DNA from: Podospora anserina
Taxonomy: Eukaryota
Direction: 5' to 3'
Assembly: GCA_017654855.1 (NCBI GenBank)
Contig: JAFMPO010000001.1
Location: forward strand, 1,116,001-1,180,000
Length of the DNA stretch: 64,000 nucleotides
Below the pieces are notes generated by a model. The model was not told the DNA's origin. It did not search any database and saw nothing but the letters and a program-made list of their open reading frames with translations. Numbering within the stretch: position 1 is the stretch's first letter; the number at the start of each line of letters is the position of its first letter. The translations under genes and the position numbers were made by a program. Shown here in pieces: positions 1 through 64,000 of the stretch.

Positions 1-2
1 CC

Positions 3-3000
3 AACCTCCCGGTCGTCATCCATGTTGCGCTTGGTCCCAAGAGCTTCCCAGACTACTCGGCCATCACCTCCATCAGAAATTCGGGATGGACCTTCCTCCA
101 GTCCTGGTCCCTCCAGGAGGCTCAAGACATTGCGCTGACTGCTCATGCCTTGGCCATTCGCTCGGGCAAGGGTGTCATCCACTTCTTCGACCCCAGCTCC
201 GGTGCTGTTGCCGAGTCCATTGAGGGCGCGAGCGCCGACGTTGTCCGCGCTGTCCTCAACCTCGACAATGTGCGGAGGTTCCAGTCTGCGCCGATCTCGG
301 GGTCAGGGATCTACGCGGATGATGGGCGGGTCGCCGTGGTTTCTGAGCAGCCGGAACCCCTGGCTCTCTCTGGTGGAGTCACCGCCAACCAAGCAGGAGA
401 GGGTGAAGCAGAAACCCCTCTTCTTACCTCACAGTCGTCAGTCAAGTCCAGTCAACAGAGTGAGACCAGCACGCCACCAAGTGTATCCACTGCAACTACC
501 ATCGAGCCCGCAGCTCCCCTTGTGTCGTCCGAGGATATCTACAAGTACGTCACCGGCATCTGGGCTCAGCTCAACCAGCTTGTCGGCAGGCAATACAACG
601 CCTTCGAGTGGACGGGGTCACAATCGGCCGAAAACACCATCTTCCTCTTTGGCTCAGATGTTGCCTTGTTCTCTGACGCTATTGCCAAGGCACAGTCTGG
701 TGACTCCTTTGCCAACGCTGGCATCGTTGCTCCTAGACTTTACCGCCCGTGGCTGGGCGCCAAGTTGATCGATGCCCTTCCCAAATCTGTCAAGAGGGTG
801 GCAGTCCTTGAGCAGGTGTCGAGAAAGACCACAAAGTGGGGCCCCGTTCTCATCGATGTCTTGACTTCTGTCAAGAGTGCTGTTGGTGGTGTCGAGACTA
901 TTGTTGGGTACCAAATTGGCTACATCACCAAGGAAAGTGTCAAGCAAGCTTTGTCCGGTGTTTTCCAGAACTTGACTCTAGAAAAGCCTGTACAGAACTT
1001 GGAGGTTGGTGAGCGCGAGATTCCTCAGGAGACCTCCGAGTACGACCTTTCGAAGCCCAAGCTTGAGGTTTCTTATACCAAGATCCTCGATCAGTTGTTT
1101 GGAAGCAGAGCCTTTGTCGCCAACTCCCTCGATTCCGACAATGCCGGCGTCTCACGGACCATCTCGGCCACTCCCGAGTATGGTTTCGGCTCTCTCCTCG
1201 CCAGAAAGGAGCGCAGACAAAAGTTTGTTGCCGAGGTCAAGGAGGCCGCCAGCAATGGCCGTTTCCTGACTGAAGTTCCCAAGAGAGCCTTGGCCAAGTG
1301 GGTAGCTAGCGCTGACGATGCGAAGAAGTCTGAGGAGGCTGCCGAGGAGGTTGTTTCCAAGCTTACACTCGACAACTCGACGCCATCAAAGGCCCTGCTC
1401 CAGCACAAGGCATTCTTTCGCAAGCAGTCTCTTTGGCTTGTTGGGTCCGACGCCTGGGCTTATGACCTTGGCAACTCTGGCGTTCATCAGGTTCTGGCTT
1501 CGGGCGAAAATGTCAACCTGCTCATCATTGACTCGACCCCTTACTCTGAGCGCGCTGCCGCTGATGCGAACCGCAGAAAGAAGGACATTGGTCTCTATGC
1601 CATGAACTTTGGAAACGCTTACGTCGCCTCCACCGCCGTCTACAGCTCTTACACCCAGGTTCTTCAGGCTATGGATGAGGCCGACAAGTTCAATGGCCCC
1701 TCTATCGTTCTGGCTTATCTTCCCTACTTTGGTGAGCACGAGTCTCCTTTGACCGTTCTCACTGAGACCAAGAAGGCCGTGGACCTTGGTTACTGGCCTC
1801 TGTACCGGTGGAACCCCGAGAATGAGAAGAAGGGCGAGCCCAACTTCTCTCTTGACTCTGAGCGTATCAAGAAGGAGCTCAAGGCCTTCCTTGACAGAGA
1901 CAACCAGCTCACTCAGATGATGCGGAAGGAACCCCAGTTTGGTGCTGTTCTTGATCAGGACTTTGGTACTGAGATTCGCGCCCAGCAGAAGCGCAAGGCC
2001 AAGGATGCTTACAACCAGCTCTTGGAAGGTCTCTTCGGTGCGCCGTTGACCATTCTGTTTGGTTCTGATGGTGGCAACGCGCAGTCCCTCGCCAAGCGGT
2101 TGGGTACCAGGGGCCGTGCCCGTGGCCTGAAGACCACAGTCATGGCCATGGAGGACTACCCAGTCGAGGACTTGCCAACGGAGGAGAACATTGTCTTCAT
2201 CACCTCGACCGCCGGTCAGGGTGAGTTCCCCGTCAACGGCAAGCCTCTCTGGGATGCCATCAAGGACAGCACCGAGCTCGATCTTGCTTCCGTCAAGTAC
2301 TCCGTCTTCTCTCTTGGTGATAGCCACTACTGGCCCAGAAAGGAGGACAAGGTGTACTACAACAAGCCCGGAAAGGACCTCGATAGGGTTCTGGCCAACT
2401 TTGGCGGTTCCCGTCTGGCTCCTCTGGGTCTTGGTGATGACCAGGACCCAGATGGATACCAGACCGGCTACTCCGAGTGGGAGCCCAAGCTTTGGGAAGC
2501 CCTCGGCGTGTCAAAGGTCGATGGCCTCCCAGATGAGCCTCCCCCGATCACCAACGAGGACATCAAGATCGCCTCCAACTTCCTGCGTGGTACCATCGCC
2601 GAGGAGCTCTTGGACACATCTACCGGCGCCATCTCGGCTTCCAACCAGCAACTGACCAAGTTCCACGGCACATACATGCAGGATGATCGTGATGTCCGTG
2701 ACGAGCGCAAGGCCCAGGGTCTTGAGCCAGCCTACTCATTCATGATTCGCTGCAGACTTCCCGGCGGTGTCTCGACACCAAAGCAGTGGATCCAGATGGA
2801 CGACATTGCCAACGAGCTCGGAAACGAGACCATGAAGTTGACCACCCGTCAAACCTTCCAGTTCCACGGCGTCGTCAAGGCCAAGCTCAAGCCTGCCATG
2901 CAAGCCATCAACCGGGCTCTCATGGACACCCTTGCCGCCTGCGGTGATGTCAACCGTAACGTCATGTGCAGTCCTCTTCCTTCGCAGTCTGCCTACCATC

Positions 3001-4271
3001 GTGAGGTTTACTACTGGTCCAAGAAGATCAGCGAGCATCTTCTTCCATCGACTACCGCTTACCACGAGATCTGGCTCACCGACTACGACGGAAAGAAGAC
3101 GCAGGTCGCTGGTGACGCCGTCCAGGACTTTGAGCCCCTTTATGGACCTACTTACCTCCCCCGCAAGTTCAAGATCTCGATCGCCATCCCCCCACACAAC
3201 GATGTTGACGTGTACGCTCACGATATCGGCCTGATTGCCATCAAGGGTAACGACGGACATCTGCTTGGCTTCAACCTTCTTGTTGGTGGTGGTATGGGTA
3301 CCACTCACAACAACAAGAAGACGTATCCCCAAACCGGTCGCATGCTTGGTTTCGTCAAGGCTGACCAGACCCATATCGCCTGTGAGAAGGTCATGCTCGT
3401 CCAACGCGACCACGGTGACCGCAAGAACCGCAAGCACGCCAGATTGAAGTACACCGTTGACGATCTGACTGTCGATGTCTTCAGGTCCAAGGTTGAGGAA
3501 CTTTGGGGTCAGCCGTTCCTGCCTGCCAAGCCCTTCCACTTTGACAGCAATGTCGACACCTTTGGCTGGCTCAAGGATGAGACTGGCATGAACCACTTCA
3601 CCATGTTCATTGAGAACGGCCGTATCGAGGACACTGCCGACTTCCAGATGAAGACTGGCCTCAGGGAGATTGCCAAGGTTCATAAGGGCGAGTTCCGCCT
3701 CACCCCCAACCAGCATCTTATCCTCAGCAACGTTGCTGACGAGGATCTGGACACCCTCAAGAAACTTCTCGCCCAGTACAAGCTTGACAACCTCCACTTC
3801 TCCGCCCTCCGTCTCTCTTCTTCCGCCTGCGTTGCCTTCCCCACCTGCGGTCTCGCCATGGCCGAGTCTGAGCGCTACCTCCCGGTGCTGATCTCCAAGC
3901 TGGAGGCCTGCCTCGAGGAGAACGGCCTCAGGCAAGACAGCATCGTCATGCGCATGACCGGTTGTCCCAACGGTTGCGCCCGCCCCTGGTTGGCCGAGGT
4001 TGCCTTTGTCGGCAAGGCCTACGGTGCTTACAACATGTATCTCGGTGGTGGGTACCACGGCCAGAGACTCAACAAGCTCTACCGCAGCAGCATCAAGGAG
4101 GACGAGATTCTCGAGATCATGAGGGGCTTGCTCAGCCGGTACGCCAAGGAGAGGGAGCAGGGCGAAAGATTTGGTGACTGGACCATCCGTGCCGGCATCA
4201 TCAAGGCTACCACCGATGGCCGCAACTTCCACGAGGGTGTTGCCGAGGAGGAGGAGGAGGCAGAGGAGTGA
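3..4271 (+). CDS. MET5: Sulfite reductase (NADPH) beta/hemoprotein subunit, 5'-truncated by the window edge
   Basis: Frame is open from position 3 to TGA at 4269-4271. It has PFOR-like N-terminal regions, a flavodoxin motif (LFGSDGGNAQSLA, TSTAGQGEFP), and siroheme/4Fe-4S cysteines (CVAFPTC, GCPNGC) with the LPRKFK motif. Confidence 0.95.
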   Translation, partial: NLPVVIHVALGPKSFPDYSAITSIRNSGWTFLQSWSLQEAQDIALTAHALAIRSGKGVIHFFDPSSGAVAESIEGASADVVRAVLNLDNVRRFQSAPISGSGIYADDGRVAVVSEQPEPLALSGGVTANQAGEGEAETPLLTSQSSVKSSQQSETSTPPSVSTATTIEPAAPLVSSEDIYKYVTGIWAQLNQLVGRQYNAFEWTGSQSAENTIFLFGSDVALFSDAIAKAQSGDSFANAGIVAPRLYRPWLGAKLIDALPKSVKRVAVLEQVSRKTTKWGPVLIDVLTSVKSAVGGVETIVGYQIGYITKESVKQALSGVFQNLTLEKPVQNLEVGEREIPQETSEYDLSKPKLEVSYTKILDQLFGSRAFVANSLDSDNAGVSRTISATPEYGFGSLLARKERRQKFVAEVKEAASNGRFLTEVPKRALAKWVASADDAKKSEEAAEEVVSKLTLDNSTPSKALLQHKAFFRKQSLWLVGSDAWAYDLGNSGVHQVLASGENVNLLIIDSTPYSERAAADANRRKKDIGLYAMNFGNAYVASTAVYSSYTQVLQAMDEADKFNGPSIVLAYLPYFGEHESPLTVLTETKKAVDLGYWPLYRWNPENEKKGEPNFSLDSERIKKELKAFLDRDNQLTQMMRKEPQFGAVLDQDFGTEIRAQQKRKAKDAYNQLLEGLFGAPLTILFGSDGGNAQSLAKRLGTRGRARGLKTTVMAMEDYPVEDLPTEENIVFITSTAGQGEFPVNGKPLWDAIKDSTELDLASVKYSVFSLGDSHYWPRKEDKVYYNKPGKDLDRVLANFGGSRLAPLGLGDDQDPDGYQTGYSEWEPKLWEALGVSKVDGLPDEPPPITNEDIKIASNFLRGTIAEELLDTSTGAISASNQQLTKFHGTYMQDDRDVRDERKAQGLEPAYSFMIRCRLPGGVSTPKQWIQMDDIANELGNETMKLTTRQTFQFHGVVKAKLKPAMQAINRALMDTLAACGDVNRNVMCSPLPSQSAYHREVYYWSKKISEHLLPSTTAYHEIWLTDYDGKKTQVAGDAVQDFEPLYGPTYLPRKFKISIAIPPHNDVDVYAHDIGLIAIKGNDGHLLGFNLLVGGGMGTTHNNKKTYPQTGRMLGFVKADQTHIACEKVMLVQRDHGDRKNRKHARLKYTVDDLTVDVFRSKVEELWGQPFLPAKPFHFDSNVDTFGWLKDETGMNHFTMFIENGRIEDTADFQMKTGLREIAKVHKGEFRLTPNQHLILSNVADEDLDTLKKLLAQYKLDNLHFSALRLSSSACVAFPTCGLAMAESERYLPVLISKLEACLEENGLRQDSIVMRMTGCPNGCARPWLAEVAFVGKAYGAYNMYLGGGYHGQRLNKLYRSSIKEDEILEIMRGLLSRYAKEREQGERFGDWTIRAGIIKATTDGRNFHEGVAEEEEEAEE

Positions 4272-5145
4272 TTTTTGGATACACAGAATATGGAACAGAA
4301 AATGAGCAACGAGCAGGAGTCATGTAAATAGGGGATATTGGAGGGATGGCTTTTTGTCTACATTGCGAGCGCATTGCATGTTTTATTCTTCTTTTATTTG
4401 TTTGGTGTCAAAATAGGCGTTAAAAACAATTTGATTTGCTGTCTGAAACGATTCTAAATGTGCTTTGAAGTGCCTTGGGTTGCTTGGTTTCGCTGACACG
4501 GTCTGATAAAATAATGTTGCAAGTAAGGAGCCAAAATCGGGACTGTAACACTCTTTCAGATGCCTCCGTAAGCAAAGTAATAGAGATTCTCATGACACCA
4601 ACACCCCTTAATTCGGTATCTTGACAGCCCCCTCAACTATCTTCAAAATAAATTATGTTGAAATGTGGTTAGACCTCCTGATTATCTTCAAGGGCCTATT
4701 AGCTTTCTGTCTCCAATGCCCCCCTTCCCTTCCCAAGTCTCCGTTCTTGATTTCATGACATGGCTGGTGAGACTTCTGAGCAGACCCGTTCATGACATGT
4801 CAAGTCACAGCAAAGTTCCACACATTTATTCCCCTTAAGCTGTAGAAGGGCATCAAAAGTACCATAAGAAAGGGTATTATGTACCTAACGAAAAGCTAGA
4901 AACCAAACAAAGACAAAACAATTATTACCTCCCGCCCAGTTCGTCGTCAAAATTTGTCTATCATACATGACTTGATCATTCATTTCCATACACACATTTC
5001 TTTCATCTTTCCCTCATGCTTTTTTTCTCTCCTCACATAAACGCCCAAAAACACCTGCCCATCCTTCTTCTGTTGTCTAAACATGACAAAAAGCAAGCGT
5101 GCAAAAGAGAGAGAGAGGAGGGGAAGGTGGCGAATGATGAAACCA

Positions 5146-8100
5146 TCACCTCCTAACACTATTAGCAACCCCCTCTCCGATATCTCTCGCTCCGTCCCTC
5201 ATCTTCTCAATCAAACCCCTAGCCCAGTTGGGCACTGCGAACTTTGCTTTGACCCTGCCCTCCACCACCATGTTGATCAAGTTGATGATGGCAAAAGTCG
5301 TGCTCCCCAGGGCTCTGAAGGCCGCCAACGCGGCGACAGACCAGAGAATGAAGCGCAGGTAAAAGTTGTCGCCAATGCCACTGCTGCCATAGATTTCACT
5401 GACTGCCATGGCGAGCGTGGCGTTGGCCACCAACCAGGAAACAACCATGTAGGTACGGACCGACTTGTAGTAATCCTCCTGCAGCTGCGCGTCCGAGGGT
5501 GGCTTCTCGGGCACTTCAATTCTATCTCTGAGGTTGCGGAGGGCCTCGTCGTATCCAGAGTCGATGTCCAACTGCTCAGAGGGCATTTCCAACTCGACAG
5601 TCGAACCGGACCCCTTGCCGACGGCACCACCGAGATCCGTCTTCATGACGTTGTCGCCCTTTGTTCCCCAGGTGACGTCGTGGGTGTTGCAAAAGGCGTA
5701 GATTTGCAAAGTGCAAATGTACGAGGGCAGGAGAATCAGGTACGGGACGAAGGAGGTGAACATGTGCCAGGGGTCGAGGTACATGAAGGACATGACAAAG
5801 TAGAGACCAATAGTCGAGGCTGTCGAGACGATCATGTTGGTGAAGACGTTGTTGCCCATCTCGAGCTCGGACTTGTCCTTGTCCTCCTTCTTAGGGGAGA
5901 GCTGGTGGACGACAATCCAAATCGAGGCGAACAGCGTGTAGATCATGATGACAGCGTAGATGATCATGGACGCGAGGTACATCTTGCGGGAACCCTGGGG
6001 ACGGTTGCCGAGAGACAGGATGAACTGGGTCGAGATCAATAGAACACAGATATACCGGAGGATGGTGAAGATGTAGAGGGCAGCTTTGCCGTCGGCGTCG
6101 AAAGGTGTGACGTGGGGATCGGCAAGACCACCGGCGATGAAGTAGAAGGTGAGGTAGAAATTGGCGAGGGAGAAGTAGGTGAAGAGGAGTTGCAGGAGCT
6201 GATACAAGAACTCAATGTGCAGCAGCACCTTGCGGGCAATGGTGTGGTCGGTGAGCCAGATCTGCTTGAAATGCACCAGGGAATACACAGCGGCGAAGAA
6301 CGCTCCGTTCAGCCAGCGACGACGCTGGGAGACGAACTCGGGGACGGTGTCTTGGGGGTGTTAGCGATATCCCCTTATCAAAACAAAGCGGCAAAAGAAG
6401 GGGCTTACCAGGCACATCTGTCTCACCCGTGCAACCTTTGACGTACTTCAACACCCATCTCTCGCCGCGTTTGGCAACCAGCTCCCAGCACAAGATTCTG
6501 TCCTCGGCCAAGTACATGTTGGCGGTAAACACGTCGGCGTGCTGTCCATGGAGCGTCTCTCCCTTGAAGTACTGGCTCAGTGGCCCGTGCCCCGTTTCGT
6601 CATTCTGGAGCGCATGGTATCGGTACGCACTCAGGGCGCCAGGCAACACGGTGATGTAGCCAAACACCGACTCCAACGGTTTGTCCAGAATATTGGACAT
6701 TTTGTATTCGAAATTCTGTGACGCAACCAGCGGATTCAACAGATTGACTCCGTATTTACCTTTCATTGCTTTAATCTCTCCGCAAGCGCCGGCAACGTTC
6801 GAGTCGGTATCGAATGCCTTCCACAGGTGATATAGCGAGTTGCTCCCAGGCTTGGTTCCGACATCCAGCAAGATACACACGTTTGGGTTTAGCGCCTTGC
6901 CAAATGCGTTGAAGAACCATCTATGCGAGTTTAACTTCTTGGCGTTCTTTTCCTTCAAGCAAAAGATCATTTGGCAGGGCACTATCCCCTTCTCGGCGCC
7001 CTTGAACTTGAGATCCGAATCCAGAGAAACCTGCGTGGTGTACTCGTACACGTGGGCGGTGCAGTTGTGAACCACGGTGCGATCTGCAAGCTGGAAGAGC
7101 TCTCCCGAGACCTCGATGAGGCGGAACTCGCCGTCGCCGGCGTCCTCGACGTCGAAGGGCCGTACGTCCCTGTTCTTAGACGTGGTGAACGGGATCGTCA
7201 TGCGCTTTCGAGGGAGGAGGAGGTGAGGCTGGAACTTCTCCACCCCTCTGCCCATATAAAAGAACCAGCCAGGCTCAGGGCGGTCCTTACCATTCTTCCG
7301 TTCGAAGATAGGGTTACACTGGATCCCGCAGGAGAGGGCTAACTTGCGGGCGTCCTCAACAAGCTTCTTGAGCTCGTAGGTGTACTGGCCAAAGCCGTAA
7401 CAGTTGAGACCGTGAGAAAGCCATCCGTCGGATTCGATGAGGCCTGCGAGAACAGCCAGGCGCGTATTCTCGTCCGCGTTCATGTAGCAGTCGGGGATGC
7501 CACCGCTCTTGTCTCCCAGCAGGCCGAGTTCTCTGAGGCCGTCGTGAACAGGGTTCCAGTGTGTCTTGTCAAGGTTGCTTACAGTGCTCATAACACGCAA
7601 ACGATGAGCGACCTTTGTTGTCTTGATTTCTTCTCCCTTGTAGACGTGTTTTGTGCCGATATCAATCTTGTACTTGGATACTTTGAGAGGCGCTTTTCCA
7701 GGAGGGATACTATCACGGTTCAGGCGGTCGACGAGTGCCTGCGTGTAGACCTCGACCTCCGGATCCGTACTGGTAATCTCACTGTTGTTCTTAGTGCCAT
7801 TACCAAGCCAGAAACCAAACCAAAATGGGTCGATTGGGACAGGTGACACTGAACCCTGATACGGCTGGAACCTCAGGGGCGACCGATATAGTCTTAGCTT
7901 GCTCTTATGCTGCGTCATCGGAGCTGTGCAGGTTGCCTGATACTCCTCCAGCGTCATCGTGAACACCTCCATGTCCTGGACGGCGCAGGGGTCAACCACA
8001 CGGTAGTGATCTCCTGATAGCAGCTCAAGAGCGAGGTCGGCTTGCTCTGAGGTTTCGAAGACAGTCGATACCCTCCGAAGGCCCTTGCAGGACAGATTCT

Positions 8101-10696
8101 GACACTTGCACTTCGGATCACGCACTGCGAGCTTGCTCCGGACAGGGGCGAACATCTCCCTGTGGTCGTCCTCAGTGAGTACAGACGCGTACGTCGGCAC
8201 GGTCGACTGTGAGGCCTCGTTTTGAGACTGCTGTTGGCTGTTAACAGGAGACGACTTGATGGAAGGAGACTGGCGGAAAGTCTTGTCCGAGATGCGGGAA
8301 GACAGCGTGCTGATAGTGCCAATCTTTCTCTTCCGGTTGGTATCAAGATCGATGATCAAGTCGTCGTTGTCCTCGTCAGAGATATCCTCTGGCTCAGGTA
8401 TCATGTGCTCAAGATAGTCCTCCATGTGCTGCTGTAGCAGCATCAATACTACCGATTCATCCTCACCGTCGACGTCCACGTCCATAGCCTTGAGCTTGGC
8501 CAGCAGCTTGATGAGAACAGGACTCTGATATGTCTCTTCAACCCTCTGAGAGTCATCATCTTCAGAATCGGGGACAACTCTCGTAGACGTGATGGCCTTC
8601 AGGTACTTGCGGACCTCAGCATCAGTCGGACGGCGACCCAGCTGCTCACGGTATTCGGTATACAGATCATGCATGGCTGCATCCCACTTGATCTCAACCG
8701 CATCGGCCCCAAGCTCGGTTCGATCGCAACGAGTCCACCACGTAACACGGTTGCTGTTCGAATGCCTGAAGGGCTTGACACCATAAGCCACCAGGGTCAT
8801 GATATGGTCCGGCGTACAGGTGAAGGACGACTTGCTGACGCTGTTGTACCCGGTGTAGGTAACCTTCATCATGCGGGAGGTCTGAATAGCCTCAGCAGCT
8901 AGGCACTGGACGGGTCGGTCCTCGTGGTCGAAGAGCTGGTCTCCTACAGCGATGTCTCGGATGGGCTTGTCACCATTGGTGGTGCGGACCATCGTGTCTG
9001 GAGAGAGACACGTCTTCTGGTTGACGTAATTCTTTGCGATGCCGTGCTGGTAGACGCCCATGGCTGCCAAGGCGTCGAGTGTGCGAGGGTGAATCTTTTC
9101 TCGTCCATCAGACACCACACACACAACGATTTTCTGCCATCCGTTCTCTCCCCACGTTCGTGACTTGTTACGGCTGCAAAAGTGGGAGATGTTCTTCATG
9201 ACAGCGTGCATCGTGCGCGTGAAGCCATACTCGTCTTCGTTGTACATGGTGATGCAAATAAACAATTCCGTCTCGCGGGCGGTCCGGCCAATGTTCTGAC
9301 GCAGCTTGTAGCCCCTTTCAACAAAGTCGTCTGGGTCGCAGGTCACGGCCGTGTAGCGCATATGAGTAAACTCGATTTCGTCGCGGCGCGGGAGGAATGA
9401 GTACAAGATGGTGGGGATCTTGCACTCCAACACGAGTTCACCATTGATAAGCTGCACCTCTCTCTTGCTCATTTGGGGGGCGCGGACACCACGGCGCTCC
9501 TGTCGCCCCTCTGCCGGTGCTGGAACGTAGCGGTCAGCCTTCTCACGAACATCACCATCTTCATCGTAATATTCATTCTCGTTCAGGGTCATTTGATCTG
9601 CCGAGTAGGATGAGTGGGTATGATGGTGCCGTCTGTTGTCAGTGACGTCTGACTCGGGGCCAAAGGGATCGTCGTGATGGCTGGCAAGTGGGATGTTGAC
9701 TGTTGCATCATCGTGAAAGCTGGTCGTCGACTGCATGCCCCTCGTTGGACTGTTGTACATTGGGGCACGGGGAAGGGGTCGGCGCGGAGAGCCTCCGTAG
9801 ACGGTGGAAGGGGTTCCTGGGCGGGGGGCTCCATTGATATCGGCGGGCTCGAACCTGTGGCTGTGTGGTGGTGGGTGGCCGCGTGGAGGGGAATACTCGG
9901 GGGATGATGCTCGTGAAGGGCCCCAACTGCTCTCGTTCATGCTACTCTGATCATACGAAACATACGACTCGGTCGGTGGGTGCATTCGGAGGGGCGGGTC
10001 GAGAATAGAGGACCGTGAATCAATCGATGGTTCGTATGGCTGTCGTCTTCTGCCTCTGTTTTCATTTTCTTGTGAGCCTCTCATCCATACTCTTGACGGC
10101 ACTTGTGGGCTGGGTAGTTGTCTAAGAAATTGTGAATCCGGTGGAGAGCTGCCTGGTGATGTTGCGGCTGTTTCACATCTCGCCTGAAACTGGCGTAACG
10201 ACTTCCTGCGGGGAGAAGGCCCTTCAGGCAGGACAGGAAGGTCCTCGGGAACGACGACAGGGTGGACCGAAGGGGTGAACTTTTTTCTTCTCTGAAGCCT
10301 GAATTTTGGAGTGGCGGGCTGCTGACTACCTGTCTGCATTGTGGCCGGTTTGAAGACATCGGGCGCAGTCCCGATGATGAGAGCGCCGTCTTGTTCTTTG
10401 AGGGCATCGACGTCCACACAAAAGTCGCCGTTGGATCTGGGGGGCAAGGAAAGAGGGGGGGGAATAGAAACGGGTGGTAACACATACGGCCTCTCATGCC
10501 TATCAGATTCCTGATAATCACTAGGGTCCTCCATATCCGTCAACAGCCTGACATTAGAACCGTGGCCATGCGCGGTGCCCATGCCAGTGGTGCTCGATTC
10601 GTGGTGGACATCATCGTAAGCTGGCAGCATGTACTCGGGCGGTACTGGTACGCGTCCGCCTGGCGGGGAGTTGGGCCTGCCGAGCCTGTTGTCCAT
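5146..10696 (-). CDS. CHS2: Chitin synthase (class I/II, CHS2-like) containing an intein
   Basis: Motifs [35 protein letters not shown], and QRRRWLNG once intron 6351-6408 (GTAAGC...CTAAC...AAG) is removed; C-terminal TM region with [12 protein letters not shown] at 10696 (MDNRLG) is a best guess. Possible further intron at 10056-10487. Confidence 0.95.
7064..9010 (-). mobile_element. Intein with LAGLIDADG homing endonuclease (649 aa) in chitin synthase
   Basis: In-frame 1947-nt insertion between KNYVNQKT and [11 protein letters not shown]. Block A CLSPDTMV, block [19 protein letters not shown]-like [10 protein letters not shown] and [12 protein letters not shown], block G TVVHN followed by Cys+1. 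Confidence 0.97.
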
Positions 10697-11645
10697 TGCG
10701 CTTCCTCTCTCAAGAAATCTCAAGGTCGGGCGTGATGGCGCGCAGCCGAGGAATGTGTCTCACGGACACGCGGCACGCTGGAGACAAAGCCAGAGTTGTG
10801 TTGAAAAGTCCAGTGGGGATTGCTGGGAATGTTTGTTAGCTACCAGACGTGTCAAGGAACCGGCGCAAACTTACAACGAGGCGGTCGCAAAGAAGCCGTT
10901 GAATGGCGTGCAGCGTGGAGCAAATGCAAGTTGAAAATGGGGTACACTTGAACAAAGCGCAGAGGAGAGCTTTGAACGGGGCTGCGGGCTCAATACATGG
11001 GATTCTGCAAATCCAGCGTGTGCGCTTCGTTGGGTCGTAATGTTGTCTCCCTTACTTCCCCGCTGTTGCTGGGGCAACTCCACTTTGCTGGGGTTCGGTG
11101 TCGTGCTGTAGCGGCTGCACGGGCCAATGACAGGGCCGTTTAGGTGGACCTGTGCCTTGAAAAGGTGGGGCTTGGCGCGTGGAGGCCCGCCGATGGTGTG
11201 GTTGATCAGTTTGCTGCAGAAGAGTCGCCGTTCATCGACCGCATGGATTGGCCTGTGCGATGATTCGGAAACAATACCCGTGGAGATGTCGAATGCTGGA
11301 ATGGAAACCAGCAAAGTGAAATAAGTGAGGGATGTATGTCAACCGACGTGATTTGAGGCGGAGTGAGAACGAGAAGGCTATGTTGCTCTACCGATGTCGT
11401 AGTGCTGAATAACAGGAGGTTGGGAAGACCAAATAAGGGACCTAGCTCAAGGTGCTTGCGTGGTCTGGTGAAACTGGCAGGGGTCGTCCGCAGGTGTCTC
11501 CATGCCTGTGGCATCATCATTCAGGGCACTGTTGTTCCTTCCTGGTGTATAGAACCCGGAGCAGTCGCGACCTATTTACGGTTACTCCTTCCTCAGCCAA
11601 TCCAGATGACACACCGCCTTGATCCATGAGTTATTGCACTCGATA

Positions 11646-13464
11646 TCAAGCACCAAGACAAGGCAGGTAAATGTCCTGTATCTGTCCCCCACCAAGTTGT
11701 GTGACAAATACCCTTCCTGCCAACCCCCTCTCCACTTCCCTTATCGCTTCTCTTTGCTCCGATCCTATTGTCGATGGTAGAGTTGATGTCTGTCGTATGT
11801 CTTCCCTAACAAGACTGCATAACCGTTGCACAGACAATATCTCGTTCATCCCCACCTCCGTCTTCACTCGGTTTCGATCTCTGTCCAGGATTCTGCAGAG
11901 CGCTTTTGTCATGGTGTCGTCGAGCTTCCACGGGGAACCCGACTGTTCGAGCTCTGGCTGTGCTGCTCCTTGGTCACCTTGAGGCTCAACCGAATCTGAG
12001 GGTTCCAGATCGTTCAGATCAAATCCGGGCAGCAAAAGTGACCTTGGTCGTGCACGAGGCTTCTCAGCCATTTCTGGTTTTTGCTTTTCTTTTGACAGTT
12101 TGAACGAGATATTCAATGGCTCTGCTCCAAATCTTGATCTTCCCGAAGCCAACAAAGAAGGGACACACACGCCGAGCACCTGTTTCGTTCCCTTTCTAGA
12201 GAGCACACCAGGGCCCATAAAAAGCCTGATTTCTTGAGGGGGTTCGGCTTCCTCCCCAGTATGAGATTGTTGTGGTCGATTACTCTTGGAGGACGACAGT
12301 GGGAAAGGGGCCGTGCAGTCGAATATGAGAAGAACATCCCCTGGATGTTGCATGATTGGGTCGCGCACATCATCCCAGTAAAAATGGCTTCCTTCGTCAC
12401 TACTTAGGGTTAGGATTACCGATCCACGAGTCCATATGTGGAAAGATCGAGTTTTGAAGTGGGAAATGTGGAAAGGAGTAATACCTGCTAAACCTCAGCC
12501 TCCCATCCTCTTCTGTGGCTCCAAACCCGTGATAATATACAATCAACAGCTCTCCACCCCTTGACGTAACTTCACTCCGAGATCTATTCCTCTTTTCATG
12601 TTGAACTGTCTGGTTCTGGCTCTGGGCAAGAAACTTATCAACCACCGTCTCGACCGCTGATGTGCTATAGTCGTTGGGAATCAGCCGACATTGCACCTTC
12701 CAGCCTCTCTTTTTGAAACATGTCCTGACGGCTTCAGTATTTGTTGGTAAGCTGGGGCTGAAAAGCTGGCCGTCAGGTCCAGGGCGAGCCAGCGGCGGTG
12801 CCCAGGATAGACAGAGGGCTGATACAGATGAGGGTGGGACTGATTGGATGAACGGCAGTGGTGAGTGAAGCGTGGTTGCTGGCGTCACCGTCGTGGAGCC
12901 TGGGACTGCTGTTCGGCTTGACAGTGTAGATGGGGACAAGGGAAGCTGGCGGGCGGTGTAATGTGGGCACAGCAACTGCTCCTGATGATCTTTCTGATTT
13001 TGTTGAGGTGGCCATAGTGATGGAGATGGAGTAGGCGGATCTGTCGGCCATGGAAGAACAGGCAGAGCTTGAATCTTACTTGACCTCAGAGGCACCGTCT
13101 CGGTGTAAGCATCCCCATCCGGAAACCAAGGTGTCCGGGGACTTTGAGTGGCGGTAGTGTTGGTCTTTCCGGTAGGTGATTGTCTTGAGAATACCTGTCA
13201 GCATTGCCGAGATGAGAATAGATGAGGGGAAGGAAGCCAAAGAAGAACGGACACGCACAGAGCCAACTCGTCTAGAGCATCGACTACCGAGTTGATCTTG
13301 TCGTCCCATCCATGCTCAGACTCATGGGTGTCATAATCTCTGCCCCCATCACCGCGTTGGAGGCTTGGAGACCCGGACGTCGGCGCCCGTACACTGCTGT
13401 CTGCCGAGAAGTTATCCCTCAAAACAGTAACCTGACGTTCCCAGAGATGAGAGAAATCTTCCAT
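11646..13464 (-). CDS. Hypothetical protein with a degenerate caspase-like (C14/CHAT-like) fold region
   Basis: Consecutive minus-strand ORFs joined by intron 12400-12484 (GTATTA...CTAAC...TAG). Motifs ELLIVYYHGFG and DVLLIFDC. The first exon and its junction are uncertain. Confidence 0.55.
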
Positions 13465-14093
13465 TTCTTTTTGAATTCTTTCCTGACAGCCTTTCCAATT
13501 TCATGACTTGTCACTTCGCCCTGGATCGGTATTGCGCAATTTGCTGACGAGAAATGGCTCTGAATCTCACGACTGCTATGCCCAAGAGTGAGATTAGACA
13601 AGAGAAAGCTCTGAAAGGCCACTCTGAAGAGCTGAGAAGTACCAATTGTGGCCCCCATCATCCGTCATCATGTTCGGTCCTTGGCATTCGACTCCCAGAG
13701 ACGGCTAAAACAGTCAGCTTGAGGGTAGCACTGCAGCACCAGATTTCCGGACGCAAACGAATCCTGGTTTGGAACCGAGGAAGCCATGACACCACGTGAG
13801 TGGTCCATCCTGGTGGGTTGGTATCATCGGGCCTAGAGTTGGTTTCGAATGTTACCGTTTTGGCATATTATCTCATCTATTGTGCTGTTGTACTACTGCC
13901 GTGATTCCTCTGAGACACGCACATTGTCTGTTGGCTTGAAAAAGAGAGCGAGGGAGGATGGACCAGATGTTACAGGGTAACCGCTCGTCCCAGGAGTCGG
14001 AATAGGTTTACCGGCCCAAGGTCAGGTATGGCAAATGCAGCGCCCAAAGAATGGCGTATGAGGAACCTTTCCCGGTAACATAAGGTGCATGGC

Positions 14094-15959
14094 CTAGTTT
14101 CTTCTATTAAGGCCCCAGATGGTGTGCATCCAAGTATCCTCATCCGTCCTCAACGGCTTCCCCAGTTGTCCAAAGCGAGCCGGGAGCCCCATGTTTGGCT
14201 CTGGAAGGCACAACCACTCCTTGACGCAATCTGGGACCTCCTCCTTGACATGGCTGATACAGATCAGTGCTTGGTCCTCGCCCAGTCCCTTCACTTTGAT
14301 CTTCTCCGGTGCAGGATGTTCCACGACAGTTCTGTCAGCGGCGTATGCTTTTTCCTCGCCGCAAGCTAGGAAGAGCATGCACTTGTCCCGCACATACTCA
14401 TCCATACCGCTAAAGGCTTCATCCAAAACCACAATGTCCGGATGTTTAATGATGGCGCGAAGAAACAGCAACACTCGTTGCGCACTGAAGGACAGGCCGC
14501 CAAACAAATAATCCTGGGCCCAGGCGACATCATCACGGGGCCCGTCTTTGTCCTTTGAGTACCTAGGATTAAGTTCCTTCTCAAACCACCTGAGTGTTGC
14601 CTTCACTTTCTGTTTGGCGTCCTCGTCCAACTTGGGAACGCCCTTGAAAGTATCAGCCCAAGCGCTCTCCAGCACTTGTTGAACGTTCAAGCCACGAGGC
14701 ATGTGCTTGTGAATCTCAGGGCTAGAATGCCCAATGCGAGATTGGATATCCCAGAAAGTCAGAGGCCGCTCACCAGATCCCGGCTCCGGCATTCGGTTGC
14801 GTCCAAATAGTTTGATGGGAAGCGAATATGTCTGGGGATGGTCAGAACAAAGCAATGCTACAATCGTCGTCTTGCCTGATCCATTGGGCCCAAAGACGCC
14901 CCATCTTTGACCTCTCCGGACAGTCCAGTGTAGACCACCATCCCAGTTTCCGAGAGCAATTTTGTTTCCGTAGCGCACTTTGCAGCCGTTCATCTCAACC
15001 AGCGGCTCTCCCAGCGCGCCCTCATCGGCCTCCGTAATGATATCCACCTGACTTCCCCCGCCCGCCTCCTTTACAAATGCATCCTCGGCGCCCTCAATTC
15101 CCAGTTGACCGGCGATAGCCATCTCTCCTGCTCCTTCCAAATATACGACCCTTTTTATCCAGCCTGGCAGCGGATCCTGTGGTCGGCAACTAATGACCAC
15201 CCTCGGACTGGCTCTCTCGGCCAGCGTCTTCAACATCACACTCAGGGCCCTGGACGCTCCAGGATCCAGCCCCACAAACGGCTCGTCCAGCAAGAGTACC
15301 TCCGGTTCCGCCATCAAAGCCTTGGCAATCGCCGCTCGCCTTGACTGCCCATTTGACAAGAAGGCCACAGGGGTATCCAGCAGCTCGACCAAACTCAGGT
15401 CTTCGACAACTTTGTCGAAAAGATGCTGACTGATGACATGCTCCCCTGGAATATGGCCTAGGTTGAACTGCGTCTGGCCAAGTAGATGTTCCTTGAGAGA
15501 AAAGTCTGTGTCTTCTCTCAGACTCTCATATCTCGCTGACAGGTAAGCCGAAGTGGTGACCTCTGATATCCCCTTGCCGTAGAATCCGACGTATTTGATA
15601 GCTGTTTGAGGGGTGAGGTTGTGTTGTGTGAGCCAAGGCCATGTCCTCGCCGAGATTGGGGAGCAATGGAGCTCTCCACGGAGCATCTGAAGAAAGGTGG
15701 TTTTGCCGGAGCGTGAAGGGCCGACGACTACCCAGCTGGACTCATTTTGCTGAGGTGACTGGGAAAGATGCGAGGGGACCTGGAACGAGATTCCCTTGAA
15801 TAGCGGGGGGTTATCATTCTTGGGTGGCTGCAGATGAGCATGTTGATTTGGTGGAGGCAGAGAGGAGGGATGTCGGCGGAAAAAGGTAGCTCCTGATTTG
15901 ATGTTGATGACGGGTGGGCTGGTGAGCCGTTTGACGAAAGGTGGGGGAGGGACACGCAT
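14094..15959 (-). CDS. Soluble ABC ATPase with two nucleotide-binding domains (ModF/YDR061W-like)
   Basis: Two Walker A motifs (GPSRSGKT, GPNGSGKT), signature LSNGQ, Walker B motifs LLLDEP and VVLDEA; no TM domain; single 621-aa ORF. Confidence 0.9.
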   Translation of the reverse strand: MRVPPPPFVKRLTSPPVINIKSGATFFRRHPSSLPPPNQHAHLQPPKNDNPPLFKGISFQVPSHLSQSPQQNESSWVVVGPSRSGKTTFLQMLRGELHCSPISARTWPWLTQHNLTPQTAIKYVGFYGKGISEVTTSAYLSARYESLREDTDFSLKEHLLGQTQFNLGHIPGEHVISQHLFDKVVEDLSLVELLDTPVAFLSNGQSRRAAIAKALMAEPEVLLLDEPFVGLDPGASRALSVMLKTLAERASPRVVISCRPQDPLPGWIKRVVYLEGAGEMAIAGQLGIEGAEDAFVKEAGGGSQVDIITEADEGALGEPLVEMNGCKVRYGNKIALGNWDGGLHWTVRRGQRWGVFGPNGSGKTTIVALLCSDHPQTYSLPIKLFGRNRMPEPGSGERPLTFWDIQSRIGHSSPEIHKHMPRGLNVQQVLESAWADTFKGVPKLDEDAKQKVKATLRWFEKELNPRYSKDKDGPRDDVAWAQDYLFGGLSFSAQRVLLFLRAIIKHPDIVVLDEAFSGMDEYVRDKCMLFLACGEEKAYAADRTVVEHPAPEKIKVKGLGEDQALICISHVKEEVPDCVKEWLCLPEPNMGLPARFGQLGKPLRTDEDTWMHTIWGLNRRN

Positions 15960-16406
15960 CTCAAAGTCTCCCTTATATTTTACAAAGAAACGGAATGAAA
16001 CAGATAAAGCTTGGAAATGAAGTGACCACCTTCAACACCGTCACTTGGAAAGGATGTCATTCAAGGCCCCTGTTCGTCAATGGGCGTGGGCACGGACAAG
16101 GGTCCCAGCAAATCTGGGGAGTGGGTTAGCGGGGGATGGATTACATAAACCTTGGCTTGAAGCCTGGACCCGCTTTTCCATCCGACGTTGCGAACGACGG
16201 CAGGCAAGCAGCGACGCGAGGCTGCTGGAGCCTTGACAATTGTAGCAGCCAGCTCTGAGCTTCCTCTAACGACGCCATAAAACCACAGTCAGTTTGACCA
16301 CGAAACCAGGCTGCGATCACTCTTGAATTCTGGTGACAGAATCAACCGAACTCCGATACTCATAAATATTCAACACAAAACAACAGACCCCAAAGAAGCT
16401 ATCAAG

Positions 16407-16925
16407 ATGGTAAGTTGCAGCCAACCCCTCCACCGCCATCCGCCCGCTAATGCTGCTCCCTATATTCAGTCTCTCCGCATCGTCCCAGAGTCCAACCCCT
16501 CCTCCTCCTTCACCCATCAGCCCACCCGCGCCCATGTTGCTCCATCAGCACCTGGTCTTCACGACACACTTCGCGCTGGTGTCGGCGCCAACCCTCTCAC
16601 AACTCCCGCGACCCAAGCCATCTCCGCCCACCCTCTCGAGGCCCGCTTAAAACAGTGGGAGGCCACCCGCGAGCAGCTCAAGATGGAGACACTCCGTCGC
16701 ACATATGGCATCGCCGAGCCAGTCCGCAGAGGCATGGAGCTCAAGATCACTCGTGAAGGAACATGGAAGCCCCTGTGCCTGGGCGGCAACAGCACACCTA
16801 GCATTCACGAAGAGATCTTGACTGGACGGGACGGCATTATTGAATGGGAGGATGTATTTACTGGGGAGGAGAACGGAGCGAACATCAGTGTGCACGAGGA
16901 GATCGAGCGCAAGGTGAAGATGTAA
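16407..16925 (+). CDS. UMP1: Proteasome maturation factor UMP1
   Basis: ATG at 16407 followed by intron 16410-16469. Conserved HPLEARLKQW, YGIAEPVRRGME and IEWEDVF motifs. Confidence 0.92.
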   Translation: MVSCSQPLHRHPPANAAPYIQSLRIVPESNPSSSFTHQPTRAHVAPSAPGLHDTLRAGVGANPLTTPATQAISAHPLEARLKQWEATREQLKMETLRRTYGIAEPVRRGMELKITREGTWKPLCLGGNSTPSIHEEILTGRDGIIEWEDVFTGEENGANISVHEEIERKVKM

Positions 16926-17418
16926 AGCGGAGATTTTGTCAGGAAGTGGGAGGGTTGGACGGCAAGTAGGAGAGGAGTAGATGGGGGCAGGGAAGTATTA
17001 CGAATCAAATGGCATCAATAAACTACCATCAAACTCTTCAACCACAAACCCCTTTTACACCGCCCTGATGCCATACTCTTCATACAGATGGTGCAGTGTT
17101 CCTAAGGTGGGACCGATATGCCGTATTGTGGACCAATGGCGTCCGAAAGATTGCACCAACAGTGGTGCGATAGAATCTCAGATACAAATACCATTCCTAA
17201 AGAACCGCCAACTATGTATAAACCCGAAATTTACACGCTCATTCAACGCCGCTCCACCCAGCCAGATTCCCACAATGTACGAAAAAGATGGAAAAGGATT
17301 GTACCTGTAAGACCAACCAAAAACCAGCCAAGCTCCATGCCAATACAAATGCAAGTCAGTCGGATTGTTGACGTCGTAACGCCAAAGACAAGAAAACAAG
17401 ATAAGGGCGGCCTTTCCC

Positions 17419-18254
17419 TCATAGAATTACACAGCAGCCGCCCCCGCCCTCCCTTGTCCTGCCCTCACGGGAGCTGGCCTTCCCACCTTTGGCGCCGTCG
17501 TCTTCCTCCATCATCTCTGCTGGCCGTACCGACATGTGCACAACGTTGGGGGCATCTTTGCTCAGTTGGTATTCTGTAGGCTTGTTAGCATTGTCTGCCA
17601 ACAGGGCGATCCCGATCCTGAGGACAAGGGACGGAACATACTCTTCAACGGCTCCTTATCGTCCAGTAACTTTCCGAAATGAATCAACCTGATACTGGTT
17701 GGACTCGCCGGCCTGCCCTCCCACTCGTCCCTCCACTCCCTCAAGATCAGCTCCTTGAGCTTGTACACTGATATACTGAACGGGTCCTTGACCCCCCCAC
17801 CCTCGAGATATTCTGGAATATCAACACCCCGCTTCGAGAGGTACTTCTCGTCGATCTTGTACGGGTGTCGCGCACCGGTAGGGAGCAGCAGCGTGATGGT
17901 GCAGACCGGGGAAGACGGCGAAACAGAATCGGATATGGCCGCGGGAGGCAGAGCGGCTGTAGGCTCTATTGAAAGGGAGTCATCGTCTCTTGCTGGCGCA
18001 GCGGTCAGAGCTGTCTTGCCGAGGGGTGGTTGTGATAATGGCGGGGCTTCCTCCTCCGTGTTCTTTCCTTTCGGTTCGGCAGGTGAGCTTGTCACCACCT
18101 CGGATGGAGATACTACTGGTTCAGCGCTCTCTGGTGTCTTTGACGGCACGGTCACTCCCGTCTGTTCCGGCTCTTGTTGTTGTGGAGAGGCTGTTGGCTC
18201 CTCATTCGACGGTCGCGGCTGTGCGGTGCTCGTGTCTGGCTTAATGTCGGCCAT
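17419..18254 (-). CDS. Membrane-anchored ubiquitin-fold protein (UBL3/MUB-like) with C-terminal CaaX box
   Basis: Ubiquitin-like segment ...IRLIHFGKLLDD...VVHMSVRP joined across intron 17574-17641; ends in CCVIL. Confidence 0.85.
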
Positions 18255-20597
18255 GATGTGTTGGTGGCTGCAAAATACCAAAACCAAAGGATATCAACGA
18301 GATAGATGGCGGTGGCTTTCACTGGTAGAGCGACGGTGGCTGTATTGATGCGACAGACCCCAGACCCCAAGCTGAGAGATAGACAGACCGCCTTCCGGTG
18401 TTGTTCAATGACTTCCGGAAACGGCGGGCAGGCGACGGTGACGGTGAGACGGAATTGATTGTAGTCGTCTGTTTGGTGGCATCAATTTGCGACAGGGAGT
18501 TGCAGTATGGTCAGGCGCGCTCCTGATAAGATTTTCGGGCAAACAGGAATAACAAGAGGCGGTGGTGGCCGTGGTCGTTCCCTTCCACTATTTCGTGTCG
18601 CGAAGCTCAGATGGCGGATCGCCAGTGCCCTGGTTGTGCGGTGGGTGGGAAGGGTCGGTGCGTATGTACAAAAAGGAGATGGCGGGATGCGCGTGCAAAG
18701 AAGGGATGGAAAAGCAGAAAACGAAAGCTTCCACACGGTGAATTGACCGACGGGCGAAGAGAGGCAATGGGCAATGTCGGGGTCAGGATGCGAGGTCGCG
18801 GTAGAGGTGGCCAGCCGCGAGCCCATGGACAAAAAATGGAGACTTGCAAAGATCCTACCACCTATCGTATACCTACTTGCGCAAGCTGACACCCACCAGG
18901 TTCACTTTCGGGTTTCCTTTTTCATGCCTAAATATTCTATTTAGTGGCTGTATGCTACTTGACGGTTCAGCCACCTACTTCAAGAGTCATCGTGCATGAG
19001 GTTGCCGATTATCATTATTCTATCGTGTGGAAGCTGATATATGGGCTTGATTAATTTGTCCAGCGCTCGCCCGCCCGGCCCGGTGGGTTTGGAGGGACCT
19101 CCCTTCATCGCCCGCTGTGGCCCTCATTGCTGTAGTCCCATTCGCTCATTGAGCGCCAGCTTGGCCCAGCCGCCGTTTTCTTGCTTTTGTGGAAATATGA
19201 TAGCCAGGCGGCACTCTCTGTCTCTTCAAAGATTTGTTTCTCTTCTCACTGGCAGGAGGAGAATCCTCAGAGTACCTTAGTCCAATGAAGCCCAGCTTTG
19301 TAGCCGATACCGTGAAGTTTTGCAAACCGCCATCAACAACGGGGATAACCGTGCATCACGGCTGAAGAGGCGCCACCAGAAGCCGAACTTCCCCAGCCCG
19401 CACGGACCAGGCGATTGGCTCCCACTTGGTGACGTTTCAGTGGGGTTCTTGGAGCTTTGATGATGCTATGGTACGAAAGCTTCGGCTTCTTCAGCACGGC
19501 TGCATTGAGATTGCTTTCTCCCAGCCAGCGCTTTTTCACACACGATACGATACCATACCTGACCGCCCTTGTGGACGTAGAGCGAGTGGGTGAGAGGATG
19601 GAGTATTCGATTCGAGAGCCCTCACTTCGCCTGCTTGGAAGATCTTGGGGTCAAATGTACCTATACCGCAGGTTCCGGAACCAACCCACAAGAGGGACAG
19701 CTCAAATTCCAGGGAATCGTAATGGTGGAGCCATGGTTCCTCATCCCCTCCATCACGGGTGATACTGTCCCAGAATGCAGCTACCTACAGCAAAGTACTT
19801 TCTGAAATCACCAAACCTCTTGATCTTTCTCGCACCAAGCGCAATGCCCAAGTAAGCAGCACATATATCATGCGATTGCCTGTTTCACACGATACTTCTG
19901 ACCGTTACACATCCTCTCTTCTGTGCTCATTAAAAGTACCAAGGTATTTCGTTTGGGTCGTTTTTGGCGAGTGACATACCTGATGAACCGCCCCTCCACA
20001 CCGTCCTGTGTCAACAAGTGGTCAACCACTCATCTGCGAGCTCCATGATCTCAACCACACCACCCTACCCAACTTCAGCAGGTCGACGTGATGCTGGGGA
20101 ATCTCACTCGGAGCATCGGCTCTTCTCCGTCGTCCAAACGGCCACTGAATGTGTCTCGTATGGTTGTCAGCATGTCGTGATGCAACTTGCAACCCCAATG
20201 ACGCCACTTCATGTTCCGTCGTAAATTGTGCCACTATTTCCATGACACAAGTGAATAGCTGCAATTATCGAACTTGAGAAGAGATAAGATTCTTGTGCAA
20301 CACGAAGAACCCTGATAATCTTGGCTTTGTTGCCTTTGATCAGTGCGAGATTTCTCCATTGTCTCTACTTGACCCATCTGTGGCCCCCTTGAAGTGTGTC
20401 TTGGCGCGTCCATGCCAAAACCCCCTGAACCCCTGACATCTCCTCGGTAACAGCATATCATGGGTAAACAAACCTCGACAGAGAGCACCGCAAAGCTTGC
20501 TCATTAGCAACAGGACAATACCAACTTATTTCCCTTCCTTTTTGGAACAATGACACAAGAAATAATAGGAAACCCTCCTACATTCGCTGTATCAATC

Positions 20598-22674
20598 TTA
20601 GTGCCCACCAAACCTTTTAAACATCATCGTAGAAACAAGACCTGTGAGGCTCGCGACGGACTCGCCCAAAACAAGCCCACTGGCGAGCACGAGCAAATCA
20701 TTGTTCTTCCTTCCCTTTTCACGCCCGAAATTTGCACATGCCCAGTAGAACACAGCCCCCACTATGCGGGTGATCGTGAAGGATGGCGTGTTGTAAATCC
20801 CTGGTAGGACACTTGGGTTAGTCACCACATTCTGCCCCTCAAGCAGATCCGAAAGCCACAAACTAACCGATTGCAAAGGAAACACCCGTGGGAATAAACG
20901 TCTGCCACCACCGATTTGCATATCTCATCTTGACGATGGTGCTCATGCCAGAGAACAGTGCTGCCCCTATTGCGAATGGGGCGACACCTTCTGGAAGACC
21001 ATGGCCTATCGCCACTCTTGCCGTGTTTATGAATAGAAATGCAGCAGGGATTCTGAATAGGGGCCCTGGAATCGAATGTTGCGACACGTACAGTCTGTAG
21101 GCACCACACGAGACGAGCGCGCCAAGAATTGACCCAATTATGTGTCCATGAAGCTGAACTTTTGGGCTTGATCCAACAAGCTGTCCAATCCTGAAGTTAT
21201 GGGAGATGTCTCCTGACTGGCTTGCACCAGCCTGTGAGACTGCTGCAGAGAAGAGGTCGATGAGGATTGCGTTAGGATTCGAAGAGGATAGAAATGTCCC
21301 AAATACAAGGTGTGATACTAGTAGGTATAAGCACTTCGCCAAAACGTGCTCATTGAAGAACATACCTAAAGCGCATTCGGGGTTGTGGTCAGTTTCTGCG
21401 ATAGACCTGATCCCGACTACCGCTGTAGGAAGGGCCAAAGTGAGAGCCAAACCAGTGTAGTACCATGGCACGACAGAGCCAAAAGTAACATGCACACTTG
21501 CTGCACAGATTATAGCCGACACCAAGAAGTAGAAGATCAACCGTCTTCTTCCGATCATCGATGATGGGTAATCATGGCCGGTGTTGATCTCATCTTCGTT
21601 TTCTCCGTACATAATTGCTGTGTCGTCGCTAAAAAGGACAACTTCCCGCCAGGTAAACCACCCGAGTTTGACGAATGCGTCAGCAAGTAGCGAGGCCAGA
21701 GCGACCCAGATTATCCAGCCCCTTGCTCCGTTTTCCCAGTCATCAACATTGCCCGGGGCCCAACCTTGTTTCTTTGCATACGGTGACAAAGTTCCCCAGC
21801 CAGCAACGGCACCCATCATCGTATGTAGCGGAACGGTAGGACCTGTCATCATGCCCTGGCCAAAGAATCCCGGAGAGAGATCAACAGACCACAACCAGTT
21901 CTTGGACGCAGTGCGCCCAAAGACTGGGATCTCGCGCAAGACTGGAACAAAGTAAACAATCATACCAAGGCCCCAGGAAAGGAGAGTTCCTCGGAAGAGG
22001 CTTTGCATGCCACGATCCCACCGAAACCCATCGATAGTGGGTTGGGGAGTGAGAAGTGCTTGCTCCCCTCTAACAAAACTGCTGTGATCTGTGTCTTCTT
22101 CGTTGTCGGGCTGTCTATTTGCCTCATCTCTGGCGCTCTGGTGGCCCATGCTCGGCTGCGGATTCTGGTGATAAAGTGAGTTGATGAGATTGGCTGCACG
22201 TTTTGCCCCAGGCCACGGCAATTTTTCTTGCACGACAAAATGGTTGCGAAATACGGCAGCAAATAGGAGACCAAAGAAGCAAAGCCCAGTAGACCACACA
22301 ATGAGACTTTTGGCGCTTAGTAGAAGTGGTCCCTTCTCTTCTGAGCTGAGCAGAAACTCTAGCGCCGGAATGACGTTGATGAAGCCAGCTGCGACGGGCA
22401 TGCACCCTACGGATGTGGAGACACTGAGAAGCAGGGAATTTTCTGAGGGGTTAAGAGAAATTCGAAGATAACGCTGTAGGAATTGAAAAGTGACGAAACC
22501 GAGGAGCGCCGAAACGATCGACATCTGGCTGGCGGCACCGATTCGCAGGCCATAATAAGTGTTGGAAAGATTGATGAAAAAACCAATTATGAGTCCAGCT
22601 AGGACGGCGCGCCATGTGAAATGTGGAGTTGTATGGTTTTGGTTCTCTTCGTCGTCAGGTTGGGCAATATCCAT
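20598..22674 (-). CDS. OPT-superfamily (YSL-like) oligopeptide transporter
   Basis: FTWRAVLAGLIIG, NTYYGLRIG, EKLPWP, GMMTGP, AETDHNP and ASGLVLGES motifs with many TM helices. Introns at 21318-21365 and 20801-20867. Confidence 0.9.
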
Positions 22675-24220
22675 GTTTTGAAAGAGTATGCTCAAATGTG
22701 AGGAGATCTGTGGGTTCAGAGGAATCGAGGTCATAAAGCCGGAGACCATAACCGATCCTTGACACCTCACGGGTGCCCCTGCCTGCAAAGAGAAGCTTTC
22801 TTTATCATGATGTAGAAAAGGGAAGGAGCAGGTGAATGCCAGTCGAGAGGTTGTTGATGTGAATCGTCCATAAAACAAGCATATGCAGGGAATGCCGCAT
22901 GGGCAAAGCGAGAATAGCTGCTGCAAATTCTCCGCCATTACCACTTGCATTACCGCGTTGATTTTGAACACTTATAGATCGATCTCGTAAACTGAAAGCA
23001 ATCGGCCTAGCCTGCAGATAGGTATCATCTCTGAAGGGTACTCAACGCTGGTGGCAGGTAGGTACACGATCTGCATCGAGATCCAAGTGCTCCTACTGCC
23101 GGCATCGAGAAATTAGATAATCATGAACAACGTAGCTGTTCAACCTTTGGACGGCTTCAGGCTCTTACAAGTCACAGTCTGCCGTTACACCCAGTTGGGC
23201 AAGAGATGACAGGTTGGCCGTATACGAGACCGCGTGCAACGCGGGCAGCAAATTCCCGGATAATGGATGGACGTGTTGCCATTACTGTACTCTCTTTGCT
23301 GTTACCAAACCACGCTTCTTTGGCCTTTTGACCCTAGGCTTGTCATTTGGCGGTCTGAGGGCGTCACTCTGTGTTTGCTATAGTGCCCGTGGGACCTGCA
23401 GAATTCCCTGCTCGAGACCTTACAGCATGACCCCCAAGTTCGTGCCTGCCTTGAGATAAGGTAGATGCGTTGTAGAGAATCGATTTTGGGAAGGACCTAA
23501 CCGGCGCAGGAGTCAAGAGTCCCCCAGGAACCTGATTCCTAGCTAGATTTCCCCGCCATGTGGACCGATAACGGGATCAGTCATGAGACGAAATTTGAAT
23601 TCCGTTCTGACCATCCTCGCGTTTGCAGTGCCTTAATCTCCCCCAAAACTTGCACCACCTCACGGGTCCGTTATTTGTATTGATACTTCCCCGCCTCACA
23701 AAACCATTTCTTGTCTTGCAATTTTCATTCAGTGCAATCACAGAACAAAAGCGGAGTTGTACGGCTTCCCCTTCTCTCTCCAAACATTACCAATATCTAC
23801 TTGACGTTGCCCCCGCCCCTCTCTCGACTTCCCCCATCACTTCCCCCAACCCCCACTCGATTCTGTCTCGCCGACAGATTTCTAGCATCACGCAAATCCA
23901 GCAGCCTTGTCTTCCGGTAGTGATAGAAAGCCTCATCCTTCTTGAGTGTTTTGCGACATTATTAGTGGTAAGTTGTTCTCCTTCTACCTTAATACTGCGG
24001 CTACAACATACCTACCTCCATTTTCACACGTCATATACAACTGGGCTTAGTTGTTGTCATCACGGCCATTAGCCAGCCACCCCCTCTGAACCTGTCTTCC
24101 TCTATTTGAGAGTGTGACTTTCCCGAGCTACTCTTTCCAGAAACCGTCATACAGTCTTTAACCAAGTCAGTTCTCAAGACAGAACATTGACAGGTCCAGG
24201 TCTCTCGTGTATCAGACATC

Positions 24221-24895
24221 ATGATCTCTGCGAATCTTTTCCTTGCAGTCACTGCTCTTTTGAGTAGTCTCACCGCAGCGGTTGATCAAGCGGTTGCTTG
24301 TGCCCACGCAAATAACAAGATTCAACCTCGCGATATCAATGAGGCAGACCTCACGACGGTCATTTATCAGACCCAAACAGCCACATTGACTTTGACCGTC
24401 GAGGAAACCCCCCCCTGCGACGAGTCCCCCGCTACCACGAATAGCCATTCAGATGCTGGCGAAGTCACTCTCAGCCCCAGCTACTCAACATTCGATACCT
24501 CAGAGACGCTGACAGTGACATCCACCATCAGCAGTGGAACTGCCACTCTTACCACGACTGTCAGCAATGCATCTACCTACAACGTTCCCGGTCCTTCCAC
24601 TTCAGCCACCTGGTCAACCTCAACCACATCAGCCAGTGAGCCTGACGTTGCAACCCCGTCAATCGACACCGCGGTCACGCCTTTCGTCCCAGCACCCTCG
24701 AGCACCACTGTTACCGCTGATGGGGTGAGCGACGCGTCGAGCCCAACCGAGAGTTCTACTACCGACGATTCCACCGGCACTCCATCCAGTACCGACAATG
24801 TTGCACCCACAGTCAGTGCGGCTGCCATGCCAATCATGCTGAGCAATGATTTGATGGTTGCGCTTGTGGCTGCTGCCATGGTCATCGCTGCCTGA
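24221..24895 (+). CDS. Ser/Thr-rich secreted, probably GPI-anchored cell-surface protein
   Basis: N-terminal signal peptide, S/T-rich body and hydrophobic C-terminus (MVALVAAAMVIAA). Confidence 0.75.
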   Translation: MISANLFLAVTALLSSLTAAVDQAVACAHANNKIQPRDINEADLTTVIYQTQTATLTLTVEETPPCDESPATTNSHSDAGEVTLSPSYSTFDTSETLTVTSTISSGTATLTTTVSNASTYNVPGPSTSATWSTSTTSASEPDVATPSIDTAVTPFVPAPSSTTVTADGVSDASSPTESSTTDDSTGTPSSTDNVAPTVSAAAMPIMLSNDLMVALVAAAMVIAA

Positions 24896-49179: not shown

Positions 49180-52100
49180 ATGGCTCTCGGGGGCCTTCCT
49201 TTACCGGTACGATATATTTCTTTTTCACCTTTTGGTCTTGGTTTCTGGGTCACTCCTTTGAGAAAACGTTCAGGTTGGTTGTTACTGATACCCAATGCAT
49301 CAATAGGGTCCCCGCGCATACCCCATTGTGGGGAATGTGCTGCAGATTGATACCAGCAGCACCCTAAAGTCCCTTGATAAGTTTACTGATCAATATGGCG
49401 AAATCTACCGCCTCGTGCTACCTTGGGGAACAACCGCCATTGTTGTAAGGTCCTTGATGCACGTCTAGTTTATAAGCAAAGCGCCCTGACCATGGAAATG
49501 TAGACAACAGCAGCCCTCGTCCATGAGGTCTCCGATGAAACACGCTTCAAGAAGCCTATCATTGCTGACTTCGAGCAACTCCGCAATGGCGTTCCCGCCG
49601 GGATGTTCACCACCCCGACAGAAGAACCAGTATGGGGTATCGCCCACCGCGTCCTAACCCCTGCTTTCGGGCCGGTGCCCATCCAAGAGATGTTTCCCGA
49701 GATGCACGAATTGGCTGCCCAGCTTGTCATGAAGTGGGCTCGCCACGGCCCCGAGCAATCCATTGCGGTCAGTGAAGACTTCACCCGACTTGCCCTCGAC
49801 ACCATTGCCCTGTGTTCGATGAATTTCCGATTCAACTCTTACTATCACGACGAGCTGCATCCTTTCATTACCGCAATGGCCAATTTCTTGACCGAGTCTG
49901 GAAACCGATCCCTCAAGGGCAACTTCTTGTCCAGTTTTTTTTCTGGTCAAGCAACAAGTACTTTGCTGACATCAAGACCCTGAGGGACATTGCTCAGTCA
50001 GTTCTCGATGCCCGGAGAGCGAATCCAAACGGAAAAAAAGACTTGTTGTCGGCAATGCTGGATGGCGTGGACAGGAAGACAGGCGAGAAGTTGGATGATG
50101 GGGCTATCATCGACAACCTCATCACCTTTTTGATCGCAGGCCACGAGACCACAAGTGGCATGTTGAGCTTTGCGTTTGTGATGCTGCTCAAGAACTCAGA
50201 GACGCTGAAGAAGGCCCGCCAGGAGGTCGACGAGGTGATCGGTCGAGGACCGGTTACGGCCGAGCACATGAAAAAGTTGCCATACATTACTGCCATTCTT
50301 CGAGAGACGCTCAGACTATGTCCGACCATTCCTTCGTACGGCGTTCAGGCTCTCGAAGACACAGTTATCGGGGGCAAATGGGCAATCGCCAAGGGTCAGG
50401 TCGTTCTTCTCTATCTGGCGAGATCGCATCGAGACAAAGCGGTCTATGGCGAAACAGCTGACGAATTCATTCCTGAGAGGATGCTCGATGAGAATTTTGA
50501 TCGGCTCAGCAAAGAACATCCCGGGTTTTGGAAGCCTTTTGGAAATGGTCAGCGAGGATGCATAGGGCGCGCGTTCGCCTGGCAAGAAGCCATGGTCATA
50601 ATGGCAATGCTGGTGCAAAACTTTGACTTTGAGATGTCGGATCCGTCCTACGAGCTCAAGATTAAAGAGACTCTGACCACCAAACCTGAGGGATTCGAGA
50701 TGAAAGCCAAGCTGAGGCACGGGTTGACGCCTACCGAGCTGGAGAGACAACTGAACGGCAGCCTTTTGGAGAAGAGCACACTTTCCAAACACCCGCACGC
50801 CCAAGCGACAGAGAAGGGGACACAGCTCAAGCAGCTCAACATTTTTTACGGATCCAACACTGGCACATGTGAGGCGCTTGCCCAGAGGCTGGCCATGGAC
50901 GCCCCTTCCCACGGATACAATGCAACAATCATTGATGCGCTTGATGCAGCAGCAAACCGGCTCCCCAAAGATGACGCCACCCCTGTTGCTTTCATCACTG
51001 CATCTTACGAAGGAGAACCGCCTGATAATGCCATCGACTTTGTCACCTGGATCAAAGACTTGCCTGGCACATCCTCCCTCAAAGGAACCTCTTATGCCGT
51101 CTTTGGCTGTGGCCATCGCGACTGGGCCAACACCTTCCACAAAGTCCCTCGTCTGGTCTACAACACTCTTGAACAAAAGGGAGCTACCCCTATTTGCGAT
51201 CTTGGTCTGACAGATGTTTCCCAAGGTGAGATGTTCACCGACTTTGAGGAATGGGAAGATGACGTGTTCTGGCCTGCCATCAAGTCAAAATACGGTTCTG
51301 CTGTGGGTGGTGGCAGGCAACAGGCTCTTGAGGTTCAGTTCTCAACCCCTCGTGCTTCGACTTTGAGGCAAGACGTCGAGGAGGCTGTAGTGGTGGAGGA
51401 AAAGACTCTGACCAAGGGAAATGGGGTTCCAAAAAAGCATCTCGAAGTCCAGCTTCCGGAAGGCATGACATACCGCGCTGGGGATTATCTGGCTGTGTTG
51501 CCGGTGAATCCCAAAGAGAGTATCAACCGGGTGATGAGAAAGTTTGGGTTGGCTTGGGATAGCCATATCACGGTTGCCGGTGGGGCTGAGGGTAAGAAGA
51601 CGACGCTTCCAACTGGAGTACCAGTGCCAGTCCACGAGGTGCTTGGCTCTTACGTTGAGCTGTTGCAACCTGTCACCAAGAGGGTACGCCCGTTTCTATT
51701 CTTCACCCTTTGCTTCTAATTGACTGACATTTTTCCAGGGCGTACAAACACTTTCCAACTTCACTTCAGCTGCAGCCGACAAAGCAGCACTGTCTGCTCT
51801 TTCCACGAACCCCGAGCTCTACACTTCGACCATCATCACCTCTCGGCTATCATTACTGGACATTCTCGACAGATATCCTTCCATCTCTCTTCCCTTCGGC
51901 ACATTCCTCTCACTCCTCCCCCCGATGAGAGTGAGGCAGTACTCGATTTCCTCGTCCCCTTTGGCATCGCCTTCCAAGGCTACTCTCACTTACACCCTCC
52001 TCTCCGGCCAGTCATTGGCCAACCCCGCCAATTTGTTCGCAGGTGTCGCTACGTCGTATCTGTCTGCCCTAAGGCAGGGGGATAGACTTCTTGTCTCTGT

Positions 52101-52587
52101 CCGGCAATCACACTCGTCGTTCCACCTACCCTCCAACGTCGAGACCCCGGTGGTGATGATTGCCGCCGGAGCGGGCATAGCCCCCTTCCGTGGTTTCATT
52201 CAAGAGCGGGCGGCCTTAGCATCTCAGGGTAATAAACTCGGCAAAGCGTTGCTCTTCTTTGGCTGCCGGCACCCCGACTGGGATGACCTTTATTGTGACG
52301 AGCTTGGGAAGTGGGAGGCTGATGGCATTGTGAAAGTGACAAGGGCTTATAGCAGACAAAATGACCGGGAATACGTCGGTGACAGTGTTCTGAACTACAA
52401 AGACGAAGTGAAGCAGCTGTGGGACAATGGTGCAAGAGTGTACGTTTGTGGCAGTCGGGCAGTCGGAGATGGTGTGAGAAGTGCCTTGGGGAGGGTTGTT
52501 CTTGGTGACGAGGCAAAGGAGGGGGAGATTGCAAAGTGGTTTGAGGGGGTGAGAAATGTCAGGTATGCGGTCGACGTTTTTGACTAG
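49180..52587 (+). CDS. CYP505: Self-sufficient P450-NADPH reductase fusion (CYP505/P450foxy-like), frameshifted in this sequence
   Basis: AGHETT, ETLR, heme motif FGNGQRGCIG, FMN motif YGSNTGT, RQYSISS and AGAGIAPFRGF. Introns at 49207-49306, 49445-49503 and 51684-51738. Frame change at the T8 run 49935-49942. Confidence 0.9.
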
Positions 52588-53002
52588 TTCCAGCTTGCTG
52601 TCAGTTACCAGATGTTTAATTGGCAAATGTCTATCCTGCCGGACTGCGGAACGCCATGTTGTTTATTAAAGGGATAAGATTGGTAATCAGGCGTTCATAG
52701 ATCCAACTCTCTGCTTAGTTATATCTACTCTATCTTTCGAAAGCTCAATTTAGTACCTTTGAATGTGACCAGATGTGCAAACTTGGTTCTTCGTGTTAAG
52801 CAGTGATATTGGATTCGGTGTGAATCAGCTATATTCCCGAGCGTGTTGCGGCGGCAACAGAGGTCCCCCGTGCCCCTCCCACAAGATTGCGGGGTCCAAG
52901 CATGGCCATGGTGCGACTTCACACAGAAACACCTGCAAAGCAGGCTCCATGGGCGGGCACACAACATCGCGACTCGACACTCCACAATAAAAGCATCTCG
53001 CA

Positions 53003-55094
53003 ATGTGCTATCAGCTTCTCGAAAGATACAGTAGTTGCGGCTGCTACTATTATCGACACCAGGTTGACAAATGCGGTGCGCATGGCAGAGCAGGACATAT
53101 TGTTCAACAACGTACGATCCTGGTTGGTCACACATGTGCAGACCACACCAGTCACTTCGAAGACTACGGCAAATACGGCTCTGCTACACCTGCACAAAAA
53201 AGCGTTAAGCTTGGGTACTCGAAGCAAGTGGAGGAATCGGATGAGACTGGTTTGGACCAGAGCATCCAGCCCTCCATCGCGAGCCCCATCCGCATTGTGG
53301 CTACGTCCTTGAACCCTGACTCAGTGGCAAAGCGTCCCGGGATATCTGACGACTTTGCCTGGATTGAAACACCAGTCCACTATGACTGGGAAGATTCAGA
53401 TGCCGAATCAAGAGTTTCGGATCCGGATAGCATCATCTCCGTGCCATCTACCGTGAGCTCCGTCGACCCGGACGCAATTGAGACCATCTTTCACCGCCTC
53501 CTTCATTTTCAAGACCTTCAATTCCTGTGGTCACACACGGTGCAACTGTCGGGCTCTCGTTTGAAAAGCAACCACAACATAGCCCTGTTTCTCGAGCTGT
53601 ATGCTATCGACCTTTTGAATCTGGCCTTGAACACAAAAGATCGACCGGAGAAGCGAGTGAAGCTGGATGCCGCTAGATTCGTCAGAAGATCTCGGAGGGA
53701 TATCGCTCGGAGAATTACCGAGGCTCATTGCAAGACATGGACAGACGACAGTGCTGCTGTAAATAATGAAATCATTGAAGATCAAGAAATCGGTGAGAAT
53801 ATCGGTGCAAGGCGAGATTATGACCAAGGTGATAGCGGGCCCGAAGATGAACCCTTCGACTTGGTCACTGCTGTTGCCGAGGTATTTTTGTTCGAAACGG
53901 ACCCAGTTCTGCACTTGGAGTCCAATGTTAAAGCATTTGTCAACCGACAGTGTCCGAAGGTCGTCCAACAAAGCTTCTGGGAGTTTATGACTACCAAGAC
54001 AAGCAACATGGTGTCAAAATTAAGGCAAAAGCCTCTGGAAGACGGGAAGACGAGAATAACATGGACCTGTGTGAGTTTGAGCTGGCAATTGTACACACCC
54101 TTGGTATTTACTGATTTGTGACCTTCAGAAATGTGGGAGGAACCTTTACGATGATTTTACTGAAATTGTGCCTGGGGCAGTCAAACAGCTTGAAGCCGAA
54201 TTACGATACCAAAACACCAAACAGCCTGAACTGGAGTATGATAACCTAGATGCTCAAAATACCCCGAGAAGCCACCCAAATTCATTTGCCAGGGTACTGT
54301 TTCAGATGTGGACTGGGACAACACAGATCTTTCGCAAATTTCAGTACCCTCTTTTACCAGAGCACAAGTCTTCGCGTGGCAACATGAGCCTCGAACTTGG
54401 CAATCCCTGCGCGCAGTCGTCACAGCAGGCACCCTATACTACACACCTCTTCCTTCTTCTTTGTGTTCCTTTTCTCCGATTTGCAACAAGACTCGCTGAA
54501 CCCGAGGTTTGCCAGATCAACTCCGATCAGGAATTATTCTAACTCCTCCGGCGTCAGTATCTCAAAGCACGTTCGGGTAAAAGATGGTTATGGGGCCAGC
54601 TCAGAAGAGTACAAGCCATAGACTTTGTCAAATTAGAGCTGTATTCGACTCAAGAGCTTGTGGACATTTGCCACTCTCCATCTCTTCCCCAAGATACAGA
54701 CTCGTATGTTTACAATCCCCAGTCGGCAGAACACATACCACCAATTGGAGCAAATCACCTCATGCATCTGTTTCCTCATCCGTCGCACGCCGAGCCTTTG
54801 CCGATTCTTTTCAGACGAGTGCCCAAAAAGGTTGAAAACCCACTAAAGCCTTGTCCAATAAACGGGGTTGGGTTAGGCTGGGGCCTGTACCTTCAGGAGG
54901 GCATGAACTGGCCGGCTATGCTTCTCTATGGCTGCATTGGGTTTGGACTCAGCCTTTTCACAGCGGTGGTTTGGGCCACACTTGTTAATCAAGGGGATGT
55001 GCAAGGAGGCTTTGCTATTGGGGGCTTTATGCTAGCATTTTTAGGGTTTGCCGGAGGCGTCATGGCGCACATGAATGGTGAGAATGAACTGTAG
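53003..55094 (+). pseudogene. Hypothetical membrane protein with an N-terminal Cys/His motif, interrupted by an in-frame TAA
   Basis: Exon 1 53003-54070, intron 54071-54128, then one frame to TAG at 55094 broken only by TAA at 54540-54542. Two C-terminal hydrophobic helices. Confidence 0.7.
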
Positions 55095-55157
55095 AAATAA
55101 CCGCATGAAAGGCAGCAATACCAACATGCTAATCATGCTTCTCTTTCCCAGCGGTCA

Positions 55158-57323
55158 TTAGAGACTCTGTAGCCCATATTCCGCCTTGATAGCGTCCGCA
55201 ATCTGTGTCTTCGGTCAGTCCTGAAACACTTTTGCCCGAGAGGGAAAGCATTGCGTACCTTCTCGCCGGAAGCATAAGTCGTGGCTGTAGGTGCAGCAGT
55301 CAAGACAATAGGCCAGTAGCTCGTATCAATCACTCTCAAGCCCCTGACGCCATACACCTTCATTTTGGAGTTCACCACGCCGCCCAGTAGTCTCGGCATC
55401 ATGGCTGCCGTGCAACACTGATGGGCACTCGACGGCTCAGTGACCCCTCTCAGTATTTGCTTGAGGATATTCTTATCGGTGATGTCATTGCTAAACGGTG
55501 CGGCCTCAAGGGGATTCAACGCAGCCATGCTGGGCTGAGACATGATGTGTCTGTTTTTGAGGAACGAGGCCACAATCAAATCCTCGTCAATGGGATCGAC
55601 GTTTGTGCGAAAGTCAATCAGTGGCCACTCGAGTGCATTGGTAGAGTTGATCTGAACAGTCCCCCTGCTCAGAGGCTTGAAGAAGTACATCCTGACGGAG
55701 TTGGCGGTATCCCAATGAATCATCGACACGGGAGTCTTGGGGCCCTCCAGTTGTCGAAGAATGATTTCGCGTTGAAGAGCGTAGCCTGCTTTGACGGTGG
55801 CGTGGGTATCATCAGGAAGGTATCGAAAGGGGTTGGTTCTGCGAGCCGCAGAGACGATGGATTTGCAATCAGAAGTTGCGTTGCAGAGGGGAGGGAGCGC
55901 AAGGTTGGTGCTGAGACCACGAGTAAGCTGGTAAGGACCTTGGCGAGTTGCATCGTAAAGAGCTCGCTGCTCAGCGTCGTAGACTGGATCCGAGTTTAGG
56001 GTTCCCACGTTTGGCGAGATGTTGTTGGTGACTGCCAGGTTCAAGTTAGCACTCAAGTAACAAGGTAAACTGAGAGGTACACACGTGCCATTGTATGGAA
56101 TGATGATGCTAGGTTGGTCATGAAAGTTGGCTCCTACGCCGGGAAGCTCGACCACGATTGGGATATTGAACTTGTTCAAAACCTTCTTGGGACCAATCCC
56201 AGAAAGCTGCAGGATCTGAGGTGTATGCACGGCGCCTCCCGCAAGGAGAACCTCCTTTGTGGCTTGAGCTGTAAGACGCTCCCCGCCTCCAGTTGGTAGA
56301 TATTCAACCCCAGTCACCTTCTTGGTGTTATCGAACAGCACTTTGGCAACGGTATGCCCGGCTAGGATGTGGTAGTTTGGTCTCGGCTGGACACGTGTGA
56401 AATGGTTCAGTCGAGCATGGCTTCTAGTTCTCGTGGTCCCAGAGGTAACGGAGGGGACATAAACTACGCCTGAGCCATCACCAGCATGTGGATCACCGCC
56501 AGCACGAAGGCCTGATGAGATTGCGGCCTCAAACCAAATGCCTATCATTGTCAGCCAAGGAAACAAAAACAAGGAAATAATGGTCACTAACCACTTCCTT
56601 CAAAGTGGAAGCTCGGAAATGAAGCCTGCACTGGCCCGGTTGTCCCATGAACAGAGGGATCAAATGAAAAGTTCGCAGCAGCTGCATATGCAGGATCTGG
56701 AGCGGTGAAATTTTCGCTCTGTCATCAATATTAACAAGACATCCAACCGCCCGCTGTCGATAAACCTGACCTTCTTGTAATAGGGAAGCAAATCGTTCCA
56801 TTTCCATCCTTTTGCGCCCAGAAGCTCCCATGCATCAAGCTCCTCTGTTCCAGGTCTCACATACACCATAGCATTGAGGACCGAGCCACCACCAACCACC
56901 TTCCCAGCCGGCACATTGAATGACCTGTTGTTCAAAGCCGTCTGTGGAACGCTGGGCAACGGAAGATACATGTACTGGAATGGGAACGGGGTGAAAAACT
57001 GTCCTGGAATCAAGATGTTGTCTTCATCCTGATCGAAAATGCCGGCCTCGATAACCAAGACCTTGACTGTTGTTGTGCGTTAGCAAATCTCCGCTGCTAG
57101 TCGCTTCTGATGAACTGACAAACCTACCTGATGGGTCCTCTGACAGTCTATCAGCAACAGTTAGCCCAGATATCCCCCCGCCAGCAATGATGAAATCATA
57201 GCTATTCGCCAGAACAGTTCTGGGCGTAACGACGGTCGCAAATTCCGGAGCTTTCCCTAGAGCAGCCCCAACGACTTTGTGAGCGAGCAACCAAACAGTA
57301 AGAGAGAGCAACTGCGACCTCAT
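55158..57323 (-). CDS. Secreted GMC oxidoreductase (AA3 family)
   Basis: Signal peptide, YDFIIAGGGISG, GKVVGGGSVLNAM, PQILQLSGIG, PLSRG and GLRVID motifs. Introns at 57067-57127, 56719-56770, 56542-56591, probably 56032-56088, and 55203-55258. Confidence 0.92.
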
Positions 57324-57849
57324 TGTTGGAGAGAAATTAAAGGCGCGTCGAAACACATGAACCACTCTGACTTCTGGGCACGTAGAGGCCTCCTTTAAGT
57401 CCTGAGAGCTTCTCGGCATGAGGCGATGGTACGCATATGTCCCATACGGGAGTATATTGAAGGCATGGATGGTATCAAGGACCTGTCGCAAAGCGCTAAC
57501 GCAAAATAGCAGCTCTGGCGAGGGACGATGTCACTACGAACCGCTGACACCGTAACTAGTGCATCCAATATACAGGGAGGCAGAGCCAACAGCATCGTTA
57601 TGAAACTGCATTTGTTTCCTTCTGGGATACCAACCAAGATTGCATTTCCGGGATCTTTATTCCGAATAGCATTTAGCCCTAAACTATTGATTACTTGGTG
57701 ATGTGATTTTGCAGGGGTCGTGCAGCAACCCCTCTCCATATGTAGCCCGGCTTATCCGATCCCGAGTCCGAAGGGTTGGGACCACAGTGCCAATCCGAAG
57801 AGAGAGATTGCACAAGCCAAGAGTAAGCAAGATCGTGTTCTTAGATTGC

Positions 57850-58260
57850 TGTATCTGCCCATCTGTCTGCTTGAAGATATATACCTTACATCTACGGCAA
57901 ATTCAGCTCAGGCTGTCACCAACTTGGAAGCAATCCTAGACTGGGATTCTGGCATTTTTGCTCCCGCCTTCATGATGTGCGAACCGCTGGTATACCCACC
58001 TTTGGAATTATAACTATATGAGAAGTAGGTAGAATGACGACGGCGAAGATCGCCATGTTGATCAAACCTTTGGACCTTGCTACCACGGAGAACGACAAAA
58101 TCGTCAAAAGGATCTTTGATGATGCTGCGGGTAAGCGGTACATGCGTTTTGCATATGATCCGACCTACAGATTGGCTCGACAATTGTTCAGATACGGTAC
58201 CTACCTGTATTGAACGAAGGGCACATATACTTCTTGGGATCTTGGCGATGTAGAAGTTAC
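57850..58260 (+). pseudogene. Degenerate fragment of an APH/choline-kinase-like phosphotransferase, paralogous to the gene at 60249-63593
   Basis: LEAILDWDSGIFAPAFMMCEP and, in a shifted frame, ENDKIVKRIFDDAAGKRYMRFAYDPTYRLARQLF align by eye with IEGILDWDSALFAPAFMICEP and EEDKKVKRVFEEAAGEEYVRFAYNPVYPLARRLF. Boundaries are approximate. Confidence 0.75.
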
Positions 58261-58801
58261 CGGGCTTTTGGAAGAACATCAAGAAGCTTTCAAAGGTGGT
58301 CAGCGGAATCGCGGAAAACATCCAGACTGTGGAGATAGATCGAAGCCGTGAGACAAGTAATGTAACCACGTAGAAGATCCGGACACAGAAACAGGTCTCA
58401 GAGGATGACTGAAAGGGGTGTACAGGACGGTTCCACAAAAAGTCTGATGGCGAGCAGGCAACGAGCGTTTTCACCTTGTAGTCAGAATTGCCAGCCTCAA
58501 CATAGACATTTTTGGACCAAGAACTCTTCTCATAATTGGCAGTGGGCAAATTACAGCCAGACGTATTGAGGCATTGTCGTCAATCTGCATGCCTACATCC
58601 AACTCTACATATATATTTTGTCCGTTTCAACTTTGACCTACCTAGAAGTAAGTTACTTCTTTCTATCCTCACCATTGAGCTGAATAAAACCGGCAGCGAG
58701 ATACAACTATTATCGCTTCGTAAGGCATTACTCCTTAGGCCTTCTTGTCCCCTGCTGTACTCTTTGGGCTGTTTTGGGCATTTATTACCTTCTCTTTGAC
58801 T

Positions 58802-59059
58802 TTAGCTCCTTTCAAGATTACAATCCTTCTTCTTCGACTTCTTGTTTGACTCTGCAGACTGATCTGGGGACTTCTCCCTATCCATTCTAGCCTGGTTTGC
58901 ACCTCTCTGAGCTGACTTTGTGCACTTACTACAGTCGCCAGTTTTCAACTTGAGCCACTCGGTGTGGATCGTGCAGGGCTCCTGGTGCGCAACGCAGTAG
59001 CCAGCACCGGTCTTGGATCGACAGTCGTCCTTGGCTTCGGAAAATGGTGAACCGTTCAT
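58802..59059 (-). CDS. Small Cys/His-rich basic hypothetical protein
   Basis: 85-aa ORF with YCVAHQEPCTIH...CSKC and a Lys-rich tail. No independent support. Confidence 0.35.
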   Translation of the reverse strand: MNGSPFSEAKDDCRSKTGAGYCVAHQEPCTIHTEWLKLKTGDCSKCTKSAQRGANQARMDREKSPDQSAESNKKSKKKDCNLERS

Positions 59060-60516
59060 GTTCTGATGTCACCATGTTAATGATAGATAAATGATAGCTG
59101 TCACAGGCTAGGTAGTCAGTGTAGCTCAATAAGTAGATTGCTTTGGTCGCGACTTACGTTAATAGAGATAAAGTGTTGCACGGAATAATGTTGGTAATTA
59201 CTTGACTTCAATGTCTGTGGTGACAGGATACTTGAAATTGCGAGTGAGTGCTGTGTACTATCATCGTTCTTGAACGCAGGGATGAGACTCGACTTATAAG
59301 CCTTGCCAGTTTGCATAGGTAGGTCAGCCCCTTTCGAGAGTATTGTATGCCGCTTTGTTGACAAAAATAGAACTACCTGTACTCCGTAGTTCTTTAATTT
59401 TGCAATACTAATGCCCTGCATGTGCTCAAAGCCTTTCCCGAGTGCATAAGGAGCCATCACCCGGCCGAGTACCTAAGGTAGGTAGGTATGTTCAGAGTAT
59501 ATTGAAGATGTATTTAGATAACACAAGAGTATCTAAGGTAGGTTAAACAACACGAATACGTCCTTTGTATCATGGGTGGCATATGTGAGCAGATATGATT
59601 CTACACAGAATCCCCTTACCTGGACTTTATTCTAGAGAAGTTCTATGGGGGCATTACCCTTTTTCTAGGGTGGCATTATCCCCCTTATTCTACCAATAAG
59701 CCGCGGTGTCGAGTATGAGTAGCTGCGAGGCAGCAGAAGAGGTACTCAAGGTACATATGTAGGGTCTGGGTCAACTTTGGGATATGCTGTGTCAATAGAT
59801 GACCAGCAAATCACTGTCATTTGCGTTGTGATCAAGTATGGAGCTTACGCCCCTCCCAGGCTTTGTTCAGTCCACAACACAGTGTTTTCTCAGCTTCCTT
59901 TGTTTTGCCACCCAGTGTATCTGAAACGGGTTCCACACAACAACAAAGGCCTGCATTTGAATCTTTGAAGATACCTTATCTATCTTGAACACAAGGTTTC
60001 TTTACAGTGATTGAAAGGCCAGCGCAAAGGAAACGTGGTAGTTCAGATTAACAGGTAGCAATCTTAAACCTTGGCTCTGTGGACAACATTCTCGGCTGCT
60101 AAGAGCCACGACGAAGAGAAACTGTTGAAACGGTTTCACAGAGCCCCAGAGACACTTTTATCAGCCGGCTTTCGACAAGCCCACACCATCACCAAAGACA
60201 TCACTACGCATAGATACAGATACCTCGATCATCAAAACGACTAACAAGATGGCAGCCGCTAGCTCTCCCTCCTCTACACATCAGGATGCTGTCCAGCAAG
60301 ATGTCACTACCGATGCCAATTCGAATACTAGCGCCAGGGCGGGACAAGGATCGAACAGTGAAGATTCCGTCAAGTCCGAACCAGATTCCATCATTTATCA
60401 AGTGGAACCTTTTGTTACGTACCAACATCGCATTCGTACTCTGGCGCGAGCAGTTCTTTGTAAGAATGTCCGCGAGGAAGATCTTGATGTTGAAAGACTC
60501 GGCAACGGTTCATATA

Positions 60517-60562
60517 ACGTACATTATAAGCGAGTGCACCATATAAGCGAGTGCACCACTTT
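60517..60562 (+). repeat. Left terminal inverted repeat
   Basis: ACGTACATTATAAGCGAGTGCACCATATAAGCGAGTGCACCACTTT, with an internal direct repeat (ATAAGCGAGTGCACCA x2). Confidence 0.95.
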
Positions 60563-60599
60563 CCACCACCCTACGAATACTATCCTCAATTACACCACA

Positions 60600-62279
60600 T
60601 CAACACAAGGAATTAACTATAATTACATCAGAAACAGCTGAATCTGAGGCATCTGCAGCTTCCTGGCAAGTGCGCGCATTATGGCCAGGCTTGCCGCACA
60701 CACTACAGCACTGAACCTTCGTACGAGCCCCCCCTGCATTACTACTATCCGGCTGCGTTTCTTGCACTCCCTCCTTATCCACGGCCTTCTGATCCAATAG
60801 ATCCTGTGCCTCTTGTATAGTAAGTGACCCTCCAAGCCTTACACGTGTTTTTTTAGCTCTCCGGCGCTTGCTTAGTGCCTCATTAGCCTTACGGAGCGAA
60901 GAGACCTCTGCACGAAGGAGAGCCACCTAGTACATTATAGCCGTTATACCTTTAGCAAGCTGGTCTATTATAGCCAGTATTGAAATCGGGGAGCTATTTT
61001 GATGGTTAGTAATACGAGTTTTAATAAGCGTTAATTGTGAATTAGCTTCTCGAGGGTTGTATAGTGTCTGGGAGACCCAAGGTTATATAGTGCCGGGCCG
61101 TGAGTTTGGAGGTATTAGCGTACGAAGCTTCATATCCAGCTTAGAAAGCACCCTCTCTAGATCGTACAGTATAAAGCCAGCGCCCGCAAAGCCACCCTAT
61201 ATATTCTTCTCTATTATAGAGACGAAGAAGGCCTCGCGGAAGGCACAGAGGAACTCGAACTTACTTATATAGTTAATATATATACGTATTAAATCTTCGA
61301 TCTAGCGACCGTACGCCTATTTTAGCGGCCCAAAGCAGCTAATATCGAGTGGCTAGAGGAGGTAGGAGGAGTATAGAGGTATATAGAGCGTAATAATATT
61401 CTTCTACTAGCAGTAACGCTCGAATTCGGTCGAGTAATAACTTTCGTGGCTATCGAGGATTAATAACCGATATTTACCTTTTATACGGGACGCTATATAA
61501 TAGTCGAAGTACTTAATCTAATCTAAGCCTACCGGATTAATAATTTATTTATTATCGGTAATTACAATACGCTAAATAAATAATAAATTATACTTAGTAT
61601 ATTAGTTAGTAAGGTAGTACTATACGGCTAAAATAATAAAGGGAGGGATAGCCTAGCCGAAGGTATTAACTTCCTAGATTACCGTTACCTATTCGCGATT
61701 ACTAGGCTGGGCTAGTTTTGCCTTACTAAAGCCGTCCGAAGTCGTAACTACTATACCCGCGAAGATAATACCTATTATAAACCCAGTCTCGTCGAAGTTA
61801 TAGATATCGTTATCTATAATACCGTACTTGGCCTTAGTGTTCCGTATAAGCGCAAACCACTCGGCAATAACCTTTAGATCCTCGCACTTAGCCCTCTAGT
61901 AGTCGTATCTACGCGTAAAACGCGTATAGAGCTATGGCTAGCGTTTAACGAAGTTGTGTGCCCAGAGCTTGCCAACAGGGGGCGCGTCGCGTACGCGTAG
62001 CAGTTAGTTAGCTATATCTTCCACACCACGTAATCTTAGTGGAAAAGCTCGCGCACATAGCTCAATAATGTATTAAACAATAGCATCCTCTTCGGATTAA
62101 GTAAGCTTCTTCGATTTGGGCGTGGTATCGCGTCGTGCAGGCCGGCCAGCGCGTCGTCGTAAGAGAGTCGTATGGTGGACGTTGTAGATCTTTCCCGCGG
62201 CTCGGAGGCTGAGATTTTTATCTTTTTCAAGAGCTTCGAGGGCTAAGATCACCCTGGCTTCCTTTAAAGTAGAAGGCAT
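60600..62279 (-). pseudogene. DDE transposase riddled with RIP-type stop codons
   Basis: ATG at 62279 (MPSTLKEARVILAL...LRAAGKIYNVHHTTL) is in the same frame as the C-terminal CSVCGKPGHNARTC...NSLC (560 codons). The centre has many TAA/TAG codons and high TpA. Confidence 0.9.
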
Positions 62280-62333
62280 ATTGGGTTGTGTAGAAAAAGT
62301 CGATATTGGGTAGAAGGATAGTGCGTCGCTTAA

Positions 62334-62379
62334 AAAGTGGTGCACTCGCTTATATGGTGCACTCGCTTATAATGTACGT
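62334..62379 (-). repeat. Right terminal inverted repeat
   Basis: Exact reverse complement of 60517-60562. Confidence 0.95.
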
Positions 62380-63670
62380 TAATCGTGTTATCGGGATCAC
62401 CCACAAAGGCAATAGTACATATGGGAGATTGGAACGTCGTCCGTATCCTATGGAACCATGAGAGAGAGGACTTGGAGAAAGATATAGCTCCTCTTCTCTT
62501 CGTGAAAGAATATACCCAAATACCGTCGCCGGATGTCATCTCCTACGATAGTACTCCCGACAACGTGCTGGAGTCGCCATATGTTATCAAAAGCAGGGTC
62601 CGGGGAGTGAATGCACACAAGGCTCTCATCGATTAGGACGAAGCGCAGAAGATTACTCACGAGGGATGGTGCAAGCTGGCCTACGAGCTTGGGAAGGTCG
62701 TCAACCAGATGCTTTCGATCCTCAACAACAAGCATGGCCAGCTCGTGCTAGATTCATCTAGTTCAAAAAATGTCTTCATCGCGCCTCTACAAACAGCTAC
62801 TGGCGACCCGCCCGAAGTCCGCCGTCTCGATAGTTCGTCTCCCCCGGAGGACACCGCCCGCTCTCTACTTCCACGACTATGCTATTACAAAAAAGTGTTA
62901 AATTTGGAAAAAGATCCAGAGAATACCTACGATCAAATAGAGGGTTTGGCACGAGTGGCTACCGATATGGGGGAAGCAGACCACCTCAATGACATTCCTC
63001 ACACCTTCTGCCACTGGGACCTTTTCCTGCGCAACATATTGATCTCGGTCAACCCATCCACATATGAACCCAAGATAGAAGGGATTCTTGACTGGGACTC
63101 GGCTCTATTTGCGCCTGCCTTTATGATCTGTGAGCCCCCCGCGTATCTGTGGAACAGCAAGTTGCGCGAGGAAGCAGCAGACGAAGAGTGTGAGGACTGG
63201 CATATCGACTTCACCTTTGACCCTATCACCGAGGAAGACAAGAAGGTCAAGAGAGTATTTGAAGAGGCCGCTGGGGAGGAGTACGTGCGCTTTGCATACA
63301 ACCCAGTGTATCCTCTGGCTCGCCGACTGTTTCAATTTGGTATGACAGGTATCCACGGAAATGTAGCAGATGCCGAATCCGACAAGCTGTTGGAATACTG
63401 GGAAACCCTCAACAAAACAACGAAACAGGCTGCTGGCAGGTTCACAGAAAGCATGGAGAGCGTGGACATGGAGCCTACTCATCAGCAACCTGATCATCCC
63501 TCATCGGAGGAGACAGCCTCAAACTCCGAAGCAGGGCCAAAAAGGTGGCTGAGAAGAGTCAAGGAGAGGCTCCAGCGTTTCATTAGCATATGAACTCCTT
63601 AGTATGAAGTCTGAGAGGGGAGCTGTTAGTTGATACTGGGAATAAAAATCTTGTAAAAGCAAAAAGTGAA

Positions 63671-63780
63671 TGATGAGAGTGGGATTCGAACCCACGCCCT
63701 TTCGGACCACGGAATCTGCTAGGAGATATTGATTAAGGAATACCTTAACGTGGCGCCTTAGACCGCTCGGCCATCTCACC
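63671..63780 (-). tRNA. tRNA-Leu(AAG) with a 30-nt intron (63713-63742)
   Basis: Acceptor GGTGAGA/TCTCATC, A-box TGGCCGAGCGG, anticodon stem CCACG/CGTGG with TT-AAG-G, variable arm, B-box GGTTCGAATCC and a downstream T5 Pol III terminator. The intron contains CCTTAA, complementary to the anticodon loop. Confidence 0.95.
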
Positions 63781-64000
63781 TTCTAATTTCTTGAAGTGGC
63801 TGCGAGAACTTTCTATCCAAGACGAGAAATGGTCCTGCTGCTAGGTTGACTTGAAGATAATTTTTCTTCCACTGCGCCGCAGCGTTACACCGCGCAATGC
63901 ACGCCAAGAAGCACTTGCCGGGGTGTTCTCCGCATCAACATCCCCGCACGAACCCCCAATTGCTCCAATCTGCAGGACGGCAGGGGTTCAGTCGGACGTG

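Follow-up and report, generated by a model that had tools for sequence, protein, structure and literature searches.

The PanCHS2 intein of Podospora anserina is retained in chitin synthase mRNA and carries an asparagine in its first LAGLIDADG block

The window (64,000 nt of the Podospora anserina contig JAFMPO010000001.1) carries on its minus strand the gene PODANS_1_24310, which encodes a class II chitin synthase whose glycosyltransferase domain is interrupted by an intein of the PI-SceI type, consisting of a Hint domain and a LAGLIDADG endonuclease domain (Table 1). The insert sits within a single 1515-codon open frame (6212-10759), in which Pfam profiles recognize Chitin_synth_1N (E 3.9e-26), Chitin_synth_1 (E 1.2e-74) and Chitin_synth_2 (E 2.9e-11); the other open reading frames of at least 100 aa listed over this stretch are all 167 aa or shorter. 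In precursor numbering, the insertion point lies 80 residues past the start of TMYNE (339) and 65 residues before LLDVGT (1132).

Table 1. Coordinates of the chitin synthase gene and of its intein in the window.
Feature	Position	Strand	Evidence or detail
Exon 1, coding part; ATG 10696-10694	10488..10696	-	RNA contigs
Exon 2, N-extein part: N-terminal region and start of catalytic domain, including TMYNE	9011..10055	-	Pfam, RNA contigs
PanCHS2 intein coding sequence, 649 codons, Cys1 to Asn649	7064..9010	-	Translation; match to published entry
N-terminal Hint part, residues 1-99, with Cys1 and TPDH (boundary approximate)	8714..9010	-	Invariant residues; model β-strands 7-94
Insert between Hint-N and nuclease domains, residues 100-385	7856..8713	-	AF2 secondary structure
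LAGLIDADG homing-endonuclease domain, residues 386-607	7190..7855	-	VIA-align; phmmer against PI-SceI
First LAGLIDADG block, residues 394-406 (13 residues)	7793..7831	-	Codon 404 AAT (Asn), 7801-7799
Second LAGLIDADG block, residues 518-530 (13 residues)	7421..7459	-	Asp528 GAC, 7429-7427
C-terminal splicing part, residues 608-649, ending in LADRTVVHN	7064..7189	-	H648 and N649 in 18/18 sequences; 0 window-specific changes
Cys+1, first C-extein residue, TGC	7061..7063	-	Translation; Val here in empty alleles
Exon 2, C-extein part: catalytic domain with LLDVGT, EIKAMKG, QNFEY, LAEDR	6409..7063	-	RNA contigs, motifs
Last exon: QRRRW and membrane region; stop TGA 5148-5146	5146..6350	-	RNA contigs
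Intron, 58 nt, GT..AG	6351..6408	-	RNA contigs
Intron, 432 nt, in frame, GT..AG	10056..10487	-	RNA contigs, joint 10055/10488
Intron in 5' leader, 52 nt, GT..AG, upstream of ATG	10823..10874	-	RNA contigs

Translation of the minus strand from 9010 to 7064 gives 649 residues with zero stops, precisely the in-frame insertion described by the original prediction. The features it had listed, namely Cys1 (TGT, 9010-9008), the block B motif TPDH (residues 66-69), two LAGLIDADG-like motifs and the junction of His648-Asn649 (CAC AAC, 7069-7064) with Cys+1, are all found by translation, and include the complete set of class 1 intein residues. None of C1, T66, H69, H648 and N649 varies across the 18 aligned sequences of the family, and at least 90% keep C+1. 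The claimed split of a conserved 22-residue segment of the host protein is also real: empty orthologues read these residues without a break, whereas the window reads NQKT, the intein and then the remaining 11 residues. The suspicion that this is the known CHS2 intein of P. anserina rather than a new site proved right, as length, sequence and gene all match. The entry CHSi_Podospora_anserina in the supplement of PMC5784728 has 649 aa, and its first 400 residues, as printed, are identical to the P. anserina protein P0001. The element is named in PMC1635734 and PMC5056185, the former citing Butler, Goodwin & Poulter 2005, Yeast 22:493 for PanCHS2 (an InBase entry). The window thus holds the same element in the same gene and at the same insertion point (site a), with zero sequence difference from published PanCHS2. 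Overall, with a probability of about 0.9, we take the segment to be this published intein, retained in the mRNA and removed by protein splicing.

Analysis of RNA contigs revealed that the intein is present in the mature message. Contigs from three studies (X1, X2 and X8), whose RNA status is deduced from their removed introns, skip 6351-6408, 10056-10487 and 10823-10874, all GT..AG on the gene strand, and are continuous over 6409-10055 with 0 differences and no gaps. The three skips are absent from the DNA-like run X15, and no joint at the intein is listed among the RNA contigs, which lose rare variants, such that a minor isoform with the intein removed could escape them. The 432-nt intron is removed in the main RNA contigs and kept in low-depth ones (records 2, 6 and 10). 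Since the spliced contigs run unbroken across the intein, the segment is not an intron, and the removal from RNA that would have spoken against the original prediction is not what these contigs display. The public gene model implies otherwise: the window without 9013-7058, that is, without the intein and three flanking codons, and with the 432-nt intron kept, translates exactly into P0019, the 1178-aa entry for PODANS_1_24310 (P. anserina S mat+), including its 12-residue reading across the gap. A spliceosomal intron, or another loss at the RNA level, is nonetheless scarcely credible, as contigs of three studies keep the region yet drop three true introns, the modelled gap has AC..CC at its ends instead of GT..AG, no stop interrupts the 649 codons, and 18/18 sequences keep the intein motifs. 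The public model wrongly cuts out the intein.

The fold of the retained segment was examined with profiles, sequence searches and an AlphaFold2 model. All Pfam Hint and LAGLIDADG profiles scored below their cutoffs, including Hint_2 (17.5 bits, cutoff 28.4), Hom_end_hint (14.7 against 32.1) and LAGLIDADG_3 (16.9 against 22.5), so the domains named by the original prediction were not recovered by profile, but a sequence match to PI-SceI, the predicted fold and conservation over 18 sequences do confirm them. PI-SceI is the sole significant PDB sequence match (phmmer E 6.2e-5, residues 479-592). Foldseek with the AF2 model returned PI-SceI chains as all of its ten best matches (E 4.4e-11 to 4.3e-8), and also lists the hedgehog Hint domain 1at0 (E 1.1e-2). 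Superposition by VIA-align against PI-SceI gave a Z of 14.5, with a whole-chain RMSD of about 18-19 Å that is high because the placement of the domains differs. The mini-inteins gp41-1, Msm DnaB and MchDnaB align with Z of 8.2-8.5 and RMSD of 3.4-3.8 Å over 118-122 residues, among which gp41-1 (Z 8.5, RMSD 3.6 Å, 122 aligned) spans model residues 1 to 648; the Mtu RecA and Npu DnaE inteins follow at Z 6.8-6.9. Residues 386-607 of the model superimpose onto the nuclease of the TliVMA intein (Z 14.0, RMSD 2.9 Å), PI-PfuI (Z 12.3) and I-DmoI (Z 11.4). The model, built with 18 sequences, is of middling confidence (mean pLDDT 63.4, pTM 0.48), with a pLDDT of mostly 70-90 over residues 390-590 of the nuclease region. 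It predicts a Hint domain and a LAGLIDADG nuclease domain, separated by a region that would hold helices, a disordered acidic and Ser-rich stretch (residues 204-281, pLDDT <50) and a small α/β unit (residues about 311-375).

Compared to PI-SceI, the VMA1 intein of Saccharomyces cerevisiae (PDB 1VDE, 1LWS, 1DFA) and the best structural match (Foldseek E 4.4e-11), PanCHS2 shares the same two-domain plan of a Hint domain interrupted by a LAGLIDADG nuclease, a 10-residue stretch of it aligning with LAGLIDSDGY. The two differ in host gene, have an aligned identity of 12-18%, and are set apart by the ~290 extra residues (100-385) that PanCHS2 has between Hint-N and nuclease, and by its Asn in place of the first catalytic Asp. 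The closest non-allelic relatives are the fungal GLT1 (glutamate synthase) inteins, such as P0017 of Diaporthe citri and the published PanGLT1, with 46-48% full-length identity; GLT and CHS inteins have a reported similarity of 48.3-56.9% (PMC5784728). They share block sequences with the window, namely an 11-residue stretch and the ending LADRTVVHN, but differ in host gene and flanks (MRK before Cys1, and CHLNTC after the terminal HN). The chitin synthase inteins of Diaporthe and Fusarium fujikuroi (P0009-P0011, P0013) belong to the same intein family, with 54-60% identity and the same host protein family, yet occupy a site b in the loop between EIKAMKG and LLNPL, ~100 residues after the site of the window in mature numbering. 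Those Diaporthe proteins are empty at the site of the window, with the 22-residue segment unbroken. Two other chitin synthase paralogues hold copies that are 87-89% identical, and in one of the two the site is a different one. Chitin synthase inteins occupy three sites, whereas the literature records one; in the published record of the CHS insertion site, the C-extein entries differ, CSNLLNPL against an 11-residue alternative (PMC5784728). More distant relatives lie in Sel1-repeat (possibly Skt5/Chs4-like), SNF5, kinesin-motor and GLT1 genes.

The second LAGLIDADG helix of the nuclease domain retains its acidic residue, Asp528, which aligns with Asp326 of PI-SceI in chain numbering counted from the printed alignment. 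The first carries GNG in place of GDG, which places Asn404 where an acidic metal-binding residue is expected. Asn404 is equated with Asp218 of PI-SceI from its place in the motif and from where helix 395-404 of the model ends; residues 371-470, searched pairwise, gave zero PDB matches. GNG occurs in the window and P0002 only, and GDG in 15/18 family members; compared with four metagenome loci, D404N is specific to the window. In the VMA intein, Asp-218 and Asp-326 are described as coordinating the metal and being critical for activity (PMC1508164). Because the first metal-binding Asp is replaced by Asn404, the nuclease in this lineage is probably inactive, or a nickase at most; an Asn at this position could be compatible with residual or nicking activity. 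A fully active endonuclease that tolerates Asn404, and an element still able to home in P. anserina, would fit the otherwise intact domain, with 97.4-97.9% nucleotide identity to copies bearing Asp404, the presence of Asp528 and the predicted fold of the domain. That reading is unlikely, given that the Asp is kept in most of the family, that the Asn is private to the window and the near-identical P0002, that both Asp residues are described as critical in the VMA intein, and that 4 of the 5 window-specific changes in this domain are non-synonymous. By its two LAGLIDADG helices and pseudo-symmetric α-β fold, seen in motifs and model, the segment belongs to the LAGLIDADG family by descent and fold. 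The label homing endonuclease therefore holds for the domain and is doubtful for the activity.

For the splicing itself, we propose that a 1686-residue class II chitin synthase precursor would be translated with the intein inside and would follow the standard pathway for these residues. Cys1 would undergo an N-S acyl shift, the attack by Cys+1 would accomplish trans-thioesterification, Asn649 would cyclize, and a final S-N shift would yield the free 649-residue intein and a 1037-residue enzyme with a continuous 15-residue reading at the junction. Since the insert divides the glycosyltransferase domain between TMYNE and LLDVGT, this isozyme should be active only after protein splicing. Autocatalytic splicing is suggested by the intact residues and by purifying selection on the exteins. 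Relative to the four metagenome loci, the 141 Hint codons carry 0 window-specific changes; the synonymous and non-synonymous counts are 6 and 7 for the insert and 1 and 4 for the nuclease domain. The extein dN/dS is 0.03-0.07, leaving out two uncorrectable C-extein values for L003 and L004 and the C-extein value of 0.29 against L001, which has 3 stops in that stretch. Between the window and P0002, the exteins are 99.7% identical (3 of 1037 residues differ) and the inteins 96.6%. The host chitin synthase is thus under selection. A decayed intein that no longer splices, within a dead or dying gene, would agree with the loss of one Asp from the nuclease active site, and some filamentous fungi can do without class II chitin synthases. 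Such decay is very improbable in view of the intact splicing residues, the unchanged Hint codons, the few extein differences from P0002, the low dN/dS wherever stops and saturation do not interfere, and a gene that is transcribed and has its introns removed.

Among the 120 best orthologue clusters of class II chitin synthase, 117 are empty at the insertion site and read K-(A/P)V(Q/T/H)-(A/S/G)H straight across it; the remaining three comprise two occupied clusters and the mis-modelled P. anserina entry. The segment is thus an in-frame insertion in a conserved host protein, absent from nearly all of these orthologues. Allelic copies at exactly the site of the window are P0002-P0004, P0006 and the loci L001-L006. 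Between the window and the metagenome contigs L001-L004, of which L003 and L004 come from the same host, the inteins have 97.3-98.0% nucleotide identity (dS 0.030-0.049). By contrast, identity is 75-79% over the 200 N-extein codons (dS 1.6-2.1) and, against L002-L004, 80-81% over the 215 C-extein codons, with a dS of 1.77 or too saturated to correct. At the protein level, P0006 from the named isolate genome of G. tritici has 89.5% intein and 78.1% extein identity to the window, and even the predicted-disordered intein stretch (78%) exceeds the extein N-terminus (50%). Given the near-identity in DNA of copies from very divergent hosts, and a site that is empty in almost all orthologues, the element probably arrived recently by horizontal transfer and is not a long-standing resident, a reading drawn chiefly from the metagenome contigs. 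Evidence for the mobility of the family is indirect: the inteins are almost the same in hosts whose synonymous divergence is saturated.

Near-identity across hosts would also result from chimeric metagenome contigs that join an intein-bearing fungus to the chitin synthases of other fungi. L001-L004 are indeed metagenome contigs, and the exteins flanking the junctions are conserved, with 18 identical bases upstream (L002-L004) and 3 to 8 downstream before the first difference, stretches through which assembly graphs built from short words could become linked. However, divergence among the four inteins, and between each of them and the window, is 2.0-2.7%, save for L003 and L004 at 99.7% identity; they are therefore not one sequence pasted into several backgrounds. 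Moreover, the contigs are 14.6-55 kb long, the L001-type protein (P0003) is recorded by three sources (jgi, lgn and ena), and the isolate genome of G. tritici shows the same direction of contrast. An assembly artefact is accordingly improbable, and recent horizontal arrival is the reading we retain.

Beyond the published element, the present analysis adds evidence that the intein stays in the RNA, identifies the D404N change, places the insertion site exactly by comparison with empty alleles, exposes the error in the public gene model and contrasts the element at the DNA level with the host genes of its relatives. We propose that the PanCHS2-type intein is no static relic but likely a nuclear homing element that crossed between Sordariomycetes species very recently and can colonize new sites and genes. 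If so, the P. anserina copy would represent the post-invasion stage of homing, fixed in all holders seen, and would pair a perfectly conserved splicing domain with a nuclease that is missing a catalytic Asp.

An open frame of 1515 codons (6212-10759, reverse strand) matches Chitin_synth_1N, Chitin_synth_1 and Chitin_synth_2 in Pfam, and within it 9010-7064 translates into 649 residues with no stops; the remaining listed ORFs of at least 100 aa across the stretch are all at most 167 aa. Translation and codon positions show that the coordinates and motifs of the original prediction are all correct. Its observation of an intein within a chitin synthase is confirmed, and its interpretation is supported by motifs, conservation, the predicted fold and RNA contigs.

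Features of the chitin synthase gene and its intein (window coordinates unless residues are stated; X15, DNA-like control run)
Feature	Position	Strand	Remark
Intron, 52 nt	10823-10874	-	GT..AG; skipped in three runs, joint absent from X15
Intron, 432 nt	10056-10487	-	in frame; GT..AG; skipped in three runs, joint absent from X15
Intron, 58 nt	6351-6408	-	GT..AG; skipped in three runs, joint absent from X15
Cys1	TGT 9010-9008	-	start of the in-frame insertion
TPDH	intein residues 66-69	-	
First LAGLIDADG-like block	intein residues 394-406	-	13 residues
Second LAGLIDADG-like block	intein residues 518-530	-	13 residues
Insertion end ...LADRTVVHN	AAC 7066-7064	-	
Cys+1 (first C-extein residue)	TGC 7063-7061	-	directly after the insertion
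Hint-N	intein residues about 1-99		motifs, alignment of relatives, predicted structure
Insert, about 290 residues	intein residues 100-385; 8713-7856	-	
LAGLIDADG nuclease domain	intein residues about 386-607		predicted structure
Hint-C	intein residues 608-649		

Family and structure comparisons indicate an architecture of Hint-N, insert, LAGLIDADG nuclease and Hint-C. In the alignment of the window intein with 17 relatives, all rows agree at C1, T66, H69, H648 and N649, and at least 90% of them keep C+1. Matches to the Hint and LAGLIDADG domains claimed for the segment are present in Pfam, all below cutoff (Hint_2, 17.5 versus 28.4 bits; LAGLIDADG_3, 16.9 versus 22.5; Hom_end_hint, 14.7 versus 32.1), and thus neither confirm nor reject the domains. 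Searching PDB sequences with phmmer recovered PI-SceI (E 6.2e-5), where ten residues of the second block align to LAGLIDSDGY, which places Asp528 (intein numbering) on Asp326 of PI-SceI. The AF2 model from an 18-sequence alignment is middling (mean pLDDT 63.4), with residues 204-281 predicted to be disordered. With this model, Foldseek ranks PI-SceI chains in all of the first ten places (E 4.4e-11 to 4.3e-8); I-DmoI, the TliVMA intein, a DnaB intein and a hedgehog Hint domain come next. Superposition by VIA-align gave Z-scores of 14.5 for PI-SceI over model residues 1-636, 14.0 for the TliVMA nuclease (rmsd 2.9, residues 386-607), 12.3 for PI-PfuI, 11.4 for I-DmoI, and 8.2-8.5 for mini-inteins over residues 1-648. 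In the insert, helices and the predicted-disordered acidic and Ser-rich stretch are accompanied by a small alpha/beta unit, in which the cysteines C303 and C308 are conserved.

From each of three studies, the contigs of one run (X1, X2 and X8) were placed on 5000-10900, with X15 as the control. The RNA status of these runs was at first a guess and was inferred afterwards from the removed introns: three GT..AG stretches are skipped at joints not found in X15, and therefore the runs contain spliced RNA. Removal of the intein segment as an intron, the account named against the original prediction, was checked and is not what the contigs display, as the spliced contigs match 6409-10055 without a gap or a difference. 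The contigs of the three runs, which can miss rare isoforms, have no joint listed at the intein. The RNA-supported CDS (10696-10488, 10055-6409 and 6350-5149) has 1686 codons, in which the intein occupies residues 419-1067, giving a predicted enzyme of 1037 residues after splicing. The 432-nt intron is spliced in the main contigs, and low-depth contigs from each of the three RNA runs keep it.

If 9013-7058 is deleted from the gene and the 432-nt intron is left in place, the translation reproduces in every residue the 1178-aa protein PODANS_1_24310 of P. anserina S mat+, and therefore this gene is the PODANS_1_24310 locus. In the public model, the intein is excised together with three flanking codons, leaving a gap with non-canonical AC..CC ends, and the 432-nt intron that most transcripts remove is kept; the RNA contigs contradict the model on both counts. 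As the 1178-aa reference protein conceals the intein, proteome-based surveys of P. anserina will miss it. The stretch matching the 432-nt intron is coding in several orthologue models, for example P0020, P0051, P0052 and P0125, and it may thus represent an alternative portion of the N-terminal region that has been conserved. The neighboring gene (3-4271, forward strand), cut by the window start and convergent with the chitin synthase gene, is sulfite reductase beta-like (Pfam NIR_SIR, E 2.2e-48; Flavodoxin_1, E 1.2e-30; NIR_SIR_ferr, E 2.1e-30).

The suspected identity with the P. anserina CHS2 intein is borne out by this reproduction of PODANS_1_24310 and by the entry CHSi_Podospora_anserina in the PMC5784728 sequence file, which has 649 residues, the 400 displayed ones being identical to the window protein. 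The accessible part of PMC1635734 names CHS2 as one of five genes with nuclear inteins known at that time and, with reference to Butler, Goodwin and Poulter (2005), gives P. anserina as the only source of the CHS2 intein. Four chitin synthase inteins, from P. anserina, Gaeumannomyces graminis, Fusarium fujikuroi and Diaporthe helianthi, are counted in the accessible part of PMC5784728.

Occupied and empty alleles, whose comparison had been proposed along with the intein, were surveyed by a C-extein search, and the 120 top-ranking clusters of class II chitin synthases were examined. The window's insertion point (site a) is empty in 117 of these (111 with AVQ after K/R, three with AVT, and the variants PVT-GH, AVH-AH and AVQ-SH, missed by the pattern) and occupied in two, P0002 and P0006 of G. 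tritici; the remaining one is a mis-modelled P. anserina entry. Named empties include Cercophora samala, Apiosordaria backusii, Podospora fimiseda, P. australis, P. didyma and Neurospora crassa. The empty allele reads K-A-V-Q-A-H, whereas the occupied window allele reads K-T/intein/C-T-A-H, indicating that the splicing Cys+1 arrives with the intein. Among the P. anserina runs, 20 of 24 of which cover the stretch (the other four are very small), no empty allele was seen, which does not amount to evidence that the intein is fixed.

Horizontal movement of the rare nuclear inteins has been argued for mainly on the basis of VMA1 and PRP8 cases. A scan of metagenome contigs yielded eight loci, with a site-a intein in L001-L006 and a 54-residue fragment in L008. 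No stops occur in the full-length L001-L004 or the partial L005, all of which retain the two nuclease Asp residues, and L006 is partial, with only the second motif visible. Between the window and L001-L004, the intein is 97.3-98.0% identical in nucleotides (dS 0.030-0.049), whereas 200 codons of the N-extein are only 75-79% identical (dS 1.6-2.1); 215 C-extein codons, compared with L002-L004, are 80-81% identical, with a dS of 1.77 or too saturated to correct. The L001 C-extein was excluded from the statistics due to three stops in a 645-nt stretch, probably an intron. The hosts of L001-L004 are mutually 71-79% identical over 600 nt, L003 and L004 representing the same host, and the inteins of L001-L004 and the window form a shallow star at 97.3-98.0% (L003/L004, 99.7%).

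Recent cross-species movement is suggested because intein dS is 0.03-0.05 against a host dS of at least 1.6, a strong and unusually clean DNA-level signal of a nuclear intein that would be moving between filamentous fungi now, or have moved very recently. Near-identity across hosts could also come from chimeric metagenome assembly, the main alternative, to which we give a low probability. Relative to the window, protein identities of intein versus extein are 96.3% versus 77.1% in P0003, 95.1% versus 85.4% in P0004 and 89.5% versus 78.1% in G. tritici P0006; the order is reversed in the sibling P0002 (96.6% versus 99.7%). In P0006, identity is 78% for the predicted-disordered intein stretch and 50% for the extein N-terminus.

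The nuclease of the window copy differs at intein residue 404. This position, where the first LAGLIDADG helix ends, is Asp in 15 of the 18 aligned sequences, Asn in the window (AAT 7801-7799) and P0002, and Ala in P0015. The second-motif Asp is present in 15 of the 18 and lost in P0010 (ESNG), P0015 (ESHG) and P0018 (ESGG), such that both are kept in 13 family members and both are lost in P0015. These losses, and the deletion of some 120 internal residues in P0016, indicate that nuclease decay recurs in the family. Asp-218 and Asp-326 of the VMA intein coordinate metal and are critical for activity, according to the accessible part of PMC1508164; a phmmer search with residues 371-470, covering the first block, gave no PDB match, and by its place in the motif residue 404 would correspond to Asp218 of PI-SceI. 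Compared to the four full-length metagenome copies, the window-specific changes comprise none of either kind in the 141 Hint codons, six synonymous and seven non-synonymous in the insert, where most of them fall, and one synonymous and four non-synonymous (P387S, D404N, G481D and H547L) in the nuclease domain. Each pair of the window and a metagenome copy differs in the nuclease domain by 3-6 synonymous versus 9-13 non-synonymous changes, counts too small for dN/dS to serve as a sign of decay by itself. From these sequences, we infer that the window nuclease is probably dead or nicking-only, with the splicing domain intact.

The 17 relatives (P0002-P0018) were sorted by host context. Site a holds P0002-P0004 and P0006, in addition to P0005 in another paralogue (extein 55%, intein 88.6% identical). 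Site b, in the loop between the EIKAMKG and LLNPL motifs, holds P0008-P0013, P0016 and metagenome locus L007, and site c, seven residues further on (LLNPL/C...N/CAMQNFEYK), holds P0007 in a third paralogue (extein 47.5%, intein 87.8% identical). In the accessible part of the PMC5784728 supplement table, Diaporthe and Gaeumannomyces are assigned to 'A' and P. anserina to 'Prob A', commented as probably the same site; the C-extein cells there differ between these inteins, and site a is empty in Diaporthe proteins. The published catalogue lumps three or more insertion sites in chitin synthases together as one.

The other relatives reside in Sel1-repeat hosts (P0014, P0015), GLT1 (P0017) and SNF5 (P0018). 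An exhaustive search of representative proteins returned 31 at E ≤1e-30 and 278 at E ≤1e-10, among them a further Sel1-repeat host, P0137, and the kinesin-motor host P0145, in which the kinesin domain match begins immediately after the intein, at profile position 91. P0014, P0015, P0137, P0018 and P0145 contain full-length intein relatives of 43-53% identity; the Sel1-repeat interruption reads WYKRA/C..HN/CTLGD. Two further matches of ~650 aa, P0138 and P0140, were rejected as free-standing HO-like genes, for they start with MRK/C, end with HN/CHLNT and are cut GLT1 gene models. Searches of the open-access literature turned up no natural intein described in SNF5, Sel1/Skt5/Chs4 or Pezizomycotina kinesin genes.

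The element itself is already known, having been described in 2005 and being present in intein databases. Our additions are the RNA-based gene-model correction, D404N, the empty-allele count, the DNA-level transfer signal, the several insertion sites and the new host genes, some of which, such as D404N or the site against empty alleles, may already be in Butler et al. 2005 or Poulter et al. 2007. The Asp404 and Asn404 copies, ~2% apart in DNA, provide a natural pair for nuclease activity and degeneration in the homing cycle.

Follow-up and report, generated by a model that had tools for sequence, protein, structure and literature searches.

The 205-residue stretch inside the chitin synthase intein of Podospora anserina is a real, transcribed and conserved segment. 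It is common to a family of fungal inteins and is not a one-off passenger of this copy. It lies between the motifs WWTRC (intein residues 91 to 95) and CKCQNLSC (residues 301 to 308; 8110..8087, minus strand) in the 64,000-nucleotide stretch of DNA that we analysed (the window). We see about an even chance that the fuller reading is correct, in which this family-wide accessory segment has a zinc-clamped neck and serves the homing phase. The features are listed in Table 1.

Table 1. Features of the intein and its extra segment, in window coordinates
Feature	Position	Strand	Remark
Whole intein, 649 aa, CLSPDT...VVHN then Cys+1	7064..9010	minus	inside a division-1 chitin synthase
Cys95, end of strand 88-94, N-side of neck	8726..8728	minus	invariant, 30/30 and 29/29
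Extra segment, 205 aa, residues 96-300	8111..8725	minus	between WWTRC and CKCQNLSC
Acidic four-helix module, residues 98-201	8408..8719	minus	AF2 pLDDT ~60-88
Disordered acidic, S/Q-rich linker, residues 205-280	8171..8398	minus	pLDDT 25-34
LIIDLD, residues 218-223, hydrophobic-hydrophobic-Asp-hydrophobic after an acidic run	8342..8359	minus	SIM-like
RKRK, residues 226-229, NLS-like basic cluster	8324..8335	minus	basic cluster in 13/29 inteins
Return helix, residues 281-295, conserved F-A-x-V-R-x-x-L	8126..8170	minus	AF2
Cys knuckle C303-x4-C308-K-G, C-side of neck	8081..8104	minus	Cys303 and Cys308 in 29/29
DNA-recognition-like region, residues 311-390	7841..8080	minus	pLDDT 80-90
Cys361, candidate fourth metal ligand	7928..7930	minus	invariant in 30/30 aligned sequences
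Asn404, first LAGLIDADG motif (Asp in relatives)	7799..7801	minus	aligns with PI-SceI Asp218

The host gene was called from Chitin_synth_1N and Chitin_synth_1 domains on either side of the intein. All of the Hint splicing residues that mark an intein were found (C1, T66, H69, H648-N649 and Cys+1). Hint folds matched the intein model with Z scores of 14 to 20, and the closest fold in the PDB was PI-SceI (Foldseek E value 6.6e-15; VIA Z 17.0 to 18.5, with 349 to 381 residues aligned). The Pfam Hom_end_hint profile (PF05203) stayed below its gathering threshold (14.7 bits vs 32.1) and matched residues 5 to 76 only. In inteins of the PI-SceI type, a catalytic Asp ends both LAGLIDADG motifs. Here the second motif has Asp528 and the first has Asn404, a position that is Asp in 24 of the 29 inteins and in alleles L001 to L005. 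The insertion site lies between VNQKT and C of the chitin synthase and differs from that of most relatives found. A search of the 649-aa intein found no repeats. Chitin synthase sequence resumes after Asn649, so there is no C-terminal domain of the kind that defines an HO/WHO fusion.

The intein is a member of the GLT1/CHS family of fungal inteins. Its identity to inteins in the chitin synthases of Diaporthe citri and Fusarium fujikuroi is 54 to 58%, that to the D. citri GLT1 intein is 46%, and these matches to named proteins (46 to 58%) have 100% coverage. The GLT1/CHS2 fungal nuclear inteins, reportedly covered by Poulter et al. (2007), are of the same family (PanCHS2, PanGLT1 and the yeast GLT1 inteins). 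Green et al. (2018) give a GLTi-CHSi similarity of 48 to 57% within the GLTi/CHSi cluster (PMC5784728), and the GLT1/CHS inteins are reported as full-length LAGLIDADG inteins of 553 to 650 aa (PMC5056185). In the excerpts consulted, the GLT1/CHS intein papers present these as usual inteins with an endonuclease, and the segment is not described.

Every string that the original prediction quoted was found in its place on the minus strand, and exactly 205 residues separate the two flanking motifs. The helical block it described corresponds to helices predicted at residues 98 to 124 and 130 to 141, to which the AF2 model adds two more, at 164 to 175 and 185 to 201. Its acidic tracts are reflected in a net charge of -17 for the segment (-13 for residues 96 to 204), and the S/Q-rich linker and the RKRK string are present as well. 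No fold in the PDB matched the four-helix module above a Z of 6.5, which is noise level for helical bundles (4.2 for the sub-model), and no Pfam family matched it. Among family members, the linker is 37 to 136 aa long. In the return helix, Val290 and Arg291 are invariant in set A4. We propose that the chain exits the Hint/DNA-recognition scaffold past strand 88-94, at Cys95, and would then form the strongly acidic four-helix module followed by the disordered acidic linker. The linker would bear the hydrophobic-Asp motif and, in chitin-synthase-hosted copies, the RKRK cluster as well. The chain would come back by way of the short helix and the Cys303...Cys308 knuckle and enter the DNA-recognition-like region at strand 311-317.

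With PI-SceI as the reference, the segment comes after block B and before the DNA-recognition region. The distance from block B to block C is about 318 aa here and about 123 in PI-SceI, which leaves about 195 extra residues. The predicted likeness to the DNA-recognition region of VMA1-type inteins was borne out in part by structure and profile comparisons: the extra segment directly precedes a region that appears to resemble it. PI-SceI domain I (1gpp) aligned with the full model over 193 of 217 residues (Z 16.0, rmsd 3.3), and hhalign matched residues 345 to 393 to the pre-block-C part of P0037, a Hom_end_hint-type intein. The likeness did not extend to sequence similarity with PI-SceI over residues 76 to 367, and a search with just the sub-model gave no match to PI-SceI. 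The endonuclease and C-Hint of PI-SceI were matched by profile at an E value of 2.2e-15. PI-SceI (the VMA1 intein, VDE) has an accessory region that interrupts Hint between blocks B and C, as appears to be the case here, and the DNA-recognition region is itself described as such an insertion (PMC8966425). What sets the intein studied here apart from PI-SceI is the additional residues, a cluster of invariant cysteines and pronounced acidity.

The neck of the segment is probably closed by conserved cysteines. Cys95, Cys303 and Cys308 are invariant in all 30 family members of the alignment, some as little as 33% identical, and therefore the pattern is not due to chance. A bracket of four cysteines had been proposed, with Cys301, the first of CKCQNLSC, among them. 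However, Cys301 occurs in only 3 of 29 inteins, so the bracket consists of three conserved cysteines rather than four. The knuckle spacing is reduced to C-x-C in the GLT1 clade, and one relative (P0051) has His in place of Cys at position 303. Judged from these sequence patterns, the cluster probably binds zinc and pins the segment. Cys95, Cys303, Cys308 and a fourth ligand would hold a structural zinc ion; Cys361 is our best candidate for the fourth ligand, but this is a guess. By clamping the neck, such an ion would let the scaffold fold despite an excursion of 150 to 250 aa.

To survey the family, we aligned 28 inteins drawn from 43 search hits. Near-duplicates (P0002-4), incomplete sequences (P0021, P0032, P0034 and P0035) and members of other intein families (P0036-43) were dropped. 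Of the 29 GLT1/CHS inteins in the alignment, 28 have the segment in collinear form, with a length of 153 to 249 aa. The exception, the annotated chitin synthase P0018, has 89 aa and lacks residues ~101 to 225. Therefore, the module may be dispensable, unless the P0018 gene model is wrong. The family occupies five kinds of host gene, including chitin synthase (at four different sites), GLT1, Sel1-repeat and SNF5 genes. The segment carries a net charge of -12 to -31 in 28/29 inteins; in the region next to it, the charge ranges from -3 to +8. A profile of the segment had 26 matches among 1,835,955,588 representatives, mostly in the GLT1/CHS intein family, and 17 of the 24 new matches also resemble the intein outside residues 96 to 300. 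A search of longer proteins gave 15 matches. Six of these are chitin synthases and seven are glutamate synthases, and the other two are Lipomyces proteins that have no exteins. Neither search found a homologue of the segment beyond the intein family. The protein records of three extein-less homologues (P0071, P0072 and P0050) have Gly instead of Cys1. The module and the knuckle are retained in these proteins, as are Cys361 and the Asp of each LAGLIDADG motif.

The helical part of the segment is under purifying selection, and the linker less so. Between L008 and L011 (dS ~0.58), omega was 0.30 for the helical module (CI 0.15 to 0.54) and 0.55 for the linker (CI 0.30 to 0.91). The endonuclease gave 0.23, N-Hint 0.17, and the knuckle together with the DNA-recognition-like region 0.25. 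The segment is thus not neutral. The closest alleles differ in the insert by 4 to 8 synonymous and 11 to 15 non-synonymous changes, numbers that leave dN/dS underpowered. Within the Sordariomycete-type group, identity is 0.56 at residues 96 to 140 and 0.57 in the endonuclease. Alleles L003 to L005 carry a 7-aa tandem duplication.

Two short motifs lie in the linker. A SUMO-interacting motif has a psi-psi-x-psi hydrophobic core with acidic flanks in a disordered region and binds SUMO. LIIDLD resembles a motif of this sort. The strict pattern is found in 22 of 29 inteins, with Asp221 in 26/29, and it falls in a region of pLDDT <50. A classical monopartite NLS is a conserved cluster of four K/R residues that mediates import. 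RKRK is NLS-like, as predicted, but it is limited to the chitin-synthase-hosted clade: of the 13 inteins with a basic cluster, 12 are chitin-synthase-hosted and 1 is SNF5-hosted, and the 29-row alignment has it in 0/12 GLT1-hosted and 0/3 Sel1-hosted inteins.

We suggest that the segment most likely has its role in the homing phase, that of the endonuclease, and not in splicing. We favor homing because extein-less homologues retain the segment. The enlarged accessory domain would electrostatically tune or shield the adjoining DNA-binding surface, and its linear motifs would aid nuclear entry or chromatin recruitment. DNA binding had been proposed for the stretch, but so strongly acidic a domain is unlikely to be a direct DNA binder.

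The original prediction regarded the stretch as a passenger domain of this intein, possibly with a host function after excision. The segment aligns collinearly with GLT1 inteins, an outcome named beforehand as speaking against that view, and is therefore no passenger of this copy. It is collinear also in Sel1, SNF5 and other chitin synthase inteins, its GC and GC3 are like those of the remaining intein and the host exons, and it has no homologue beyond the intein family. Against all this, only its absence from PI-SceI speaks for a recent capture or for a host function in this fungus, and we consider both highly improbable. Still closer to nil is the chance that the stretch is not protein at all but a missed intron or an annotation artefact within a long open frame. 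The long ORF does read through two introns of the flanking gene. However, transcript-like contigs from runs X1 and X9 (two studies) lack the GT..AG introns 6351-6408 and 10056-10487 and cover 6409-9858 and 6409-10055 unbroken, with zero differences, and so contain the whole stretch; the DNA-like run X15 keeps both introns. There are no stop codons across 13/13 related loci, and omega is below 1.

A tolerated spacer, a permissive loop that grew in this lineage and has no activity of its own, is possible but doubtful. Selection would then act only on solubility, compactness and non-interference with Hint folding, acidity and disorder would serve as an entropic or solubility tag, and the Cys cluster would merely keep the loop base closed. 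The lack of a recognised fold or family, the variable linker with its tandem duplication, and the loss of most of the helical module in P0018 are consistent with this, as are the large linkers of Prp8 inteins, whose function is described as unknown (PMC5784728). However, the helical module and the endonuclease are equally conserved, the negative charge and the short motif in the disordered region are kept across hosts down to 33% identity, and extein-less homologues retain the segment. That last finding also weighs against metal/redox control of splicing, another role that had been proposed. Such a switch would respond to zinc or to oxidation of the Cys cluster by altering the geometry of Hint, and would thereby control whether the intein is excised from chitin synthase. 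The invariant cysteines are near the Hint core, Cys65 is four residues ahead of the block B His, and metal inhibition is reported for Prp8 inteins (PMC6805012). However, P0071, P0072 and P0050 are unable to splice because they have neither Cys1 nor exteins, yet they keep both module and cluster. Cys65 is also found at the aligned position of PI-SceI, where there is no such segment, and the cluster is distant in sequence from Cys1, His69 and Asn649. We regard the switch as very improbable, and a homing-phase accessory segment remains our preferred reading.

The intein family itself is already known, so the finding from a single window is modest. What appears to be new, on the sequence evidence, is a conserved, selected and undescribed accessory segment of 150 to 250 aa with a probable metal clamp in GLT1/CHS inteins. 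Accessory domains of endonuclease inteins are described as structurally diverse modulators of DNA cleavage, and they are thought to decide which sites the nuclease can cut and hence whether it survives by moving (PMC8966425). The GLT1/CHS inteins are the published example of inteins that move within a genome in fungal nuclei (PMC5784728). It is unlikely, although conceivable, that an acidic zinc-clamped module with a conserved linear motif makes them unusually mobile. If it did, the module would bring the LAGLIDADG nuclease to chromatin or to sites marked with SUMO, or would make target recognition less strict. One lineage would thereby have been enabled to colonise at least four chitin synthase sites plus GLT1, Sel1-repeat, SNF5 and kinesin genes, and the free-standing, extein-less Lipomyces genes would be a second, independent HO/WHO-like escape from the intein lifestyle. 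The segment may offer a handle on nuclear entry and the choice of new targets by eukaryotic inteins, and its site may serve as a compact, insertion-tolerant place for engineering PI-SceI-type scaffolds.

Several known systems are comparable in part. The accessory domains of archaeal endonuclease inteins (TliVMA, PhoVMA, PI-PfuI and PI-TkoII domain IV) are likewise, in concept, extra cleavage-modulating domains (PMC8966425). However, the archaeal domains lie between endonuclease and C-Hint, whereas the segment here is in the N-terminal Hint half, acidic and partly disordered. The HEN(+)extra Prp8 inteins are also eukaryotic and nuclear, their linkers are stated to be of unknown function, and they are called the sole eukaryotic examples (PMC5784728). 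As described there, they exceed 800 aa and some have repeats, in contrast to the repeat-free 649 aa and conserved helical module found here. The HO/WHO zinc finger fusions are LAGLIDADG nucleases of intein origin that require zinc and Cys motifs, and they have a C-terminal GATA-like finger domain with 3 to 5 CxxC motifs (PMC7282813). The intein studied here has a neck of three or four cysteines within the chain and, unlike HO/WHO, nothing past the terminal Asn. HO and WHO have no exteins, and the Lipomyces relatives of this intein are likewise extein-less.

On the minus strand, the frame 6212..10723 codes for a division-1 chitin synthase (Pfam Chitin_synth_1N and Chitin_synth_1) that is interrupted by a 649-aa intein (CLSPDT...VVHN, with Cys at +1; 9010..7064, minus strand). 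A sequence check of the window confirmed all of the strings quoted in the original prediction and their positions, and with them the observation of a 205-aa segment bracketed by WWTRC and CKCQNLSC. We found no tandem repeats in the DNA, no second copy within the 64-kb window, and no compositional oddity of the segment.

The best fold match of the intein was PI-SceI (Foldseek E 6.6e-15; VIA Z 17.0-18.5 over 349-381 aligned residues). Taken by itself, PI-SceI domain I (1gpp) aligned over 193 of 217 residues, with a Z of 16.0 and an rmsd of 3.3. The family profile, compared with PI-SceI, matched at 209-454 (E 2.2e-15) and weakly at 1-85, with nothing between. Blocks B and C are separated by about 318 residues in the window's intein, whereas they are about 123 residues apart in PI-SceI. 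The hhalign alignment to P0037, a topoisomerase intein of the Hom_end_hint type, starts with the FTMTLEEY part, at residue 345. Therefore, the segment lies between the strand that follows block B and a region that stands in the place of the DNA-recognition region. The proposed likeness of the FTMTLEEY region to the DNA-recognition region of VMA1-type inteins is borne out by its position and by the model, but not by sequence similarity. The sub-model of residues 88-393, searched alone, did not match PI-SceI.

An AF2 model of the whole intein, made from a 30-row alignment, had a mean pLDDT of 74.6, and a second model, of residues 88-393, had a pLDDT of 66.3. Both models have the same order of elements.

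Features of the segment and its flanks in the window's intein
Feature	Intein residues	Window positions	Strand	Basis
Strand	88-94		-	model
WWTRC	91-95	Cys95 codon 8726-8728	-	sequence check
205-residue segment between WWTRC and CKCQNLSC	96-300	8725..8111	-	sequence check
Four helices	98-124, 130-141, 164-175, 185-201		-	model, pLDDT about 60-88
Unstructured stretch	205-280		-	model, pLDDT 25-34
Short helices	275-295		-	model
CKCQNLSC	301-308	8110..8087	-	sequence check
Loop with Cys303 and Cys308			-	model, pLDDT 77-89
Strand, then confident region to about residue 390	311-317		-	model

The segment is thus part helical and part disordered, and it is acidic. Its net charge is -17, with all other regions of the intein between -1 and +2. 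A three-chain complex prediction that paired the four-helix part (the module) with the remainder of the intein gave no verdict (score 0.00). The segment and 10 family versions of it matched no Pfam family, each weak match being confined to 1 of the 10 members; among these, HNH_repeat (PF18780) fell on the LGRRPT helix of L007 at an E of 0.075. A PDB sequence search with the segment itself returned nothing meaningful. When the fold of the 88-393 sub-model was compared with 48,161 chains, the best Z was 6.5, which is noise level, as are the DNA-binding helical domains scattered at Z 4.3-5.2. On re-examination, the highest Z among the 93 Foldseek candidates was 4.2, and the best ESM Atlas score, 0.75, was under the level that shuffled proteins attain.

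The intein portion of the protein, used as the query, matched 43 proteins. We kept the 28 that have both intein ends; 29 inteins were aligned. Left out were near-duplicates (P0002-4), truncated proteins (P0021, P0032, P0034, and P0035), and members of other intein families that matched the endonuclease only (P0036-43). The host genes encode chitin synthases (with the intein at four different sites), glutamate synthase, Sel1-repeat proteins, and an SNF5 protein, and the relatives include Gaeumannomyces tritici (88% identity), Diaporthe citri, Fusarium fujikuroi, and Sodiomyces alkalinus. The segment is collinear in 28 of the 29 inteins, with a length of 153 to 249 aa and a net charge of -12 to -31. 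The exception is P0018, from Sodiomyces, where the segment is 89 aa long and roughly residues 101-225 are missing; this gap could be a gene-model artifact. A segment-only profile (10 sequences, 201 positions), run against 1,835,955,588 representatives at E up to 0.001, matched 26 proteins, two of them family members already found. Seventeen of the other 24 also match intein sequence outside the segment; the rest are six fragments of 114-173 aa and P0067, a marginal match. Fifteen proteins came from a further search aimed at longer sequences; six are chitin synthases, seven are glutamate synthases, and two are from Lipomyces. The segment is absent from VMA1-type inteins. Because it is collinear with GLT1 inteins, the passenger domain of the original prediction does not hold, and the alignments indicate that the segment is a trait of the family.

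Among proteins P0001-P0020 and loci L001-L016, the intein lineage occupies four chitin synthase sites (at one of them, P0006 shares 87% identity with the intein of the window), and it also occurs in GLT1, Sel1-repeat, SNF5, and kinesin genes, the last as a truncated model. The Sel1-repeat, SNF5, and kinesin hosts are absent from the host list in the accessible text of PMC5784728. A 146-aa fragment, P0057, is 68% identical to residues 113-258. Its changes of Arg to Cys, Pro to Leu, Thr to Ile, and Ala to Val are all C-to-T transitions, and it has the look of a copy degraded through repeat-induced point mutation.

The segment is under selection. The L001-L005 alleles, which are 94-96% identical to the window, have too few changes for dN/dS to separate regions. 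The informative pair was that of glutamate synthase loci L008 and L011 (dS about 0.58), with an omega of 0.30 (bootstrap CI, 0.15-0.54) for the helical module, 0.25 (0.10-0.49) for the knuckle (Cys303...Cys308) and following region, 0.23 (0.15-0.35) for the endonuclease, and 0.17 (0.08-0.35) for N-Hint. In the Sordariomycete-type group, mean identity was 0.56 for residues 96-140 versus 0.57 for the endonuclease. Constraint on the helical module is therefore similar in strength to that on the nuclease. It is weaker on the linker (omega 0.55; CI, 0.30-0.91; aligned codons only), which ranges from 37 to 136 aa across the family. In the L003, L004, and L005 alleles, 7 aa (HMEDYLE) are duplicated in tandem and in frame within the fourth helix of the module.

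Cys36, 65, 95, 303, 308, and 361 do not vary, being present in 30 of 30 alignment rows and 29 of 29 inteins. Cys65 is a general Hint feature, because it aligns with a block B Cys of PI-SceI. The segment sits at the neck of the region resembling the DNA-recognition region, and invariant cysteines, Cys95 and the knuckle, close it; one to six residues separate Cys303 from Cys308. Of the four cysteines in the zinc closure that had been proposed, Cys95, Cys303, and Cys308 are conserved, but Cys301 is present in just 3 of the 29 inteins. In the glutamate synthase intein P0051, position 303 is His; its nearest relative, P0052, has Cys there. A swap of Cys for His where the residue is otherwise invariant would be the behavior expected of a metal ligand. 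We lean slightly toward a zinc site at the cluster, which would serve as a structural clamp at the neck. These inteins are a PI-SceI-type family whose accessory segment is enlarged, acidic, and probably clamped by zinc, and the interpretation in the original prediction is partly supported.

Three proteins, P0071 (644 aa) and P0072 (620 aa) of Lipomyces tetrasporus and P0050 (613 aa), are free-standing homologues that lack exteins and share a distinctive layout in their protein records. They begin M-x-x-S-Q-G, with Gly at the Cys1 position, and stop where the intein itself has its C terminus. Lacking both Cys1 and exteins, they cannot splice. They nevertheless keep the segment, with its acidic module, as well as Cys36, 65, 95, and 361, the C-x-C knuckle, and both LAGLIDADG Asp residues. 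This retention speaks against the suggested metal or redox control of splicing and argues that the module and the Cys cluster would serve the nuclease or the fold. These proteins may represent a second HO/WHO-like escape, here of a GLT1-type intein. We propose that the segment could function in the homing phase, possibly by electrostatic tuning or shielding of the adjoining neutral-to-basic DNA-binding region. The main rival explanation is that the segment is a tolerated spacer; the selection on it would then be merely for harmless folding.

The segment might also carry linear motifs for import or chromatin recruitment. In its disordered part, an acidic run precedes LIIDLD (residues 218-223), a motif of the hydrophobic-hydrophobic-Asp-hydrophobic type. 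The hydrophobic-Asp motif is found in 22 of the 29 inteins and Asp221 in 26; we take this type of motif to resemble the SUMO-interacting motif consensus, and regard it as a lead. An RKRK-type cluster occurs in 13 of the 29 (12 chitin synthase hosted and one SNF5 hosted). A second basic cluster, PRKR (600-603), has Arg601 and Lys602 in all 29. It belongs to the wider nuclease scaffold, because a basic stretch of P0037 aligns with it as well.

Logan contigs of four sequencing runs were aligned to 5100-10800. X1 record 1 and X9 record 10, from two separate studies, both lack 6351-6408 (58 nt), and X9 record 10 additionally lacks 10056-10487 (432 nt). Both pieces start with GT and end with AG on the minus strand, as GT..AG introns do. 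The X1 and X9 contigs show zero differences across 6409-9858 and 6409-10055, spanning the whole intein and segment. We infer solely from the intron-free joints that these two runs, whose records do not list RNA, are RNA; on these contigs, the segment is expressed sequence. X15 retains both introns in a single 87.7-kb contig, and X21, which has the same species label, covers 5100-6264 only and so has no bearing on an intein-free allele. Because the open reading frame 6212..10723 reads through both introns, its ends depart from the true coding sequence. The intein frame had no stop codon in any of the 13 related loci examined.

The intein family itself is already known; reports of GLT1 and CHS2 inteins date from 2005-2007 (PMC1635734, PMC1508164, as far as their accessible text goes). 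According to the accessible parts of the sources, yeast GLT1 inteins have 553-607 aa (PMC5056185), and the glutamate synthase and chitin synthase inteins form one cluster with 48-57% similarity and are presented as an instance of intragenomic transfer, extra-linker inteins among eukaryotes occurring only in Prp8 (Green et al. 2018, PMC5784728). The same holds for the statements that accessory domains are diverse and modulate cleavage (Beyer et al. 2022, PMC8966425) and that HO and WHO alone are fusions of an intein with a zinc finger (Coughlan et al. 2020, PMC7282813). We found no description of the segment or the Cys cluster in the accessible literature on GLT1 and CHS inteins.

The first LAGLIDADG motif of the window's intein reads G-N-G, with Asn404 (7799-7801, minus strand) at the place of the PI-SceI catalytic residue Asp218. 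Position 404 is Asp in 24 of the 29 family inteins and in the L001-L005 alleles. Because Asn replaces the catalytic Asp, the nuclease of the window's allele is probably inactive.
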